This document shows, one piece after another, positions 1-64,000 of a stretch of DNA of 64,000 nt (position 1 is its first letter; each line of letters opens with the position of its first letter). A program made the translations under genes and the position numbers. Source of the stretch: a virus; the IMG/VR virus record IMGVR_UViG_3300000366_000001, positions 1-64,000 of that record; one strand, written 5' to 3'. Below the pieces are notes generated by a model. It saw only the letters and a program-made list of their open reading frames with translations, did no database searches and had not been told where the DNA came from.

Positions 1-1094
1 CTCGCCGAAACTCCAACTTGGTCACCTTGGAGCACAGAAAGCGCTCCTCCCGAGGAGCCGATGCCTTCTCGTCCTACCCTAGCTCCGTCTGCGTGTCCCG
101 TAATCTGCTGCATCTGGTCATCAGCAACCGCCCCGCTGTTCTCACCCGGCATCAGGTAGCGGTTTTCTGAGTTAATCAGGTTTATTATATTGCCTGCGAG
201 CGGGCCAGTCGCAATCTCGGCGGTAATCTCGATTGTAGGGCCGCTTCCTGTAATTGTTTCGTTGATCAGCAACCCCTCGTTAAACTGTCCAGCACCATCC
301 AGTCCTGCTGTGAGTTTTACGAATTTAGCATCGCCTGCGTTGCTGGGTTCTACAATTCCAGTTAGGTGGGTTGCAAGATTAAAAGTTTCGCCAATGGCTT
401 TTACAGTAAATGGTGAGACTGCGAAATCATCAAACTCCTGTTTGCGAAGCGGATGATCGGGATCAGTAGCCTCGCCAATTTTAAAGGTGCCGCCTGCGTT
501 ACGGACTGGCACGGTTTCGGCAGTGGCCTCGGTGTCTGTATCAGCTAGTCGCAACGGGTGCGCTGGGTCTGTTGCTTCACCCACTTTGAAAGTTCCACCT
601 GAATCTCGAACAGCGATAGCTCCTGAAACAGCGTTACTTAAAATATCGAAACTGGTTCCATTGTATTTTATTTTATAACGATCACCGTTTACAACAAATC
701 CATTAATATTAACTGCTGTTAATCCGTCAATAGATACCGTAGGATTGCTAACAGTGCTGTCTGCAATAGCAATAAATTCATATTCTGCGCCGTTTACATA
801 TTCTGTTGCCTGTGCAGTATAAAAACTAGATAACTCTATTGCGTTAGCAGTCCCACCGACAGACATCAAATGGCCTGAAACGGTTGCGTTATGAGTGCCA
901 GAAAGGCCTTTAACATTATAACCAGTCGTCAATACACGATCAGCAGTATCGTCTGTTGCACTGGAAACGACTCGCTTACTAGCCGCATTCTCTGCCGTAT
1001 TGAAATTACTATTCAGCTTCTGCCCTGCGGCGCGGGGTGTATCCCCCGTACCGTCATTAGGCGCTGATCCTACGTTAATTAATTGTATTGCCAT
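1..1094 (-). CDS. tail fibre protein, N-terminal 364 codons (ORF continues past the left edge)
   Basis: Own translation from ATG at 1094 gives MAIQLINVGSAPNDGTGDTPRAAGQKLNSNF..., a typical phage tail-fibre N-terminus. It stays open to position 1 and contains tandem GGTFK[VI]GEATDPxHPLR repeats. It is missing from the ORF track because it is open-ended. Confidence 0.7.
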   Translation of the reverse strand, partial: MAIQLINVGSAPNDGTGDTPRAAGQKLNSNFNTAENAASKRVVSSATDDTADRVLTTGYNVKGLSGTHNATVSGHLMSVGGTANAIELSSFYTAQATEYVNGAEYEFIAIADSTVSNPTVSIDGLTAVNINGFVVNGDRYKIKYNGTSFDILSNAVSGAIAVRDSGGTFKVGEATDPAHPLRLADTDTEATAETVPVRNAGGTFKIGEATDPDHPLRKQEFDDFAVSPFTVKAIGETFNLATHLTGIVEPSNAGDAKFVKLTAGLDGAGQFNEGLLINETITGSGPTIEITAEIATGPLAGNIINLINSENRYLMPGENSGAVADDQMQQITGHADGARVGREGIGSSGGALSVLQGDQVGVSA

Positions 1095-1105
1095 TTTATT
1101 TGCCT

Positions 1106-1450
1106 TTAGTTTATCGGTATGTTGATGGAAAGAGCGACTGCTTCTCCAAAAAGCGTCATTTGAAATATACCATGCTTAATGTATGGAGCTGCTATAGGTG
1201 CAACTCCTTCAATGTTAATGGGTAATTCCTTATAACCTGTAGCCGCTCCAAAATAAACGCCTGACCAGTCGTTAAAGGTATGGTCATAAGCAGCCATGTA
1301 AGACCTTTTGCTATAACTGTTAATCATAGTGCCCACTAATACATTATCATGCTGCACTGCTATTAGCTTATTAGCTGGAAACCCACCATTATTTAAGCCT
1401 TGTGTTGCAAGATGGGTTGTGAATAGGGCTGCTATTAGGGTTGTGCTCAT
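1106..1450 (-). CDS. hypothetical protein with signal-peptide-like N-terminus
   Basis: ORF track 114 aa; ATG verified; AAGGAG 8 nt upstream; hydrophobic N-terminus MSTTLIAALFTTHLATQG; lies between two tail-fibre genes. Confidence 0.6.
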   Translation of the reverse strand: MSTTLIAALFTTHLATQGLNNGGFPANKLIAVQHDNVLVGTMINSYSKRSYMAAYDHTFNDWSGVYFGAATGYKELPINIEGVAPIAAPYIKHGIFQMTLFGEAVALSINIPIN

Positions 1451-1532
1451 TGCTTATTCTCCTTTTGATGCAATGTTACAAAGGAGAGTAGATGGTTATT
1501 GTTTTTTAGTCAAGTTTTTTGGTTTTAATATT

Positions 1533-2474
1533 TTATACGTTATAGGTAATTGTATTGCCACCTGGCCAGGACTCAAGAGTTCGTCCAGTATTACTAAGAT
1601 CGGAGCCAATAGCATAGAATAATATTCTGCCGTTAGTCTGAACTTCAAATTTAACAATAAGTCCAGTAGCGTGCCCTGAAAATGTTATCATATTTTCAAT
1701 AGGCCTTGCCCAAGTTGGAAGAAAATCGACGGAAGTTCCACTAATACTGCTCGTGCTACCGGAGGTAGAAAGTCGACTCACTACAGTAATTGTAACTGTA
1801 TCGCCTATCCTGCATATTTTAAACTTACCCTGAGAGAAACTGCTGTCAGCTTCTTTTTCCAAAGAGTTATAATAAACACCACTAACAGCCCCATCTCCAA
1901 CTTGGGTAGAAGCCCTATCTAATCCCTCAACGCCTTTATCATAAGCCGTTTTAACAGTATTGGCCGTAGCCGCCTGAGTGGTGCTAGTAGAAGTTACAGT
2001 ATTATTAAGTGGCAACCTTTCTGCTGGAACAGTCCCATCATTCAGGTTACTAGCATTGCGGTAATAACTTGGCGACTGCCCACCAAGTTGAGCCGCATTA
2101 TCAGCATTATCAGCATTATCAGACGTAGCCGCATTACCGCTAATGCTTATATTATAAGTACCAGTTAATCTATTCGCGTCAACAGTTCCCTGAGTTAAGT
2201 TACTGGCATTATCAGCCCCTAAGTTAATCCTTGCATTAACAGCCGTTTCAGCACCAGTGCCACCACCACTCACCCCAATCAATTCTTTCTTGTAAGACAA
2301 TCCATTCCATCGATAAAAAGTATTACCCTCAAACTTTACAGCGTCAATAGGCAAGTTAGCGTTATTAACATCGACGCCTTTGAGCATCTTTACATTTGCA
2401 TTAACATTAGAGCGTATATCTTCAAAGTTAGAAGTTAACTCTGTCTGCAAGTTTGGTTTATTAAAATCAGCCAT
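1533..2474 (-). CDS. tail fibre protein
   Basis: 313 aa. Contains ASNLTQGTV / ASNLNDGTV motifs and TANTVKTAYD, as in phage tail fibres. Lies directly downstream of the host-specificity protein. Confidence 0.75.
   Translation of the reverse strand: MADFNKPNLQTELTSNFEDIRSNVNANVKMLKGVDVNNANLPIDAVKFEGNTFYRWNGLSYKKELIGVSGGGTGAETAVNARINLGADNASNLTQGTVDANRLTGTYNISISGNAATSDNADNADNAAQLGGQSPSYYRNASNLNDGTVPAERLPLNNTVTSTSTTQAATANTVKTAYDKGVEGLDRASTQVGDGAVSGVYYNSLEKEADSSFSQGKFKICRIGDTVTITVVSRLSTSGSTSSISGTSVDFLPTWARPIENMITFSGHATGLIVKFEVQTNGRILFYAIGSDLSNTGRTLESWPGGNTITYNV
2095..2121 (-). repeat. perfect 9-bp tandem repeat x3 inside the tail-fibre CDS
   Basis: GCATTATCA x3 on the plus strand, encoding in-frame DNA-DNA-DNA (protein SDNADNADNAAQ). 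Confidence 0.9.
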
Positions 2475-2494
2475 TACAATTCCTCAAATATAAA

Positions 2495-5400
2495 TTAAAA
2501 ACCTTCAGCAGACCAGCTAAATTCACCAACATCTCTATTACCGTTTATATCAAATAAATAAGCAGTAAACTCTGATTGATCGCCTGCATTATCAAAGTCA
2601 TACAATGCATATTTAGCAACTGTGCCATCAGTTTTAGCCGTCATGGTTATGCTCTGAACATCTAAGAAATTCTGGTTAAACACGACTACTTTGCCATCGG
2701 CGGCAACGTCTATTATACCATTCCCTGAGTCGTATTTTTTTCTTATATCAAGTTTAAACTGTATTGACTGTAATGTTTCTAAAGGTCGTATTGAGCCCGT
2801 TTTCTCTGTTAAGTTTATTCTAAATTTAACATATCTGAAATCTCTAAAGAATTGATTGGTGCCTGTAAAGTTATCATAAGTAATACCGTCTTGGCTCCTA
2901 CTTAAAATATACTCTTTATCAAGTCCATCAACAAGAGTTTCCCATGTATCCGTAACAGTGACACGAGTTGAATCAATTATCGTTCCGTAGTCAACAACTA
3001 CTTCATAATATCCACCTGAAACATAAGACTTTTGCATCCAGTATACATAACCTTGATCTATGACATCCTGCAATGTATATCCGCTATCAAATGTAATTAC
3101 ATCATTATCAAAAGTGTAATCATCAGTTGAATCAAAAGTATTTGGTATGCTTAGCTCTGATAAAAAATCAGCATATGTTTTGTTAGTGTCAACTGTAAAT
3201 AATACGCTTGTATCCTTTTGGATATCAAAAGTAAAATCAGCAGTCGTATCAAATGTTATTTCAGTTGTATCAAATGTTGCTGGTGTATCTCTGAAAAACT
3301 TACCGTTATTAGCATCACCGCTGTTTAAGTCTACAAGCTGATTATCAACTAATACATAATCAGGAGGCACATCAAGCTCTACTTTTAGTGACGATCTTTC
3401 ACCTATATTACCGGCAATATCAACAGGCTCAACATAATAAGTGTAGGTTCCTGCATCAGTCTCAAATCGAGTAAAAAAGGTTGTATAGGTATAACCTATT
3501 TTTTGGAATCCACCTACAACAGCCAGGGTTTCTTTGTAAACATTGTAATAATCAATCTTGAAGCCAGATACAGGTTCGCTCCAACGAAGGTTGATATTAT
3601 TGTCAATTGTCTCAGCATTTATGCCTGTAGGCTTGCTAGGGTTAACAATATTTACATTCAAAAGTGACGCATTTTCACTAAAATTATCAACAACGTCAAT
3701 CGCTTTTATGTGATATTGATAATTTCCTGACTCCAAAGGAGATACAAGTTTCTGATTAGTTCTAAGTCTATCTATCTTAAATCCAGAATCCCAATTAAAA
3801 CCTTTTCTTATTTCATACTCTTTGACATCAAGCTCTTCATTAGGCAGCCACTCTAACAAAATTCCATCTTTTTGCTGGATATAAGAAAACCCTTGCACGT
3901 TCTCGGGAGGGCTAGACTTGCCAATAATAAGCACATTATCCAAAAGCAAAAACTCGCCAGCAATACCAAACTCAGTTATAAACCTGATTCTAAAGTCATA
4001 GCTTTGTTCATCCTGCAAACCTGCAACATAAACAAAGTCATTGGTAAAATCGAAAGTTTCTTTTTTGTAATCTCCGGTGCTTCCAGATGATCTATACTGA
4101 ACCTGAATAAAACTAGGGCTAGGTCTTTTTTGCTGCCCAGCGATTGCTTCAGGCTCTTTTACAACAAAGCCAGCTCTTGTTATAAGAGATCCATCTTGAC
4201 CTATCAACAGAGCCTCTTCATCTGTTACAACAGATATTGCAACAGGTTTGGCCGGGTCTGCGTACTGATCTATAGATATAACCGAATCGACAGGGCTGTA
4301 ATCCTGAATAATTCCATTTTCAGCATCAAATATAGCAGGGTCTGCATAGTCAACCAATGCAACTTCGCAAGAATCATCAGTTCCAGGTGTTTTTTCTTTA
4401 ACGATATATTTTTGAGTTATTGATTCCGCATCAGTGCCAGCGATTGCAATATCACCGACCTGCAATTCAGAAGGAACAGCATTTAAAGTTAAAGTAGCAC
4501 CGTCAACAGAAAATACATCATAAACGCTCAAATCCTGAATTTCAGTTCCAGCATATCTAAATGTAATCTTTGTTGCGCTATCCAACTGAAACGCTTGATC
4601 TAACTCAACGTCATTACCCGATATGGATTTAACGCGAGAATAATGCAAGACACCTTGAATCTTGTCGTGCGTCATTGATACCACATCACCACGCCTAAAG
4701 TATTTATGCTCTATACCAGTGCTTACACGGTATTCTTCAGGGCGCAACACCATCTGAGCTAAAGCGTATTTAGCGTATCTGTAAACTTGGTCAGGGTCTG
4801 TTATGCCATCGCAATTAATATCCTGAATCAAGGAATCGTTAACAAGTACATCGTTATCATTACGCTTAATAATTACTTCATCGACGTTGTAGTTTTTATC
4901 CTTGTTGGCAAACTTGCAGCGCAAGGCATCAGGGATTCGAGCAAACGTCTTGCTTGCACTAAATCCATAAGTGTTAGCAGGTGTCAACCTTGATACAGCA
5001 GGCTTGCCAGGAGTGTCATAAATGATGCTGTACTTGCCATCAATCATAGAATTAGATGCACGTCCAGTACTTGCAATTTTACGCGCAAGCTCACCCACAG
5101 TAGTCTCATAATCGACTACCGTGTTATATCTGTATCTAGGCTCAAGAGTTGAACCATCTCTAGATAAAACCTGTTCATCGCAAACAGCAGCCCAATCTAG
5201 GAAAGCATCAAGGTCAATTATATCGCCCCAATCATCTACTTCTCCACCTGTATCGTCCGGTGCAGATTCAGCTTGTATAAATCGCTTGTTGGCTGGCCCT
5301 GTCAATAGCTTTAAGAATTCCCAAGCATTGTTACCTGAAGCGTCGTCATCTTCAATAAAGTCGTTATCTTCTTCTGAGTAGCGCTCGACAACAGAAGAGC

Positions 5401-7084
5401 AAACACAACTAAGGTTCTTAATGGTTTCGTTTAATTGATCGCTTGCCTTTATTTTAAGCGCGACATAACAAAATTCAGGAGGAAAAGGAACAATCTCATT
5501 GCCTTGATCATCCGTTCTTTGTATTGACCTGATATTGGTTACTGAAAACTTATCTCTTATCTTGCTATCATCTGTATCATCAGTAAGCCTTGTAACCCTT
5601 ACTTCATATGAACCTTTAGTAAGATCAGTGGCCTTTGTAGTATGAAAGTATCTTTCAGCAGAATCAGAAGTTATTGAAATAGGATTAGCGAACTCACTTA
5701 AAAAAGCGTTAGTAGTGCTTCCTGTAAGCTTGCCGTAATGTTTTGGCTTTTCCTTACGTGAGCCATATGTAAATCTATTCCATCCACCGACTTTTAAAAC
5801 AGTGCCGGTCAAGGTTACGTAGTCAGTACGGCCGAAAGAGTCAGTGGCTTTTGTACCTTTTAATTCAATAGATGAATAAACCGAATAAACATTATAGGTT
5901 CTTCCTGTTCCGTTAGTTATGACTCTGACCTCCTGTCCTGGAACGATATTAAAACCTGAAGGCAATACGATAAAGCAATCGTTGCACTGGTAGCTTTTTC
6001 TTTTTCTACGACCAGTGTGGTCATATCCATTATCAAATGTTCTACTGTATTGATCCAATACAATCTCGCAATTAGCGCCGTCCGTATTTGCATCAAAGCC
6101 AGTCCATTCAGAATCGCCAATCTTCCTATATTCAATCTGAACGTTTACCGTTCTATTTCTTCGCTTACCCTTATCATCAAATCGAACCAATCCATTAAAT
6201 GTTAGCTCTACGCCCAATTCTTCTGTATTTGGTGCGCTAGTGAATATCCTTGGCTCATCAGACTGTTTAATCAATACATTTTGCGGAGAATCTTGAATAT
6301 CACCTGTGACAAGAGTGATTTTATTGACAATATCAGAAGTCCACCCATCAGGGTCTTCTCTTCTTAAAGAATAAGCGGTATCTCTTTGATCTTGTATTTG
6401 AAGCTCATAATCTGTGAAATCTGTTAAAGGCTGGCTTCCAATCCTTATATTGTCTTCTGTTAACCCTTTAATAGGGCCGTACCCAAAGCAAAATACTTGA
6501 GTTAGCTGTACATCCTGACCATGAGCTTCACGGATAGGATTTGTAGCAAGAGGCGGTGTTACCTTAGTAGTGCCGATAAGGTAGGGTACAGGTGCGCCTG
6601 TTTTAATCGTGTTTTGAGTGCCACGAATATCTAGCGTAGAGGATTCTTTAGGGTCAGCTTTAGGCGTATCAGGAGCGTCTATAGGGATTATTTGCTGGGA
6701 TAAGTAGGTTGCTGCCATTGTTACACCGGCGCTAATGATCGCTGTGCCGAATGCGCCAGTCCCAAACGCGCCTGCTATTGCTGGAACAGCGTAGGCCTGA
6801 CCAGCCGCAACAAGTGCAACAGTTAACGCAGCACTTAAAGTGTTCTTGTTTTTAGGCTTTACATAAACCATGTACTCCCCTTCCTTGGGTCGAATTCCTT
6901 TCCAGTATTTCTGTTCAATAAAGAATAAAACGTCATCATTGCATTTATAAACAACTGACACGTCTTCACGTTCAAGATTACATTTGTCTTCTACAAACTC
7001 AAGAATAGACTTAGAGCCAGGCGCAAACTCACTGGTTCTTGTGACATCTATTAAAAATGGGTCAGCATAAATAACCTTGAACAT
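2495..7084 (-). CDS. host-specificity / central tail fibre protein (gpJ-like) with gpI-like N-terminal module
   Basis: 1529 aa, the largest ORF, placed after the distal tail genes. The N-terminal ~130 aa carry a Gly/Ala-rich hydrophobic stretch (AIAGAFGTGAFGTAIISAGV) like lambda tail-assembly protein I. Fibronectin-III-like repeats occur in the middle. Confidence 0.85.
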   Translation of the reverse strand: MFKVIYADPFLIDVTRTSEFAPGSKSILEFVEDKCNLEREDVSVVYKCNDDVLFFIEQKYWKGIRPKEGEYMVYVKPKNKNTLSAALTVALVAAGQAYAVPAIAGAFGTGAFGTAIISAGVTMAATYLSQQIIPIDAPDTPKADPKESSTLDIRGTQNTIKTGAPVPYLIGTTKVTPPLATNPIREAHGQDVQLTQVFCFGYGPIKGLTEDNIRIGSQPLTDFTDYELQIQDQRDTAYSLRREDPDGWTSDIVNKITLVTGDIQDSPQNVLIKQSDEPRIFTSAPNTEELGVELTFNGLVRFDDKGKRRNRTVNVQIEYRKIGDSEWTGFDANTDGANCEIVLDQYSRTFDNGYDHTGRRKRKSYQCNDCFIVLPSGFNIVPGQEVRVITNGTGRTYNVYSVYSSIELKGTKATDSFGRTDYVTLTGTVLKVGGWNRFTYGSRKEKPKHYGKLTGSTTNAFLSEFANPISITSDSAERYFHTTKATDLTKGSYEVRVTRLTDDTDDSKIRDKFSVTNIRSIQRTDDQGNEIVPFPPEFCYVALKIKASDQLNETIKNLSCVCSSVVERYSEEDNDFIEDDDASGNNAWEFLKLLTGPANKRFIQAESAPDDTGGEVDDWGDIIDLDAFLDWAAVCDEQVLSRDGSTLEPRYRYNTVVDYETTVGELARKIASTGRASNSMIDGKYSIIYDTPGKPAVSRLTPANTYGFSASKTFARIPDALRCKFANKDKNYNVDEVIIKRNDNDVLVNDSLIQDINCDGITDPDQVYRYAKYALAQMVLRPEEYRVSTGIEHKYFRRGDVVSMTHDKIQGVLHYSRVKSISGNDVELDQAFQLDSATKITFRYAGTEIQDLSVYDVFSVDGATLTLNAVPSELQVGDIAIAGTDAESITQKYIVKEKTPGTDDSCEVALVDYADPAIFDAENGIIQDYSPVDSVISIDQYADPAKPVAISVVTDEEALLIGQDGSLITRAGFVVKEPEAIAGQQKRPSPSFIQVQYRSSGSTGDYKKETFDFTNDFVYVAGLQDEQSYDFRIRFITEFGIAGEFLLLDNVLIIGKSSPPENVQGFSYIQQKDGILLEWLPNEELDVKEYEIRKGFNWDSGFKIDRLRTNQKLVSPLESGNYQYHIKAIDVVDNFSENASLLNVNIVNPSKPTGINAETIDNNINLRWSEPVSGFKIDYYNVYKETLAVVGGFQKIGYTYTTFFTRFETDAGTYTYYVEPVDIAGNIGERSSLKVELDVPPDYVLVDNQLVDLNSGDANNGKFFRDTPATFDTTEITFDTTADFTFDIQKDTSVLFTVDTNKTYADFLSELSIPNTFDSTDDYTFDNDVITFDSGYTLQDVIDQGYVYWMQKSYVSGGYYEVVVDYGTIIDSTRVTVTDTWETLVDGLDKEYILSRSQDGITYDNFTGTNQFFRDFRYVKFRINLTEKTGSIRPLETLQSIQFKLDIRKKYDSGNGIIDVAADGKVVVFNQNFLDVQSITMTAKTDGTVAKYALYDFDNAGDQSEFTAYLFDINGNRDVGEFSWSAEGF

Positions 7085-7177
7085 TAAAATAGCCTTATTG
7101 AAACTGATTTATTTAAACTATTTTAACACGTTTTTATTTCTAGATTTTTAGTAATAATATTTTTTATAAAAACCTTA

Positions 7178-7654
7178 TCACTGATCAAACAAGACAGGGA
7201 ATGAAGTTTGTGTAAACTTATCCTTTGGAAAAGAATCATTAAACAGCGTCTCAAAAGTCATGTCAAATGAAACTGACTGAGCATCCCAATTAGCATTAGA
7301 TAACTTAAACACATAAGGCCTTGCTCTTTCTGTGTATTGTGTTCCTGTGCTAGCTTCCTGCATAACCTGATAAACAGTGCATTTAATATCAGAATAACCT
7401 CGTGTCAAGTTTAAAAACTCGTTATTTACATCAGCAATAACCAATTTTGCTACTTGCGCTTCCCCAGCCAATTCTTTCGGTAAAGCAAAAGTAAATTGTG
7501 TCCTGTTAAAAACATCTCCGTTATAGGCAACATCCTTTGCGTTGTTAACAATTCTAAATACTTCTGTACCGGCCTCAATCTTAAGAAGGGTAAAGAAATA
7601 AGAATCAACATTTAAAGAAAAAAGCCTTTCCCTTATTGCAGCTGGCATAGCCAT
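7178..7654 (-). CDS. distal tail protein, DUF1833-like
   Basis: 158 aa. Sits between the NlpC/P60 gene and the gpJ-like gene. The N-terminus (AIRERLFSLNVDSYFFTLLKIE...VFRIVNN) resembles DUF1833 phage proteins. Confidence 0.55.
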   Translation of the reverse strand: MAMPAAIRERLFSLNVDSYFFTLLKIEAGTEVFRIVNNAKDVAYNGDVFNRTQFTFALPKELAGEAQVAKLVIADVNNEFLNLTRGYSDIKCTVYQVMQEASTGTQYTERARPYVFKLSNANWDAQSVSFDMTFETLFNDSFPKDKFTQTSFPVLFDQ

Positions 7655-7668
7655 TATTTATTGCTCCT

Positions 7669-8052
7669 TTAGTATTTAAAAAAACCAAGTATATTGCCTG
7701 AATATTCATTGTCTCTAATGCTTGAAACAACAGGGCTGCTATTTTTTATCATGTGAATAAAGCGCCTTGAGTCAATCATTACACCTATATGCCTAGAGGA
7801 ATACTCAGTCTTTAGTAAAACCAAGCAATACTTCTCAGGCTTATCAACCTGCTTAAATAAAGGCTTGCCCTTGCTTAGATTAACTGCTATTGAATTTTTA
7901 TCGTTAACATCATAATCAAATGAAGGAAGTCTTTTATTTAACTCTTTTTCATAAACATAAGATGCAAAATCATAACAATCATATTCTTTGTAATCAAGTC
8001 CAAGGTATTCCTCTGTGTTCATATTATTTATACTCTGATCAAGGCTGAACAA
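7669..8052 (-). CDS. NlpC/P60-family tail protein (gpK-like)
   Basis: Has a catalytic Cys context (YDCYDFASYVY) and His (RHIGVMI...FIHM). The track start is TTG at 8052; the first ATG is at 8022. Confidence 0.7.
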   Translation of the reverse strand: MFSLDQSINNMNTEEYLGLDYKEYDCYDFASYVYEKELNKRLPSFDYDVNDKNSIAVNLSKGKPLFKQVDKPEKYCLVLLKTEYSSRHIGVMIDSRRFIHMIKNSSPVVSSIRDNEYSGNILGFFKY

Positions 8053-8407
8053 TAAAATAAACTGATAAAGTTAAATAACGACCACCAAAAGAGCCAATTG
8101 AATAAGGTGGCGATTGTTCAGGATCAAACTTAACAAGCAACGTATTCAATTCATCCAGCGGGTCAGGGAATTCAAACTCCTGAGTACCTGAAATAATAGC
8201 GACATTAAAGAATGTTTTAAATGTTTGCAGTTGTGTAGCAGTCATCCTAAACGACCCGCTAATAATACGCCCTTCATACTGGCTTCTGGGTCGTGTTTGA
8301 GGCTCACCTACATCATAATCAGCGGTAATAATATCAGGATTGCCCGATTCTCGATAGCTGTCTTGTAAAAACTTTTGAGGCAATGAAAAAGGCCATATAG
8401 CAGCCAT
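8039..8407 (-). CDS. minor tail protein (gpM position)
   Basis: 122 aa; lies immediately downstream of the tape measure gene; ATG verified. Confidence 0.55.
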   Translation of the reverse strand: MAAIWPFSLPQKFLQDSYRESGNPDIITADYDVGEPQTRPRSQYEGRIISGSFRMTATQLQTFKTFFNVAIISGTQEFEFPDPLDELNTLLVKFDPEQSPPYSIGSFGGRYLTLSVYFIVQP

Positions 8408-8497
8408 AAAAGCACCTTTGATTATTTATATTGACTTATGATAACACTTTATTTTACTTTAAAGTAATTGGCTATACGTGATTTATATAAAGCGCAA

Positions 8498-11400
8498 TTA
8501 ACCGCCAACAGGTGTAACCCCGAACCTTGAGCGCATGCCCTGATCAGCCCTGCCTGAGCCGATTGCTTGGTTAACCTTGTTGGCAATGACCAAATCAATA
8601 TCCAGAGTATCACCATCTCTTCTACGTCCAGTTTCCTTCATTTGCATTGGCTCGCCAGACGTGTTGGTCAAGTTGACATTGACGTTTAATTCTTGTCCTG
8701 AACCGCCTGAAGAAGCGACACCTAAATCACCAGAAGATGTCCTTTTCAGAGGAAGGATAGCCTCAGGGCCAGCTTCACCCATCAAGCCAGCACCCATAGC
8801 AAAGCGTGTAGGGGTGTTAACTACTGAGTTAGAGTAGCCTGAAAGGCTGGGTAACCCGCCCTTAGCAAATCTCTGAACTTCACCGCCTACAAAGGCGTTA
8901 CCCTTGGCGCTAGGTGTGTCTGCGGTGGTTCCCGATCCACCAAAAGCACTACTGAAGGCATTAGCTAGCGGAGCAGTGACAGCAGCCCTGATTTGTATTC
9001 TAACAAGATCCGCAATAATGGCATTAGCTAAGTCTTTAAAGTTAAGCTTGCCCGTCATAACAAAGTCTGTCAACTGGTTTTCAAGGCCGCTTAACGTATT
9101 AGAAACAACATCAGCAAAGGCGGTTTCAAAATCATAAGCAGACTCAACATAATCATCTAATGCTTGTTTTACCTTGTGAACAGCAGGGACGCCACCCGTT
9201 AACTCTTGCATGTAAGCTCTTGCATCCTCTGCACTAAGATCACCCCTTGACAGGGCATCCATGACCTTTGAAGCTTCCCTTTGCAGCTCTCGCATAGGAT
9301 CTAGGCTATCTCTAGTTGCAGTCAACCAGTTTTGGTAGTCTGATTCTGCTTGCTTTACTGATTCGCTTTGATCCTTTATTTTATTTGTTGTTGTTACTAG
9401 ACTTTGAGCAAATTTAGCTTGTTCAGCGGTTCCACCGGCCATTAAAACATTGTATGCGGCAAGCTCACCAGAAGTCATGTTGAGTGTTCTAGCTTCTTCT
9501 ACAAGTCTATCTATTATCTTTTGTACTTTTTCAGAATTTTCTTCTGTTGAATCTGTGTTTTTGTCCTTAGATTCGCTATTTTTATCTTGCTCACCAGTCA
9601 GCTCTGCCAGTTTTCGCCGCAACTTTTCGACATTATCCGATTGTTCGCCAGTTGCTGATATCTGTTCGTTGATCGCGTCGATGGATCGCTGAAAACCTGC
9701 GACTGACTGCTCGTTGCCCTGCTGTTCAGCAATAGACATCTGCTCAAACATAACACGGCGCTGATCAAGCAACGAGTTAACATCGCTTGCAGCTTCAGCA
9801 GCGCGAATCTGGCCTTTCAGTGATTCAATTCGGTTTTGTTTTTGAGCATCGGTAAGCTTGCCTATCGTTCCATAAAGCTCTTCAGCTTGATTGCGCACAC
9901 TTTCAAGCTGATCAGCAGTTTCTTGAGCTTGTCTTCTGAATTGTATAAATGCAAGAGTAGCAGCCCCACCGATAGCAGTAGCAAGCAAGCCTACAGGGTT
10001 AGCCCTCATTGCAGCATTAAGCAATAATTGAGCCTTAGTAGCCAAAGCAGCCCTTGCCGTATAAAGGGTGATTGCGGTGGTCAATGTTCCGTAAGCGACA
10101 GCGGTAGAGGCGACAAAAGTAGCCGTTGTTTTCAGGATATCAGCAACGCTCTGAAGGCTATTTAGCTGATCTATAGTGTAATCATTAGACTCTGCGAACT
10201 CTTGCCCTAATCCATTCCATACGCTTAAAAGTCCAGCCGTATTAGTGATTAGGCTTTGCAGTGACGCTCCTAAACCAGACGAATCATTGAGACTAAGTAT
10301 GGTCTCCCCTACAGCACTATTCAGAGTCCTGAAAGAGTTGGCTAGACCTGCACTCATTGTCTTTGCCATTTTATCGGCAGCGCCCTCTGAATCCTGAAGC
10401 TCACTCGTTAATTCTGACATTCTGTCAGAGCCAGATGCAAGGATGTTAAAGGCAGGAGCCACCTCAGAGCCAAAAATCTTAAACGCATCAGCAGTGTCTA
10501 TATTGGCATCGCGTAACGTCTGCAATACATTTGTTAAGCCGTTTGTCTTAACATCAAGCTGATCTAATGTTAATCCGTAACTAGCAAGCCTCTTAGTGGC
10601 TTCTGGCGTGGCATTGGATAGCTGCCTAATCATACCAACCATTGCTCTACCGGCACGGCTAGACTGTATGCCAGAATCACCGAGTACGCCAATAGCTGCT
10701 GACAACTCTTCAATTCTTACGCCAGCCGACTGAGCCACAGGCGCGGCATAAGATAGAGCTTCACCCATTTGCTCTATATTCGTGTTGCTCCTTGATGCAG
10801 TTGCAGCCATTACATCATTAAGCTTGTTAAGCTCACTGACTTCCATTTGCATGCCGCCTAACGCATTCGACGCAATGTCAGCAGCACGCGCAAGGTCAAT
10901 GCCTCCAGCAGTAGCAAGAGAAAGAATCCCTGGAGTTGACTCAATAACCTCATTAACATCAAAGCCAGCTTGAGCTAGAAACGCCTGAGCATCGGCTGTT
11001 TGCTGTGCGCTAAAAATGGTTGTAGCACCCAAAGACCTTGACTGATCTTCAAGCGATTTCATTTGTGCCTCTGTAGCGCCAGAAATAGCTCTTAGTTTAT
11101 TTAGGCTTGTTTCAAACTGAGCTACTTGCTGTATTGAATCTCTTAATCCTACACCGATACCAATGGCCGCAAAAGATGCTGCTAGCGTCCTAACAACATC
11201 TCTAACATTGACAAGCCTATTGCCCATTTTTTTAGCGTTCTGGCTAACTTCATCGAACCTTGTTTCAGCACTTCTTAAAGCTGCCGAATGTTGATTTTGG
11301 CTAATTGTTCCTTTATCTAAAGCCTGATTAAGCTTTCTTAGTGTCGTATCGTATTTTAATTTAGCCCGTTCAGACTTGCTAGTCGTGCCAAGGCTTTGCA

Positions 11401-11566
11401 TTGTAATGCGTTCAGCTTTTGATAGCGAGCCATTATAATCAAGTAGAGTTTTCTTTGTTTTTTTAGTGCTTGAATCAAGCCCATTAAACTCTTTTTTAAG
11501 CTTATCTATAGACGCTTGAGCGTTGCCAGCGTCAACTGTTAAATTTATTCTTTTATTGATAGCCAT
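8498..11566 (-). CDS. tail tape measure protein
   Basis: 1022 aa. Ala/Gln/Ser-rich with coiled-coil and hydrophobic central segments. It follows the G/T chaperone pair. Confidence 0.9.
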   Translation of the reverse strand: MAINKRINLTVDAGNAQASIDKLKKEFNGLDSSTKKTKKTLLDYNGSLSKAERITMQSLGTTSKSERAKLKYDTTLRKLNQALDKGTISQNQHSAALRSAETRFDEVSQNAKKMGNRLVNVRDVVRTLAASFAAIGIGVGLRDSIQQVAQFETSLNKLRAISGATEAQMKSLEDQSRSLGATTIFSAQQTADAQAFLAQAGFDVNEVIESTPGILSLATAGGIDLARAADIASNALGGMQMEVSELNKLNDVMAATASRSNTNIEQMGEALSYAAPVAQSAGVRIEELSAAIGVLGDSGIQSSRAGRAMVGMIRQLSNATPEATKRLASYGLTLDQLDVKTNGLTNVLQTLRDANIDTADAFKIFGSEVAPAFNILASGSDRMSELTSELQDSEGAADKMAKTMSAGLANSFRTLNSAVGETILSLNDSSGLGASLQSLITNTAGLLSVWNGLGQEFAESNDYTIDQLNSLQSVADILKTTATFVASTAVAYGTLTTAITLYTARAALATKAQLLLNAAMRANPVGLLATAIGGAATLAFIQFRRQAQETADQLESVRNQAEELYGTIGKLTDAQKQNRIESLKGQIRAAEAASDVNSLLDQRRVMFEQMSIAEQQGNEQSVAGFQRSIDAINEQISATGEQSDNVEKLRRKLAELTGEQDKNSESKDKNTDSTEENSEKVQKIIDRLVEEARTLNMTSGELAAYNVLMAGGTAEQAKFAQSLVTTTNKIKDQSESVKQAESDYQNWLTATRDSLDPMRELQREASKVMDALSRGDLSAEDARAYMQELTGGVPAVHKVKQALDDYVESAYDFETAFADVVSNTLSGLENQLTDFVMTGKLNFKDLANAIIADLVRIQIRAAVTAPLANAFSSAFGGSGTTADTPSAKGNAFVGGEVQRFAKGGLPSLSGYSNSVVNTPTRFAMGAGLMGEAGPEAILPLKRTSSGDLGVASSGGSGQELNVNVNLTNTSGEPMQMKETGRRRDGDTLDIDLVIANKVNQAIGSGRADQGMRSRFGVTPVGG

Positions 11567-11598
11567 AATAAACCCGATTATAGAAAGCTTTATTTCCT

Positions 11599-11607
11599 AT
11601 TATAACA
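11599..11607 (-). promoter_or_regulatory. extended -10 promoter TGTTATAAT (late-type motif)
   Basis: Minus strand reads TGTTATAAT. It lies downstream of a terminator and 33 nt upstream of the tape-measure ATG. Confidence 0.55.
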
Positions 11608-11621
11608 TTTTTCAAGCAAAC

Positions 11622-11646
11622 GAAAAAACGGGGCTATTTGCCCCGC
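11622..11646 (-). terminator. rho-independent terminator
   Basis: Stem CGGGGC/GCCCCG with a 5-nt loop, followed by T6 on the minus strand. Confidence 0.65.
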
Positions 11647-11891
11647 TTTCTTTCATAAATTGTAGCTATATATTCTTCATCTATTGCATTAATTAACTCA
11701 TAAAAGTAAATCTCGCTTTCTAAGACAACTTCATAAACCCGTCTTAATGAATTGATTTCATCAAAGGATATTCTTTCGGGCACGCCATGTTCTAGTGAAT
11801 ACTTCCTCCACTTAAGTACATCAAAAAACCATGATATGCAAATATCAATGTTGTCATTAGATTCTGGAATTTCATATCCCTGGTATTCCAT
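11634..11891 (-). CDS. tail assembly chaperone, gpT-like part (probably expressed as a -1 frameshift extension of 11945..12328)
   Basis: The 85-aa ORF's frame stays open upstream to 11948 and is the -1 frame of the upstream chaperone ORF. Confidence 0.6.
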   Translation of the reverse strand: MEYQGYEIPESNDNIDICISWFFDVLKWRKYSLEHGVPERISFDEINSLRRVYEVVLESEIYFYELINAIDEEYIATIYERKRGK

Positions 11892-11944
11892 TAAAATCTT
11901 GATATTTTCTTCTGGCTCGTGCTGCCTAAAAAGAATATCCCTGA

Positions 11945-12328
11945 TTACTTTTTTGCTTGTTCTGAATCTTCAGTAATTGAATCAATAAGTCCAGTAGCAA
12001 GGTTGTAGCTATGTAAATAAATAGAAACAGCCAAGTCTTCGTTTTCAATATCTGAAAGGGCAAGGATAGCGTTTTTATGATTAAACTCTACTTCATTACC
12101 ATCTTCATCATAAACGCCTTCCCATCCAGTCATGTGAGTTTTTGCGAAAAATTCAATCTCTTGCGGGGTAAATAGTTCTGCCCTGTGGTTGCCAAGGTAT
12201 GACTCTAGCTTAGCCCTAAGATTAACTCGCAATGGCTGAATATGAAAAACCATCTCTTTACCATCTTCATCCTTGAAAACAAATGGCTCAAGGATTTTTT
12301 TCTCTTTTGATTTTTTACCTAGCTTCAT
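11945..12328 (-). CDS. tail assembly chaperone (gpG-like)
   Basis: 127 aa, acidic C-terminus, between the major tail and tape measure genes; ends in the slippery site. Confidence 0.7.
   Translation of the reverse strand: MKLGKKSKEKKILEPFVFKDEDGKEMVFHIQPLRVNLRAKLESYLGNHRAELFTPQEIEFFAKTHMTGWEGVYDEDGNEVEFNHKNAILALSDIENEDLAVSIYLHSYNLATGLIDSITEDSEQAKK
11948..11954 (-). other. programmed -1 ribosomal frameshift slippery heptamer A_AAA_AAG
   Basis: The zero frame reads gcA AAA AAG taa at the end of the 127-aa ORF. After a -1 slip the reading continues GTA ATC AGG ... in frame with the ATG at 11891. Confidence 0.65.
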
Positions 12329-12345
12329 ATCTTTTCACCTATAAT

Positions 12346-12371
12346 TAAAAATGGCTACCCGTAGGCAGCCA
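12346..12371 (-). terminator. rho-independent terminator after the major tail gene
   Basis: 8-bp stem TGGCTGCC/GGGTAGCCA followed by T5 on the minus strand. Confidence 0.6.
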
Positions 12372-12379
12372 TTATATCA
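12371..12379 (-). promoter_or_regulatory. extended -10 promoter TGATATAAT abutting the terminator hairpin
   Basis: Minus strand reads gTGATATAAT directly fused to the 5' arm of the hairpin. Confidence 0.45.
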
Positions 12380-12395
12380 CTATTAAACTTAACCC

Positions 12396-13583
12396 TTAAA
12401 CCGCTTCAATAAAAGTGACTTGCACGGTATAACCGGCTGAACTTTTACCATTGGCAGAATAAGAACCAGTGTTCTTCAGACTTTGACCGTTAGCACGCTC
12501 AGGCTGCGTTAGCTCTGTGTACTGAACAGACGGCATATAAACAATCAGTTTATTACCTTCTTGATCCTGAAAGATAGTCCCAAGGCTAAACAAGGTTTCA
12601 TTTTCAAGCTTATCTTTTTCAGAGTCAATGGCGGCTGCATTGGTAGCATCAACAAAGCTATTCAGGTTACCGGTAACATTGATAGCAGCATCAGAAATCA
12701 AGCAAGCACCGTCTTGACCGATTGCATATTCCATTGACAGGCCGTTATCAATGTTAACGCTAAAGTCTGTATAGCAAACGGTTGCAGGGTCTACGCGCTG
12801 ACCATCAATAATGTACTCGTTAACGCCTGAAACCGAGCCGATAATGCGGTCATTGCTGACAGGATTATCAGTAGAGCCAGCCACTTGGATAACTTGGTCA
12901 AGCTTAGATAAGCCCATCAAACTATAAGAGCTGGTAATCAGGCCGCCTGTAGGAGTGGTGAATTCAATGCTGCCCACCTGCATATCGTTAAACGTGCGGT
13001 AAAGCGTGTCAGAGGCGCTAGGAATACGCTCTTGCACGTACAAGGGCTGTACGTTGGCGCTATTGCGGATGTTAGAGCCTCTAATGGTAATACTGGCACC
13101 GGCAGCCTCAGTAGTAGGAGCAGGGCTTACAGTTACAGTACCATTATCTGTTTTTGTGACAACCTGGAACACCACATTATCATTGCTATCCGATCCAAAT
13201 ACTTGAAAGAAGTGGCCCGCCTCAATATCAGCAAAAGCTAAACTTTCAGTGTCGTCAATTTCATCAGTTGCAGCATCAAAGCTGATCGTTGAAGCCGTGT
13301 AATCCGTTTCGTCGTAGGTGTTCTGCATTGCAGACTTGACCAAAATCTTGACGGCTGCGTCATTCACAGGGAATTCAGCGTTTACACTGCCTTCAATGGT
13401 AGACTGAGTTTTGACGTTCAAAGGAGCCTGCCTAGTAGGATCGACTTCTTCTGATTGCGTCATTGTGATTGTTTTGTCAGAAATGACACCATCGGTACGG
13501 CGAACATTCGTCCATACGGGATTAGTGTCAGTTTCTGCCAACCATTGGGAAATTTTATTCCCTCGTACATTATCCATAGCCAT
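12396..13583 (-). CDS. major tail (tube) protein
   Basis: 395 aa; lies immediately upstream of the chaperone pair and is followed by its own terminator. The call is positional. Confidence 0.65.
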   Translation of the reverse strand: MAMDNVRGNKISQWLAETDTNPVWTNVRRTDGVISDKTITMTQSEEVDPTRQAPLNVKTQSTIEGSVNAEFPVNDAAVKILVKSAMQNTYDETDYTASTISFDAATDEIDDTESLAFADIEAGHFFQVFGSDSNDNVVFQVVTKTDNGTVTVSPAPTTEAAGASITIRGSNIRNSANVQPLYVQERIPSASDTLYRTFNDMQVGSIEFTTPTGGLITSSYSLMGLSKLDQVIQVAGSTDNPVSNDRIIGSVSGVNEYIIDGQRVDPATVCYTDFSVNIDNGLSMEYAIGQDGACLISDAAINVTGNLNSFVDATNAAAIDSEKDKLENETLFSLGTIFQDQEGNKLIVYMPSVQYTELTQPERANGQSLKNTGSYSANGKSSAGYTVQVTFIEAV

Positions 13584-13611
13584 TAGGTATATACCTCTTG
13601 TTTAAACAGTG

Positions 13612-14097
13612 TTAAAAATATCTCGCAAAAAAGCGATAACTTAGCCTAAGTTCTGACCATACTGATTCAGAGGTACTAAAAGGTTCTTCCGGTATTTTTA
13701 GTATATCTTTCTCAGTATAGATTCTGGCATTCCCCGCCGGAATTGACTCGAAATTAAAAGTATTATCTAAAGCACTTTCAATTTCATAAGATTGTTTGCT
13801 TGATTGGCCTCTAGGTGTAAATATACGGCAATTAAACATAAACGTTTCATCTTTCAATACATCATTTCCATTGCCTATAGTTGACGTTCTAACAGGCTGT
13901 CTTAATATCTTTGTAGTCATCCATAAAGTATCTGTAGGATGTCTTTGAACAATTTTTCCAGTTGCAAGATTAATGTACTCAGAGCTACCTATATCAGTTT
14001 CCTCTGAAGCGTAAAAAAGACCGTCCCTGAAATTGATATAAATATCTTCATTAAAGTTTTTGGCAAAGTATTCTAAGAAATCATCAGCAAAGCGCAT
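13612..14097 (-). CDS. tail terminator / neck protein (positional)
   Basis: 161 aa; contiguous with the head-tail joining genes. Confidence 0.45.
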   Translation of the reverse strand: MRFADDFLEYFAKNFNEDIYINFRDGLFYASEETDIGSSEYINLATGKIVQRHPTDTLWMTTKILRQPVRTSTIGNGNDVLKDETFMFNCRIFTPRGQSSKQSYEIESALDNTFNFESIPAGNARIYTEKDILKIPEEPFSTSESVWSELRLSYRFFARYF

Positions 14098-14502
14098 TTA
14101 TTTACCGTCCAATGTTCGTAAAGATTCAGAGGTAGCAATATCCATTATATCCCTGGCTCTAGCGCCTGATTCATCATAGCTAACTGTTGCTGCGTAGTGA
14201 TTACCTGGAACATCAGCCACGTTATTGTAAAGGCTTATTGAGGTGTTTCTTTTTAGTGTGAATTGCCTTGTAACCTGCTCTATATCGGCTACTGTTCCTC
14301 TAGCAAGCCCAGTATCAAACTCATTGCTATCAAAGTTGTTACCAACACCATCTATAGAGGCGTTCCAGTTACCCTTAAAACGCCCTGTATCCTCCGGTGA
14401 GGCAGGCATAACGGCTGCGGCTGCGTCATTGATCGACTTACTTATAAGACCGCTTATATCGCCTTCTATAGTGTCAAATATGTCATCGAAGTCAGAAGCC
14501 AT
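14098..14502 (-). CDS. HK97 gp10-family tail completion protein
   Basis: 134 aa; has the motif PEDTGRFKGNWNASIDG typical of the gp10 family. Confidence 0.6.
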   Translation of the reverse strand: MASDFDDIFDTIEGDISGLISKSINDAAAAVMPASPEDTGRFKGNWNASIDGVGNNFDSNEFDTGLARGTVADIEQVTRQFTLKRNTSISLYNNVADVPGNHYAATVSYDESGARARDIMDIATSESLRTLDGK

Positions 14503-14876
14503 TAGCGCCTCATCTGAATCATAGTAGTCAAGTCAATAGGGTCTGTGACTGATTCGACCACAATATAAGAGTTCGACTTCCATGTTACTTGAGTGCCGTT
14601 AGGTGGCGTTTTAAATTCTTCATTTAAGACTTTTGCAAATTGATCGTTGACCTGTATATCATCAAAAGAAACTGATTTAGGCTTATTTGATCCACCTGAA
14701 GAAACAGAAAAGCATTCAGCCGTGTGCGTTATTTTATTTGATGTAACGGTTCCGGTAGCAGGATCAAAACTAGAGCCTTGATCTTCTTCCCACGACAAAG
14801 TATAGACTGCATCGAAAAAAAAAGGATTTTGCCTAAAGTCTTTATATAGCTTTGTAAACTCTGAACGTGCGCCCAT
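14502..14876 (-). CDS. head closure / head-tail adaptor protein (positional)
   Basis: 124 aa; ATGA-type overlap with the next gene; contains a T9 run that encodes FFF. Confidence 0.5.
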   Translation of the reverse strand: MGARSEFTKLYKDFRQNPFFFDAVYTLSWEEDQGSSFDPATGTVTSNKITHTAECFSVSSGGSNKPKSVSFDDIQVNDQFAKVLNEEFKTPPNGTQVTWKSNSYIVVESVTDPIDLTTMIQMRR

Positions 14877-14909
14877 TATGTTTTATCTTTTTGTTTATTT
14901 GTATTTGTT

Positions 14910-14918
14910 ATTATAACA
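14910..14918 (-). promoter_or_regulatory. extended -10 promoter TGTTATAAT
   Basis: Same 9-mer as the other late-type sites; 34 nt upstream of the ATG at 14876. Confidence 0.55.
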
Positions 14919-14944
14919 TAATGTTTTAGGGTGGATTGTGGATA

Positions 14945-14970
14945 ACAAAAAAGCCCCAATTAAGGGGCTT
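14945..14970 (-). terminator. rho-independent terminator after the Rha gene
   Basis: Stem AAGCCCC/GGGGCTT with a 6-nt loop, then a T-run on the minus strand. Confidence 0.75.
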
Positions 14971-15011
14971 GGTTGTTTCAATGTAAGAGCCTTCCTTGGC
15001 CCTTTGAGGTT

Positions 15012-15674
15012 CTAAATTGAAAGAGCTAAAACACCAACCATTGCACCGGCACGATTTTTAGCTAGCTGATATATTTGCTTGTATTCCATGTTGGCTCGGA
15101 TACCGTCACGGATTGCAAGGTCTACGATTGTTTCTAATGCGGAAAGCTGTTTTAGCTGATCTGCATTTAGGTTATCCCGCTGTCCTGAATCAATCCCTAG
15201 CATAGAGTTAGTCATTTTGGTAACGTTCGCATAGTAGCGTTCTGCCGACTTGCTACCATGTGCGCTTGCGTATTCTACCAGCATCTTAATGCTATCGGTT
15301 TCAAGTCTGCGAACTTTCTTGCCTTCCACCCTTGCAGTGTCTCGCTCCGCAATATGCGCCTTTGCATCGCGGAACGCTTTTACCAAAGCTAGCTTTGCAG
15401 CAACAACCTTCGGATTGTTGCGCATCAATGTTAGCAGGAAGTAACATTGATCTTCTGTCAAAAGCGCATAGCGCGTTGCTTTAGCAAAGCCGCCCTGATC
15501 CAAGGCTTTACCCTTTTCCGTTTCAAACGGAAGTCGGGAAAGCTCAAGCAATTCAGTAGAATACTTGTCGATATTCTCAAGAATGGTACGGTGGCGGTGG
15601 TCAAGAAAAGATGACAGAAGGCGGGAGTCGGTGCGCAGTTCGTTTTTGATATTGGTGATTTCTAACTCTTGCAT
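15012..15674 (-). CDS. Rha-family phage regulatory protein
   Basis: The N-terminus (DSRLLSSFLDHRHRTILENIDKY) matches the Rha domain signature. The gene has its own promoter and terminator. Confidence 0.7.
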   Translation of the reverse strand: MQELEITNIKNELRTDSRLLSSFLDHRHRTILENIDKYSTELLELSRLPFETEKGKALDQGGFAKATRYALLTEDQCYFLLTLMRNNPKVVAAKLALVKAFRDAKAHIAERDTARVEGKKVRRLETDSIKMLVEYASAHGSKSAERYYANVTKMTNSMLGIDSGQRDNLNADQLKQLSALETIVDLAIRDGIRANMEYKQIYQLAKNRAGAMVGVLALSI

Positions 15675-15719
15675 AGTGCAACCTCTTTAGGTTTGATTTG
15701 TGCCGTTATCGGCTAGTTT

Positions 15720-15728
15720 ATTATACCA
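15720..15728 (-). promoter_or_regulatory. extended -10 promoter TGGTATAAT for the Rha gene
   Basis: Minus strand reads TGGTATAAT directly after the upstream terminator T-run. Confidence 0.5.
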
Positions 15729-15800
15729 TAAAAAAAGCTGTACACTCTTAGTCAGGTTGAGACGAGGTAGAAGTAACCTCCAAGACTAGAATGTACAGCT
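15729..15800 (-). terminator. long-hairpin terminator
   Basis: 9-bp outer stem AGCTGTACA/TGTACAGCT with further inner pairing, followed by T7 on the minus strand. Confidence 0.65.
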
Positions 15801-15915
15801 TGTTTTTAACTTCTTTTCTACGGGTCTGAATCCGTAAGCGTAGTATAACACACTTTCTTAAGACCGCAAGAAGTCTTTTCTAACAGATCTAGTTTAGCAT
15901 TGAATAAATCTAAAT

Positions 15916-16476
15916 TCAACCCCTCATCATCACATTCAATCGACCACTAAGCGAACCAATTATAAAGCTATCCATCAAGGCAGGAACCTCTTTAGCCAGC
16001 TTCTGTACTTTATTGGCACCCATCTGTTTACCTGGCTCGAAAAACTCTTGACTACCTAAGCCTTCAAAATCCTGTCTCTTTACGCCACTAATCGACGGGT
16101 CAGCAGAGGCAATATCCTTTTGAGTTACCCACCATGCCTGATAGATTGTGGCCTTAATCAACTGCTCAGGAAAAACGCTGTAATCTGTAATAGCAACGCC
16201 ACGATAATCATTAATGCCAGTGCGCGGAAACAGCAAGGCGTAATCCTGGTTATACAGCTCACCTAGCACTTTATCCTGAATTTCACCATCCAAGTAGCTA
16301 GTAGCATACAGCAAAGCTTTAGCAATATCCTCATCATCCTGCAAGCTAATATCTTTATAAGGATCAATGCCTAAAATCTCTTTATACCGTGCTACAGAAG
16401 CATAGCTGTTAGAACTAGCACCAGGTTCACTATTAACTGTAATGCTTCCAATCACTTCAACAGGCATCGTCTGCAT
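15916..16476 (-). CDS. head-tail connector protein (gp6-like)
   Basis: 186 aa; has a YASVARYKEILGID...DIAKALLYATSYLDG pattern. An alternative ATG at 16467 has a better RBS (AGAGGA). Confidence 0.55.
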   Translation of the reverse strand: MQTMPVEVIGSITVNSEPGASSNSYASVARYKEILGIDPYKDISLQDDEDIAKALLYATSYLDGEIQDKVLGELYNQDYALLFPRTGINDYRGVAITDYSVFPEQLIKATIYQAWWVTQKDIASADPSISGVKRQDFEGLGSQEFFEPGKQMGANKVQKLAKEVPALMDSFIIGSLSGRLNVMMRG

Positions 16477-16729
16477 CCTCTTTTATCTGACTTTCAAGCT
16501 TTCTTTCTAGCTCAAGCTTAATTAACTTGTTTTCTTTCCACTTGATTTTTATGACCAATATACCAATCAAGATACCAATAAAAGCAGACACCAGGCCTAG
16601 AGTGCTTTGGATGAAATCAAGACTAATAGCGCTTCCTAGAACCACAGTAAACGCGCTCACACCCTTTGCAGTCGCTGGATGGGCAACTATAGCGTTCGCT
16701 CCTTCCGCAACTTCTTTTAGTCCGCTCAT
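16457..16729 (-). CDS. holin-like membrane protein
   Basis: 90 aa with two hydrophobic helices followed by a highly charged C-terminus. Confidence 0.45.
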   Translation of the reverse strand: MSGLKEVAEGANAIVAHPATAKGVSAFTVVLGSAISLDFIQSTLGLVSAFIGILIGILVIKIKWKENKLIKLELERKLESQIKEDADDAC

Positions 16730-17139
16730 ACATCCTGCCTATAAAATCTGGAAATATATGCAGCATAACAACGGTAAACCAGATCGTTCCCGATATAAGA
16801 TAAAAAGTTATCTCTATTAGTTCCATCTGGAGCCACCGAAATAATAAACTTGAATACTAAAGCATACATTAGAATTGTTTGATAGAAGTTGTAATCAATG
16901 GCATACCAGTAAACATAAAGGCCATATATATGAAAGAAGCAAAGAGCAATGCTAACCACAGCATAAACCTTATATCTTATTCCGTCTTGCTTTATAGTAT
17001 AACTGCAAACAACTGCATCAAGGATAGATATAGAAAGGTAGTAAACGACATTTAGATCAATGCCGTTATACTGACCATCAAGGGTTGTGAATAAAATTTC
17101 TCCGAATAAATATTCGGATACGAAAATAAGGAAAAGCAT
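16726..17139 (-). CDS. multi-pass membrane protein
   Basis: 137 aa with about 4 hydrophobic segments; ATG verified. Confidence 0.6.
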   Translation of the reverse strand: MLFLIFVSEYLFGEILFTTLDGQYNGIDLNVVYYLSISILDAVVCSYTIKQDGIRYKVYAVVSIALCFFHIYGLYVYWYAIDYNFYQTILMYALVFKFIISVAPDGTNRDNFLSYIGNDLVYRCYAAYISRFYRQDV

Positions 17140-17260
17140 TCTTGTTTACTTGTATTTGCTTTTATTCGCTTTGCTTCCGCGCTTATTTTTCTTTGCTCGT
17201 GTTCCAGCCATTTTGTTTTACCTCTTGCTTGGTTGCTTTGATTTTTATTGTACAGTTATC

Positions 17261-17269
17261 ATTATAACA
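17261..17269 (-). promoter_or_regulatory. extended -10 promoter TGTTATAAT
   Basis: Same 9-mer, upstream of the membrane-protein / connector operon. Confidence 0.5.
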
Positions 17270-17436
17270 TGATATTTTATTTAAAATAAAAAGGCCTGCT
17301 AAGGGGCTTTGGCTATATTTGCATTGATGATTCAGTCAACATAATTCCTATAAAAAAACGCAGTCCCTCATAAGCTAGACAGCATTAAAATAATGCCTGA
17401 AAAGGCAAGTGCAATTCTATGATGCTGAATCATAAT

Positions 17437-17616
17437 TCACCTTAAAGCTTCAATAGATACGACCAGTGGCGAAACAATGCTTACAGACATTATTGCAAAG
17501 TGCAGCATACGTCCATAAATACATCCTTTTTTAAACGCTGAAATGACAATGGTGGCTACAGCATATCCACCTAAAGCTGAAAGCAGCATTGTTATCAGTG
17601 AATAAATTAGTGTCAT
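17437..17616 (-). CDS. small membrane protein (59 aa, below the ORF-track cutoff)
   Basis: Own translation MTLIYSLITMLLSALGGYAVATIVISAFKKGC...; ATGA overlap with the upstream stop. Confidence 0.5.
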   Translation of the reverse strand: MTLIYSLITMLLSALGGYAVATIVISAFKKGCIYGRMLHFAIMSVSIVSPLVVSIEALR

Positions 17617-17840
17617 TCGGAAACCTTTTTGACTTTTAATCGACTACGCTCGATTCTTCGCACCTCTTCCTTTATTTCATCGTCACTGGTTCGCTTTCGT
17701 AGGCCTTCGCTGTAGCCGTAATCCCATGCTTCTTTTGCAAGCCCGTATGGGTAGGGGTTAGTTAGGTTGCGCTTATCGTATCCATGACCGTAGCCCTGCT
17801 CATACGCCGTGCAAATCTCTAAAACTACCATACTTGTCAT
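17613..17840 (-). CDS. hypothetical protein
   Basis: 75 aa; ATG verified; tightly packed with its neighbours. Confidence 0.6.
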   Translation of the reverse strand: MTSMVVLEICTAYEQGYGHGYDKRNLTNPYPYGLAKEAWDYGYSEGLRKRTSDDEIKEEVRRIERSRLKVKKVSE

Positions 17841-18193
17841 AACATAACTCCATACACTTTCATTTCTTCAACGGCAACTGATTGCTCATCATCTTTTAGC
17901 TTATAAAGGTCTGCTACCAACTGAGCATCTTCTTCGCTAACCCAGCTACTATGACATTTTGCGCCTTCAAAGTCAGAAACAATCACAGAGTAAATAACCT
18001 GATGCCTTGGCAAAACGTCATCAACAGCTCTTTCAAATGAATTGCTAACTGACTCCTTTGTATCATTCAGCTTATCCAATAAATCAGAGCCATCCTTGTA
18101 ATCATTCATAAGAATTAGTCCTTGCGCTTTTTCCAAAAGGTCGAGTGCAGACTCTATATTTAAAACGTATTCAATTTTTTCTTCTCTTGTCAT
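17837..18193 (-). CDS. hypothetical protein
   Basis: 118 aa; ATG verified; 4-nt overlap with the next gene. Confidence 0.6.
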   Translation of the reverse strand: MTREEKIEYVLNIESALDLLEKAQGLILMNDYKDGSDLLDKLNDTKESVSNSFERAVDDVLPRHQVIYSVIVSDFEGAKCHSSWVSEEDAQLVADLYKLKDDEQSVAVEEMKVYGVML

Positions 18194-18213
18194 TTAACCG
18201 TTACTCCTATTAT

Positions 18214-18513
18214 TTAAGCGTAAGATTTCTCTGTCTTGATAGCCTCTTCTGGAGTAAATCCATCATTAAAGTATTCTTTCCACGTCTCTTGACTATCATA
18301 GTGACCAAGATAACTATACGATTCCCCAAACATCATTGCATGGTATTTAACAACCCTTAGCCAGCTATCAAAATCTACAAATACGGCAGCTTTAAGCTTG
18401 TCAAGCTCCCACCACATACAGCTAAGACTAGGTTCAGCTCCTGTGTTATTCACCATGGCTTCTTCAAGCGCCTTAACTTGATTAACGATACTACCTTGAT
18501 CCAATAAATTCAT
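18214..18513 (-). CDS. hypothetical protein
   Basis: 99 aa; ATG verified. Confidence 0.6.
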   Translation of the reverse strand: MNLLDQGSIVNQVKALEEAMVNNTGAEPSLSCMWWELDKLKAAVFVDFDSWLRVVKYHAMMFGESYSYLGHYDSQETWKEYFNDGFTPEEAIKTEKSYA

Positions 18514-18532
18514 ATTTTGTTTCCTCTTTAGT

Positions 18533-18778
18533 TTAAATATGATCCCAGATATTTAGATTATTTAGCTTTTCTTGAGTTTCTTCATCCAGTTCTTCAAAGC
18601 TCAAAGGCTCTCCTGAGCTAAAATGCGATACCAGCATCTCAAGGGGATCTTCAATATCTTTCAATCTTTCGTGCTTATCCCTAAAATCCATAGCCGCCGC
18701 TTTTACGTCCCGCTCAACTTCTTCATTGCTCCATTCTGTTTCGTAGATGAATTTGCACAAATATTCCCAGTTATTCAT
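18533..18778 (-). CDS. hypothetical protein
   Basis: The track start at 18787 is GTG. The first ATG at 18778 (MNNWEY...) has AAGGG upstream. Confidence 0.55.
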   Translation of the reverse strand: MNNWEYLCKFIYETEWSNEEVERDVKAAAMDFRDKHERLKDIEDPLEMLVSHFSSGEPLSFEELDEETQEKLNNLNIWDHI

Positions 18779-18790
18779 AGCTAACACCCT

Positions 18791-18961
18791 TTAGTTTTTA
18801 GCAGCATAAATGATGATCTTAAAAAGCTCAATAGTCAACTCCTTAACAACATTAAACAAACCTATCACAGCAAACGCAACTAGTGCCAATAAAGCAAGGG
18901 CAAAAGGCGAAACCAATAGCGCACCAAGAGCATATTGAATTACTGTGTAAAATGCACTCAT
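18791..18961 (-). CDS. small membrane protein (56 aa)
   Basis: Own translation MSAFYTVIQYALGALLVSPFALALLALVAFAVIG...; ATGA overlap with the upstream stop. Confidence 0.45.
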   Translation of the reverse strand: MSAFYTVIQYALGALLVSPFALALLALVAFAVIGLFNVVKELTIELFKIIIYAAKN

Positions 18962-19524
18962 ACCTTATCCCACCATGACGGAACCCACTCATCAATAACT
19001 TTAACAATCTGATAATGGTAGTCCCACTCGCAATCTGAAGAAAAGTCTACTCCTTTCAAAGCAACCTGTAAAGCTTCATCGTATGTTAGCCCTTCCTTGA
19101 CCAGCTCTGATCCGTTAAGGACTAGATATTCTTCTTTGGGTTCTTTGTTTAAGGAAGCATCAGAAGCAACCTTGTTGTAAAGCTCTAAAAACTCATCATC
19201 TGTAAAACTATCAATCCATTTTTTCGATGATTCTAGCATTTCCTTTTCGTTTTCAGATAGGCAATGTAGTTCATGTGGCGGCTCAATCATGGACTCATAG
19301 GTATCCTTGATACTATGTGATAGATCAGTATTTTTATCCCTGAGAAGCCTAAGAGCAAGATCATCATTACCCTTGCTTCGCAAATAACCTACAGCTATCT
19401 TTTTCAAACCAACCTTATCTATCAACTCGTCAAAATCCTCGATAGCATTTTCTACTCTTCTATTTCTCCACCTGTCCTTAAATATCTCTCTAACCTTTTC
19501 ATTATCAACCTTAATCATAACCAT
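18958..19524 (-). CDS. hypothetical protein
   Basis: Start moved to the ATG at 19524 (MVMIKVDNEK...), preceded by GAAGAGGAG and overlapping the upstream stop. Confidence 0.55.
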   Translation of the reverse strand: MVMIKVDNEKVREIFKDRWRNRRVENAIEDFDELIDKVGLKKIAVGYLRSKGNDDLALRLLRDKNTDLSHSIKDTYESMIEPPHELHCLSENEKEMLESSKKWIDSFTDDEFLELYNKVASDASLNKEPKEEYLVLNGSELVKEGLTYDEALQVALKGVDFSSDCEWDYHYQIVKVIDEWVPSWWDKV

Positions 19525-19709
19525 CACTCCTCTTCTTCTGTTTTCGGCACTGCAACAATCTTGCAATATTCATTTCTCGGTAAAGACTTTTCGCATTCTT
19601 CAATTATATTCTGGGCCTCCAGTCCCTTTACGCAAGCTTCATTCATGATATCATCAATCACCAATATAGTAAGGATACAGCCTGCTAAAAAAGATACAAA
19701 CCACCCCAT
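19524..19709 (-). CDS. small membrane protein
   Basis: ATG at 19709 (MGWFVSFLAGCILTILV...) with GGAGGG upstream; the track start is TTG. Confidence 0.55.
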   Translation of the reverse strand: MGWFVSFLAGCILTILVIDDIMNEACVKGLEAQNIIEECEKSLPRNEYCKIVAVPKTEEEE

Positions 19710-19785
19710 ACTGCCCTCCAAAAATTAGCCAAAAAAAATCCCACTACCCAAGGGTAGCAGGATCAAATCAAAAGTCAAACTTTTT

Positions 19786-20103
19786 TTATTGTTTTTCTTC
19801 AGTCTTTTCAGAAGCAGGCTTTCGGCCACGCTTTACTACTGGTTTTTCTTCAGGTTCTTTAGGCATTGGCTCATCTGCCTTGCTATCATTTTTTATAACT
19901 TCGATCCCTGATTCTTCAGCCCACCTGGAAATACTTTTGTTGCCTGTTGTGTTTACAATCGCGTTACAGCTATCCTTGAATCCATATTCCATTGATCCAT
20001 TAGAAAAGATAACTTTATTACCCTTAGACTCAAGGTCTCCCTTAAGGATCATATCTGATCGTTCAGGTCGTCCATTTCGTACAAAAAGAATTATTTTTTT
20101 CAT
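19786..20103 (-). CDS. hypothetical protein downstream of the capsid gene
   Basis: 105 aa with a Lys/Glu/Pro-rich C-terminal tail. Confidence 0.6.
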   Translation of the reverse strand: MKKIILFVRNGRPERSDMILKGDLESKGNKVIFSNGSMEYGFKDSCNAIVNTTGNKSISRWAEESGIEVIKNDSKADEPMPKEPEEKPVVKRGRKPASEKTEEKQ

Positions 20104-20114
20104 CTTAACCCCGT

Positions 20115-20138
20115 CAAAAAAGCGACCCGAAGGCCGCT
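20115..20138 (-). terminator. rho-independent terminator after the major capsid gene
   Basis: Stem AGCGGCC/GGTCGCT with a UUCG loop, then T6 on the minus strand. Confidence 0.75.
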
Positions 20139-20155
20139 GTTCTTGAATTTATTTA

Positions 20156-21136
20156 TCAATCTGCTGCTTCAGTCTCAACCAAAGATGCAGCGATAAGCTT
20201 ATCATCTGATACCTGAGACCAGTTAGCAGAAGTATGCAGGGCGGCATCTGTTGGGTTGTTACCAGCAGCGGTATCCCAAGCAAAGCCTTTAACGTTAATC
20301 ATGGTGTTAGTTTCACCCTGATAACGATAACCCAAGTTCTCTAGGCCTGTTACTCGGTCAATAACCAGTTCGCGACCAGAACGCTCGATAACAGAACCTG
20401 CACCTTGAGTCATTGCAAGGACGCGATTCTTAAGGTCACCGGCACCAGCATCATAACGCAGAGCTGATACGTCAGACACAATGATAGGCTTGCCTAGTGC
20501 AGCACCTTGTCCACCGGATACGATAGTAACACCTGCAACAGTGTCCATCTTGTAGTTATCAAGACCATCTTCAACAAGATCAAAGAACGCTTCAGAGTTC
20601 ATCATGTAAGCGCCAACATTGCGATACTGGTCACCAAACAGACGCTGCGCAGCGACGAGATGCTTGTAGTTGGTAGTTGCGGTGTTCTGAGTATCGCTCT
20701 TCATTGCAGAAGTGCCATCAACAGCAGCAACAATAGCGCCAACAAGCAAATCAAGACCACGAGCAATGAAGTCACCTGCAAACTGCTGACCCAAGATGTT
20801 AGCCATCTCATCAACAGAACGACCACGGCGCTTAAATGCTTCGTCAGGCTCAAATACTGGCCCCACCTTGTGAGCAACATCCACACCAACGTACTCATTC
20901 AGAGCCATACGCAGGTCAGTTGCAGCGGTATCGACGGAAATATCGCGGCGGGTAATCAGAGAGCCTACACGATCATACATAGCCTCTTTGATATAGTCGC
21001 CCATGTAGTCCTCAGAGCCAATAAGCAGGGTGCCATTGGAACCTTGGTTAAATACATCGACATTACGTGCCAGTTCTTCAATTACACCTAGATAAAACTC
21101 TTCTTGATAAGTAGGAGTCAACAGGTTAGTAGCCAT
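20156..21136 (-). CDS. major capsid protein
   Basis: 326 aa; follows the scaffold gene and is followed by a strong terminator. The call rests on position and composition. Confidence 0.75.
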   Translation of the reverse strand: MATNLLTPTYQEEFYLGVIEELARNVDVFNQGSNGTLLIGSEDYMGDYIKEAMYDRVGSLITRRDISVDTAATDLRMALNEYVGVDVAHKVGPVFEPDEAFKRRGRSVDEMANILGQQFAGDFIARGLDLLVGAIVAAVDGTSAMKSDTQNTATTNYKHLVAAQRLFGDQYRNVGAYMMNSEAFFDLVEDGLDNYKMDTVAGVTIVSGGQGAALGKPIIVSDVSALRYDAGAGDLKNRVLAMTQGAGSVIERSGRELVIDRVTGLENLGYRYQGETNTMINVKGFAWDTAAGNNPTDAALHTSANWSQVSDDKLIAASLVETEAAD

Positions 21137-21224
21137 TATTTATACCTCTTTATTGGTTAGATTGGCTGACAAAATTGCGCTTTTGCGCTTCTTTATGCCA
21201 GCCGCTCTAAACGACTGGCTAAAA

Positions 21225-22046
21225 TTATTTACTTTGCTTTTTAAGCAATTCTGCATAGGCTTCGCGGCCATTATCCCTGATAAAGTTGATTTTATCCTCT
21301 TGATTCCATTTTGTAGGATCACCAGAGGGAACACCATCGCCACCATTGCCGCCTTTGTAACCCGAGCCTGAACCACCCTTCCAGAAAAGCCCGTGGTTGA
21401 TCTTCTGTTTTGCATAAAAGTCTTCAAACTTTACAAAAGATCCATCGGCAGAGACCATCCGCTTGCCTTTATCGTCTAGCGCGTAGACAGTGCCGGTTGC
21501 TTCGTCAATGTCTGCTTTGTTCCCATACAGGGCTGCAAAATCGCTAAAGTATTCGTTCTTAAAGCTTTCGTCTTGAGAAACCAGGTCTTTTAGATACTGG
21601 TTTTTCTTCAAGCCCATCTTTTCTTGCTCTACAGCTTGCAGCTTCTGTTCAAGTTCTTCTGCACGAGTTGACGTAGCTTTTAGACGCTCTTCATATTGCT
21701 CTTGAGTTTCATTCCAAGCCTTTCGCTGACCTTCCATAAGCATATTCATGGCTTGCTCGGTCTTTCCCTGCATAAGCAGGTCTGTAAGCTCGTCTTTCTT
21801 TCGCTGCTCTTCAAAGCGCTTGTATTCTTCAAACTTTTCAGGGTCTAAGCCTTTAATGCTCTGCTCTAAATCACGCTTCTCTTGAAGAATCTGATCTCGG
21901 TTACTCAGGATTTTTTCTTTTTCCTGACTCCACTCCTGCTGAAGCTCTTGCTTTAGCTGGGCGCGAATATCATCAGGTGAAATCTGCTTATCCTGTTTAG
22001 CCGGTTCTACTGCTTGGTCTACTTGACCTGTATCTGTATCGCTCAT
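21225..22046 (-). CDS. scaffolding protein
   Basis: 273 aa; strongly charged, with Glu/Lys/Gln coiled-coil character; lies between the portal and capsid genes. Confidence 0.7.
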   Translation of the reverse strand: MSDTDTGQVDQAVEPAKQDKQISPDDIRAQLKQELQQEWSQEKEKILSNRDQILQEKRDLEQSIKGLDPEKFEEYKRFEEQRKKDELTDLLMQGKTEQAMNMLMEGQRKAWNETQEQYEERLKATSTRAEELEQKLQAVEQEKMGLKKNQYLKDLVSQDESFKNEYFSDFAALYGNKADIDEATGTVYALDDKGKRMVSADGSFVKFEDFYAKQKINHGLFWKGGSGSGYKGGNGGDGVPSGDPTKWNQEDKINFIRDNGREAYAELLKKQSK

Positions 22047-22108
22047 ATCAAAATCACCTACTGGTGTTGTTTAAAATTTAAAGGTTTACTTAACCTTAAT
22101 GTAATTAC

Positions 22109-22117
22109 ATTATAACA
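22109..22117 (-). promoter_or_regulatory. extended -10 promoter TGTTATAAT
   Basis: Same 9-mer, upstream of the scaffold gene. Confidence 0.5.
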
Positions 22118-22172
22118 TACTTGCATTTTCATTAATTTTAAAGTTAATTAAGATCAATAATAAAATAAGATG

Positions 22173-23651
22173 TTATAATTGCTTCCCCTCATCTATCTCT
22201 GACTGCTGACTATCTTCAATATCCCCAGGCTCGCCAGCCTCTTCTTTATTATCGGTTAGCTCTTCTATTGCTTTATTTATTAGTTCGGCATCGGATTCAT
22301 AATCGTAATTCCTTGGCAATATGTTCTGCTGTATTAATACAGAGGCGGCTGCTTTTTTAGAAATAATGTTTGCCAATGATGCCTCTATAGCCACCCTAGC
22401 TTTTCTGTCATTGTCGCTTAGATCAAAGTCAGAGCTAGTCGTGATCTCTGGAATTAAGTCCTGCATCGGATAATAAGAAGCCATAATTGAAACGATGCGT
22501 TGCACATGCTGAGTAATCGCTGATGCAAACCCTCTTAAAGCAGCATTTGAACCTGCCGCATCAATGGCTTTCTCTGTCGCTGTAACATTGCCAGATGGCC
22601 TGATTGCGGAAGAGTCAACAGAAAAGCTTGATATGCGATATTCAATATCCTTGATAGTTTCCCTTGCCTGTTCAATAGGTGCAGCGTCTGCTTGAATCCA
22701 TTTTATATCTGCATCCTTTAATGTCTCAGGGTTTTTGTCGTCCAGAATGATAGCTTGCCAAGCCGCCAAAGCGGTCACTTTAATATCATCTGGAAGCCCT
22801 TTGCCGAATAGCATTGGAGTCAATGCGTAGTGCAAGTTGTTTTTAACATCACTGCTAACCTGAAAGTGCTCTATTGTCAATTCTGCAAGGCCCTGGTAAG
22901 GGCTTTCTGCAAGAAGAGTGCCTTTCTTGTTAGTATAAATAATAGAAACAGGGAGTTCATCAGTTACCCGCTTTGTTCCATTATCCTTATATCTTACTAT
23001 TTCGCCTTTGTCTTCAGGCTCATCATTCTCATCAATATAAAGAGCCCATGAGGTAGGCGTTATTTCCCAATAAGCATTTTTTGTTCCTGCCTGATTCATT
23101 TCATCGGAATCAGTAAAGATAGTGTCTTGCCACTTAAGCCTTGTAAGCCTTCCTGTACGCCTATTTATATCAAAATCAAGAACAGCATCTATATCAATCT
23201 CTTTTACAAAGGGCCTGCTATCCTCTGATATAAAGTCAACAAAGCAAAGAGCAACCCCCTTAAATAAAGAGCTTTGAAGCTGGTCTTTAGCCAAAACGTC
23301 AATGTTTTTTCCTTCCAAGTCCATATCATCAAGAAAAATATAAAACTCATCCGGCAGCGGCTGATTATCTTCTTGTTCTATTTTTATGGGAGCAGATATG
23401 ACTTTACCGGTATCGGACTCAATAGCTCTTTTATAGTAGTTAACCAGGAAAGATTGATTGATCCTATTGATATAAACATGATCCGGCTCTTCTGGGAATT
23501 TAGGAAGGTAAAGAGACTGCTTTGCAGTTGTATTTACAAGAGGCGAAAACATAGCGCCGCCACGAACAGACCTTAGACCATTGATTAGATCTCTGTTAAG
23601 CCTGTTTCTTGCGTATTGCTCGATAAAATAAGGCGAACGGCTTTGTTCCAT
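22173..23651 (-). CDS. portal protein
   Basis: 492 aa; lies upstream of scaffold and capsid; acidic C-terminus. The call is positional. Confidence 0.7.
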   Translation of the reverse strand: MEQSRSPYFIEQYARNRLNRDLINGLRSVRGGAMFSPLVNTTAKQSLYLPKFPEEPDHVYINRINQSFLVNYYKRAIESDTGKVISAPIKIEQEDNQPLPDEFYIFLDDMDLEGKNIDVLAKDQLQSSLFKGVALCFVDFISEDSRPFVKEIDIDAVLDFDINRRTGRLTRLKWQDTIFTDSDEMNQAGTKNAYWEITPTSWALYIDENDEPEDKGEIVRYKDNGTKRVTDELPVSIIYTNKKGTLLAESPYQGLAELTIEHFQVSSDVKNNLHYALTPMLFGKGLPDDIKVTALAAWQAIILDDKNPETLKDADIKWIQADAAPIEQARETIKDIEYRISSFSVDSSAIRPSGNVTATEKAIDAAGSNAALRGFASAITQHVQRIVSIMASYYPMQDLIPEITTSSDFDLSDNDRKARVAIEASLANIISKKAAASVLIQQNILPRNYDYESDAELINKAIEELTDNKEEAGEPGDIEDSQQSEIDEGKQL

Positions 23652-23687
23652 AAAAAAATACCCGCTAACTGTTAGGTTTAACGGGTA
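23652..23687 (-). terminator. hairpin plus T7 abutting the portal ATG
   Basis: Stem TACCCG/CGGGTA (6 bp, large loop), then T7, then ATG. Confidence 0.4.
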
Positions 23688-23695
23688 TTATAACA
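23687..23695 (-). promoter_or_regulatory. extended -10 promoter TGTTATAAT fused to the hairpin 5' arm
   Basis: Minus strand reads TGTTATAAT followed directly by ACCCG... Confidence 0.5.
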
Positions 23696-23728
23696 TAGCT
23701 GTTTTTTCTAATTGTTGGTGTTTGTTTT

Positions 23729-24097
23729 TCAGTCCTTTAAGGATTCAAGCCTTGAAACAATATAGCCATAAGCAAAGTTAAGTTGATCCTTACTTAAGCC
23801 TTTTAGGGTAATTGCTAATTCCTTTTGCCATTTTTCTTCCTGTTCCATTTCAATCTGTTTACCGAATGCTTCGGCTGGATGGTTTTTTTCAGTCTTTTTT
23901 TTGCTTTCGTAAAAAGCAGTCCAGTCGCGGTAGGCGATGATGTCTCCTTCGCTACCTGACCATTCCCAGCACCACCCTTGAGGGGTTTTATCTCTCTCAA
24001 TCTTTCCATCACGGAATTTCACTTCAACATCCCGTGATGGAACTGGGCATTCATCTGTTTCGGATTCCCATTCAATCCACTCTGGCTCATTTTTCAT
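23729..24097 (-). CDS. hypothetical protein
   Basis: The track start is TTG. The ATG at 24097 (MKNEPEWIEW...) has GAGGAA upstream. Confidence 0.55.
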   Translation of the reverse strand: MKNEPEWIEWESETDECPVPSRDVEVKFRDGKIERDKTPQGWCWEWSGSEGDIIAYRDWTAFYESKKKTEKNHPAEAFGKQIEMEQEEKWQKELAITLKGLSKDQLNFAYGYIVSRLESLKD

Positions 24098-24122
24098 TTG
24101 TTTTTCCTCGCTCAATTAAAAA

Positions 24123-24440
24123 TCACTTCGGAATCAAATCAGCCCTGCGAACATTGATATGCTCACCCGCATCAATGCAGATAGCCACGCTTGTAGGCAG
24201 GTATAGATCATCTGCAAACCATTGGCGCATCATAATATCAGGCGTTAGATAAAACGCTCGACCTTTAGGCACCTTATATAGCACTCCATTATGATCTTCC
24301 CATACTCCGATCAACTGTAGCTTTGACTCATCATAATAGCATTGAACCAGCTTAATAAAAAGCGTCTTGTTAGCTTTTTTGTCATCAAAGTAAATGACTG
24401 CTTTTAGATCACTTCCAGGTTTTCGATAAATTTTTAACAT
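24123..24440 (-). CDS. hypothetical protein
   Basis: 105 aa; ATG verified. Confidence 0.6.
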   Translation of the reverse strand: MLKIYRKPGSDLKAVIYFDDKKANKTLFIKLVQCYYDESKLQLIGVWEDHNGVLYKVPKGRAFYLTPDIMMRQWFADDLYLPTSVAICIDAGEHINVRRADLIPK

Positions 24441-24634
24441 TGTAGCTCCTCTGTTTTATAGCCAGTGACAAGCCATTTGCCCTGACTAAATTTACTATCA
24501 ACCTTAAATCCGTATGCGTTTAGCAGGCTGATAGCTGCGTTTCTTTCGTCTGCATTGTAACAGACTTTTGATGCCTTCGCAGTGCCGTTTTCTTGCATGA
24601 TTACAAGCTTGTTTTTCTCTAGTAAATCTCTCAT
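24434..24634 (-). CDS. hypothetical protein
   Basis: 66 aa; ATG verified. Confidence 0.55.
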   Translation of the reverse strand: MRDLLEKNKLVIMQENGTAKASKVCYNADERNAAISLLNAYGFKVDSKFSQGKWLVTGYKTEELQC

Positions 24635-24654
24635 TTTATTTACTCCTCAAAAGT

Positions 24655-24861
24655 TTATCGCCTAAAAATAGAGATGATAGCGCCAATCATCATCATTGTA
24701 AAGAAAACAATCATCGCAAGGGCAACGTAACCAAAATACACGATCACGACAGCGGGTGAAAACAGCCTCTCAACAAAACTAGGCTTTTGCCCATAATCAA
24801 GATTAGCAAAGATCAAAAAGCCAACGATAGTGTATAAGGCAAAAGCCAGGAATGTTAGCAT
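24655..24861 (-). CDS. small membrane protein
   Basis: 68 aa with two hydrophobic helices. Confidence 0.55.
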   Translation of the reverse strand: MLTFLAFALYTIVGFLIFANLDYGQKPSFVERLFSPAVVIVYFGYVALAMIVFFTMMMIGAIISIFRR

Positions 24862-25256
24862 TGCTTTACTCCTTTGATGATCGTTTCTATTTTGTCGCCA
24901 GTGGTTGTAGGTACGACAATATCAGCAGTCACAAGATTAGAATCCTTTAGGATATCTTCAGTTGATACGCCTTTCGCCTTGGCAAGCAAATCAACATGAT
25001 GCTCAAGATCATGGATATATTTATATAATGTAAAAGCTTCTTTCCATTTACCTGATTTATCAATCTGCTCTGGCGAAACTTCTCCAGTCCCGTCACAGAA
25101 TTCACATTCTTCTTCTTTTTCAGCATCGCAGCAATCACAATAAGTAACAATATCGCCATCACCATCGCAATAAGGGCATTCAAGATTAACAACTTCATGC
25201 AAAGCATCACTAACTCGGATGTCCAGCCATGTTTCGTAATCGTTAAATCTGTTCAT
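24855..25256 (-). CDS. zinc-ribbon (CxxC-rich) protein
   Basis: Contains CPYCDGDGD...CDCCD...CEFCDGTGE, a DnaJ-type Cys cluster. Confidence 0.6.
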   Translation of the reverse strand: MNRFNDYETWLDIRVSDALHEVVNLECPYCDGDGDIVTYCDCCDAEKEEECEFCDGTGEVSPEQIDKSGKWKEAFTLYKYIHDLEHHVDLLAKAKGVSTEDILKDSNLVTADIVVPTTTGDKIETIIKGVKQC

Positions 25257-25260
25257 AACA

Positions 25261-25422
25261 TTATGCTCCTGTAGTCATAATACGAACAACCATTTCTTCA
25301 ATTGAAGTATAAAAAAGAAATAGAGATAAAGCTAAAAGCATTGAAGCAATCTTTACATTTCCACAATGATAGTTGAGAACCGCAATAAACACATCAAAGC
25401 ATGCAAGCAACAGATAAATCAT
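25261..25422 (-). CDS. small membrane protein (53 aa)
   Basis: Own translation MIYLLLACFDVFIAVLNYHCGNVKIASMLLALSLFLFY... Confidence 0.4.
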   Translation of the reverse strand: MIYLLLACFDVFIAVLNYHCGNVKIASMLLALSLFLFYTSIEEMVVRIMTTGA

Positions 25423-25425
25423 TCT

Positions 25426-25662
25426 TCAATCTCCCCTCAGTTCAGAATAATACTCTAGGGCATTTTTGCTGCTCTTGCGTTCAACAACCTCATAGTCAGT
25501 TACGCCCATCTTCCCTAGTATTCTCTGAGCTGCAAGGTAGGCAGCTTTTTCGCTTGCGTAATGTGCATGTGTCTGCATAGCATGAGCCATACCCTCGTTA
25601 ACGTCCCACACAATACCCTTAAACATTCTGTTTTTCTCAATGACTGAAAGTCTGTATTTCAT
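25426..25662 (-). CDS. hypothetical protein
   Basis: Start moved to the ATG at 25662 (MKYRLSVIEK...) with GGAGAT upstream. It is the first gene after cassette copy 1. Confidence 0.55.
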   Translation of the reverse strand: MKYRLSVIEKNRMFKGIVWDVNEGMAHAMQTHAHYASEKAAYLAAQRILGKMGVTDYEVVERKSSKNALEYYSELRGD

Positions 25663-25734
25663 CTCAATATCTCCAAAAAAAGTTAGTCTCAATCAACAAT
25701 CGAAGCTTAGCATACTAAAAAACACCACGCAAGG

Positions 25735-25989
25735 CTATTTTTTGATTTTTTGCATTTATTTTAATGCGTGTGCGGGGTAAGAGTAAGAGTGGGTATCAGG
25801 AAGTGGTGTCTGTACCCTGTACTATATATAAAAAATAAAAAAATATAAAAAATACTATACTACTACGTAGTAGACACCCCTCAACACCCTTCCAAGCCTT
25901 ACCACACTTGCCTTTCAGTATATTAGCATCTTCTAAATTAGAAAATGATTAATTGACATTTATTGGCTATTTATTGGTATTTTTTGACC
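25735..25989 (-). repeat. intergenic cassette, copy 1 of 4
   Basis: On the plus strand it shares this layout with the other copies: CTATTTTTTG, then a G/T/A-rich arm (GGGGTAAGAGTAAGAGTGGGT). Next comes a ~50-bp A/T core, then a C-rich arm (ACACCCCTCAACACCC). It ends with the near-palindrome TTAGCATCTTCTAA and phased TTGAC / TTATTGG boxes. Confidence 0.85.
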
Positions 25990-26083
25990 ATTAAATAATG
26001 CTGATTTTGCTGCTTTGGTGGCTATATCCTGGTTTCGCTGGTTGCCAGAGTCTGATTTTAGTCGGTCTGGGGTAATTTAGGCC

Positions 26084-26110
26084 GATAAAAAAAGGGCTTT
26101 AATAGCCCTT
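26084..26110 (-). terminator. rho-independent terminator
   Basis: Stem AAGGGCT/AGCCCTT followed by T7 on the minus strand. Confidence 0.7.
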
Positions 26111-26129
26111 TGTGGTTTTGTTTGGATTG

Positions 26130-26519
26130 CTATACCTTGCAAAAATCAACTGTCTCTGAGTAGTAGCCATTACTTGATCCATACCATCGGATTGTTACTC
26201 CACCTTTGCGCGTATCAATCTTGTAAAAAGTCCAAGTGAATGATTCGTCTTCGTACTCAGGGCCGTCAACTCCATCGGGTGTTTCGCAGGTACCGTGAAT
26301 AACTTCCTCAGCTACAAGGATAGTGCTGCCAATAATATCATCCAGATCCCCGCACACATCCTCAATGTAGACATCTTCGCAGCAATCTTGGCTGTGAAAC
26401 AGTCTGTAAATTTCTCCATCAGTTGTGGTGAAAATAAGTTCTTCATTGTCTTGGTTTTCCAAGCTAACCAAAACTTTACCTTTAAGCTCTTTAAATTCTA
26501 TATATCTAATCACATTCAC
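26130..26519 (-). CDS. hypothetical protein
   Basis: 129 aa; GTG start (alternative GTG at 26513) after GAGAGGAA. Confidence 0.55.
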   Translation of the reverse strand: MNVIRYIEFKELKGKVLVSLENQDNEELIFTTTDGEIYRLFHSQDCCEDVYIEDVCGDLDDIIGSTILVAEEVIHGTCETPDGVDGPEYEDESFTWTFYKIDTRKGGVTIRWYGSSNGYYSETVDFCKV

Positions 26520-26824
26520 TTCCTCTCGTTAAACTGGTCTCAAAAATCAATTCTACGCCAAATTTCCCCACGAATTCGCTTAGGAAATAGAGTTGTCGCT
26601 ACTAAGCAGTTCATTCTCCATGGCAAGACTGTTATTTTTATCTGATACTGCTCAAATAGCTTTCCATCACCCCTAAGAAACAAATCCAAAGCGTCCCTGC
26701 ACGACATACCTCTGTTAAAACACCCTCTAAATCGCTCTATTTTGCCCTGTGAGGCGTTTATTTAAAAAAATTGTATCAGTGCATGAGTTACAAAATAAGA
26801 CGCTTAGAAGCGCTTAAAACGGCT

Positions 26825-27328
26825 TTAAGGCAGTTTGGCTAATCCATCGTCGTAGATTCGGCCTAACCCTGTTCTTACTGCGTGGTTATCCCAGAGACAG
26901 CCAGCCTTTTCTATCTCCTCATCAATCCATTTGTCGCGGTCTGACTTGATGGGCTCGAATGATGCGGTTGGCATATCCGCTGTATCAACGTGGTCTTTGT
27001 CTTTATTCCAAAATACCACTTGATTTGCGCCTCTTCTGTACTGGATGATTTCTACTTCGGCATGGAAGCAGCCTCCCCAATACATATCACACACCGTCCC
27101 AACAGGTGGCAAGCCTTGGCCAGTCCATTCGGGTGTTGATGATTCGGGACGCATTTCGAAGTCAAAGCGCCATTTGTGAATATTTATATCCTCATAGCGT
27201 CTTGATCTATGCCAGTTTCCTCTGTGCCAGCAAAAGTACTCTCCATTCTCATGCTTCCTGAAGCCACCGAAGTGATAAAACTGAGCGTCCGCTGGTGCTG
27301 TTTTCCAATCAGGTTTGTTAGTCATCAT
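26825..27328 (-). CDS. hypothetical protein
   Basis: ATG at 27328 (MMTNKPDW...) after AGGTGG; the track start is TTG. Confidence 0.6.
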   Translation of the reverse strand: MMTNKPDWKTAPADAQFYHFGGFRKHENGEYFCWHRGNWHRSRRYEDINIHKWRFDFEMRPESSTPEWTGQGLPPVGTVCDMYWGGCFHAEVEIIQYRRGANQVVFWNKDKDHVDTADMPTASFEPIKSDRDKWIDEEIEKAGCLWDNHAVRTGLGRIYDDGLAKLP

Positions 27329-27339
27329 TTTGCCACCTA

Positions 27340-27567
27340 TCAAATTGATAATGTTAATGCTCTGCCATTTTCAGGCTCACTGCTGTATACAGTAACGCCA
27401 ATAATTGAGAACCAGCCGCTTGAACTGCTATCCACAAGATCCTTATCCCTTGCTTCTTCTAGAAGATCATCAAAATGTTCGCCAGCATTGATATGAGATA
27501 CAAACCCCATATCAATAAATTTTAGGATCGTATCTAGGTTACTGTCTAGCACTATTTCTATACTCAT
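27340..27567 (-). CDS. hypothetical protein
   Basis: ATG at 27567 (MSIEIVLD...) after GAGAGGTG. Confidence 0.55.
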   Translation of the reverse strand: MSIEIVLDSNLDTILKFIDMGFVSHINAGEHFDDLLEEARDKDLVDSSSSGWFSIIGVTVYSSEPENGRALTLSI

Positions 27568-27872
27568 TTGCTCACCTCTCTCCAATATTGTTTAATTAAA
27601 TCTGAATCACTAGCCTCTTCAATCATGCTAACAACAGGGAAGCACAAAGGCAAGTTATTTTTTCTTTTCGCCACCAGATACCCCTTAGCAGAATCCACGT
27701 ACTCGAAAAATCGCCAATCGCAAATATCATAGCTGCAAGTCAACTTACGATAACTGCACCCATCCGCAATATCAAAAGTAACAGGAAAACGTCTAATTCT
27801 TCGATTCGCGTAATTCTTCATAAACGGTTTGCTATCCGAATAGCCTGGATATCGTTTTCTTGATCTGCTCAT
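27564..27872 (-). CDS. hypothetical basic protein
   Basis: ATG at 27872 (MSRSRKRYPGY...) after GGAGG. It is the first gene after cassette copy 2. Confidence 0.55.
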   Translation of the reverse strand: MSRSRKRYPGYSDSKPFMKNYANRRIRRFPVTFDIADGCSYRKLTCSYDICDWRFFEYVDSAKGYLVAKRKNNLPLCFPVVSMIEEASDSDLIKQYWREVSK

Positions 27873-27933
27873 TTCTTTCGGCCTCCATAACCAACAAGCT
27901 AAAACCTTAACAGACCGCCAATAGCAAAGCAAA

Positions 27934-28196
27934 TTATTTTTTGCATTTTTTGAATTAATTATTTGTGTGTGGGCGGTAAGTAGTAGGTAGTGGGTGTGAA
28001 CCCTACCTCTGTAAGAGGTACTAGTATATTTAATAAAAAAATATATTTAATAATAATATACACCTACGGTGTACCCTCTAACACCTCTACAGACACCGCC
28101 ATTGCTGACTTTCATCTAATACCTGACTAAAATGGTAGGTTTCTATTTTTTGCTATTAATTGACTTTTTTAGGGTATTTATTGACATTTTTTGACT
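27934..28196 (-). repeat. intergenic cassette, copy 2 of 4
   Basis: Same layout as copy 1. Its core CTAGTATATTTAATAAAAAAATATATTTAATAATAATATA is nearly identical to copy 3. TTGAC boxes lie at 28160, 28181 and 28191. Confidence 0.85.
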
Positions 28197-28295
28197 CTTG
28201 ATTATTGGCGGTTTTGGCTAGGATATAGATAAAAGCAATCATTTACTATTTAGATATAGGTAAAATCTATCGGCCTGACCATAATCCAGCCACAA

Positions 28296-28318
28296 AAAAA
28301 AGGGCTAAAAAGCCCCTT
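28296..28318 (-). terminator. probable terminator
   Basis: Short GGGC/GCCC stem followed by T8 on the minus strand. Confidence 0.45.
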
Positions 28319-28350
28319 AATTGTATTTTTTGGATTAAATTATTTTTTGA

Positions 28351-28767
28351 TTATTCGATAAGGTGCCTTGCAATTCTCTTCAGTTTCTCCTCATCTGATC
28401 CTTTCAGAATTACCACAACACCATCGTTAAAATTAATGCTTAACTCTACTTCTTGGTTTGACTTGTTTTCCTGGCCAGGCTTTCGGTTAGGATTGATTTC
28501 TTTCTCTACTTTATTGCTGCAATACCCACCTTCTCCGAAAAAGTCATGCTTGTTAAGCCTGATTGGATTATCAGGAATATCTACTCCAGCCCAAATACCA
28601 AAAGAACCTGAATATTTAAGAATAAAAGCTTCTTCTGTAACATGTAAATCACCGCAATCAACCTTGCACCCGATATGTTCAGCCATTGCTTCAGCGGCCT
28701 GGTTAATCTCTTCCTCTGACCAGCCCCTAACATCTACGTAATGGTTTTTAATTATCTTTTTCATCAT
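28351..28767 (-). CDS. hypothetical protein
   Basis: 138 aa; ATG verified. Confidence 0.6.
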   Translation of the reverse strand: MMKKIIKNHYVDVRGWSEEEINQAAEAMAEHIGCKVDCGDLHVTEEAFILKYSGSFGIWAGVDIPDNPIRLNKHDFFGEGGYCSNKVEKEINPNRKPGQENKSNQEVELSINFNDGVVVILKGSDEEKLKRIARHLIE

Positions 28768-28915
28768 TCAATCCCTCGTGCTGTTCGCTACAAACTTGAT
28801 ACTTTTCACCGCTTGACAACTCAACTTCAATAGAATTTTTCCTATTGCAAATAAGGCGCTTTATTGCCTCCCTTCCAGACTTATCATCCCTAATCTTACT
28901 TGCCAGCTTAGACAT
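28748..28915 (-). CDS. small hypothetical protein (55 aa)
   Basis: Own translation MSKLASKIRDDKSGREAIKRLICNRK...; GGAG lies very close to the ATG. Confidence 0.35.
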   Translation of the reverse strand: MSKLASKIRDDKSGREAIKRLICNRKNSIEVELSSGEKYQVCSEQHEGLNDEKDN

Positions 28916-28927
28916 TACTCCAACTAA

Positions 28928-29254
28928 TCAATAAAAGCTACCAAATTGTGCCTTGAAAGGCTTTGTATTGCCCTGTAAGCCTCGTTCTTGAATCAAATCT
29001 TGCAATGCACCCGACTTGCCATCATTAGCCCTGTAAAGCCATCTTCCACACTTAACGTACAACTGATAGTTAACAAGGCTTTCACCATTAATCCTATATC
29101 CCAGTTTTTTCTTAATCGCCTCTGACCGCATAAAGTCAATGCCGTTTTTAGTTAAGGATTCTTTAACAAGCTTTGAACTTCTTTCAGTCTGATAGAAGAA
29201 ACTTGCAATACTGCAAAGAAACACAACAAAAGCAATAGAAATATAAAAGTACAT
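28928..29254 (-). CDS. membrane-anchored hypothetical protein
   Basis: 108 aa with an N-terminal hydrophobic helix. Confidence 0.6.
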   Translation of the reverse strand: MYFYISIAFVVFLCSIASFFYQTERSSKLVKESLTKNGIDFMRSEAIKKKLGYRINGESLVNYQLYVKCGRWLYRANDGKSGALQDLIQERGLQGNTKPFKAQFGSFY

Positions 29255-29274
29255 AAAAATTCTCCAATAGTTTT

Positions 29275-29508
29275 TTAACTCAAAGCCTTCACAAGGTCAG
29301 CTAAAAGCTTCTCTTTAGCCTCGCCAGCAACGCCATGATAAAGCAAGTCATAGCATCTTTCAAGCAATAAATGCTGATTTTCAAGCTGATCTATCGCGTT
29401 ATTCAAGAGCAATGAAATAGCTACAGGATCAGGAACATAATCTTCATTCTTTAGAATTCTCCAGTCATTGTAGGCAGTTAAACCCTTAATCGTATCTAGT
29501 GTGGTCAT
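29275..29508 (-). CDS. hypothetical protein
   Basis: 77 aa; ATG verified. Confidence 0.55.
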   Translation of the reverse strand: MTTLDTIKGLTAYNDWRILKNEDYVPDPVAISLLLNNAIDQLENQHLLLERCYDLLYHGVAGEAKEKLLADLVKALS

Positions 29509-29684
29509 TTGATTAACTCCTTCAGCCTATCCACTAAAACTTGCAGCTTTTCATGTTCCTCTTCAGCCTGCCTTAATGCTTCATCTCTCTCAATAGCCAG
29601 CAAGTAAAGAGTGGCAAGCGCTTCTTTATTTTTTGTGGTTGTTGCGACTGGTTCCAGATATAAGAATGCTTCTTCTATATTCAT
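29505..29684 (-). CDS. hypothetical protein
   Basis: ATG at 29684 (MNIEEAFLYL...) after GGAGAA; the track start is TTG. Confidence 0.5.
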   Translation of the reverse strand: MNIEEAFLYLEPVATTTKNKEALATLYLLAIERDEALRQAEEEHEKLQVLVDRLKELIK

Positions 29685-29696
29685 TGTTTTCTCCAA

Positions 29697-29704
29697 ATTA
29701 TACA
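29697..29704 (-). promoter_or_regulatory. extended -10 promoter TGTATAAT
   Basis: Follows the terminator T-run directly. Confidence 0.45.
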
Positions 29705-29728
29705 AAAAAGCCGCTAATTAAAGCGGCT
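29704..29728 (-). terminator. rho-independent terminator
   Basis: Stem AGCCGCT/AGCGGCT followed by T6 on the minus strand. Confidence 0.7.
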
Positions 29729-29740
29729 AATGGTTAATCT

Positions 29741-30058
29741 TTATGCTCTTTTTTCAGCTTCCTTCTTCAATTCAGCATACAGAGCCTTAACGTAAGCAAG
29801 CGCTTTTTTTGCTTGTACTTCTTCGCTTTCGTAATCCTCGTGGATTGAATAAAGCGCATCTTCTTTAGCATCAACGACTTCGTTGGCACCATCAACCTCA
29901 ATAACCGGCATGTCATCATTACCCATTGTGCCATCAAAGATAGCCTCTTCCATCAAAGCGTTAACCGCTTCCTCCTTGCTTTCTTCAATATCATAATCAG
30001 CAAAGTCTGAGTTGTATTTTTTGTGCCAGTGCAGGTTGCTAATGTTTGAATGAATCAT
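29741..30058 (-). CDS. hypothetical acidic protein
   Basis: 105 aa; ATG verified. Confidence 0.6.
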   Translation of the reverse strand: MIHSNISNLHWHKKYNSDFADYDIEESKEEAVNALMEEAIFDGTMGNDDMPVIEVDGANEVVDAKEDALYSIHEDYESEEVQAKKALAYVKALYAELKKEAEKRA

Positions 30059-30114
30059 CTTGTATCTCCTAAGTGTTTTCTGGTTTAAGGGGCTGCGTTT
30101 CCCCTATGTCTTGT

Positions 30115-30143
30115 ATATTAATCCCTATGAGCTTAAGTGTCAA
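30115..30143 (-). promoter_or_regulatory. sigma70-type promoter TTGACA-17-TAATAT
   Basis: -35 at 30143-30138 and -10 at 30120-30115 on the minus strand. Confidence 0.65.
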
Positions 30144-30161
30144 ACACTTTTCTTCAAAAAG

Positions 30162-30347
30162 TTAAGAAAAATATCCAGGGCTAAAATGCTTGGCCTTGTG
30201 CCTGACCTTGCCTTCATTGATAAGGTCGTAGTTAACAATCAATGCACCGTTAAAACTTGACAGCTCGGTTACATGGACGCTTTCAAGTCGCACTGAATCA
30301 ATGTTAGCAATGATTGACTTTAGCTGGTCTTTGTTTGGTTTGTTCAT
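30162..30347 (-). CDS. hypothetical protein
   Basis: 61 aa; ATG verified. Confidence 0.5.
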   Translation of the reverse strand: MNKPNKDQLKSIIANIDSVRLESVHVTELSSFNGALIVNYDLINEGKVRHKAKHFSPGYFS

Positions 30348-30558
30348 CTGATTAAACCCCTATTATGTGCCTATAATCATGCGCTTAGGCAATATGTAAT
30401 CATCAATCCGCACCTGGCTTAGTTGAAATGCCCGAACAGCTTAGGCTCTTTAATGCAACCTAAGCCCTAATGTTGCATATACTTTTTTGGAGAACAGTAT
30501 CGGTATACGATCATTATTAAGCTACTTTTAACGCCCCTTCCTTGGGGCTGTTTGCTTA

Positions 30559-30771
30559 TTATGACGCAGGCACAACTTTGCCGCCTGATGCAAACATCTT
30601 TTCAATGGCTTGATTGGCCTCTTCAACGCTAACGCAGCCTGCGTTATTCCATCCGTTGCCGCCATTTTGCACGATGCTGATTTTATCGTGTCCTTCATAG
30701 CTGATGAATTGTATTTCACCGCCGTTTACTGCGATCTGGATTACTTGGTTCTGGTTGGCTTGGATTTTCAT
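30559..30771 (-). CDS. hypothetical protein
   Basis: 70 aa; ATG verified. Preferred over the overlapping 63-aa ORF in another frame. Confidence 0.55.
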   Translation of the reverse strand: MKIQANQNQVIQIAVNGGEIQFISYEGHDKISIVQNGGNGWNNAGCVSVEEANQAIEKMFASGGKVVPAS

Positions 30772-30807
30772 GTTCTTATCTCCTAGGTTGTTCGCTTCAG
30801 TAAGATC

Positions 30808-30836
30808 ATAGTATCAACACCCACACCAAAGCGCAA
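30808..30836 (-). promoter_or_regulatory. sigma70-type promoter TTGCGC-17-TACTAT
   Basis: Spacing counted on the minus strand. Confidence 0.45.
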
Positions 30837-30854
30837 CCCTTTTTTAAACTTTTT

Positions 30855-32402
30855 TCACCCGTAGCTTACACGGCCTGAGCTTCTCTTTCTCTGATTGGCT
30901 ATTCGATACCTGAATGCATCATAGTCGTGATCAGGTGCATCGCTATCAATGTCATCAGGGTTCTTGCTATCCCTTGGCAGCACAGGAAATCGGCTAATAA
31001 AACCTCGACAATAATCAAACACATAAAATCCAGGTTTTTCACCTATTCCGCTTTCATTTTTGCTTGCATCTAAAGAAGCCTCCAGGTAATCACAAATCAA
31101 TGCAGCGCCGCTAACCCTTGAACCTGGCTTCTTGTCGCTTGTAGTCCATCTAACACCCTCTGTTTTCATCTTGTCTGCTATCGTATGCCCGTCACTAATG
31201 TTGTTTATTGCGTTGTCAGCAGGGCCTGGGTTTACTTTTCCGATAACTAATCCAGGTTTAAAGTTTATGGTTCCAAGCATTTTGAACGGCTGATCAACAT
31301 CAACGCCCCTGATCCTTGCATCAATCCATTTAACGCCCTTTGCTACTTTAGTGCTTGTATATCTAATGCCCTTGTTGTCCTCTCCCTCTTCATTACCGTA
31401 CCATTCTCCTATCAGAAAAACATCTCCCTTGCAGGTTGGTTTTGTTGACCCGTCCGGCATCTCGATATCAGAGCCGTCTGACTCAGCAAACCACAAATTA
31501 GAAAAAGGAGCTGACTCACCCCAATCATGCGAGCGATCAATGTACCAGCTCTTAGGTATTTTAAACGGCTTAACAACGTGAACGTGCTCATCCCACAGGT
31601 AGTCAAAGCGACCTCCAGCAGTCACAGACCAATCGCCCTCAATCCAGGCTTTTCTTTTATTTCGATCCTTTATGCTCAACAGCTTGGCTATATACATATC
31701 ATCGAGATAAGGGTTTTCCATGTAAGAACCAAAAATTCTAACTTGCACCCTTGTCAAGCTTTTTGTTTTACCTGTTTGCGGGTTAAGAACCTCATAGGTT
31801 CTCTTTACTGGAGTTCCAGCGGGTGCAGGATCAATAAACCTCTTTTTAACCCAGCTATGACCAGGGCCGTAAGGGTTGGTTGTGCTGAATATCTCAACAG
31901 GTATTGGAGGTAACTTACCTTGCAGTTCTTTAGGAACTTGGAATGATGACCGGTTGCATGAAAGCATAGCTTCATAGCATTTATCATCAGCATAAGATGT
32001 CAATTCTTCCCAGCTAATATATGGCAATTCTTGGCCGTGATAACTCCAATAATCATCCTCTTTTTTAAAGTTTCTGAACAGAAGCTCTTCACCTGTGGCA
32101 AACACCCACTTAAGGTCGCCTTTAGATGCAAGGAATTTAGCGTCTGGAAATATCTGAGGAAACCATCTCTTAGACTTGGAAATTATATCTTCAAGGTCTT
32201 TATATTCTTTTCTGAAGATCACACCCCTCCAGTATTGACCATAGCCAATGCCAACGCGATTAGCAAATCTCATAAGAGTGGTATCTGATTTTCCAGGCCC
32301 CCTTGTCCCCTCATATAGAATCTCATCAAACGGGCATGTTAGCGCTAGAGTCTGGCTGCCAGGAAGAGGCTTCCATATAATTTTTACATTTTCTTCGGAC
32401 AT
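30855..32402 (-). CDS. terL: terminase large subunit
   Basis: 515 aa; Walker A motif GTRGPGKSD near the N-terminus; lies directly downstream of the small subunit. Confidence 0.85.
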   Translation of the reverse strand: MSEENVKIIWKPLPGSQTLALTCPFDEILYEGTRGPGKSDTTLMRFANRVGIGYGQYWRGVIFRKEYKDLEDIISKSKRWFPQIFPDAKFLASKGDLKWVFATGEELLFRNFKKEDDYWSYHGQELPYISWEELTSYADDKCYEAMLSCNRSSFQVPKELQGKLPPIPVEIFSTTNPYGPGHSWVKKRFIDPAPAGTPVKRTYEVLNPQTGKTKSLTRVQVRIFGSYMENPYLDDMYIAKLLSIKDRNKRKAWIEGDWSVTAGGRFDYLWDEHVHVVKPFKIPKSWYIDRSHDWGESAPFSNLWFAESDGSDIEMPDGSTKPTCKGDVFLIGEWYGNEEGEDNKGIRYTSTKVAKGVKWIDARIRGVDVDQPFKMLGTINFKPGLVIGKVNPGPADNAINNISDGHTIADKMKTEGVRWTTSDKKPGSRVSGAALICDYLEASLDASKNESGIGEKPGFYVFDYCRGFISRFPVLPRDSKNPDDIDSDAPDHDYDAFRYRIANQRKRSSGRVSYG

Positions 32403-32429
32403 AAAAAAGCCCTCCTTAAATAGAGGGCT
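32403..32429 (-). terminator. hairpin plus T6 that contains the terL Shine-Dalgarno sequence
   Basis: Stem AGCCCTC/GAGGGCT; the 3' arm carries AGGAGGG 7 nt before the ATG. Confidence 0.55.
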
Positions 32430-32438
32430 ATTATAACA
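32430..32438 (-). promoter_or_regulatory. extended -10 promoter TGTTATAAT fused to the hairpin 5' arm
   Basis: Same 9-mer immediately upstream of the hairpin. Confidence 0.5.
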
Positions 32439-32447
32439 TTTATAGCA

Positions 32448-33044
32448 TTATTCTTCAGATATGCTTTTTGCATCACTCTTAAGCTTATCCTGCTGTTTCT
32501 CTGCCATCCTTTCCCATTCACTATGATCTACAGATGCGGGAGCAAGCAAAACGCCAGAAGTTTGAATGTCTGCTTTTATGTTCTGATCAATACTTTGATT
32601 TTCCTTAATTTGAAGATCTCTGGCAATAAGATTGGCATTGAAAAATCCAGTTGATGCACCAGAAAACTTCTGTTCAAACATAATATCCTGAATGAATTTC
32701 ATTACCTCAGAATATTCCGGCCTTTTTTTATAATCATACCAACTTTGTTCATTAATTCCGGTATGGACATAAAAGCCTGAAAGAGTATAAGGCCTTGGAT
32801 GAGTAACAGATGATTTGGTTATTTCGCCTTGAGCATGGAAGACTTTTTCTTCAATTAAAGGGTTTTCGTCTGCCCATTTAAAATAGTCGCAAGCTGCATT
32901 AAGCATATCTTTAGGTGTTGGAAAAATCCTTTTCTTTCCTATTGTCCCTCTCTCTACAGCAATCCTCCACAATCCATTTCCGATAGCAAAGCGCCCATCA
33001 TTTTCTCTTTCTTCTTTAATGGCTGGCTTTTGTTCTTCAGCCAT
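32448..33044 (-). CDS. terS: terminase small subunit
   Basis: Motif ACDYFKWADENPL is typical of small terminases. ATG at 33044 follows AGAGGTGG. Confidence 0.7.
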   Translation of the reverse strand: MAEEQKPAIKEERENDGRFAIGNGLWRIAVERGTIGKKRIFPTPKDMLNAACDYFKWADENPLIEEKVFHAQGEITKSSVTHPRPYTLSGFYVHTGINEQSWYDYKKRPEYSEVMKFIQDIMFEQKFSGASTGFFNANLIARDLQIKENQSIDQNIKADIQTSGVLLAPASVDHSEWERMAEKQQDKLKSDAKSISEE

Positions 33045-33079
33045 AATAACCACCTCTTTAAATTTAATTGATTGTGACT

Positions 33080-33088
33080 ATTATAACA
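33080..33088 (-). promoter_or_regulatory. extended -10 promoter TGTTATAAT
   Basis: Same 9-mer, upstream of terS. Confidence 0.5.
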
Positions 33089-33094
33089 TAGTTT

Positions 33095-33520
33095 TTAATT
33101 TAAAATTTCTACAAGTTTTAACTCTGATTCGCGATCAAACATAGGCACAATATAAACAGTCCCTTGCTCATCTTCATCTTCACAGCCGTCATAACCCATC
33201 TTTACGGCACACTCCCCACGCTTGCCTTGAAGCCACCAGCTATCGTATCCATCAGCTCCATCAAGGCTCCACTCGCTTTCACTGCCATCTAACAAGCCTT
33301 CCGCAAAATCTTCATCGACATCAAAGCGCTCTGCAATCTCTGCGATGATCTCATCATCGTTCAGCTCTCTTGCTACAACACAATCAAAAGAAGCTTCATA
33401 AACGTAAACACTGGCATCTGACATTTGGTAAACGTCATCAGAGAAAAACAGGCAGTCTCCAGAAGTTCCATGTTTGTTAATGCTGCCTTCTTCGATTTTG
33501 TTTGGGCTTGTGTGGAACAT
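33095..33520 (-). CDS. highly acidic hypothetical protein
   Basis: 141 aa; very Asp/Glu-rich (DEDFAEGLLDGSESEW, CEDEDEQG). Confidence 0.6.
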   Translation of the reverse strand: MFHTSPNKIEEGSINKHGTSGDCLFFSDDVYQMSDASVYVYEASFDCVVARELNDDEIIAEIAERFDVDEDFAEGLLDGSESEWSLDGADGYDSWWLQGKRGECAVKMGYDGCEDEDEQGTVYIVPMFDRESELKLVEILN

Positions 33521-33549
33521 TTTCTTAATCTCCTGTAGTTGATAAGTGA

Positions 33550-33578
33550 ATTCTATTCCTTAACAACGCACCTGTCAA
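33550..33578 (-). promoter_or_regulatory. sigma70-type promoter TTGACA-17-TAGAAT
   Basis: -35 at 33578-33573 and -10 at 33555-33550. Confidence 0.65.
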
Positions 33579-33586
33579 CCTTTTTC

Positions 33587-33733
33587 CTAACTTTCTTCAG
33601 CCCTTTTCGCTTGTGTTTTTAATAGAGTTTCCAAGTGGCTCTTAAGATCAAAGTAAAGTAAACTACAAGAGGTTTCCAGATTGATATGCTCAATAGTCTT
33701 GTTAATAGCATGTTGTAATTCTTGATTGGTCAT
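33587..33733 (-). CDS. small hypothetical protein (48 aa)
   Basis: Own translation MTNQELQHAINKTIEHINLE...; AAGGAA upstream. Confidence 0.4.
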   Translation of the reverse strand: MTNQELQHAINKTIEHINLETSCSLLYFDLKSHLETLLKTQAKRAEES

Positions 33734-33894
33734 GGTGTTTCCTTTTGGTCTGATTTTAATTCTTAAAAATTATAGGCTCACTCCCTTAAGAAAGAAAGCC
33801 TTTATTTAGTCTTCATGCTGTTTGTGACTCATGGAATACATAGGTAGTCTTGGTAAACATTTTGCCAGTCTTTTCGTTGGCGATCCAAGTTACT

Positions 33895-33923
33895 ACCTTA
33901 ACGCCTTTTTAGCGTGGTGTCAA
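33895..33923 (-). promoter_or_regulatory. sigma70-type promoter TTGACA-17-TAAGGT
   Basis: -35 at 33923-33918 and -10 at 33900-33895. Confidence 0.5.
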
Positions 33924-33934
33924 TGCTTTTTTTA

Positions 33935-34123
33935 TTAAAAAATACTTGTCACCTCGACTATCGGATCACCTTTCTTTAAGTCATTGAATTCTGAAGTGCA
34001 GAAGTAAAAACTATCATGGGTCAAGCTCTCTGAAAACTGAGCCGCTGCAATAAAAGTCCGGCTTGCGCGAATGATAGTGTCGTCTTCCTTGCTTACCGTG
34101 TAAACTGTTTCTTTTTTAGCCAT
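33935..34123 (-). CDS. hypothetical protein
   Basis: 62 aa; ATG verified. Confidence 0.55.
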   Translation of the reverse strand: MAKKETVYTVSKEDDTIIRASRTFIAAAQFSESLTHDSFYFCTSEFNDLKKGDPIVEVTSIF

Positions 34124-34161
34124 CTTCTTAATCTCCTAGGTGGTTTGCTTCAATAGTTAGT

Positions 34162-34189
34162 ATTCTACAGTCTTTTTACGGCTTGTCAA
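34162..34189 (-). promoter_or_regulatory. sigma70-type promoter TTGACA-16-TAGAAT
   Basis: -35 at 34189-34184 and -10 at 34167-34162. Confidence 0.65.
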
Positions 34190-34309
34190 CATCTTTTATC
34201 TATCCAAATCACTTTTATTGTCAAGCAAATCATTTAAACGTCTGATTGCAGCCTGGTAGCCATGCTTTTGCATATCATTATTTTCCTTGGTGCTGCTCAT
34301 GTACAGGTG

Positions 34310-34564
34310 TTAATTTCCAGCGGCTTCGATTTCCGCTGGAGACACGACCACCGTCTTATCGGTGAAGCTAAGCTTGTTGCGCAGTTGTCCCGCATTTTTC
34401 CCGCGAGTCACTGGGTTGAACTCAGCACCAGTCACGTTCATTGATCCATCGTCGTTACGGGACGCATAATAAAGCCTGAAATTTTCGGATTCTTTGCCCA
34501 GCTTCTTCATGGCTGCCTTGCCGAAGTTGGTTTCTTCAAAGATTTTAGGTGTCATATCTGGCAT
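34310..34564 (-). CDS. hypothetical protein
   Basis: ATG at 34564 (MPDMTPKIF...) after GGAGAA. Confidence 0.55.
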   Translation of the reverse strand: MPDMTPKIFEETNFGKAAMKKLGKESENFRLYYASRNDDGSMNVTGAEFNPVTRGKNAGQLRNKLSFTDKTVVVSPAEIEAAGN

Positions 34565-34584
34565 GTTGTTTCTCCACAATTAAA

Positions 34585-34692
34585 TTAACAAACCGTTGCA
34601 CGGGTCTCAACCAGCCCGTGAACGGGGCGATAGTTCTCTTGCACTGTTTCTTCGGCTTGATGTATTACTGATTGTAGTTCATTGTTATTCAT
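34585..34692 (-). CDS. small hypothetical protein (35 aa)
   Basis: Own translation MNNNELQSVIHQAEETVQENYRPVHGLVETRATVC; AGGAGA lies 7 nt upstream. Confidence 0.45.
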   Translation of the reverse strand: MNNNELQSVIHQAEETVQENYRPVHGLVETRATVC

Positions 34693-34726
34693 GTCGTTTA
34701 TCTCCTGATCTCGAGTTGATAGGCGT

Positions 34727-34755
34727 ATCTTATCCTTCAGATAATTCAATGTCAA
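34727..34755 (-). promoter_or_regulatory. sigma70-type promoter TTGACA-17-TAAGAT
   Basis: -35 at 34755-34750 and -10 at 34732-34727. Confidence 0.65.
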
Positions 34756-34818
34756 TACAAGGGCTAAATAGGTTTGCCCACTTCACCGTGGAAATATGGC
34801 CCACCAACGAAAACAAAA

Positions 34819-35568
34819 CTAACCGCCTAACTTTCCTTCCCCGTACCATGATGCGATAATCTCGTTAATCCTGTCCAATATATCCATTCTTTTAAACCAC
34901 AAATGACAATTGCCATTTTTAAACATCTTGATCTTTAAATATTCGTTTTCATATTCTTTGCTGTTTCTTGCCTGCCTTAACTCATAAGAAAAACCATGCT
35001 CTTTAAATTCTTTGCCGTCTAATGTTTTAATAATGCGGTCAAGGTCGTTTATTTCTCCTTCATTATAATGGTTAAGCATCAAGTCACCAAAGGAGCAAAC
35101 AAACCAATTAGTTAATATAATTTTCTTGCTTACTTTAAATGCGTCATTTGTTTTGTATTTTCCTTCTAATCTTTTAAACAGATTGACTAATCCTCGATTA
35201 AAAAAGTGTTCTGCATTGTGATAGCTGCTAATTAAAGTCTCCCTGATGTTATCCATTGTAAACTCAGGTGGATTCTTTTCAAGGCTCATATCAAAATCAT
35301 TACGGGCTACTTTATCCATGTATTTATTGAATCCGGTTTTATTGATTGCGTGTCTCCAGAACCGGCGGTCTAATTCTTTCCTGAATTCATCAGGACATTT
35401 CAAGGAGCTGTTAAAAGCAAGAGGGTATAAATAATTACCCATCTGATTACAAACATCCTGAGACTTTTGCATAGTCTTGTAGGCGTGTATATGCAAGTCT
35501 AAAGCTTTATCTCTTGCTTCTACTATGTCTTCAAGCGTCTTAATGTGTGCTAGTGCTGTGGATTGCAT
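34819..35568 (-). CDS. DUF4942-like protein (tentative)
   Basis: 249 aa. The C-terminal pattern KMFKNGNCHLWFKRMDILDRIN resembles the DUF4942 signature as I recall it. Confidence 0.5.
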   Translation of the reverse strand: MQSTALAHIKTLEDIVEARDKALDLHIHAYKTMQKSQDVCNQMGNYLYPLAFNSSLKCPDEFRKELDRRFWRHAINKTGFNKYMDKVARNDFDMSLEKNPPEFTMDNIRETLISSYHNAEHFFNRGLVNLFKRLEGKYKTNDAFKVSKKIILTNWFVCSFGDLMLNHYNEGEINDLDRIIKTLDGKEFKEHGFSYELRQARNSKEYENEYLKIKMFKNGNCHLWFKRMDILDRINEIIASWYGEGKLGG

Positions 35569-35631
35569 TTTTTTGCTCCTTATGTTTTTTTGATGCTAGG
35601 TAAAGATTAACGCCATCCTTGGCATTGTTAT

Positions 35632-36336
35632 TTACTCAGGACGACTAATGAATTTGAATTTTGCATTTGGAGCAAAGACATCACCCGCATCGTCTTCGCA
35701 AAGCTCTACCTTAGATTTATCTGAGCTTAATATCGCGTTTACCTCATACCGTTTTCCTTTGGCTGTAAATCCAGAATCTTCAATACACTCAACAATATCC
35801 CCTTTTTTCCAGGTGTTAGGATCATAAATATCAACTCCTTCAGGGATATTGTTGTTTTCGTTTCTATTAAAAACGCCAACAGTGCAAGAAAACCCTGTAT
35901 TGTCTTCAATAAGACGCTCTAGCTGTCCTGTAAGCGATTCTAGGCGCTGATCCATATCAGCAGTCAGGTTTAGCAGTTCTTTAGCTTCTAGCTCCGTTTC
36001 TGTGCGCTGGCATGATAGCTCCTTGATGCTAGCTAGTAGCTGGTCAAGATTGTTTTGTTCGCTGTTGCTATTTTCGCTATTTTTGCATGGATCGTCAATA
36101 ACTGTAAAATCAAATCCCCAGTTCATAGAAGGAATATCTCCATCCTCATCTTTAGGGCCGATGATTGCATCATCGCCAGAAATCACATAAGCACACCCAG
36201 CATTGAAAGACCAGTGATCATGTAGGAGGCTAGTAAACCCATTAAACAAAACCTTTTTACCTACCATATCCTTGTTGATAGGCCATTCTAGTTTTTTGTT
36301 GCTTGTTTCATTTTTCTTGTTACCTGTGTCATTCAT
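35632..36336 (-). CDS. hypothetical protein with central coiled coil
   Basis: Start moved to the ATG at 36336 (MNDTGNKK...) after GAGGAT. It is the first gene after cassette copy 3. Confidence 0.55.
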   Translation of the reverse strand: MNDTGNKKNETSNKKLEWPINKDMVGKKVLFNGFTSLLHDHWSFNAGCAYVISGDDAIIGPKDEDGDIPSMNWGFDFTVIDDPCKNSENSNSEQNNLDQLLASIKELSCQRTETELEAKELLNLTADMDQRLESLTGQLERLIEDNTGFSCTVGVFNRNENNNIPEGVDIYDPNTWKKGDIVECIEDSGFTAKGKRYEVNAILSSDKSKVELCEDDAGDVFAPNAKFKFISRPE

Positions 36337-36426
36337 ATCTATATCCTCAAGCTTTGGTTTCTGCGCCTGCCGACAAAAGCAAGCCCAACACGACAAAGCC
36401 TAAACCATTCATCCAGAACAGTCAAT

Positions 36427-36683
36427 CTATTTTTTGAATTATTTTCTGCGGGTGAAGGGTAAGTAGGTAACTGGTAGTGGTTGCTAGTGCTCGAGATAGT
36501 CTCTCTAGTATATTTAATATAAAAAATAGTTTTTAATATAATAATAGAGTAGTACAGACACCCATAACACCCCTGTAAACCAGTACTGACAGGGCTTTCA
36601 ATACATTAGCAGTTGCTAAATTAGCAAATGATTTATTGACTTTTTAGCAGGGTCAAAAAATGCTTTTTTTGGAATTATTGACC
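36427..36683 (-). repeat. intergenic cassette, copy 3 of 4
   Basis: Same layout as copies 1 and 2. Palindrome TTAGCAGTTGCTAA lies at 36606-36619. The string GCATTTTTTGACCCTG...AAGTCAAT is shared with copy 4. Confidence 0.85.
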
Positions 36684-36778
36684 TTTTTTGGCGGCTGATT
36701 TTCTGGATTTTGGTTGAATTTTGCCTTTCTGTCTGGATAGGGTGCCTGTTTTTGGCTGTCAGCTCAGGAAAATAAAGC

Positions 36779-36801
36779 GAAAAAAAGCCCCTTATTGGGG
36801 C
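36779..36801 (-). terminator. rho-independent terminator
   Basis: Stem GCCCC/GGGGC followed by T7 on the minus strand. Confidence 0.65.
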
Positions 36802-36821
36802 GTAATAGCTAAAAAAACAAT

Positions 36822-37073
36822 TTAATCAACCCAACACCCTTCAGCTAAATCCACTTTTCCATCCACGTAAAGCTTTGTTTGTTCAGGCCAACTATTCAGC
36901 CTACAATTTATTGGCTTGTCGCCCATTGCAAGAATTCCATCTTCAAGGATGGTGTATTGCGGTGTTTTGTTTATTTCTGGTTCCGGTTGATTTTTTTCAA
37001 GACCGCTGACAACCATAAATAGCATAACAAAAAAGCAAGCAACACAAAACAAGAGTAACAAGAACCCTTTCAC
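36822..37073 (-). CDS. small secreted/membrane protein
   Basis: 83 aa; GTG start in a GTGA overlap with the upstream stop; hydrophobic N-terminus KGFLLLLFCVACFFVMLFMVV. Confidence 0.5.
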   Translation of the reverse strand: MKGFLLLLFCVACFFVMLFMVVSGLEKNQPEPEINKTPQYTILEDGILAMGDKPINCRLNSWPEQTKLYVDGKVDLAEGCWVD

Positions 37074-37375
37074 AAGCCACCCCCATAAATATTAACAATG
37101 ACCTCAGATATATCATAAGCTTTAGCTGGATTATCAACAAAGCTCAATTTTTTAATTGCGTTAAATGTTTCTACGACTTCAGTGTTTACATTACTAAAGA
37201 TTATGTTTTTATTGATTTTACAAGCAACTTTAATATCTTTAGTCTTGCTATCCTCAATAACAAAAGCTGTTTCATCCTCTGTCTCACCTACAATAAAACA
37301 AGGTTTAAAGTTATTATTATAACTGTAGCTGTAAAAGCATTTAATTCCAGTTTTTGGTATATATCCGGTGTCCAT
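37070..37375 (-). CDS. hypothetical protein
   Basis: ATG at 37375 (MDTGYIPK...) after AAGGA; the track start is TTG. Confidence 0.55.
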   Translation of the reverse strand: MDTGYIPKTGIKCFYSYSYNNNFKPCFIVGETEDETAFVIEDSKTKDIKVACKINKNIIFSNVNTEVVETFNAIKKLSFVDNPAKAYDISEVIVNIYGGGL

Positions 37376-37386
37376 ATTGATATCCT

Positions 37387-37536
37387 TTAACAATTAAACA
37401 ATAAATAAAGATCAGACTTTTTAATAAGGAAAATATCATTACCAGAGCGCTTTATATCGGCTCCTTTTCCTTTTGCATAGCTGTATTCAACTTCGGTTAG
37501 ATCAACTTTCACATAATCTCGACTGTCGAATTTCAT
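37387..37536 (-). CDS. small hypothetical protein (49 aa)
   Basis: Own translation MKFDSRDYVKVDLTEVEYSYAKGKG... Confidence 0.35.
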   Translation of the reverse strand: MKFDSRDYVKVDLTEVEYSYAKGKGADIKRSGNDIFLIKKSDLYLLFNC

Positions 37537-37537
37537 A

Positions 37538-37789
37538 TCAGTAATACCTTTTCAATTCAGTTAATGAGCCAGTGCGTTTAATCTTTACGCGCCTTTTGTG
37601 CCTTGAATAAATCGCTTCAAAACCATATCCATTTGAATACTTTTTTATTTGTATAGCGGGTCTTACTGGATTACTACAATTAATCCACATTAAGCCAGTA
37701 ACCTTAAATTTATTATTATTATGTGCTATCATCTGCAAATTATCACAGAGATGTGCTTTAGCTTCTTTCTTTGTTTTAAAATTATTCAT
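37538..37789 (-). CDS. hypothetical basic protein
   Basis: 83 aa; ATG verified. Confidence 0.55.
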   Translation of the reverse strand: MNNFKTKKEAKAHLCDNLQMIAHNNNKFKVTGLMWINCSNPVRPAIQIKKYSNGYGFEAIYSRHKRRVKIKRTGSLTELKRYY

Positions 37790-37803
37790 CTACTTGAAAT
37801 TCC

Positions 37804-38256
37804 TTATTGTATATCTAAAAGCCGTTTAACTTGACTCAAGTATAATCGAAATTCTTTAACGTTGTCAACCTTTTTTCCTTTGAAATGATACGGCTTTTTA
37901 CGCTTCCTGAATCGCTCACAGATACGCGCAAGGTTATGCCGATAATCTTTAACGGTAGGCTGGTAGTCGTTTAAGAAGTGGGCTGGTACATTTTCGGTAG
38001 TGCTATGATAAAGCTGGATTTTAATTCCTCTGCTGATGCACTCTTCCCGTGCCTGTTCAAACTGCCGGTTAGTCCATAGTAGGTGTTTACGACAAAACAG
38101 CACATGGCCTGTTTTAAGCTGGTAGCTTGACGGTGCCTTGCTGGCATTATCCTTTCCCTGTAGCAGTTCATTTTGTGGCCTTAATCCTTCCCTGTGAGCT
38201 GCTATCAGGTGTTCGTCTAGCAGTAGTTTTGCTGGTATGCAGTTGATTCTAGTCAT
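37804..38256 (-). CDS. denV: pyrimidine-dimer DNA glycosylase (T4 endonuclease V family)
   Basis: The N-terminus MTRIN...LLDEHLIAAHREGLR parallels T4 DenV ([26 protein letters not shown]). Confidence 0.75.
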   Translation of the reverse strand: MTRINCIPAKLLLDEHLIAAHREGLRPQNELLQGKDNASKAPSSYQLKTGHVLFCRKHLLWTNRQFEQAREECISRGIKIQLYHSTTENVPAHFLNDYQPTVKDYRHNLARICERFRKRKKPYHFKGKKVDNVKEFRLYLSQVKRLLDIQ

Positions 38257-38657
38257 GGGGTTTTTGCTCCTATATGGATCATCTTAGCGCTTGCTAGATC
38301 TATCGTCTTTTGGCACAGGTTAACATCAAACATGGCAATATGGCAATCTTTTTTGTCCAGCCCAAGACTGCCAGCAAGCCATTGATAGGCTTTTGATCTT
38401 GTCATTTTTCTGGTCTTCCATAAAATGTCAAAAGCAACATGGGCTTTACTCCGAATAGCTCTAAGCTCTGCATTCGCAAGCGTTCCCAACGGCTTTACAG
38501 TGCCTTTATGACAGCCAACAAAGGCGGGTTCATGACCATTATCACAATAGTAAAATCTGAGGCAATACAGGTCAGTCCGATGAGGATAAATTTTATCGCC
38601 ACTTACTAGCAATGCCTCTCCACCACAATAAGGGCATATTACTGTCTTCTGGTGCAT
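38253..38657 (-). CDS. zinc-finger protein, DUF3268-like
   Basis: Has CPYCGG...YYCDNGH...VGCHKGT..PLGTLANAELR...AH..FD..W...CHIAMFD. Confidence 0.65.
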   Translation of the reverse strand: MHQKTVICPYCGGEALLVSGDKIYPHRTDLYCLRFYYCDNGHEPAFVGCHKGTVKPLGTLANAELRAIRSKAHVAFDILWKTRKMTRSKAYQWLAGSLGLDKKDCHIAMFDVNLCQKTIDLASAKMIHIGAKTP

Positions 38658-38739
38658 TGATTGATCTCCTAATTGATTTTGGCTAGTCTAATCGGTTTTT
38701 GTGTTGGTGGCAAGGGTTTTAGGTATTGTATTTTAGGTA

Positions 38740-38764
38740 ATAACAAACCGGCTCTTTGGCCGGT
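38740..38764 (-). terminator. possible terminator
   Basis: Stem ACCGGC/GCCGGT followed by TTTGTTATT on the minus strand. Confidence 0.4.
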
Positions 38765-38843
38765 GTGGATTATTTTTCTGGTGGCGGGAAGATGGTCATA
38801 ACCGCTCGATAAGCCGGATTCTGGCGAACCGGCTATCTCGGTG

Positions 38844-39038
38844 TTATGCGGACGCAGCGAACCACCAGCCGAAAGCAAAATACGCTGCCCAAACGAATCC
38901 AATAGGCAACAACCAAGACAACCGGAAAATAGCTCCGAAGTCGTAATCTCCAGATCGCTCGTATGGACGACACATCATTCCTAAACATGCCAGCGTTAAA
39001 ACGCACGGCACCCAAAACACAGAAACTGTAAATACCAT
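38844..39038 (-). CDS. small membrane protein
   Basis: ATG at 39038 (MVFTVSVFWVPCVLTLACLGMM...) after GGGAGA. Preferred over two overlapping ORFs. Confidence 0.5.
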   Translation of the reverse strand: MVFTVSVFWVPCVLTLACLGMMCRPYERSGDYDFGAIFRLSWLLPIGFVWAAYFAFGWWFAASA

Positions 39039-39113
39039 TTCAATCTCCCGCCCGCAGGGCATAACAAAAAGCTTAAAGTGGACGCATAAGAATGCGAAAT
39101 TTATGTGTAAATT

Positions 39114-39317
39114 CTAGTACACCATAACGAAATTTTTACAATCTCCCGTATGACGCCACCCATTAGATGAAATAGCTTCTCTACAGCATCGGGTTGCAGG
39201 ATCGACCTCAGCAATACTGAAGCTTATATTATGACTTTTGGAAATGTTCTCAACTATCTTTTCCAGATGTTCAGGTGAAACGCCACTTACTTCTGCAGAA
39301 ATTCGATGTATTATCAT
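39114..39317 (-). CDS. hypothetical protein
   Basis: 67 aa; ATG verified. Confidence 0.55.
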   Translation of the reverse strand: MIIHRISAEVSGVSPEHLEKIVENISKSHNISFSIAEVDPATRCCREAISSNGWRHTGDCKNFVMVY

Positions 39318-39348
39318 GCTCTTACCCTAATTTTCAAATTATAATTTA

Positions 39349-39678
39349 TTATTGCACAAGATAAACTTCACCACCAGCCTTAACAGACTTAACAGTCTCA
39401 AGGTTGATTGACCGCCAGCATTTGTAATCTGGCTCACCTTTACGCTTAAGGGTAATATCCATTACTGATAACAGGTTAGGATTGTTCTTTTTGCGCGTCT
39501 CAACGGCCTGCTTGGTTGATTCTGACTTGTACGACTCTACCAACCCTTTTACAAACTTAGGGTTGAAGCTCATAACCCTCTCTGATCCATCTTTCTTGAT
39601 AAAGGTAACGCGCATAATGCGGCTACCTGATTGCTGGATTAATTCGCGAATCTGCTGAATGTCTTTGATGGTTTTCAT
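39349..39678 (-). CDS. hypothetical protein (DUF2693-like, tentative)
   Basis: 109 aa; pattern MRVTFIKKDGSERVMSF. Confidence 0.5.
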   Translation of the reverse strand: MKTIKDIQQIRELIQQSGSRIMRVTFIKKDGSERVMSFNPKFVKGLVESYKSESTKQAVETRKKNNPNLLSVMDITLKRKGEPDYKCWRSINLETVKSVKAGGEVYLVQ

Positions 39679-39708
39679 GTTTTTATCTCCTGAGTTGGTA
39701 TGTCTAGT

Positions 39709-39737
39709 ATCTTACTGACTTTATTCTATGATGTCAA
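39709..39737 (-). promoter_or_regulatory. sigma70-type promoter TTGACA-17-TAAGAT
   Basis: -35 at 39737-39732 and -10 at 39714-39709. Confidence 0.65.
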
Positions 39738-39749
39738 CAGATTTTAAAT

Positions 39750-39980
39750 CTATTTCTTCTGCAAGAAAATATTTTTCATAGCGTAACAAATTCTATTAAG
39801 CTTAGGTTTAAACTTTAGTTTTACTCCAATACCGCTAGGACTATCTATCACATACTCTACCTTGCTGATGTCAACTCGGTATGATCTACCCTTTCCAGGC
39901 TTTGAATACTTAAATACCTCTTTCTCGTGATATGCGTCTTGCTTTACTGAATCTAAAATCATAGATTTATAATTGCTCAT
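39750..39980 (-). CDS. hypothetical protein
   Basis: 76 aa; ATG verified. Confidence 0.55.
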   Translation of the reverse strand: MSNYKSMILDSVKQDAYHEKEVFKYSKPGKGRSYRVDISKVEYVIDSPSGIGVKLKFKPKLNRICYAMKNIFLQKK

Positions 39981-40022
39981 CTTGGCTTTCTCCTAGTTGC
40001 TTTGTTGTTTGACTGTATGAGT

Positions 40023-40051
40023 ATATTAATCCTTACCGTTTATCGTGTCAA
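40023..40051 (-). promoter_or_regulatory. sigma70-type promoter TTGACA-17-TAATAT
   Basis: -35 at 40051-40046 and -10 at 40028-40023. Confidence 0.65.
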
Positions 40052-40058
40052 CCACTTT

Positions 40059-40274
40059 TCACATAAAAATACTAAAAATCATGTATGTGATAGCCGATAA
40101 CCATAAAAAATCAAGAAATCCACCTAGTTCAGATTGATCCACGCTTCTGCCTGAAAGCAAGCCAGAAAGTTTAACAATAGTATTTTTAATCCCAAAAGAA
40201 AGTCCGTACCCAAGAATTATTGACAATAACATATAATCAAACTGCGTTGCGTTTTCAGCAAAAATATCAATCAT
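40059..40274 (-). CDS. small membrane protein
   Basis: 71 aa with two hydrophobic helices. Confidence 0.55.
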   Translation of the reverse strand: MIDIFAENATQFDYMLLSIILGYGLSFGIKNTIVKLSGLLSGRSVDQSELGGFLDFLWLSAITYMIFSIFM

Positions 40275-40307
40275 TGGTAATTCCTTCTATTTGTTAATGT
40301 GCTCTTA

Positions 40308-40335
40308 GTTTTACATTAAAATCAAAGACTGTCAA
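40308..40335 (-). promoter_or_regulatory. sigma70-type promoter TTGACA-16-TAAAAC
   Basis: -35 at 40335-40330 and -10 at 40313-40308. Confidence 0.55.
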
Positions 40336-40363
40336 CCATTTTTTTTCAAAAAACCTTAAAAAA

Positions 40364-40717
40364 TCACCCTACACGCTTCACAGTTTCGACAAAGCTAACC
40401 AAGGCATAAAGTCCAGGCGCACCATCAGACTCTATCCAGCGCTCTTTCATGTAGTTAGCCAGTCTTGAGCAAGCCACCACGTTACCTTTAACATAACCCT
40501 TGTTAGCGTCTATACGGTCTATTGTGCGGTCTGTTTGTCTTTGACTGTTACCACGGCAAGCGGTTAGAGAAATTCCCGTGTAAAAGCATTTGTTATGGCT
40601 TAGTAAAGCCTTAACGTCATCAAGGTTTAAGTCGAACTGAATGTTACGCTCATGGGCCGACTTGTGCAGCTGGAAATACTTATCTCTAGCTCTTTGTGCT
40701 GGTGTCTTGCTGATCAT
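40364..40717 (-). CDS. HNH-family endonuclease-like protein
   Basis: Has CFYTG...TIDRIDANKGYVKGNVVACSRLANYMK, the DRID...N variant of the HNH motif. Confidence 0.5.
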   Translation of the reverse strand: MISKTPAQRARDKYFQLHKSAHERNIQFDLNLDDVKALLSHNKCFYTGISLTACRGNSQRQTDRTIDRIDANKGYVKGNVVACSRLANYMKERWIESDGAPGLYALVSFVETVKRVG

Positions 40718-40766
40718 TTTATACTCCTTGTTGGTCTGCTTTTTGTGTTTAGCCTTTCTACTTAAC

Positions 40767-41006
40767 CTATCCTCTCATATAGCTATCAGCCAGGTCAAGG
40801 CTTTTTTGTATTGCTTCTTCTAATTGCTTATCGTCAACCAATAACTTAATTCTATTAACGACTCCGGTAAGCAAAATTATTGCATCTTTCTCCCCTAATG
40901 CTAATTCAGCGCAATCGTGAATAGCATCGGTATAGCCTTTGTTGTATTCTGTTGTCCTGGGTTTTTCAATATCTAAAATTGATTGCCTAAGTGTTGTTGT
41001 GTTCAT
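40767..41006 (-). CDS. hypothetical protein
   Basis: 79 aa; ATG verified. Confidence 0.55.
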   Translation of the reverse strand: MNTTTLRQSILDIEKPRTTEYNKGYTDAIHDCAELALGEKDAIILLTGVVNRIKLLVDDKQLEEAIQKSLDLADSYMRG

Positions 41007-41040
41007 AAAAAAGCCCCTATTAAAAGGGGCTAGTTTAGCA
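41007..41040 (-). terminator. hairpin plus T6 abutting the ATG, preceded by TGCTAAACT
   Basis: Stem AGCCCCT/AGGGGCT (41012-41031). An extended -10-like TGCTAAACT lies at 41040-41032. Confidence 0.5.
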
Positions 41041-41056
41041 TTAATGTTTTGACTAT

Positions 41057-41347
41057 CTATACCTTAATGCTGCATTTTACTTTCATAGATCCTTCATTGT
41101 CAACAAGGACACCATCGCATTCAACATGACAATAATCATCGGTAATTTTTTCGATCAAATTACCGCAGAATGATTTAACTGTGATAATAGTAAAATCACA
41201 TTGATTAATATGGTTTTTAATTTTATTGATATCTAAATCTGCATCACACTCCTCGAAAACACAGGCTTTAAATTTATCCATCAAGCTATTTGCCAGTAGG
41301 GTTTTACCCGAACCAGATTTACCGCTAACAACAATTAGTTTATTCAT
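41057..41347 (-). CDS. small P-loop NTPase
   Basis: ATG at 41347; Walker A motif GKSGSGKT in MNKLIVVSGKSGSGKTLL. Confidence 0.6.
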   Translation of the reverse strand: MNKLIVVSGKSGSGKTLLANSLMDKFKACVFEECDADLDINKIKNHINQCDFTIITVKSFCGNLIEKITDDYCHVECDGVLVDNEGSMKVKCSIKV

Positions 41348-41391
41348 ATATAATCCTGTTTTTTTTGAGTTTAAAATTAAAAGCAATAAGT

Positions 41392-41763
41392 TTAAAAGTT
41401 TTCACGCATCTGTTTTACTTTTTCCTCCGGTACGTCATGCACATTTTGAAATTTACCTTGACAGGTTAACAACCTGAACTTCGCGAGTTTTTTATTGCGC
41501 CTTTCAATCATTTGCTTGAGCTGTTCATTTTTGCTTTCCTCTGTGGCTGTTAATTTTCGTACTTTGTGTAGAAGAAGATAAGCACCCTGCGTTCCATCAC
41601 ATAGTCGGTATTGATCATTTTCGCCTTTAAACAAAGGCGTATCAGAGCCATCATATCCAAACAGCTCGACAATCTTCCCTTCCTTGAATCCACAAGAAGA
41701 TTCCAGTATCTCGAACTTATCGCCGACTTGATAGCCCAGCTTATCGCAAGGTGTTTTATTCAA
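41392..41763 (-). CDS. hypothetical protein
   Basis: 123 aa. Only a TTG start is available. An out-of-frame ATG ATT GAA TAA mini-ORF overlaps that start. Confidence 0.5.
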   Translation of the reverse strand: MNKTPCDKLGYQVGDKFEILESSCGFKEGKIVELFGYDGSDTPLFKGENDQYRLCDGTQGAYLLLHKVRKLTATEESKNEQLKQMIERRNKKLAKFRLLTCQGKFQNVHDVPEEKVKQMRENF

Positions 41764-41880
41764 TCATTTTGTACGTCCTCTTTCGTGTTGTGTTTAATTA
41801 GGTTTTTTTGCGACCAATCCTTCATTATTTTGTGTATCAATAGACCACTGATACCAAAAGGCGATTGCTTCAATGTGGTA

Positions 41881-41909
41881 ATTTTAGCCCAGCTAGACAC
41901 CTATTGCAA
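41881..41909 (-). promoter_or_regulatory. sigma70-type promoter TTGCAA-17-TAAAAT
   Basis: -35 at 41909-41904 and -10 at 41886-41881; leader of about 110 nt. Confidence 0.55.
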
Positions 41910-42155
41910 GCTCTTTTTTTTAAAATATATTCTCGATCAAAAGTAATTTTTATGATATCCCTTAATATCTATCAGAGCTTTACGCTGAAAGATCTTAACC
42001 CTTCTGGTCTTGCCCGTGCTCTTTACTTCCAGTCTGCTCAATAATCCACTTTCTAACCTCTTGATAATCCTTGTAGATAAGATCATCATTTGGAAAATGG
42101 TTAGGCGCTTCTTTGTCAATAAGTATTTTTTTATCTTGTTTACCCTCCAACAATT

Positions 42156-42183
42156 AAAAAAGCCACACCCGAAGGCATGGCTT
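42156..42183 (-). terminator. rho-independent terminator after the glutaredoxin gene
   Basis: 10-bp stem with a UUCG loop. It includes two G.U pairs that are valid only on the minus strand. T6 follows. Confidence 0.7.
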
Positions 42184-42209
42184 AAAGATACTACTGTTAG
42201 CTTTTGGTG

Positions 42210-42434
42210 TCAAGCTTTTTCAGATAAAAGCCTAACCAAATCATCATAGCCACCCACATGCTTTCCATCAAAAAACACTTGTGGCACCGTTTCAGGCTCA
42301 TACCCAAGCAGTTCGCACATTTCATCAATCGCTTCCACTGTATCAATATCCTTAAATTGATAGTCTTTTCCCTGTAACGCCTCCTTTGCCTTCTGACAAA
42401 AGCTGCACCAATCTGCACCGTAAATCACAAACAT
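42210..42434 (-). CDS. glutaredoxin / NrdH-like redoxin
   Basis: ATG at 42434 (MFVIYGADWCSFCQKAK); CxxC motif; adjacent to the RNR genes. Confidence 0.8.
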   Translation of the reverse strand: MFVIYGADWCSFCQKAKEALQGKDYQFKDIDTVEAIDEMCELLGYEPETVPQVFFDGKHVGGYDDLVRLLSEKA

Positions 42435-42445
42435 AATCAATCCCC

Positions 42446-44134
42446 TTATTGGCAGGCCGAACACTCATCTTTCGATGCTTGCACATTAGCCTTGCTGTAA
42501 ATGTAATAAAGCCCCAGGATATTGGGATCAAGAAACGCTTTTTTATGCACTCCATTGATATATCCTTCATCTTCACCCGCTGAAAAAAACAGGTTCAGGC
42601 TTTGCCATTGGTCGATAAACTTGCCCCTTGTTGACGCTTCACGGATAATTGCATTCTGGTCAATCTCAAAGGCAGTACGCAAAGCGAGTTTTTCTTCATC
42701 AGTAAGGCAGTCCAGTCCCTGAACGCTACCCATAGCATCCCTGACTTGCTCTATATTCGCTTTTGTATAACAACCCTTATCTTTCAACAGTTTCAAAAGA
42801 ACAGGGCTTACACGGTCAACCTCACCGGCCGGTGTGCGTTGAGTATAAACAAAAGCAGTATCAGGGTTAATGCCTTCTGAAATACCACCCATAATCAAGG
42901 CCGTTGATTTTGTTGGCGCTACAGCAAGCCTATGCGTATTTGCCATGCCGTAACCCTTCATAAACTCAGGCTCACCGTACACTGAAGCAATCCATTGTGA
43001 CGCTTTACGGCTGTCTTTGTCCAGCTTGTCGAACAACTTGACGTTGAAGAAGTGTGCTTTCAAACTATCAAACGGGATCATGTTTTGCTGTAAATAGGTG
43101 TGATAACCACAAACACCCAAGCCAAGAGCGCGGCTTTTCTTAGTGAACCTTACAGCCTTTTCTAGCCCCTTGATATTCTTTGCACGTTCTAAAAACTCTT
43201 GCACCACGCAATCAAGGAAAACAGTGGCCTCAAATACAGAATCCGTGTCTTTCCATTCATCATACTTGGCAGCATTCATGCTTGAAAGGACACAAGTAAA
43301 CGTGTGATCCTTGTCAGAGAATAGGGCTATTTCACTGCATAATTGACTTGACTTGATAGTTAAGTCTTGATCTTTGTACCACTGTGGGCGCTTTGCATTA
43401 GCCTTATCAATAAACCAATAGTAGCCTTTTCCGGTTGGCATTTTAGTGGTCATGGCCTTAGCATAGCGCCGGATTGCTTCAGGGTCTTTATTTACCAAAG
43501 CATCGATAAAGGCATCTGGTATATTCCATCCGATATTGTTACCATCTGGATTGTGCTTCAGGTAGGTGCAAACCTCATCAAAATCACCATGATCTATAGG
43601 TAGGTATCCTGCCCATGATCCACGCCTTGCAGTGCCTTGCACCACATATTCCATATCTTTCTGGAAGCCTTCAATAATCGGCATCACGCCTGAAGCATGC
43701 CCACCAATAGAAATGCGCTCGCCTCTTGGACGAACATCACCCAAGTAGGACGCAGTACCAAACCCCATCTTGGTTAACATAGCTACTTCTTGTTTGCATT
43801 CATAAATATCATACAGGTCATCAGCCATGTAATTACCAGCGCAAGACACCGTTAATCCTCGATTAGTGCCAGTATTAGCAAGTACAGGCGTAGAAGGGCT
43901 TAACCAGCCCCTCCAAAGAAGTTTAAAGAACTTGGAGTACCATTCTTGAGGGTCTGGCGTATGCGCTGCTAGAGTCTTTGCAATACGCTCATATTGCTCT
44001 TTAGGCGTCTTGGCTTGATAGAGATATTTTTCTTTAAACATCTGCCAGCCAGCCGTACTGAACCATTCAGGCATAGTGCCTTCTGCCTGCATCTTCTTGC
44101 GTTCTTCTGATAGCTTGTTGTAAATGTTTGTCAT
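42446..44134 (-). CDS. nrdA: ribonucleotide reductase large subunit (class I, no long ATP-cone)
   Basis: 562 aa; C-terminal Cys pair ...DECSACQ; paired with an NrdB-like gene. Confidence 0.8.
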   Translation of the reverse strand: MTNIYNKLSEERKKMQAEGTMPEWFSTAGWQMFKEKYLYQAKTPKEQYERIAKTLAAHTPDPQEWYSKFFKLLWRGWLSPSTPVLANTGTNRGLTVSCAGNYMADDLYDIYECKQEVAMLTKMGFGTASYLGDVRPRGERISIGGHASGVMPIIEGFQKDMEYVVQGTARRGSWAGYLPIDHGDFDEVCTYLKHNPDGNNIGWNIPDAFIDALVNKDPEAIRRYAKAMTTKMPTGKGYYWFIDKANAKRPQWYKDQDLTIKSSQLCSEIALFSDKDHTFTCVLSSMNAAKYDEWKDTDSVFEATVFLDCVVQEFLERAKNIKGLEKAVRFTKKSRALGLGVCGYHTYLQQNMIPFDSLKAHFFNVKLFDKLDKDSRKASQWIASVYGEPEFMKGYGMANTHRLAVAPTKSTALIMGGISEGINPDTAFVYTQRTPAGEVDRVSPVLLKLLKDKGCYTKANIEQVRDAMGSVQGLDCLTDEEKLALRTAFEIDQNAIIREASTRGKFIDQWQSLNLFFSAGEDEGYINGVHKKAFLDPNILGLYYIYSKANVQASKDECSACQ

Positions 44135-44177
44135 TTGTTTTGTGTCCTGCTGTTAATGTTTTTGGCTTTAATAATAA

Positions 44178-45173
44178 TCAGAAAGTAAACGCAGACTCAG
44201 ACCACGCCCGTTCATACTGATTGCCTTGTGAACTAAAAAAGTCTTGCATTTGATATCCGTTAATGCCCTTGTAAAACCATTCTGCAATAGGATTGTACTC
44301 GACACTATACAGGTTTTCATACCCCATATTACGCAGACATACGTTAATTCTGGACTGGACAAAATGCTCTAGTTGATTAGCTGTGATTGATTCAATTCGA
44401 CCTTTTTCAAATATCTTTTTGATAATCTGTTGCTCGTGCTGATAAACAACTTCAGCAGCCGAATAAATGTCTTTCTTTAGCTTATCAAGGTATTGATCAT
44501 CAATCAATCCGGCTTCATACATTTCATGCTTTAGTTGCTTAAATAGCCAGCCAGCAGCTTCAGAGTGCAAAGCTTCGTCACGGGCAGAAAAGTTAATCCC
44601 TGATACTACGTTAAGAAGCTTATTTTTCCCCTGGCTCTGAAAGTGCTTTAGGAATGCAAAGGACGAATACAGAACAGCGCCTTCACCAAACGTAAATGCA
44701 CCCAAAGCCTTCAGGTCGTCATCAGAAGTAAGGACGTTATGCAGAAATGAAATTCGCTCTACTAAAACAGGGTCTTCTTTGTATTCGTCATAAAACTCAT
44801 CAGTTGCAAGCCCAAGTTCTTCATTTAGCTTTGCATAGAACTTGCCGTGAACCTGCAACTCAATAGCAGCAAACATAGCAGCCATAGGCTGAATGTCAGC
44901 CGGTCTAGGAAACTTCTTAAATACAAAGTTGAGCCAAAATTCATCGCCGATAATCTGCTCGTATTTAGTAAACAGCTTTAATACAGTAATAACACCATGA
45001 CGCTCTGATTCTGTCATGTTTACGAGAATATCTTGTTTGTCCTTTTGAACCTTTACCTCGTTATGAGGCCAGAATATATTAGCTTGTTTATCTGCAAAAT
45101 CTACAGCTTGCGGATAGTCCACTGTAAATGTTTCTTTAGGAGTTTTCATCCTAACTTGATTGCTTGAATCCAT
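44178..45173 (-). CDS. nrdB: ribonucleotide reductase small subunit
   Basis: 331 aa; ferritin-like Glu/His motifs (EALHSEA); C-terminal ...AWSESAFTF. Confidence 0.8.
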   Translation of the reverse strand: MDSSNQVRMKTPKETFTVDYPQAVDFADKQANIFWPHNEVKVQKDKQDILVNMTESERHGVITVLKLFTKYEQIIGDEFWLNFVFKKFPRPADIQPMAAMFAAIELQVHGKFYAKLNEELGLATDEFYDEYKEDPVLVERISFLHNVLTSDDDLKALGAFTFGEGAVLYSSFAFLKHFQSQGKNKLLNVVSGINFSARDEALHSEAAGWLFKQLKHEMYEAGLIDDQYLDKLKKDIYSAAEVVYQHEQQIIKKIFEKGRIESITANQLEHFVQSRINVCLRNMGYENLYSVEYNPIAEWFYKGINGYQMQDFFSSQGNQYERAWSESAFTF

Positions 45174-45196
45174 AATAAACCACCAATTACCAGAGA

Positions 45197-45220
45197 CAAA
45201 AAAAGCGCAGCTTGTGCGCT
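45197..45220 (-). terminator. rho-independent terminator
   Basis: Stem AGCGCA/TGCGCT followed by T7 on the minus strand. Confidence 0.65.
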
Positions 45221-45242
45221 TGCTATTTAATTCTTTTAATCT

Positions 45243-45467
45243 TTACTGCTCAAGACAATTCAAGTATTTCATAAGCAGTGTAAAATTTTCTTTTGTTGTT
45301 ACCACTTCTTGACTTTCATTATACCAAAATCTCAGGCCACTAGGTTCAGCGCAAACTTGATTACTTTGATCTTTTGCTGTCAGAAGACTGCATCCGGTCA
45401 TCAGGCTTATCACCAAAACGGTCATTAACCCACTTAACAGGATCTTCTTGTATTTCGTTTTGGTCAT
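45243..45467 (-). CDS. lipoprotein (o-spanin-like or surface-exclusion type)
   Basis: Internal ATG at 45467 gives MTKTKYKKILLSGLMTVLVISLMTGC with lipobox LMTGC; AAGGA upstream. Confidence 0.6.
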   Translation of the reverse strand: MTKTKYKKILLSGLMTVLVISLMTGCSLLTAKDQSNQVCAEPSGLRFWYNESQEVVTTKENFTLLMKYLNCLEQ

Positions 45468-45561
45468 TAGTGTACCGATCCTTTTTATCTTGTTTTTTCT
45501 TGAGATTGAACTTTTCAGCAATGAAAACAAGGATAAATAATATTTTGTCAAGTATTGTCAT
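45361..45561 (-). CDS. possible i-spanin-like protein overlapping the lipoprotein gene
   Basis: ATG at 45561 gives MTILDKILFILVFIAEKF..., followed by a charged tail. It overlaps the lipoprotein ORF by 107 nt in another frame. Confidence 0.35.
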   Translation of the reverse strand: MTILDKILFILVFIAEKFNLKKKQDKKDRYTNDQNEIQEDPVKWVNDRFGDKPDDRMQSSDSKRSK

Positions 45562-45616
45562 GTTTCGGCCTTGCTTGTAAAACAAATAGCATAAAAAGGC
45601 ATCCTTGCCCTGTTTT

Positions 45617-45817
45617 TTAATGCTCCTGCTTGTCTGTTTTGTTTGTTTCAACAATAACACGATCATTCGGGGTAAACTTACTAATTAAGTCGTAAATCTT
45701 ACCAAAGAAGTTGGCGTATTTTGGTGTTGGCAAAAATCTCGCAAGCATTGCCAGAGCACCAAAAACAGCCAGGGCTGCCTGCAATATTTCATCCCAATTA
45801 CTGACAATAAATTCCAT
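45617..45817 (-). CDS. small single-pass membrane protein (holin-like)
   Basis: 66 aa; TM segment ILQAALAVFGALAMLARFL. Confidence 0.45.
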   Translation of the reverse strand: MEFIVSNWDEILQAALAVFGALAMLARFLPTPKYANFFGKIYDLISKFTPNDRVIVETNKTDKQEH

Positions 45818-45866
45818 AATAAAACCTCATTTAAAAGTTAAACAAGGCTTTATTTTAACATGGATA

Positions 45867-46289
45867 TCAAAATTTACCAGTATGACCAAAACCGTTTTCG
45901 CCGCGTTCCGTTTCCTTGAATTCTTCCTTGATAAATGTAGCCTCTACCATTTCATGGAAAACAATTTGACCGATACGCTCACCGGCTTTAATTGTAACAG
46001 GTTCGTTTGACAGGTTCCAGAAATTCCAAATCATATTACCTGTGTAATCCTTGTCAATAATGCCAACACTGTTGAGTAGGATCAGTCCGTTTTTGTTACA
46101 CAATGAGCTTCTTGGCACCGCCGTATAAAAGTAATCCTGAATAGGCTGTAGCTTGGTAGGCGTTGTCACCTTGCCAACCTGATGAGGTTTGATAAATAAA
46201 TCTTCTTTAGAAACAACATCATAGCCAGCAGATTCCTCTGATCCCCTGGTAGGCTTTTCGCCATTGTACCTCACTACCACTTTTTTCAT
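45867..46289 (-). CDS. dut: dUTPase (trimeric type)
   Basis: Motifs AGYDV, GIIDKDYTG, RIGQIVF and ERGENGFGHTG. Confidence 0.85.
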   Translation of the reverse strand: MKKVVVRYNGEKPTRGSEESAGYDVVSKEDLFIKPHQVGKVTTPTKLQPIQDYFYTAVPRSSLCNKNGLILLNSVGIIDKDYTGNMIWNFWNLSNEPVTIKAGERIGQIVFHEMVEATFIKEEFKETERGENGFGHTGKF

Positions 46290-46513
46290 TTGATTATTTT
46301 CCTTTTGTTAAAGCCATTAAAAAACCTTCGCCATATATAACCCCTCGCCACTGATACCACCGTAAAAGTTAATGTAATAGCTATATTGTCATGTGCGCTT
46401 ACTTGGATCTCCCATAACGGGACTATAACATAAGACCAAAGCAATAGCGATACTAAAAACCCTGACCCTACGTTAAGAATCTGTTCAATTAGACTCTGTT
46501 TTCGGCTTTGCAT
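46286..46513 (-). CDS. small membrane protein
   Basis: 75 aa with two hydrophobic helices. Confidence 0.55.
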   Translation of the reverse strand: MQSRKQSLIEQILNVGSGFLVSLLLWSYVIVPLWEIQVSAHDNIAITLTFTVVSVARGYIWRRFFNGFNKRKIIK

Positions 46514-47286
46514 TGTTCTACCATTCTCTGACCAAAAAACACAACCTTTTCAGAGTCATAAAGTCCGTCTGTATATCCTTTTTTAGTGCCGCCTAGCCTG
46601 GCCGCACACTTCCGCCAGATTGCTTTAAATGCGTTACCCTCTGCATAATTCATATGCAAGGCTTCAATGATGTCATTACATTCAGCTTCGTAAGCTTCTG
46701 GTAATGTTGTCGGTTTGTTAATCTTTACCTTGTAGTAACTAACTGATCCGCCTGTGTATTCTTCTTCTGGATGATCCTTAAAATCAACATCAGCAGGATT
46801 ATACCAGGGCTTTTGCGGAATAGGGTATTTTTCGTCCGACTTAACACCATGTTCGACAGCATCAAGCCACTGATCTTCTTTATCCCAAAAATACTCCTTT
46901 CCATCTTCAATCTTAAGCCAATTACAGATAGTAAATTGACCACATTCAAAGTCAACATGAGTTGCGTCTTCAGGTGGCTCACCTGAATTATGGATCATAC
47001 CAGCAAAATGCTCTTGATATTTTTTATCAAGAGTAGTGAGTTTTGGCTGGTCTTTCATTGGGTGGCATTCGATTGAACTCTTGCCCTTTGATATAACGTA
47101 CCAAAACCCATGGCCTTGCGGGGTTTCTTCCCAGACAAAACATCCGTAAAGGTTAGTGTCATCATCAAGCGCGATCCCACTATCAATAACTCTCTGCAAT
47201 TCGTAAACCGCAGCATTATGGCCGATCACATTGGCAACCCGCTCAAAACAAGCTAGGTCGATAGGATGTAGCTCTTCTTTTTTCAT
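46489..47286 (-). CDS. hypothetical protein with DUF3310-like C-terminal domain
   Basis: ATG at 47286 after GGAGG. The C-terminal pattern is GGSVSYYKV...AEGNAFKAIWRKCAARLGG. Confidence 0.55.
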   Translation of the reverse strand: MKKEELHPIDLACFERVANVIGHNAAVYELQRVIDSGIALDDDTNLYGCFVWEETPQGHGFWYVISKGKSSIECHPMKDQPKLTTLDKKYQEHFAGMIHNSGEPPEDATHVDFECGQFTICNWLKIEDGKEYFWDKEDQWLDAVEHGVKSDEKYPIPQKPWYNPADVDFKDHPEEEYTGGSVSYYKVKINKPTTLPEAYEAECNDIIEALHMNYAEGNAFKAIWRKCAARLGGTKKGYTDGLYDSEKVVFFGQRMVEQCKAENRV

Positions 47287-47300
47287 CTGAAAACCTCCAG

Positions 47301-47570
47301 TCAATCATAAACTTTAATGTTTCTGCCAGACCTTACCGCATCCTGCTCTTTCTCATGCTCTGCCCTGCAACTCCAATCCTCCTCAGCTTCACAGTATGCC
47401 GATTCGTAATCTGGTAAAGCCTCACTGCAATATAGGCACTTGTTAACTATAGCGTGTTTCTGCATGGATTGCAAGCGTTCTTTCTCTCTTTCTTTTGCCA
47501 GGTTGAAAGAAAAAAGCGACCTTTCCAGATGCCGCTCATTTTCTTTTTGTGCAATATCTATTTCGTCCAT
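47301..47570 (-). CDS. TraR/DksA-family zinc-finger protein
   Basis: N-terminal DEIDIAQKENERHLE followed by a C4 cluster (CLYCSE...C..C). Confidence 0.65.
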   Translation of the reverse strand: MDEIDIAQKENERHLERSLFSFNLAKEREKERLQSMQKHAIVNKCLYCSEALPDYESAYCEAEEDWSCRAEHEKEQDAVRSGRNIKVYD

Positions 47571-47620
47571 TTTATTAAAGCCTTATTGTTAATTAAATAA
47601 GGCTATTTTAGCATGGCTGA

Positions 47621-47938
47621 TTAAAATAAATTTAATTGATTTTTGTTTTGGTGCATTGCTTCTATTTGATCAACCATACACTGGTTCCAATTACTAGACT
47701 CAAAGCCCAATGATTTTAGATTATGGTCGTTTTTAAGTATAGCCAAAGCTATCCTTTTATAAGTTGGAACCCTATTTGAGTTAACCAGTTGATCTGGAAC
47801 CTCCTCTCCATCAGGAATACCACTCGAATAACATTTGTCCATCCACATCTTTTCGTAAGCCTTTATTTTCGATGTAATGCTTCTCCCATAATCTAATTGC
47901 TGAATCTGCCTCTTTGTTTGCCAAAAATCGCTGCTCAT
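47621..47938 (-). CDS. small protein sharing the KR[IF]A..ILKNDH motif with the IbrA-like C-terminus
   Basis: Has VPTYKRIALAILKNDHNLKSLGF, compared with TSWKRFAVTILKNDHTCKYMGL in 49205..50527. It overlaps the upstream ORF by 128 nt; an alternative ATG lies at 47848. Confidence 0.5.
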   Translation of the reverse strand: MSSDFWQTKRQIQQLDYGRSITSKIKAYEKMWMDKCYSSGIPDGEEVPDQLVNSNRVPTYKRIALAILKNDHNLKSLGFESSNWNQCMVDQIEAMHQNKNQLNLF

Positions 47939-48242
47939 CTGTAAGATACCCCCACGCTTTTCTAGTAATATCTTGAGGGCAGCTTAAAGCCATTGCACAT
48001 GCTGCATGACCAATCCATGCCCTTCTATTTATATTTTCGTCTGTTAGTGCGTTCTCACAACTAAAGATCCACTCTTCAGTTACGCTTTTCATGTATTTTC
48101 CGTATAAATAATGATCTCCTGTGAACTCAATAGCTTTTTCAAGCATTTCCTTTTTATTATTGCAGGTAGACCACATCCCTTGGCCTACCTCCTCCCACTT
48201 CCAGAACGGATGAGCAATATGCTCAAATTTCCTCTTTACCAT
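47811..48242 (-). CDS. hypothetical protein
   Basis: 143 aa; ATG verified. It overlaps the ParB-like gene end by 20 nt. Confidence 0.55.
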   Translation of the reverse strand: MVKRKFEHIAHPFWKWEEVGQGMWSTCNNKKEMLEKAIEFTGDHYLYGKYMKSVTEEWIFSCENALTDENINRRAWIGHAACAMALSCPQDITRKAWGYLTDEQRFLANKEADSAIRLWEKHYIENKGLRKDVDGQMLFEWYS

Positions 48243-48798
48243 AAATATCTTCTTCTACAACCTCCCAGCTATCTGAAAAATCCTTGTTTTGAAATAAAGC
48301 TGCTACACCTGTAATCTGTTTTAACCTAAGAAGCTCATCCTTACTCATACCTATATGGTCACATATCCACCTGTCCCCCTTACCCATCTCAACAAGCTCT
48401 GCTACAATCGTGCTCATTAGCTCTATACTATGAGTGCCCCTAGCCCTGTTATGACGAATTGTTGAGGCCATCCTGTTATCCATAGTCTTGTTTAAGACTA
48501 CAATAGGAAGCATTCCTTGCTCCCTTTGATAAACCCTCTTACTTGTCTTCAGTGTTAAATAACGGTGAAAGCCATCAATGACAACATATTGATCTTTATC
48601 TTCATCATAAACAGTTACAACAGGTTGAGTATAACCATCCTCCCATATTGATGTCTCAAGCAGCTCCATTTCTGGCGGCGCAACGCTATTAGGATTATAG
48701 TCGTTAGCCGTAACTTTTTCCACTGGAACCCGTAGAACATTGTAAACAGGAGAAACAAAACCTGACTCAAAATCTTTATTATCGTGGTGGTTTTCCAT
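48223..48798 (-). CDS. ParB-like nuclease domain protein (IbrB-like)
   Basis: Has NPNSVAPPEMELLETSI...IDGFHRY...RHNRARGTH; ATG at 48798 after GAGG. Confidence 0.7.
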   Translation of the reverse strand: MENHHDNKDFESGFVSPVYNVLRVPVEKVTANDYNPNSVAPPEMELLETSIWEDGYTQPVVTVYDEDKDQYVVIDGFHRYLTLKTSKRVYQREQGMLPIVVLNKTMDNRMASTIRHNRARGTHSIELMSTIVAELVEMGKGDRWICDHIGMSKDELLRLKQITGVAALFQNKDFSDSWEVVEEDIYGKEEI

Positions 48799-48815
48799 GC
48801 AAAGCCTCATCTCAA

Positions 48816-49205
48816 TTATTTTACACAAAACACTTCGTAACTTCCATCCTCATCATGGACTTCATTTCCAGTCAGAGGCGGGTTAAAAACACAAAGCAAA
48901 ACAGTCTCATCAATTGCCTCAAAAAAGTGCGGGTCATTCTCATCTAAAATGTAAGTTGTATCTGGAGTAATAATAAACTCCTCTCCGGTTTTAGCGTTTG
49001 TAAGCACCGCTTTACCCTTTACACAGTAACAGCTTTCAAGATGATTCTTGTAGTGCTGAAAAACCCTTCCAGCATCTGGACTTATCACGGTTTTTGTGAA
49101 GGTGTAACCCATTTTATCTTCCAGCAAAATTATGCGGTTACTTACGCCAGCATGAAATTCAACTTTCCTGCTTTCTGGCAATTGATTGGTTTTGATTACT
49201 TTCAT
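48816..49205 (-). CDS. ectoine-synthase-like cupin (EctC family)
   Basis: HYKNHLESCYCVKGKAVL...PDTTYILDENDPHFF...LLCVFNPPLTGNEVHDEDGSY aligns by eye with Halomonas EctC (HYKHHFEAVYCIEGEGEV...PGDIYILDQHDEHLL...[21 protein letters not shown]). Confidence 0.7.
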   Translation of the reverse strand: MKVIKTNQLPESRKVEFHAGVSNRIILLEDKMGYTFTKTVISPDAGRVFQHYKNHLESCYCVKGKAVLTNAKTGEEFIITPDTTYILDENDPHFFEAIDETVLLCVFNPPLTGNEVHDEDGSYEVFCVK

Positions 49206-50527
49206 TATTTATCACCCTTCTTGTTTAGATTATTGTATTTTTTCTGTATCTGCTTCTGTCTTGCAGCCTGCTCTTTAGTTGGAGCAAGACCCATATACTT
49301 ACAAGTATGATCGTTCTTTAAAATTGTCACTGCAAACCTTTTCCAGCTAGTTACATCTGAATTGTTGCAAGACAGCATATCCAAGTGATCTGGTGGAGTT
49401 TTTATTTTAACTCTACGTAAATCTTTTCTACCGTGACTGGTATATCCGTTCACAGTGAATTTTACACCTGCACTGTTTAGTTCGTCAATAGTTTTTTCTG
49501 GCAATCCGCGCCCCACTCTACCCCAATATCTTATAGATTGAATGAAGCGCCCCTTAAAATTTTCTGCGGTTTCCTCCGGCAAGGTATCGAGCAAAAACTT
49601 AACAAAGCTTTTCCATGTATGACCTTTTGGAAGACTTATATTTCTGTAATTAAGCTGCTTACCATAGGTAACCATAAAATTAGCCCCGTTAACTCTAGCG
49701 CAAAGCCTTGCCCAAATATGAGGATCTATAACCCTATAAAGGTTTAGGCTGGCCTTTGCCTCACTCATAAATGGTGACGCTACCCGCATAGATCCAACTG
49801 GTACACCAGCCTTGTAAAAAACATCATACAGCTTGTTGTAGTCCCACTCAAACTTAGCATTAGCAGCCCATACATCATCAGTGCGCCAATCATAAATAGG
49901 GTAACAATTAAAAACATTTTTAGTGTTTTTCTTTGTCCAGGCGTAACCATCAAGCATCTCCTTTCTATCGTTCATAATGGCTCTAAATCGGTTGAGGCTT
50001 TCTTGCGTCCTAATGCCAATAAGGTTGGCTGTTTTTTTTCCTTCGGCATACCACTCTGCAAACATATCCCAAAAGTGATCGTACTGCATGTTTTCTACAA
50101 ATTTATCCCCGAAAGGATGATTTTCAAAATTTACAACATAGTCATCTTCCGGCATTGGCCTTATCCATCTATCTTTATCACCCTCTCCCCAGCACTGCCA
50201 ATCTTGATCGTAAGCAGAAACGGTGCATGGTAATGTTATTGGCATGCAGCACCAATATACATCAAGATAATCCGAGTTATCTTTCAATATTCTGTGCATA
50301 AATTCAAGGCTTAAGTCATAATTTGCCTCGTTATCCATTATCTGAATACCAAGCTTTTTCTTTACATTGTTCTTTTTCATATAGTCAAGGCAAAGATTAA
50401 GCATTATCCCAGAGTCCTTGCCGCCTGAAAAAGAAAGATAGACCTTTTCAAAGTTATTAAAAATGTAATCTATGCGCTCCATAGATGCATCATATACGTT
50501 TTTACCTCTGTTGTATTGCCTGCGCAT
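49205..50527 (-). CDS. PAPS-reductase-fold protein with DUF3440-like C-terminus (IbrA-like)
   Basis: N-terminal PP-loop context YLSFSGGKDSG; 440 aa; ATG at 50527 after AAGGAG; TAATG junction with the cupin gene. Confidence 0.75.
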   Translation of the reverse strand: MRRQYNRGKNVYDASMERIDYIFNNFEKVYLSFSGGKDSGIMLNLCLDYMKKNNVKKKLGIQIMDNEANYDLSLEFMHRILKDNSDYLDVYWCCMPITLPCTVSAYDQDWQCWGEGDKDRWIRPMPEDDYVVNFENHPFGDKFVENMQYDHFWDMFAEWYAEGKKTANLIGIRTQESLNRFRAIMNDRKEMLDGYAWTKKNTKNVFNCYPIYDWRTDDVWAANAKFEWDYNKLYDVFYKAGVPVGSMRVASPFMSEAKASLNLYRVIDPHIWARLCARVNGANFMVTYGKQLNYRNISLPKGHTWKSFVKFLLDTLPEETAENFKGRFIQSIRYWGRVGRGLPEKTIDELNSAGVKFTVNGYTSHGRKDLRRVKIKTPPDHLDMLSCNNSDVTSWKRFAVTILKNDHTCKYMGLAPTKEQAARQKQIQKKYNNLNKKGDK

Positions 50528-50582
50528 CAACTCAACTCCTTAGCCAATTCAATTAACCTGTTCATTTTACCCGATCCGATTC

Positions 50583-50616
50583 CAAAAAAAATACCCTCGT
50601 TAACTTCTGAGGGTAT
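50583..50616 (-). terminator. rho-independent terminator
   Basis: Stem ATACCCTC/GAGGGTAT followed by T8 on the minus strand. Confidence 0.7.
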
Positions 50617-50639
50617 TCTATTATCACTAATTCCAAAAG

Positions 50640-51800
50640 TCAACACATTTCCGGCGTAATCCGCAACCTTCCCACTTCACCGTATTCAGTATGGTAGGTA
50701 ATGACCTGTGCTGACCTTTGGCTAATCCAACCGCCATGCGCTGCATAAGCGTCTGTGGCGGCCAAAGTCTGGTGTTGCTCAACTATCATCAGATTGTTTT
50801 CTTTAACGTCTTTAGAGTGCCTATGACCTAGATGGGCATAGCTGTACTTTGTACGCCCGAACATATCCCTAAATTTAGCTGCAAAAACATCAGCCACACT
50901 TCCAACGCCTTTACGGTGTCCATGATGAAAGAATAGGCTGTTATTACCAAACTCATAAGCGTAATAAACGTCAGGGCTTGTTTCAACTGTTACCCTGTCG
51001 TTTAAGCTGTAGAAGTGCGAAAACAGCTCTCTAAGCCACGCAGATGAAGCCATATCATGGTTTCCCTGGGCATGAACGATATGCACGTATTCGTGCTTTT
51101 CTAGCAGCATATCAACGACTTTAGTGAGCACCTTGATAGCTACCCTGACTACGTTTTGAAATCGCGTATCTGCATCAAGAATATGCTTGTGTTGTGGTGT
51201 TACCGCTTCTAATCCATCATAATGAAGCAAGTCTGCAATATTTGCCAAGATAGCCGTTTCTGAGTCGGGCGATTGCTTAATAGCTTGTTTAAACCAGTTG
51301 ACAAGTAAGGATTCAGCTTTCTCAATATCCCAATCCTCATTACCTGTTTCTTCACCCCATGCGTACATGCCAAGGTGGTAATCTGTAATTACATAAAGAT
51401 TCAGTAAGTCTTGATTGCTTGATTCCTTTGATTGGACTGGATAGCTTGCTTTCGGCTCTACCGACTCTTTCAGGGCTTCTATAGCGGCTTCCATAACCTT
51501 AAACTGGTCTTCTGCTTTCTTGTCAGTCTTAACCCATTGCAGTCTTGGCTTTCCCAAGTCATCATAAAGTGTGCTTGTTCCTTTTACAAAATGGGTATCA
51601 GGAGCTACCTTAGTCATACCCTTGTCAGGTGCATAACCTTGCAGGGCAGCCCTATCCTTTACGCGGTTAACCTGACGCTTCAGTGTTGTTCTATCCTTAC
51701 CTAAAAGCCTTGCAGCGGCATTAAGCGTACCTTTTTCAAGGTAGGCTTTAACTGATTCCGTCTCATGGTCTGTCCTGCAAAACTCAATTAATTTATCCAT
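50640..51800 (-). CDS. HTH domain fused to a calcineurin-like metallophosphoesterase
   Basis: N-terminal LNAAARLLGKDRTTLKRQVNR. Phosphoesterase motifs DYHLG, GNHD and GHRH. Confidence 0.65.
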   Translation of the reverse strand: MDKLIEFCRTDHETESVKAYLEKGTLNAAARLLGKDRTTLKRQVNRVKDRAALQGYAPDKGMTKVAPDTHFVKGTSTLYDDLGKPRLQWVKTDKKAEDQFKVMEAAIEALKESVEPKASYPVQSKESSNQDLLNLYVITDYHLGMYAWGEETGNEDWDIEKAESLLVNWFKQAIKQSPDSETAILANIADLLHYDGLEAVTPQHKHILDADTRFQNVVRVAIKVLTKVVDMLLEKHEYVHIVHAQGNHDMASSAWLRELFSHFYSLNDRVTVETSPDVYYAYEFGNNSLFFHHGHRKGVGSVADVFAAKFRDMFGRTKYSYAHLGHRHSKDVKENNLMIVEQHQTLAATDAYAAHGGWISQRSAQVITYHTEYGEVGRLRITPEMC

Positions 51801-51978
51801 TCTCTTTAACCTTTTGCTCTAAATAAAGAATATACTCTAGCATCTTTTCATGGTGACTGGATAATCTAAAGCATTCTGAATCTCTGTTTTTTCTGTAATC
51901 TTCTAGCAATTTACTATCAAGTCTTTCACCCTGGCAAAATCCTTTTCGCCATTCGTTTCTTTGATTAACTAGGTTCAT
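51793..51978 (-). CDS. hypothetical protein
   Basis: 61 aa; overlaps both neighbours by a few nt. Confidence 0.5.
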   Translation of the reverse strand: MNLVNQRNEWRKGFCQGERLDSKLLEDYRKNRDSECFRLSSHHEKMLEYILYLEQKVKENG

Positions 51979-52433
51979 TTTTCCAGATTATCTTCAACCA
52001 TTTTCATGGCAAAGGTATCAAATACTTTAACTTCGCCACCTGTGCATGAATCTCGTGTCATAGCGTACTCTACAGCCTCCTTTGCATTCATTCCAAAGTC
52101 AATAGCTGCCATAGCAAAGGGCGCTCCTGATCCAATCGAATAGCTGTTTAAATGATCTATGCTGTTTTTGTAAACCCCGCCTTCTTCACTCTGAGAAAGA
52201 ATGAATACACCTTCACTCTCTGCAATGATGATATTTGCCTCTAATAGATATTCGTGCATAGCTTGGTCTGAAATTGAAATAAGTTTATCAATATCGCAAG
52301 GGATGCCAGCACCAAAATAGTAGGCGTTATTGGAAACAACAAATTTATCCACATTTTCAGAAAGGATGATATTTCCGCTTGATTCTCTTGAGTCACAAGC
52401 AATATAGCGGCCATCAAATGCGATTGTAGTCAT
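51975..52433 (-). CDS. proteasome-type Ntn hydrolase (HslV-like)
   Basis: MTTIAFDGRYIACDSRESSGNII... parallels the HslV N-terminus (TTIVSVRRNGHVVIAGDGQ), with Thr directly after Met. Confidence 0.65.
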   Translation of the reverse strand: MTTIAFDGRYIACDSRESSGNIILSENVDKFVVSNNAYYFGAGIPCDIDKLISISDQAMHEYLLEANIIIAESEGVFILSQSEEGGVYKNSIDHLNSYSIGSGAPFAMAAIDFGMNAKEAVEYAMTRDSCTGGEVKVFDTFAMKMVEDNLEK

Positions 52434-52447
52434 TTAGTTATTCCTGG

Positions 52448-52975
52448 TTATTGGTAGGTCAGTGCGTAAGTCAATCTAGGTTCAGCTATACCAGTACCAT
52501 AGCATATATTTTTACCTTTGAAAACCCGTGTACCGTAACTTCCAACCTCAAAACCATTAATCTCTAGATCTAATCCTGACTCGGTTTTTACGGTTGTCAG
52601 CTTTTCTGTAAACTGTCTAAAGAATCCTTCTGCATCTTTTTTTACAGACTTATATTCATATGAACCGATTACAAACAATTCTATCTTCAAGAATATTCTG
52701 AAATGATACTCATCTAAAACAGGTTCATCACGATAGCACGGGGTTATCGCTTGATACCTGCCATCGCCAATATCATTATTAATGATACGCTGAAAAAATG
52801 ACTGCTCAGCACTAGCCACATAACAGAGACCATTATGTTTCAAATCTTCCCTTGATTCAGGTTTAGTAAAGTCGCTTACCATTTCATCCACAAGCATAGG
52901 CACTGATACAGGCTCGTAGCCAAGTAACTGATACCATTGCATGGCATTAAGAATTTTTAAAGAGTCAACTATCAT
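52448..52975 (-). CDS. minimal class-II aminoacyl-tRNA-synthetase-like catalytic core
   Basis: 175 aa. Motif-2-like CYRDEPVLDEYHFRIFLKIELF (compare SerRS CFRSEAGS...HQFDKVEMV). Motif-3-like GTGIAEPRLTYAL. Confidence 0.55.
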   Translation of the reverse strand: MIVDSLKILNAMQWYQLLGYEPVSVPMLVDEMVSDFTKPESREDLKHNGLCYVASAEQSFFQRIINNDIGDGRYQAITPCYRDEPVLDEYHFRIFLKIELFVIGSYEYKSVKKDAEGFFRQFTEKLTTVKTESGLDLEINGFEVGSYGTRVFKGKNICYGTGIAEPRLTYALTYQ

Positions 52976-53223
52976 TTTCTATACCCCGATTTAAATGCTA
53001 GTTTTGTAGCATCTGACATCGCTTTAAGGTCATTCATTTTCATCCCGAACTTAAATTCAATATACCCCTCTATTGCCCCATACATATCTGACAGCTCTAC
53101 CAACTCCATAATAAGGTTGCCTTGCTCTTGAGACTCTAAAACCTCATCAGCCTCTTCCATTACTTTGGAGAAATGACCGTAGACACCTTTTTTAATAACT
53201 CTATTATGATAACTCATAAACAT
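52972..53223 (-). CDS. MazG-like NTP pyrophosphohydrolase
   Basis: 83 aa; has EEADEVLE...ELVELSD acidic helices. Confidence 0.55.
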   Translation of the reverse strand: MFMSYHNRVIKKGVYGHFSKVMEEADEVLESQEQGNLIMELVELSDMYGAIEGYIEFKFGMKMNDLKAMSDATKLAFKSGYRK

Positions 53224-53256
53224 TCCTTAATTCAATTATGATTCAAGCATTTTTGT

Positions 53257-53826
53257 TTATGACAAAAATACTTGCTGCTTGATTACAATAATATTAACAA
53301 TAGCTGAAACATATTTAGCCTGATGGATTGCATCGTCTAGGGCATAATGCGGAACACCTGAAAACGGCATTTCTTTTTTAGCGTTATACCCAATCATTTC
53401 ACCTAGCTCAACAACAGTCCTGACATCCCTTTCATTCCAGAACTTCCAAGGGTTATTGAGTCCTACTTTATCAAAGGAGTTTTTAAGGATGCCTAAGTCA
53501 AAGGTAGCACCGTTGCCCCAAGGCTTAGCCTGCTTTGAGTTATCGTAAACAAAAGAGCGTAAGGACTCCAAAACCTCTTTCAAGTCTCTTGCCTTTTTGT
53601 TGTCTTTAAACTTATTTCTAGCATCATCTGACTGCTTTAACCACCATAAAATGGTATCCGCATCTGCATGGATGCCGTATTTAGATGATGATTCTAGGCT
53701 AATTTGCTCATAAAACTTTGCACCTGTCTCACCTGTTTTAGGCTCAAAAAAGCAAGCCCCGATAGCAATAATCGGTGAGTTGTTGGTGTTCCCCATTGTT
53801 TCTAAGTCAATCATTAGATTTTGCAT
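53257..53826 (-). CDS. DEDDh 3'-5' exonuclease
   Basis: ExoI motif MIDLETMG and ExoIII motif HYALDDAIH. Confidence 0.75.
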   Translation of the reverse strand: MQNLMIDLETMGNTNNSPIIAIGACFFEPKTGETGAKFYEQISLESSSKYGIHADADTILWWLKQSDDARNKFKDNKKARDLKEVLESLRSFVYDNSKQAKPWGNGATFDLGILKNSFDKVGLNNPWKFWNERDVRTVVELGEMIGYNAKKEMPFSGVPHYALDDAIHQAKYVSAIVNIIVIKQQVFLS

Positions 53827-53846
53827 GGTTTTTCCTTTCTATATAG

Positions 53847-53870
53847 CAAAAGGCCCCTTTTTACAGGGGC
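53847..53870 (-). terminator. probable terminator
   Basis: Stem GCCCC/GGGGC followed by a T-run on the minus strand. Confidence 0.5.
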
Positions 53871-53887
53871 ATAACTTATTCTTACCA

Positions 53888-54976
53888 CTACAACCGCATA
53901 GGCATGACAACCATCTCTGTATCGCCGTCCTTAATAAGCATTGGAGCCGCTGGGTCGTCTTTCATCCAAACAACAACCTCATCAGATTCCACTTTATTGA
54001 CTGCATCAGTCAGGTATTGAGCATTAACACCGATTTCAATTTCATGGTCAGACACGCAGTTAACGTACTCGTTACCCTGTGAATTATTACCACCTGATAC
54101 AGTGATACTGCACTCAGAATCTTTTACCAGTAAACGCAAAGGCGTAGTCTTACCGTTACCGAAAACAGAGGCGCGTGATACAGCGTCTTTAATTTCCTTG
54201 CCAATAAATGTAAAATCCAAGTCATTACCTTTTGGAATTACACGCTCATAATCAGGGTATCGGCCTTCAATAAGCTGCGTCTGAAACTCAACTTGCTCAT
54301 CCGAGAATCGAACAAAGTTATGGGCAACCTGCATAACCACTTCTTTATCTTCAACGCATCGGATGAAACCAGCAATAGAGTCGTTAGGAATAATAAGAAT
54401 ACGATCTTTTTCCAATTCGCTATTGCAGGAAACTTCGATTTTTATTAAGCGGTGACCATCTGTAGCAACGACATGCATCCGGTCTTCTTTAACGTCCAAA
54501 GCCACCCCGTTCAGGTAATGGCGAACATCGTTCTGACCTGCCATTGCGCTGGCTTTTTTTATGGACTCTAGAACTGATTTACCTTCAAAGGTGATCTTTC
54601 TATCATCTTCTAGGTCGTTAGGTAGAGGGTAGTCGTTAGGATTCAGAACAGACAGCTTACCTTTTGATCGGGCGCAACTGACTTTGGCGTGATCTTCTTC
54701 AAAGTTAATCTTGATGGTCTGATCGTCTTTGTATTTAGCAGTCAGCTTATGCAACTTTTCAAATTCTACAGTTGCTAAAATGTCGCCAGAGTTTGGTGCT
54801 TCGATTGTATAGCTAATCACTTGCACAAGATCATTAGCAGTGAATTTAACCTTACCGCTGTCAACAGATTGAACCAGGGCATGTTTCAAAATCTCCTGGG
54901 TTGACTTGCTCTTTACGGCTGTCTGGATATGCTCAAGAGCCGTTTTAAAATCCTTCACATTTGCTGATAGATTCAT
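53888..54976 (-). CDS. dnaN: DNA polymerase III beta-type sliding clamp
   Basis: 362 aa; N-terminus FKTALEHIQTAVKSKSTQEILKHALV resembles DnaN; length fits a three-domain clamp. Confidence 0.75.
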   Translation of the reverse strand: MNLSANVKDFKTALEHIQTAVKSKSTQEILKHALVQSVDSGKVKFTANDLVQVISYTIEAPNSGDILATVEFEKLHKLTAKYKDDQTIKINFEEDHAKVSCARSKGKLSVLNPNDYPLPNDLEDDRKITFEGKSVLESIKKASAMAGQNDVRHYLNGVALDVKEDRMHVVATDGHRLIKIEVSCNSELEKDRILIIPNDSIAGFIRCVEDKEVVMQVAHNFVRFSDEQVEFQTQLIEGRYPDYERVIPKGNDLDFTFIGKEIKDAVSRASVFGNGKTTPLRLLVKDSECSITVSGGNNSQGNEYVNCVSDHEIEIGVNAQYLTDAVNKVESDEVVVWMKDDPAAPMLIKDGDTEMVVMPMRL

Positions 54977-55386
54977 CAGAATAATTCCTCTTGCTTGGTT
55001 GAATTTAAGTTTGTTTCATAGAAAGTACGGTCAGGATTATAGTCCATCCCGTAAAGGCTTGCAACTTTATTTGCATTGTGCCCTTTCCTGATTAGATTCA
55101 TGGCCCTTTCAATCTCTTCCGCTGTTACGTGATCGTGTGCCTCTGATAGCAGACCAAAGGCTCTAGCTGCGTTCTGCAACGACCATGCCGTTACCATTAG
55201 CGCTTCTGCTAGCTCGTCAAACTCTACGTATCCGTAAAAAATCTTTACCGCGTGTTGCTGGTCGTAACTGTATTCTGAAGGCAGTAAGTCTCTGTAGCCA
55301 ATAAGTTCAGGCTCCGTTTTGCCTGGGATTTTTCCAGGTTTATTGAAAAACGGTTTCATCTTTTCTGATAGCAGTCTTGAGTTCAT
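54976..55386 (-). CDS. hypothetical protein
   Basis: 136 aa; ATG verified. Confidence 0.6.
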   Translation of the reverse strand: MNSRLLSEKMKPFFNKPGKIPGKTEPELIGYRDLLPSEYSYDQQHAVKIFYGYVEFDELAEALMVTAWSLQNAARAFGLLSEAHDHVTAEEIERAMNLIRKGHNANKVASLYGMDYNPDRTFYETNLNSTKQEELF

Positions 55387-55404
55387 TAGTCTGTTTCCTT
55401 AAAA

Positions 55405-55436
55405 TAAAAAAGCCCTTGATTTCTAAGTCAAGGGCT
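55405..55436 (-). terminator. 9-bp hairpin plus T6 (phoH terminator)
   Basis: Stem AGCCCTTGA/TCAAGGGCT. Confidence 0.65.
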
Positions 55437-55465
55437 ATATTAAAGGAAGTTTTTTATTGTGTCAA
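55437..55465 (-). promoter_or_regulatory. sigma70-type promoter TTGACA-17-TAATAT abutting the hairpin
   Basis: -35 at 55465-55460 and -10 at 55442-55437. The predicted start site falls inside the hairpin 5' arm. Confidence 0.55.
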
Positions 55466-55492
55466 GATTTTTTTATTATTAAATTTACTTTT

Positions 55493-56170
55493 TTAATCAA
55501 ATCTTTCGATCCACCACCTACAAACATCTGAACGCTGGCAATCTTCAATATCAAATTCGATAACCTTAATGTTGTCGGGCTGCTCTGATTTCAAATGGTT
55601 AAGTAGGTATGCAAGCCCTGATTCTTCATCAAGATTGCATTGCTTAATATCTCCATTGATAATCAGCTTGCAGTTAACGCCTGTTCTTGTGACCAGCATT
55701 CTAGCCTGACTAACAGTCATCTCCTGCGCTTCGTCAACGATGATCCAACAATTATCATAACTAGCGCCTTGCATCATCTGTAATACACCAACTTCAATAT
55801 TGCCTTTTCTAAGGTCACACTGAAGCTTACCCTTGCCGATCCTGTCACCAATAATTTCAAGTGGTCGCTTAGCCCAAGGTTCAGTTTTCTCTTGCTCTGT
55901 ACCTGGCAAATGCCCTATATCATCGCCATTAGGAACCATTGGTCTAGAGATAACAATTTTGTTACTTGCTGCTTTTAGATACCAGTCCGATGCTTTACCA
56001 AAACTAATAAAAGATTTACCTGTCCCCGCCGGCCCCGTTAAAACAATATGCTCTACTTCGGTATTATCAATCGCATCAACTAATTGCTTTTGATTGCTTG
56101 TAATTCCTCTGATTGGGCGTTTTTTGGGTTCAAGCGCAACAATGTTATCTTTATGTTTTGGTTTAGCCAT
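55493..56170 (-). CDS. phoH: PhoH-like ATPase
   Basis: Walker A motif LTGPAGTGKSF and Walker B motif IIVDEAQ. Confidence 0.85.
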   Translation of the reverse strand: MAKPKHKDNIVALEPKKRPIRGITSNQKQLVDAIDNTEVEHIVLTGPAGTGKSFISFGKASDWYLKAASNKIVISRPMVPNGDDIGHLPGTEQEKTEPWAKRPLEIIGDRIGKGKLQCDLRKGNIEVGVLQMMQGASYDNCWIIVDEAQEMTVSQARMLVTRTGVNCKLIINGDIKQCNLDEESGLAYLLNHLKSEQPDNIKVIEFDIEDCQRSDVCRWWIERFD

Positions 56171-56195
56171 TTGTATAGCCTTATTTTTTTGGTTA

Positions 56196-56228
56196 TAAAA
56201 AAAGGCTTACTGAATTAACAGCAAGCCT
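56196..56228 (-). terminator. rho-independent terminator
   Basis: Stem AGGCTTGCTG/CAGTAAGCCT followed by T7 on the minus strand. Confidence 0.7.
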
Positions 56229-56234
56229 TTGGTT

Positions 56235-56693
56235 TTACTTATTATGAATTTCGATATAGATAGGCACGTCATCCTCAAGCAATGGCTCTAATCTTTTATA
56301 AAGCCGCTCATAAGACACTACAGAAGCTGATCCCTCTGCGTTTTCGCCTGGAACCAGTGGCCTAACACCATCGTTTACAAGAATACATCCGTCCGAGTTT
56401 CTTTCAAAGTTTCCGACATGAATGTAAATATAACTGAACCCTGGAACGTCCTGTAATTCAATATGCCAGCTAAACCAGTTAAACCTTTCACGATACCTTT
56501 CTGTTAAAGGTGAAAGAGTGCGCCTGAATTTTAGCCGGTAACGACCCATAGGGATTCGTGTTTCACCGTCCACTTTTACATCACGATGCTCGTCTTCAAT
56601 CGTAAAGCAGAAGTGCTCGTTGTCGATTTCAAGTCGGCCTAGCGTTGAATCTTCGTTTTCGTAAAAACGGTATAGTTTTAGTGGTTTATCCAT
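56235..56693 (-). CDS. DUF5675-like protein with YkuD-like H...S.GC motif
   Basis: Has STLGRLEIDNEHFCFTIED...IPMGRY...IYIHVGNFERNSDGCILV. Confidence 0.55.
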   Translation of the reverse strand: MDKPLKLYRFYENEDSTLGRLEIDNEHFCFTIEDEHRDVKVDGETRIPMGRYRLKFRRTLSPLTERYRERFNWFSWHIELQDVPGFSYIYIHVGNFERNSDGCILVNDGVRPLVPGENAEGSASVVSYERLYKRLEPLLEDDVPIYIEIHNK

Positions 56694-56717
56694 AGTGGTA
56701 TTTTACCATAGTTAGTT

Positions 56718-57677
56718 TTAATATTTATATTCCCAGCAAGCGTTATCAGGGATAAGTTGTCGGTGCTGAATCCATCCTTTAAAGTTGCCTGACCATAAGT
56801 GACCATTTTTATCCAAATGAGTAACGCCTTCTTGCTCAAGCAATTTCAGCAATCCTTCATCGTTGTTAATATCGGCATGATCCATAGGCTTAGCCTGATG
56901 TTCTACTGGCGAAGCGTGTTTTGGCTCATCTTCAATGAGCTGATTATACAAAACCTTATCAGTGTCATACAGCGCTGCTTTTTTGTCGTGATTGTCGTAG
57001 CTGCTACGCGCACAACGAGCCGCTGAACACTGTAAAGCCTGTTCAACAGTAAGCTCTGATCCATCGTTATCAAAGTATTTTAAAGCCCCATCAACACGTT
57101 CACGTTTAACGTATGGAACATGCCATTCACCTGAATGCAATTCACTTGGCAATGAATTAAGATGAGCAGAATACATGCATTTAGCAAGCTCATAAATATC
57201 CTTTTGAGCGTCTTTGTGAATCCTCAGATTGTAGAAGTTGTCGCCTTCTGTAAAGGTGATTGTTTCCCTGACAAACTGCCAAGGATTAAGCAGTCTGTTA
57301 GCCCATTCTTTATGTGCCCCTGCCTTTTCAGCTAGGTAATGAGTAAAGCAGGCCGGATACCTTGCAACCTTCCATAACCAGCGACCAAACCCTTTCCATT
57401 TCATTTCATTGTCTGCAACCATGCCTTTCTGTTTACTTCCAAACCAAACAGGGATATAAGGATCTGACAAGACTTCTGACCTGATTTTATTCATAGGAAT
57501 TGCTCGATTGCTTTTCACACCTCGACTAAATAGCCTGTGACGTAATGCTTCAGCGTGAACAACAAGCCCATACTTTACATTGAATGTAATAATCCTGCTA
57601 TCTGGATTATTTTTATTAACTGAATACTGAACAACTTCAGCTTCAATTCCATTCTTTCCTTGCGATTTTACACCCAT
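56718..57677 (-). CDS. thyX: FAD-dependent thymidylate synthase ThyX-like (long form)
   Basis: Exact ThyX signature RHR-x2-S-x4-S-x-R in EALRHRLFSRGVKSNRA; 319 aa. Confidence 0.75.
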   Translation of the reverse strand: MGVKSQGKNGIEAEVVQYSVNKNNPDSRIITFNVKYGLVVHAEALRHRLFSRGVKSNRAIPMNKIRSEVLSDPYIPVWFGSKQKGMVADNEMKWKGFGRWLWKVARYPACFTHYLAEKAGAHKEWANRLLNPWQFVRETITFTEGDNFYNLRIHKDAQKDIYELAKCMYSAHLNSLPSELHSGEWHVPYVKRERVDGALKYFDNDGSELTVEQALQCSAARCARSSYDNHDKKAALYDTDKVLYNQLIEDEPKHASPVEHQAKPMDHADINNDEGLLKLLEQEGVTHLDKNGHLWSGNFKGWIQHRQLIPDNACWEYKY

Positions 57678-58250
57678 TTATTCAACCCCAAAGTTTTCAA
57701 TCAAATTAAAAATAAACCCGCTATGATCCTTGCAGAATTTATTAACGCTTTCTGCATAAGCAATACCATCCTTATCAGGCTTTTTATTCTGTTTTAGTTT
57801 CAACACGACAGAATCAAAATACCCATCTTTATATTCTTCAATGCTGATCCCGATAGCGCCTACAAAAATCTTTTTATCGGTATAAACAATAGGGTAATCA
57901 GGAATTACAAAGCAGCTTTTAACTTGCTTTCCATTACCTTTAGCAAAGGCAAAGTTGCAGTTATCAATATTTGTTTCTGTAAAATCGCATCCAAAAAGAT
58001 CAGCATGGACAAAGCTAGCTTTATCAAGATTCGATCCTGATAAGTTAGCGTTAATCAGCTTTGCCTTGTTAAAGGTGGCGTCTGCTAAATCGCATCCTGA
58101 TAAATTAGCGCCCTGCAAATCGCTTGACTCAAAAAGAGGATTCTTTAAATCAAAACCTCTAAAGTCAAAACTATTTAAGGTTAGCTCCATCAAGTCAGTA
58201 AATCCAATCTTTTCGTTATTACTGATAGCCTTTTCTATTAATTCTTTCAT
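57678..58250 (-). CDS. pentapeptide-repeat protein
   Basis: Consecutive A(D/N)LXX units: SDLQGANLSGCDLADATFNKAKLINANLSGSNLDKASFVHADLFGCDF. Confidence 0.8.
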   Translation of the reverse strand: MKELIEKAISNNEKIGFTDLMELTLNSFDFRGFDLKNPLFESSDLQGANLSGCDLADATFNKAKLINANLSGSNLDKASFVHADLFGCDFTETNIDNCNFAFAKGNGKQVKSCFVIPDYPIVYTDKKIFVGAIGISIEEYKDGYFDSVVLKLKQNKKPDKDGIAYAESVNKFCKDHSGFIFNLIENFGVE

Positions 58251-58262
58251 AAGAGACCACCC

Positions 58263-58475
58263 TCAGTGAACCGCTTCATCGGCTTCTGGCTGCAAGATGC
58301 TTCCAGAATCATAATTTAAAACAGCATTATTTTGTGGTACGCGATACACGCATTCCGAGATTCCACCAGAGAGCATTAAAACCATAAATAAGTGGCATAC
58401 TTCACTTGTAAACTCTCTTTCTTCCATGCCTTCCAATTCTTTGCAAACTAGCTCTAGCGTTTCATCTGTAATCAT
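58263..58475 (-). CDS. hypothetical protein
   Basis: 70 aa; ATG verified. Confidence 0.55.
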   Translation of the reverse strand: MITDETLELVCKELEGMEEREFTSEVCHLFMVLMLSGGISECVYRVPQNNAVLNYDSGSILQPEADEAVH

Positions 58476-58494
58476 TATTATGTCCTTTGTTTAG

Positions 58495-58893
58495 TTAAAA
58501 TGGTATCCGGTCATCATTGCCGTTGACCATTGGATAAAATATAGACGATACTTCAGATTGCATACCGCCTTTCGTTCTATATTCACCGTATTGAGTCAAA
58601 CGATCTAATGACGTATGAACAGGACACATTCTATCATTTATGATGTAGCGCAGTACAGTTTTATTTTGATTGGTCTGTAAGAAGTAATCAAGCATGTTAT
58701 CAATGTCGCATGAGCTGGTTACGATCAATTCACCGGCATTGGTCTGCACTGTTGCCCATAGATTATAAGGTTCTGGCTGCAATGCAACTGATTTAACTTC
58801 AAGGTACTGGTGCCCTGATCCATTATAATCTGGAAAAAATAAAACTTTTGCGTTTGTCAGGTTGTTAATAACTTCTTGCTGCAATGGTAGCAT
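58495..58893 (-). CDS. hypothetical protein
   Basis: ATG at 58893 (MLPLQQEVINN...) after AAGGAG; the track start is TTG. Confidence 0.55.
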   Translation of the reverse strand: MLPLQQEVINNLTNAKVLFFPDYNGSGHQYLEVKSVALQPEPYNLWATVQTNAGELIVTSSCDIDNMLDYFLQTNQNKTVLRYIINDRMCPVHTSLDRLTQYGEYRTKGGMQSEVSSIFYPMVNGNDDRIPF

Positions 58894-58910
58894 TTTATTG
58901 TTGCTCCTTT

Positions 58911-59261
58911 TTATTGAATATATTTCCAATCAGTAACTCTTTTAACCTCAAAACCCATAGGCTCATCTAAAAACTTTTTTGATCTTTTATTAAAGTAAGC
59001 AGTTGATATGTTGTTAAAGTTATCTTTCACTATAACTTGAATGCTTACATACTCTGTTTCAGGAAAGCCATGCTGTAGGCTAACCCAGCCATCTTCAGAC
59101 AACCTTTTAATCGAAAGATCAAGCATTTGGCCTAGCTCTCTAGGCACTATTCCAGCTTCTTCCATTGTTCGCTCATCCGCTCCCCTACGCCAGTCTTGAT
59201 AGCGTTGAAGGTAATCTGACAGCTCTTTGTTTGTTGTGTTTTCCAATTCCTCACTATTCAC
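58911..59261 (-). CDS. hypothetical protein
   Basis: 116 aa; GTG start in a GTGA overlap with the resolvase stop. Confidence 0.5.
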   Translation of the reverse strand: MNSEELENTTNKELSDYLQRYQDWRRGADERTMEEAGIVPRELGQMLDLSIKRLSEDGWVSLQHGFPETEYVSIQVIVKDNFNNISTAYFNKRSKKFLDEPMGFEVKRVTDWKYIQ

Positions 59262-59785
59262 ACTAAACCCCTTCTTCTCAAGTCTTTTAATCCGTACAGT
59301 GCAATAGCGATTGCATCGGTACGCCCGTCTTTAATGCCGCCTCTTGAGCCAGTATAAAGGGTTTGCTGTTCAGGGTAAATAGACTTTACCATATCAATGG
59401 TCTTATCTTTCTTCTTTCCTGTAGCGCCTCCCTGCACGTTTAAAGCACGCTTCCATACTTGAGGCGTAACCAGTCTGAAATTATCATCTTTCATTCTCAT
59501 GGCTAAAAGATATTGATAAACAGCACAACCAACAGGATGGTAATGACCTCCCTGAACAAAAGCCGTTTGCATGGTTGACTTTCCCCTTATACCCCTGACT
59601 TCCTCAAGGTAAATGTAATCCGGCTCATTTTCCATTATGATCTTAAAAAGATCGAAAACATCAACATGCTTTATTTTAAACTTATCAACAAAAGGCATAT
59701 CATAACAGTTAAGAAGGCTCCCTTTATCGTTTATAAAGGCTAATGCTCCTGTAGCTCCTGAATCAATGCCTAGAATAGTTGCCAT
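59258..59785 (-). CDS. RuvC-like Holliday junction resolvase
   Basis: Has ILGIDSGATGALAF (first catalytic Asp) and ...GRTDAIAIALYG. Confidence 0.75.
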   Translation of the reverse strand: MATILGIDSGATGALAFINDKGSLLNCYDMPFVDKFKIKHVDVFDLFKIIMENEPDYIYLEEVRGIRGKSTMQTAFVQGGHYHPVGCAVYQYLLAMRMKDDNFRLVTPQVWKRALNVQGGATGKKKDKTIDMVKSIYPEQQTLYTGSRGGIKDGRTDAIAIALYGLKDLRRRGLV

Positions 59786-59796
59786 ATTATACCTTT

Positions 59797-59958
59797 TTAT
59801 CGTTTAAGTAAAGCGTATTTAACAGCCGCCTTTCTTTCAGTCTTTGATACCTGATAGCGTTTTAACTCTTTTAACGCCGGCCTTACTTGGTTGTTAGTTA
59901 ATGATGGCGGCTTAATGCCAATGTAATAAGCTGAATAAATGTCTTCGTACATTTTCAT
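59797..59958 (-). CDS. small hypothetical protein (53 aa)
   Basis: Own translation MKMYEDIYSAYYIGIKPPSLTNNQVRPALKELKRYQ...; GGAGAC upstream. Confidence 0.45.
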   Translation of the reverse strand: MKMYEDIYSAYYIGIKPPSLTNNQVRPALKELKRYQVSKTERKAAVKYALLKR

Positions 59959-60003
59959 TGTCTCCAAAAATAAAACATCAAGGAAAGCTTAACCCACCAC
60001 AAC

Positions 60004-60135
60004 CTAGAAATCAAGGCCTAAACCAAAAAAATCCACCTCTTTTGGTGGATTCTTCTTTTGCTCTTTTTTCTTATCCTTGAAAACCTTGGCCTTGTTGAAT
60101 TTGCGGCTATGCTTTGCTACTGGATTGTGCTTCAT
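60004..60135 (-). CDS. 43-aa lysine-rich peptide (possible ArfA-like ribosome-rescue factor)
   Basis: MKHNPVAKHSRKFNKAKVFKDKKKEQKKNPPKEVDFFGLGLDF; GGAGA lies 6 nt upstream. It is the only part of the 101-aa track ORF that does not overlap tRNAs. Confidence 0.45.
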   Translation of the reverse strand: MKHNPVAKHSRKFNKAKVFKDKKKEQKKNPPKEVDFFGLGLDF

Positions 60136-60160
60136 TGTTTTATCTCCAATAGGATTAAAT

Positions 60161-60237
60161 TGGTACGCTAGGCAGGACTTGAACCCGCAACCTAGTGGGT
60201 AGAAACCACTTGCTCTATCCAGTTGAGCTACTAGCGT
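60161..60237 (-). tRNA. tRNA-Arg (anticodon UCU)
   Basis: Hand-folded cloverleaf. Acceptor ACGCTAG/CTAGCGT, D stem GCTC/GAGC, anticodon stem AGTGG/CCACT with loop TTTCTAC, T arm GCGGG-TTCAAGT-CCTGC, CCA encoded. Confidence 0.85.
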
Positions 60238-60239
60238 AT

Positions 60240-60311
60240 TGGAAGGCAGGACGGGACTCGAACCCGTATTATCTGGGCTTGCAATCCAGTACTTAACCAG
60301 TTCAGCCACCT
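60240..60311 (-). tRNA. tRNA-Cys (anticodon GCA), short D arm
   Basis: T arm ACGGG-TTCGAGT-CCCGT, anticodon loop TTGCAAG, acceptor with two G.U pairs and one mismatch, 3-bp D stem, CCA encoded. Confidence 0.65.
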
Positions 60312-60552
60312 ACCCATAAAAACAAGGAGAGCGCCCCTTGCAGTGCCCTCCAAGGCCATAACCTGACGGCATAGGTCGGCTAAAAAACCAACTATAGCAC
60401 CAGCCTGATAAACATGCTATAGCGACTCTCGCTATTTGAGCATCACCCTACAAGGATTTGTTGGGGATAGGCTTGCGGGGTAATCTATGACTTACTGTTA
60501 ATGCAATGACTGTATTTTTTTTGCCAATGGTTCGCAGTAGGTCTTATTTTAT

Positions 60553-60628
60553 TGGTCGGAATTAAAGGACTCGAGCCTTTGACCCCCTGATCCCAAATCA
60601 GGTGCTCTACCAACTGAGCTAAATTCCG
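60553..60628 (-). tRNA. tRNA-Pro (anticodon UGG)
   Basis: Acceptor CGGAATT/AATTCCG, D stem GCTC/GAGC, anticodon stem CCTGA/TCAGG with loop TTTGGGA, T stem AAAGG/CCTTT, CCA encoded. Confidence 0.85.
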
Positions 60629-60633
60629 TAAAC

Positions 60634-60706
60634 TGGTGGACGCACAGGAATCGAACCAAGATCAAGCGATTATGAGTCGCACGATTTTACCTTTAATCTA
60701 TAGTCC
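60634..60706 (-). tRNA. tRNA-Met-like element (CAU), degenerate - possibly a pseudogene or a tRNA-like processing signal
   Basis: Good anticodon arm (GCGA-CTCATAA-TCGC), GGTTCGATTCC T-loop box and terminal CCA. However only 4 of 7 acceptor pairs and 2-3 of 5 T-stem pairs form. Confidence 0.4.
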
Positions 60707-61324
60707 CATTAAGCTTTTTTTCTACTCTGACAAGCAATTGCATGAATTTTATAATTAAATAATAATGCAGCGGCCTGGTAATCCAGATCCTTGATTATTG
60801 CGCCCGAATTCTCAGACGACTAATACTGCATTGGTGAAGGGTTCGTCTCTTATACGATAACACCCTTGAAAACAAAGGCTTAGCTCCTGAACCCTTCCCA
60901 ATGACTAGCAGATATACCGCTGCTAGTGCCGGTAATGCAGTGGCCGGTGCTGATCCCGGCACATCCTATGATGCCTGCTGTGCAGTATTAAGGACACCTC
61001 CCCGACAGGTTTTGGCGCATCAGCCTGCGCATTCACTGCATCAGGAAGGATTCTGTGCTGAGTCGAACAGCACTCACTACTTACAGTAGTCGCATATCTC
61101 ATTCAGGATTTACGGCCGATATTTACCTGAACCCCTTTTGCTAGCATCACCGCTATGCTTCAGAACCCTTCCCGATGCCCACTCCTTTTTAGCGGCGAGT
61201 GGGTTTCCGCTTTAGCAACCCGCAATAGTGTGCATAATAACGCCAAGTTTCGCAAGGATTCCCAGCTTGCTCCATGAGCTTCAGGGGCCGTTTAGCGGGT
61301 GTTGTTGCTTTTTTATCTTTCTAG
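60707..61324 (-). ncRNA. candidate large structured non-coding RNA (~600 nt), class unknown
   Basis: No credible ORF and higher GC than the flanks. A consensus promoter sits just upstream. Many hand-found helices include a pseudoknot and long-range pairs. G.U pairs and a UUCGACU loop favour the minus strand. Confidence 0.55.
60727..60755 (+). promoter_or_regulatory. plus-strand promoter-like CTGACA-17-TATAAT (antisense to the RNA candidate)
   Basis: -35 at 60727-60732 and -10 at 60750-60755; function uncertain. Confidence 0.3.
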
Positions 61325-61330
61325 GCTGTA

Positions 61331-61358
61331 ATTGTACCACACTTTTTTGTGTCGTCAA
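61331..61358 (-). promoter_or_regulatory. sigma70-type promoter TTGACG-16-(TGg)TACAAT
   Basis: -35 at 61358-61353; extended -10 TGGTACAAT at 61339-61331. It points into the ORF-free region and the tRNA array. Confidence 0.7.
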
Positions 61359-61377
61359 ACACTTTTTTAAAATTTTT

Positions 61378-62055
61378 TTAGGTCATCACCTCCAGCGCCT
61401 TATTGATCTTGACTTCAAAGTCTTTTAGTACCGATTCATTCCAATGTAGCATTGATCCAGAACGTTTGCAATAGGGTTTCCCTTTATTTGTTGGCTTCCA
61501 CAGCGGCATCTTGTGTTTGCTGTAACAGCGAACTTGTAGACCTAACGCCATAAGGATATTGTTCATAGTGTGCGAACCAATGCCACCCATCCTTTCTGAC
61601 AAGTCCTTTACTTTTACGTACTGCCTAATAGGGATAGCCATAGAGTCAATTTTAGCTGACAAGCCAGCAATCATTTGCTTCAATTCTTCCGCTTGCTCTG
61701 ATTGCTGGACGCTATAGCTTCCTGACTTGCGGATAGAGGGCAGGACTTCGCTGTGAATCCAACGGTTCAGCTTCTTGCTTGTTTCCGTGTTGGATCGGCT
61801 AACAAGATAGGTTACGGCTGGATCACTAATAATTGTTGTTTCTTTTACACCGAATCCAGTTTCAAGGTGGGTAGTCCTTGTATACCCAGCTCCAAAAACA
61901 TCCTCAATAGTGCTGCGCGCAATAGCCGGACGTGTAGTACTGCCCATAGAGTCAAGGACATCGCGCAACACAAACCATACCGAATCGTCTTGGCTGTCAC
62001 CTACAGTCCTTACGCTAGCGCCTTCTTCAAAACTAAAAACCTGCAATGCAGTCAT
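61378..62055 (-). CDS. BRO-N / antirepressor-type protein
   Basis: ATG at 62055 after AGAGGTGG. LQVFSFEEGASVRTVGDSQDDSVWFVLRDV is a typical Bro-N domain. Confidence 0.75.
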   Translation of the reverse strand: MTALQVFSFEEGASVRTVGDSQDDSVWFVLRDVLDSMGSTTRPAIARSTIEDVFGAGYTRTTHLETGFGVKETTIISDPAVTYLVSRSNTETSKKLNRWIHSEVLPSIRKSGSYSVQQSEQAEELKQMIAGLSAKIDSMAIPIRQYVKVKDLSERMGGIGSHTMNNILMALGLQVRCYSKHKMPLWKPTNKGKPYCKRSGSMLHWNESVLKDFEVKINKALEVMT

Positions 62056-62212
62056 CTTTACCACCTCTTTATTCTGATTAAGTGGCTTTAATCTAGCCTT
62101 TTCCACCAAAAAGATCAAGTCTTTTTCAGCATCATCCCCATAAAAATCAACCTGCCAACAGATAAAGATTCTCATTCTCTAGCTTGAAGGCCGAAAAAGC
62201 CATTTTAAGAAA

Positions 62213-62470
62213 GTCAAAAATTCCGTTTAATGCATTTTTTGACCCTGTGGATAAGTCAATTATTCTTTTGCTTAATTAGTGATTGCTAATATGGCCTAAG
62301 CCACACAGATCAAGGCTTACAGTTAAAACAAGTGTTTGATAGACTCCCTGTATATTATATATAAAAGAATTTTTTAATTATTACATATAGTAGTACCTTC
62401 ACACAGTGGTAGAGACACCACCCTCTACCTCTTACCCACCCACACCTAATAAATTTAATCCAAAAAATAG
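62213..62470 (+). repeat. intergenic cassette, copy 4 of 4 (inverted relative to copies 1-3)
   Basis: The reverse complement matches the other copies: CTATTTTTTGGATT...GGTGTGGGTGGGTAAGAGGTAGAGGGTGGTGTCT, A/T core, near-palindrome TTAGTGATTGCTAA (62276-62289), and GTCAA boxes at 62213, 62240 and 62255. Confidence 0.85.
62336..62364 (+). promoter_or_regulatory. candidate promoter TTGATA-16/17-TATATA inside cassette copy 4
   Basis: -35 at 62336-62341; the A/T-rich -10 candidates make the exact register ambiguous. Confidence 0.35.
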
Positions 62471-62580
62471 GCTGTGATATCATGGCTGCTTTCTGGTGGT
62501 GGATTTTTTTGGGTAGCGGCTGACAGAATGGTAGCGTCCTGCTAGGCTTTGTGGAAATTAACTGGAGGGAGAAAGGCAGA

Positions 62581-62811
62581 ATGAAACACATTCACAGCGA
62601 TGAATATTTTGAGTTACAGAATTTCATCAAGGAAGCTAAACAGAACTTTGAGGTTAATCCAAAAAACAACAGCTTTTCTAGCTCAGAGATAAAGGCAGGG
62701 TGTTACCTTGCAATGCGGTGGGGATTGGGCGCAGACTCTATGCTTGTATTCAAGCTATCAGATGACCTAGAGCCTTTCGTTATTGGTAATATTATTGGAG
62801 ATAATCAATAA
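62581..62811 (+). CDS. hypothetical protein
   Basis: ATG at 62581 (MKHIHSDEYF...) after GGAGGGA; the track start is GTG at 62551. Confidence 0.6.
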   Translation: MKHIHSDEYFELQNFIKEAKQNFEVNPKNNSFSSSEIKAGCYLAMRWGLGADSMLVFKLSDDLEPFVIGNIIGDNQ

Positions 62812-63011
62812 TGCTAAACGCTATCAAAGCCATCCTTGCGCTATTGCGTTACGGAAAAATTACTAGCAGAATCGTGAGCTATGAATGCAACTGCATTTCA
62901 GAAGTTGCTTTTCTTGACAGAAAAGGCCGATATGTAGGTTACTGGGCTTTTGGTGACTTTGATCCAAGCTTACCGTATCAAGGTCAGCAATGGTGGAGAT
63001 TTTCAGAATGA
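62811..63011 (+). CDS. hypothetical protein
   Basis: 66 aa; the ATG overlaps the upstream stop (TAATG). Confidence 0.55.
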   Translation: MLNAIKAILALLRYGKITSRIVSYECNCISEVAFLDRKGRYVGYWAFGDFDPSLPYQGQQWWRFSE

Positions 63012-63448
63012 GCACAATCAACTTCATAAGCAGGCATGATGCTAAAATTCTCTTGCAGGTAGGATTCCCATCAAGCACGGCGTTGATTAGCGTTAGTGAC
63101 ACAATGGAAGAAAGGAAAGAGATATTTTTCCTTGCAAAGTCTAAAGGTGTACCGGCTTTTGTGTGTGTTGCCAAGGATATTGATAGCGATGAATCAGGGT
63201 TTACGGTTGATCTAGCCACTTCTATGCAGGTGTTTATTTCGGAGTCAATCCAAGCCAAAGAAAATATCATTGTCCACTGCCTTGCAGGTGTATCCAGATC
63301 AGGAGCTATTGCAAAGTGGATCAATGACTATTACAATCTAGATGACTGGTACTTGAACGACTACAAAGGTCACAATAAGTACATTTACGAAATAATGAAT
63401 GAAGCGGCTGGCATAAGCTTGGCTGCACGATATCGGGAAATGGAGTAA
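63008..63448 (+). CDS. Cys-based (dual-specificity / PTP-like) phosphatase
   Basis: Active-site loop VHCLAGVSRSGA = HCx5R(S/T); ATG at 63008 in an ATGA overlap. Confidence 0.7.
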   Translation: MSTINFISRHDAKILLQVGFPSSTALISVSDTMEERKEIFFLAKSKGVPAFVCVAKDIDSDESGFTVDLATSMQVFISESIQAKENIIVHCLAGVSRSGAIAKWINDYYNLDDWYLNDYKGHNKYIYEIMNEAAGISLAARYREME

Positions 63449-63453
63449 GCAAA

Positions 63454-63909
63454 ATGAACAGAGAAATTAAGTTTAGGGCTTGGGATAAGTCAATTAACCA
63501 TATGAGTGATGTTGGCGAAATTCATTATTGCCAAGGCGGAATAAAGGTGTTCGGCGCTGGCTTCTACCTGGGTAATGGGTGGGCAACAGAGGCTAATGGA
63601 CATAAGCATGATTGCGATGTTGATTTAATGCAATTCACAGGACTGCTAGACAGCAACGGAAAAGAAATCTATGACGGCGATATTGTCAAGGTTTTTGATG
63701 AGTGCTTTCCAGAAGAATTTAGTATTGGTAAAGTCGAGTGGGGCGGTGCTGACTATCCGGCCTATGATATTTACGTTCCGTCTACAAAGCAAAACATGGA
63801 ACTTGAAAACTTCTGCGAGGACTATAACAGCCTTGCCGGTGATATTTTCTGCATCGAGGTGATCGGCAATATTTACGAAAACCCTGAATTACTTGAGACA
63901 AAAAAATGA
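63454..63909 (+). CDS. YopX-family protein
   Basis: MNREIKFRAWDK...LMQFTGLLDSNGKEIYDGDIV is the classic YopX N-terminus. Confidence 0.75.
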   Translation: MNREIKFRAWDKSINHMSDVGEIHYCQGGIKVFGAGFYLGNGWATEANGHKHDCDVDLMQFTGLLDSNGKEIYDGDIVKVFDECFPEEFSIGKVEWGGADYPAYDIYVPSTKQNMELENFCEDYNSLAGDIFCIEVIGNIYENPELLETKK

Positions 63910-64000
63910 ATCATAAAAAAATAACTATCACTTACTACGAAATAAGCTTGCAAACTACCAATAGGGCAATGCCTTTTCGTTTAGATGACTTTTTGAAAGG
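63906..64000 (+). CDS. hypothetical protein, partial (runs off the right edge)
   Basis: ATG in an ATGA overlap with the YopX stop; MNHKKITITYYEISLQ... Confidence 0.4.
   Translation, partial: MNHKKITITYYEISLQTTNRAMPFRLDDFLK

Follow-up and report, generated by a model that had tools for sequence, protein, structure and literature searches.

What occupies the ORF-poor, GC-enriched stretch directly ahead of a phage tRNA array, at positions 60708-61377 of the window (the whole 64,000 nt that were analysed, i.e., positions 1 to 64,000 of IMG/VR record IMGVR_UViG_3300000366_000001), behind a promoter-like site on the gene (minus) strand? A sequence-only reading had proposed a structured non-coding RNA on this strand and had likened it to the large RNAs ROOL and GOLLD. 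The analysis presented here supports a structured, non-coding minus-strand RNA in the region; it is the leader of a phage tRNA operon and is made of folded modules (Table 1).

Features of the region

The antirepressor ORF ends at 61378 and is followed by 670 nt up to the first tRNA-like gene (60707). That this stretch is free of credible ORFs, as had been claimed, holds for all 670 nt: the two plus-strand ORFs of 62 and 66 aa regarded earlier as the only ones both exist, but two small minus-strand ORFs had been omitted (55 aa, 60795-60962; 59 aa, 60923-61102), and a PHROGs search with all four gave no match. A protein-coding reading is rejected on this result and on the variation among homologues, in which the variable arm of the core has acquired insertions of any length. 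The elevated GC content described before is likewise found (0.50-0.53 at 60800-61300 vs. 0.36-0.44 in the flanks).

Concerning the strand, R1, a covariance model of helix P1, hairpin A, and hairpin B built from 24 phage and prophage sequences, scores 84.8 bits on the minus strand of the region vs. 13.7 bits on the opposite strand, the former value being partly due to construction because the window is itself among the 24 model-building sequences; loci outside the building set score 57-91 bits. Together with the covariation described below and an orientation identical to that of the tRNA array, these scores bear out the proposed minus-strand RNA, and a DNA-level element is rejected on the strand asymmetry and on G.U pairs in P0 and P1. 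The minimum free energy (MFE) of the whole region has a z-score of about -2.6 on both strands, which is not discriminating; the RNA is supported by comparative data, not by energy.

The promoter-like site is present as it had been described (10 of 12 consensus matches plus TG on the minus strand), with the transcript start predicted near 61324, but matches of equal quality occur in the region at chance level (5 vs. 4.9 in shuffles), such that the promoter is plausible by position only. For the putative 5' leader segment (61204-61324), nhmmer found no homologue in any locus and Rfam gave no match either, and neither the crossing pseudoknot strand (61191-61195 / 61207-61211) nor the closing helix proposed earlier has a homologue. 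The same holds in the nhmmer search for the AU-rich 3' spacer (60708-60763). Within the tRNA array, the 3' half of the 237-nt spacer is conserved in another locus (L003).

Table 1. Features of the leader region and the adjoining tRNA array, in window coordinates
Feature	Position	Strand	Description
Promoter-like site	61331-61358	minus	-35 TTGACG 61358-61353, 16-nt spacer, extended -10 TG-n-TACAAT 61339-61331
5' leader segment (putative)	61204-61324	minus	contains the earlier-proposed closing helix 61215-61223 / 61295-61308
Hairpin H2	61178-61203	minus	CCCACUC / GAGUGGG; directly 5' of P0
P0, 5' strand	61161-61177	minus	CAUCGGGAAGGGUUCUG; 17/17 pairs with 61055-61039
Domain I interior	61055-61160	minus	enclosed by P0; ends in T-arm-like hairpin
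T-arm-like hairpin	61073-61055	minus	GUGCUG-UUCGACU-CAGCAC; abuts P0 3' strand
P0, 3' strand	61039-61055	minus	CAGAAUCCUUCCUGAUG
Core cloverleaf (domain II)	60929-61047	minus	119 nt; R1 84.8 bits (partly by construction), E 1.8e-21, model positions 1-127
P1 closing helix	61042-61034 / 60942-60934	minus	9 bp; acceptor-like
Linker AAU	between P1 and hairpin A	minus	3 nt
Hairpin A, D-arm-like	61030-61015	minus	loop AGGCUGAU
Variable arm	61014-60961	minus	part of core
Hairpin B, T-arm-like	60960-60943	minus	loop GAUCAGCA; abuts P1
Tail ACC	60933-60931	minus	directly after P1
Second unit, degenerate	60764-60926	minus	canonical A and B loops missing
Hairpin H2b	60926-60905	minus	second unit
Long helix P0b	60903-60889 / 60844-60829	minus	second unit
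P1b	60832-60825 / 60771-60764	minus	second unit; AAUGCAGU / GCUGCAUU
Second-unit hairpin	60786-60775	minus	second unit
AU-rich spacer	60708-60763	minus	between second unit and first tRNA-like gene
tRNA array	60161-60707	minus	co-oriented with leader; four tRNA genes
Atypical tRNA	60707-60637	minus	first gene of array
tRNA-Pro	60628-60553	minus	in array
Array spacer	60552-60316	minus	237 nt; terminator-like hairpin at 60341-60322
tRNA-Cys	60315-60240	minus	in array
tRNA-Arg	60237-60161	minus	in array

The core cloverleaf and its covariation

Most of the helices that had been drawn from the window alone prove to be real. Three of them (60935-60942 / 61034-61041, 60943-60947 / 60956-60960, and 61015-61019 / 61026-61030) correspond to P1, hairpin B, and hairpin A of the core, respectively, and each of them is conserved and covarying in other phages. 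About 100 distinct core copies were found in phage and prophage DNA by the R1 search. Covariation was assessed in two sets, A2 and A4, which were collected separately (A4 by a different pattern) and whose alignments were both fitted to R1: among the 36 sequences of A2, 95.5% of the cells are paired and 14 of the 18 pairs exhibit compensatory changes, with none of 500 shuffles as good and slid controls at 28-44%, and among the 51 distinct sequences of A4, 95.9% are paired and compensatory changes occur in all nine pairs of P1. Compensatory P1 changes are seen in the raw sequences, too. Across the family, P1 measures 7-9 bp, and the central arm varies between 26 and 173 nt, without anticodon-like conservation.

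The loops of hairpins A and B are complementary, GCUGAU pairing with AUCAGC; the window carries AGGCUGAU and GAUCAGCA. This loop-loop pairing covaries as well (30 G-C, 37 A-U, 6 A.C, and 1 G.U in the family; Fisher p 1.3e-13, without correction for phylogeny). The loops and the AAU junction are near-invariant, whereas the surrounding helices are free to vary, a pattern that might also be expected of a self-cleaving ribozyme of a new class with the kissing loops and the junction as its active site. Phage genomes are rich in small self-cleaving ribozymes, and these make use of contacts between loops; however, the core lacks conserved bulges and internal loops of the kind usual in catalytic cores, and no known ribozyme family matched, such that we regard a ribozyme as very improbable.

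Modules upstream of the core

Unit 1 (61203-60929) begins with hairpin H2, continues with the helix P0 around a tRNA-like domain (domain I), and ends with the 119-nt core. H2, drawn before as the helix 61178-61184 / 61197-61203, is conserved and covarying in other phages: nearly all P0-bearing loci possess a hairpin at this position, with varying stems (e.g., GGCUC/GAGCC, CACUGG/CCAGUG, CCACCAG/CUGGUGG), and a compensatory change from A-U to G-C is found in the L098 copies.

The 17-bp helix P0 (61177-61161 / 61055-61039) also appears in the global MFE fold. At least 15 of its 17 pairs are formed in 18 of the 35 loci, a level that 0 of 100 shuffles reach; positions 11-15 show at least four pair types, and position 7 exhibits a recurrent mismatch. 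Neither this helix nor the loop-loop pairing was on the earlier list of helices. The last four nucleotides of the 3' strand of P0, GAUG, are at the same time the first four of the 5' strand of P1, and these four nucleotides have two alternative covarying pairing partners. Alternative pairings had indeed been hinted at, from an 11-mer (GGGAAGGGUUC) occurring twice and its complement occurring once. The repeat exists (60889-60899 and 61163-61173) and marks two long helices of tandem units; the complement is located at 60834-60844 but carries one mismatch; and an alternative does exist at the beginning of P1, but it is not the pairing that was hinted at.

The hairpin at the end of domain I had already been drawn (61055-61060 / 61068-61073) and is conserved and covarying in other phages, its stem being different in L056 and L008 (CCCUG/CAGGG). 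A T-arm motif of this kind (5-bp stem and UUCRANY loop) is present in 7 of the 23 P0 inserts, five of which, including that of the window, have it abutting the 3' strand of P0.

A degenerate second unit

Unit 1 is followed by a second unit with elements of the same types (Table 1). R1 detects there a P1-like helix only (8.8 bits, E 0.025), and the unit resembles positions 7207-7295 of the related phage contig L001 (24.9 bits; shared words). Two further helices of the sequence-only reading, 60829-60844 / 60889-60903 and 60905-60911 / 60920-60926, are P0b and the H2 of this unit, respectively; they thus represent conserved types of element, but the second unit as such is without comparative support.

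Comparison with tRNAs and other known RNAs

The core exhibits the helix order of a cloverleaf, which it shares with tRNA, mascRNA, viral tRNA-like structures, and the T4 species 1 RNA. As in tRNA, hairpin B abuts the 3' strand of P1; hairpin A, whose 4-bp stem and 8-nt loop follow a 3-nt linker, resembles the D-arm; the two loops contact each other; and copies of the core are located within tRNA arrays or immediately ahead of them. N-CC, which may correspond to the single-stranded N-CCA end of tRNA, follows P1 directly in 37 of the 75 family sequences (ACC in 28 of the 75). Equally, the T-arm of domain I abuts the 3' strand of its closing helix, P0. There are, however, differences from tRNA: the loop of hairpin B comprises 8-9 nt and is not a T-loop, and the contact between the loops is a 6-bp Watson-Crick helix. 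Neither of the two domains in the window was recognized by the tRNA model (RF00005, E<=10) or by ARAGORN (60720-61330).

Rfam 15 was scanned with the whole window at gathering score, with 4 kb at E<=1, and with the 611-nt region 60720-61330 at E<=10. Only tRNAs were found, none of them within 60720-61330 at E<=10, and no family was matched by the region. On these scans, ROOL (which we take to be included in Rfam 15), GOLLD, RNase P, group I/II introns, OLE, raiA, C4, YrlA, and the known ribozymes are rejected, as is tmRNA, for which an ARAGORN call is also absent in the window. The core falls within an extensive family of phage and prophage RNAs for which Rfam has no entry. No description of the motif was found in the open-access literature on Proteo-phage-1, on AgvB, AsxR, and Pas, on ROOL/GOLLD, and on tRNA-like phage RNAs, an earlier account elsewhere being possible.

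The suggested likeness to a single ROOL/GOLLD-type RNA of about 600 nt does not hold, since there is no Rfam match and conservation is modular, not end to end. What the region has in common with ROOL (RF03087) and GOLLD (RF01998) is an ORF-free structured RNA of several hundred nt beside phage tRNA genes, whose loops are complementary and might in principle allow it to associate with itself; unlike these, it consists of a 119-nt core with optional domains instead of one large fold, and the family occurs mainly in phages of Proteobacteria. ROOL, GOLLD, and OLE form dimers or higher oligomers.

A stable trans-acting RNA is to be considered, in which the loops would pair between molecules to form an oligomer, or the fold would bind or decoy a conserved host factor (e.g., a tRNA-directed defence nuclease, RNase P, or the CCA-adding enzyme). 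The loops exhibit the classic kissing-loop format, with two purines, the 6-nt complementary tract, and then one purine in loop B, and their covariation is blind to whether pairing is intra- or intermolecular. Both stems are connected to one and the same P1 end through 0 and 3 nt, and by geometric reasoning such short attachments would strain a coaxial intramolecular kiss of 6 bp. Tandem copies (two in L119), loops that hardly vary among phages of Pseudomonas, Klebsiella, Escherichia, and Burkholderia, and the association with phage tRNA regions, which parallels ROOL and GOLLD, point in the same direction. On the other hand, the pairing might equally represent an expanded version of the tRNA-elbow contact (G19-C56-like) within one molecule, and the many copies just before ribosome-binding sites or in a lambda-type N leader fit a role in cis better; on balance, action in trans appears unlikely, albeit worth keeping in mind.

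Proteo-phage-1 (RF03044), an orphan motif of Rfam, is, like the family described here, a structured RNA of proteobacterial phages and prophages. It differs from the core in structure, its Rfam model contains neither H2 nor P0 nor the core, and it has no match in the window. In six IMG/VR loci (L025, L050, L056, L079, L084, L097; 58-72 bits), it precedes the core by 140-220 nt in the same orientation, such that both probably share one larger transcript there; this suggests that Proteo-phage-1 represents no more than the 5' domain of a longer RNA. Concerning phage T4, rnaC/rnaD are rejected as counterparts: with the filters disabled, R1 reached at best 9 bits in the tRNA region of T4, and did so elsewhere in the locus.

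Distribution and genomic neighbourhoods

Megablast and blastn of the window region against GenBank phages returned tRNA matches only and no relative. Neither neighbours of the antirepressor, sought in IMG/VR including exact look-ups, nor an exact 25-mer of the region were found there. In the search for relatives by way of the Holliday-junction resolvase, a syntenic ORF-free stretch was located in one contig only, L001, and the metagenome scan yielded five short, distant contigs, all without the RNA. By blastn, the family itself was detected in GenBank (about 200 phage records) and in complete E. coli genomes (1232 of 5426), with O157 prophages and phage-plasmids among the carriers; R1 gave no match in CPS-53 of E. 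coli K-12.

The core lies 0-17 nt ahead of a tRNA in L119 (which holds two tandem copies), KP591P1, and phiEt88, and inside the tRNA array of phage ZC03, the arrays of ZC03 and L119 containing mid-array copies. The P0 domain of ZC03 carries a tRNA annotation and is also predicted to be a tRNA; some odd tRNA calls and strings of 'hypothetical proteins' in phage regions of the family appear to be mis-annotations. The core is also found downstream of Q-type antiterminator genes (PAJU2, phiEt88) and in the pL leader (L120, L118). A same-strand tRNA within 1 kb downstream exists in only 9 of 39 loci, and many copies are simply situated ahead of an ORF, a few nt upstream of its ribosome-binding site.

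In the lambda-like E. coli prophage L120 (3489-3644), the core lies between nutL and the N ribosome-binding site, where it replaces the lambda N-leader hairpin between flanks identical to those of lambda. It thus shares with this hairpin the identical position between nutL and the N start codon and, as in lambda, a closing helix that brings nutL beside the ribosome-binding site of N, but it differs in sequence and internal structure, and R1 found no match at E<=1 in lambda 34800-36200. The lambda hairpin is reportedly an RNase III processing site.

Promoter-proximal positions in long operons, i.e., in the pL leader, after Q, and before tRNA arrays, would suit a cis-acting leader element that alters elongation by processive antitermination or Rho protection (cf. 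HK022 put, Bacillus EAR), with which RNA polymerase could pass the untranslated tRNA array and internal terminators. The terminator-like hairpin at 60341-60322 lies inside the array of the window and must be read through. However, the core co-occurs with N plus nutL and with Q, which already give antitermination, and it also occurs mid-array (ZC03, L119). Within HK022 NC_002166 24000-34000, R1 found nothing significant (best 14.9 bits, E 0.017; the put sites were not located within that stretch), and the closed multi-helix cloverleaf of the core is unlike put RNA, which consists of two hairpins. An effect on elongation is thus improbable.

That the region merely contains decayed tRNA genes or an inert precursor leader without function would agree with the tRNA-like features of both domains, with the clearly degenerate second unit of the window, and with the lack of homologues for the 5' and 3' parts. 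It is disfavoured by the covariation: base-pairing is kept at about 95% through many compensatory changes, which is not expected of pseudogenes, and covarying loop-loop pairs are maintained. The recurrence of the family in phage records and E. coli genomes likewise speaks against decay, which we consider the least probable reading.

Possible role in transcript processing

From architecture and genomic context, we tentatively favour a tRNA-mimicking cassette for processing and stability in operon leaders. Transcription of the minus strand would probably start at the promoter-like site (61358-61331) or else enter from the antirepressor gene by read-through, and would continue into the tRNAs. The modules may resemble tRNA enough to enter the host's machinery for maturing the precursors of tRNA and rRNA; RNase P and 3' trimming would then act at the cloverleaf, and RNase III might act on P0. 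Cuts at fixed points of the primary transcript would thereby free a compact RNA that resists nucleases and define where the tRNAs or mRNA downstream begin and end. Leader-trailer stems that bracket mature RNAs in rRNA and tRNA operons are RNase III processing sites, and P0 is similar to them in pairing the flanks of a tRNA-like domain over 17 bp with a recurrent internal mismatch. It is unlike them in the 4 nt that it has in common with P1; we know of no such sharing in leader-trailer processing stems.

Several observations count against the processing cassette. The tRNA model and ARAGORN are silent in the window, a downstream tRNA exists in less than a quarter of the loci, and the N-CC tail is found in only about half of the family sequences. 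Near-invariant loops suggest a specific partner or a tertiary fold, not obviously needed by a mere processing signal, and the dual partners of the first four nucleotides of P1 are left unexplained. In addition, the promoter match is statistically ordinary, and the 5' 120 nt and the second unit are without comparative support.

A bolder reading, possible but more doubtful than the processing cassette, goes further. The core might constitute an undescribed tRNA-derived RNA class with an engineered Watson-Crick 'elbow' between D-loop and T-loop and a dedicated activity, on which phages of many proteobacterial hosts would depend in early, late, and tRNA operons. The activity might be that of a new substrate class of RNase P or the CCA-adding enzyme punctuating phage transcripts, of a self-assembling RNA, or of a new ribozyme, and lambdoid phages would then contain a regulatory element that is missing from their annotation and that roughly one in four E. 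coli genomes carries.

Significance

The covarying loop-loop contact and the sliding junction between P0 and P1 constitute concrete structural hypotheses. If truly undescribed, the family would count among the more widely distributed structured RNAs that lack annotation in phages of Proteobacteria. Its positions are classic control points, i.e., the pL/N leader, the region after Q, and tRNA arrays, and it may therefore be a missing part of the textbook account of how lambdoid genes are expressed and how phage tRNA operons mature.

Gene content and composition of the region

Genes run on the minus strand here, and the region lies between the 3' end of an antirepressor ORF (61378-62175, minus strand) and the tRNA array (cf. 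the table). This ORF matches PHROG anti-repressor families; its start is more likely the ATG at 62055, which has GAGGTGG ahead of it, than the in-frame ATG that comes first (62175), and for neither version is an exact protein on record. Between 61377 and 60708 only short ORFs are found, i.e., of 62 and 66 aa on the plus strand and of 55 and 59 aa on the minus strand, none of which matched a PHROG family. The sequence-only reading had recognized the first two but overlooked the others, taking all ORFs to be on the plus strand. The raised GC content it described is borne out (0.50-0.53 vs. 0.36-0.44 around the region). The promoter it proposed, TTGACG-16-TGgTACAAT, is indeed present, but shuffled sequence contains as many such sites, and the one argument for this promoter-like site is its position. 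Minimum-free-energy folding yields z of about -2.6 on both strands and does not discriminate.

The atypical tRNA, which ARAGORN did not call, has several mismatches in its acceptor stem and CUCAUAA (CAU) as its anticodon loop; it may be an unusual tRNA of the Met/Ile2 type or else a pseudo-tRNA. An ORF-free spacer of 237 nt without Rfam match (60316-60552, minus strand) separates tRNA-Pro from tRNA-Cys and may be an attenuator inside the array or a further RNA element. The 3' half of this spacer, with a terminator-like hairpin (60341-60322) in it, is kept in the related contig L003 (9-126; nhmmer E 8e-8). Right after tRNA-Arg follows a small, very basic ORF (60019-60150, minus strand; MKHNPVAKHSRKFNKAKVF...) matching phrog_1359, and in the corresponding place contig L001 (8502-8624) carries a 40-aa gene with Pfam DUF7230 (PF23876).

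Features of the region in the window
Feature	Position	Strand	Basis
promoter-like site	61358-61331	minus	
5' segment, unsupported	61324-61204	minus	
H2 (hairpin 5' of P0)	61203-61178	minus	
P0 (17-bp helix)	61177-61161 with 61055-61039	minus	
tRNA-like interior including T-arm	61160-61055	minus	
core	61047-60929	minus	
degenerate second unit, H2b	60926-60905	minus	
degenerate second unit, P0b	60903-60889 / 60844-60829	minus	
degenerate second unit, P1b	60832-60825 / 60771-60764	minus	
AU-rich spacer, then tRNAs	60763-60708	minus	
atypical tRNA	60637-60707	minus	Rfam, 37 bits
tRNA-Pro	60553-60628	minus	ARAGORN
tRNA-Cys	60240-60315	minus	ARAGORN
tRNA-Arg	60161-60237	minus	ARAGORN

A conserved cloverleaf core

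The search for homologues started from the Holliday-junction resolvase encoded downstream of the tRNAs, which led to one syntenic contig (L001; resolvase 65% identical) with 1078 ORF-free nt (6382-7459) flanked by a Bro-N gene region on one side and a tRNA array on the other. Two complementary words common to both sequences, AUGCAGUGA and GCCACUGCAUUA, were turned into a gapped pattern that retrieved real homologues from IMG/VR, and the conserved string GCAGUGAAUGCnnAGGCUGAU added further ones, both in IMG/VR and in bacterial genomes (Dyella, Rhodanobacter, Halomonas, and others). All collected homologues have one core layout in common: a helix P1 of 7-9 bp, a linker AAU, hairpin A (4-bp stem, loop AGGCUGAU), a variable arm of 26-173 nt, hairpin B (5-bp stem, loop (A)GAUCAGCA), whose 3' strand is directly continuous with that of P1, and a tail that is often ACC.

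The RNA is strand-specific and non-coding: a covariance model of P1 and both hairpins (R1), built from 24 sequences, gives the core of the window 84.8 bits on the minus strand and 13.7 bits on the opposite one. In a first set of 36 R1 matches, standard pairs occupy 95.5% of the pair cells and both sides change in 14 of 18 pairs, values reached by none of 500 shuffles, and slid controls drop to 28-44% paired. A second set, collected independently via the loop variant AGACUGAU (65 further matches, 51 distinct), has 95.9% of cells paired and compensatory changes in all nine P1 pairs. This covariation speaks against the rival explanation that the elements are inert, decayed tRNAs.

The loops of hairpins A and B are complementary (GCUGAU / AUCAGC), and A for G in loop A goes along with U for C in loop B (30 G-C, 37 A-U, 6 A.C, and 1 G.U; Fisher p 1.3e-13, not corrected for phylogeny). 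Since these changes covary, the predicted loop-loop pairing is judged to be real; the sequence fits forms within and between molecules alike. A stable RNA acting in trans or associating with itself is one rival reading of the element. In L001 (7260-7280), hairpin B carries the palindrome GAUAUC in its loop, and a loop A complementary to it cannot be made out; a loop able to pair with itself would favour intermolecular contacts.

The larger unit and its sliding junction

The core is part of a larger unit. A further helix, P0, joins a 17-nt stretch, whose last 4 nt open P1, to a partner located 36-127 nt upstream; it is present in at least 18 of 35 loci, with at least 15 of 17 pairs formed, as in none of 100 shuffles; in several further loci P0 is visible by eye with an offset of 1-2 nt, which the rigid scan scored low. 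Its strands differ widely in sequence (CAUCGGGAAGGGUUCUG / CAGAAUCCUUCCUGAUG in the window, CAUCGGAGGUCGGCUUG / CAGGCCGACCUCCGAUG in locus L084), and a mismatch recurs at position 7. The stem of H2, directly 5' of P0, covaries as well. The first 4 nt of P1 (GAUG) have two alternative partners, the start of the P0 5' strand (CAUC) and the end of the P1 3' strand (CAUC), and both covary with GAUG; therefore, the junction can slide by 4 bp.

A canonical T-arm (5-bp stem, UUCRANY loop) is found in 7 of 23 P0 inserts, and in five of these, including the window (61073-61055), it abuts the 3' strand of P0 as a T-arm does the acceptor strand. In the Pseudomonas phage ZC03 (L116 2414-2495) the P0 domain is both annotated and called as tRNA-Arg; this annotated 82-nt 'tRNA-Arg' lies inside P0, its acceptor stem extended by ~9 bp through leader-trailer pairing, and may belong to the larger RNA as a tRNA-like domain instead of being a working tRNA. 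Locus L098 contains two extra modules of H2 plus CAUCGG (11723-11774 and 11904-11969), 300-500 nt downstream of its core and with a compensatory change between them; this module can occur without an adjoining core.

The second unit in the window is without canonical loops (R1 score 8.8 bits) and resembles the unit of L001 (24.9 bits). The repeated 11-mer GGGAAGGGUUC pointed out from the sequence alone proves to be the 5' strand of both P0 and P0b, and seven of the helices drawn there coincide with conserved elements; the crossing strand of the pseudoknot and the helix 61215-61223 / 61295-61308 are putative.

Distribution and genomic settings

With a 97-nt core as query, blastn matched about 200 GenBank phage records, nearly all in unannotated DNA; the hosts are mainly Pseudomonas (61), Klebsiella (59), and Escherichia (35), with Burkholderia, Salmonella, and Erwinia also represented. 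Of 5426 complete E. coli genomes, 1232 contain a match to a 261-nt stretch of E. coli phage ep3 that surrounds and includes its core; the matches lie on chromosomes as well as ~100-kb plasmids, and three of them were checked with R1.

The core lies within the tRNA array in ZC03 and, as two tandem copies of which the second adjoins tRNA-Ser, in a phage-plasmid (L119); it is situated 3 nt ahead of tRNA-Ser in KP591P1 and, downstream of an antiterminator gene, 17 nt ahead of tRNA-Phe in phiEt88. Other copies are found downstream of Q and upstream of the lysis genes (PAJU2), between a cI-like repressor gene and yfdP (O157 prophage), and between nutL (boxA/boxB) and the N start (lambda-like prophage L120). 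A same-strand tRNA follows within 1 kb in only 9 of 39 loci, and many cores have a ribosome-binding site and an ORF 10-60 nt downstream. From this context we infer that the element acts in operon leaders and tRNA arrays, whatever gene lies downstream.

In the Klebsiella phage Magnus (L115 1900-4900), ~2.7 kb upstream of tRNA-Met/Arg are annotated as a run of hypothetical proteins of 30-70 aa, with a core inside (2498-2741; 59.6 bits); these small ORFs are probably a mis-annotated non-coding region. In six IMG/VR loci (L025, L050, L056, L079, L084, and L097), the Rfam orphan Proteo-phage-1 (RF03044) precedes the core by 140-220 nt on the same strand, and is probably merely the 5' domain of a larger RNA.

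Comparison with the lambda N leader

Prophage L120 of E. coli Ecol_AZ147 (3405-3670) shares with lambda (L130 600-800) the pL leader with nutL boxA/boxB and the N ribosome-binding region, the flanks being identical, whereas in place of the lambda N-leader hairpin it has the core (P1 GAUUGGAUG / CAUCCAAUC); lambda itself gave no R1 match. The arrangement resembles the exchange of a cassette at a well-known control site. The hairpin is reportedly a site of RNase III processing that controls N translation, and its position suggests that the core stands in for it. For the role of the element in general, cis antitermination is a rival explanation.

Known families and possible role

The sequence-only reading had compared the region with the large phage-associated RNAs ROOL and GOLLD. 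In Rfam 15, scans of the whole window at gathering scores, of 4 kb at E<=1, and of the 611-nt region at E<=10 returned tRNAs only and no match to a known family. The core family is missing from Rfam 15, and a search over open-access texts found its conserved strings or description in no paper. The window phage has no close GenBank relative; its portal protein shares ~25% identity with the portal proteins of phages of Pseudomonas and Bordetella.

The modules appear to be derived from tRNA or to mimic it, because the helix order is that of a cloverleaf, a T-arm-like hairpin adjoins the closing helix, hairpin A (GCGC-AGGCUGAU-GCGC) resembles a D-arm (GCUC-AGUUGGUA-GAGC in tRNA), an N-CC tail stands directly 3' of P1 in 37 of 75 sequences, and the loop contact is placed where the tRNA elbow would be. 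Given this architecture and the leader, array, and N-leader contexts, our tentative preference, held at somewhat below even confidence, is for a processing or stability cassette that would be handled by the host enzymes of tRNA and rRNA maturation; a ribozyme is a further rival. As a kind, an orphan structured phage RNA that is tRNA-like and tRNA-associated is familiar. The RNA, with its predicted, covariation-supported cloverleaf, loop-loop helix, long enclosing helix, and hairpin, belongs to a large family that Rfam lacks, and this family appears to be new, as do its kissing elbow and sliding junction.
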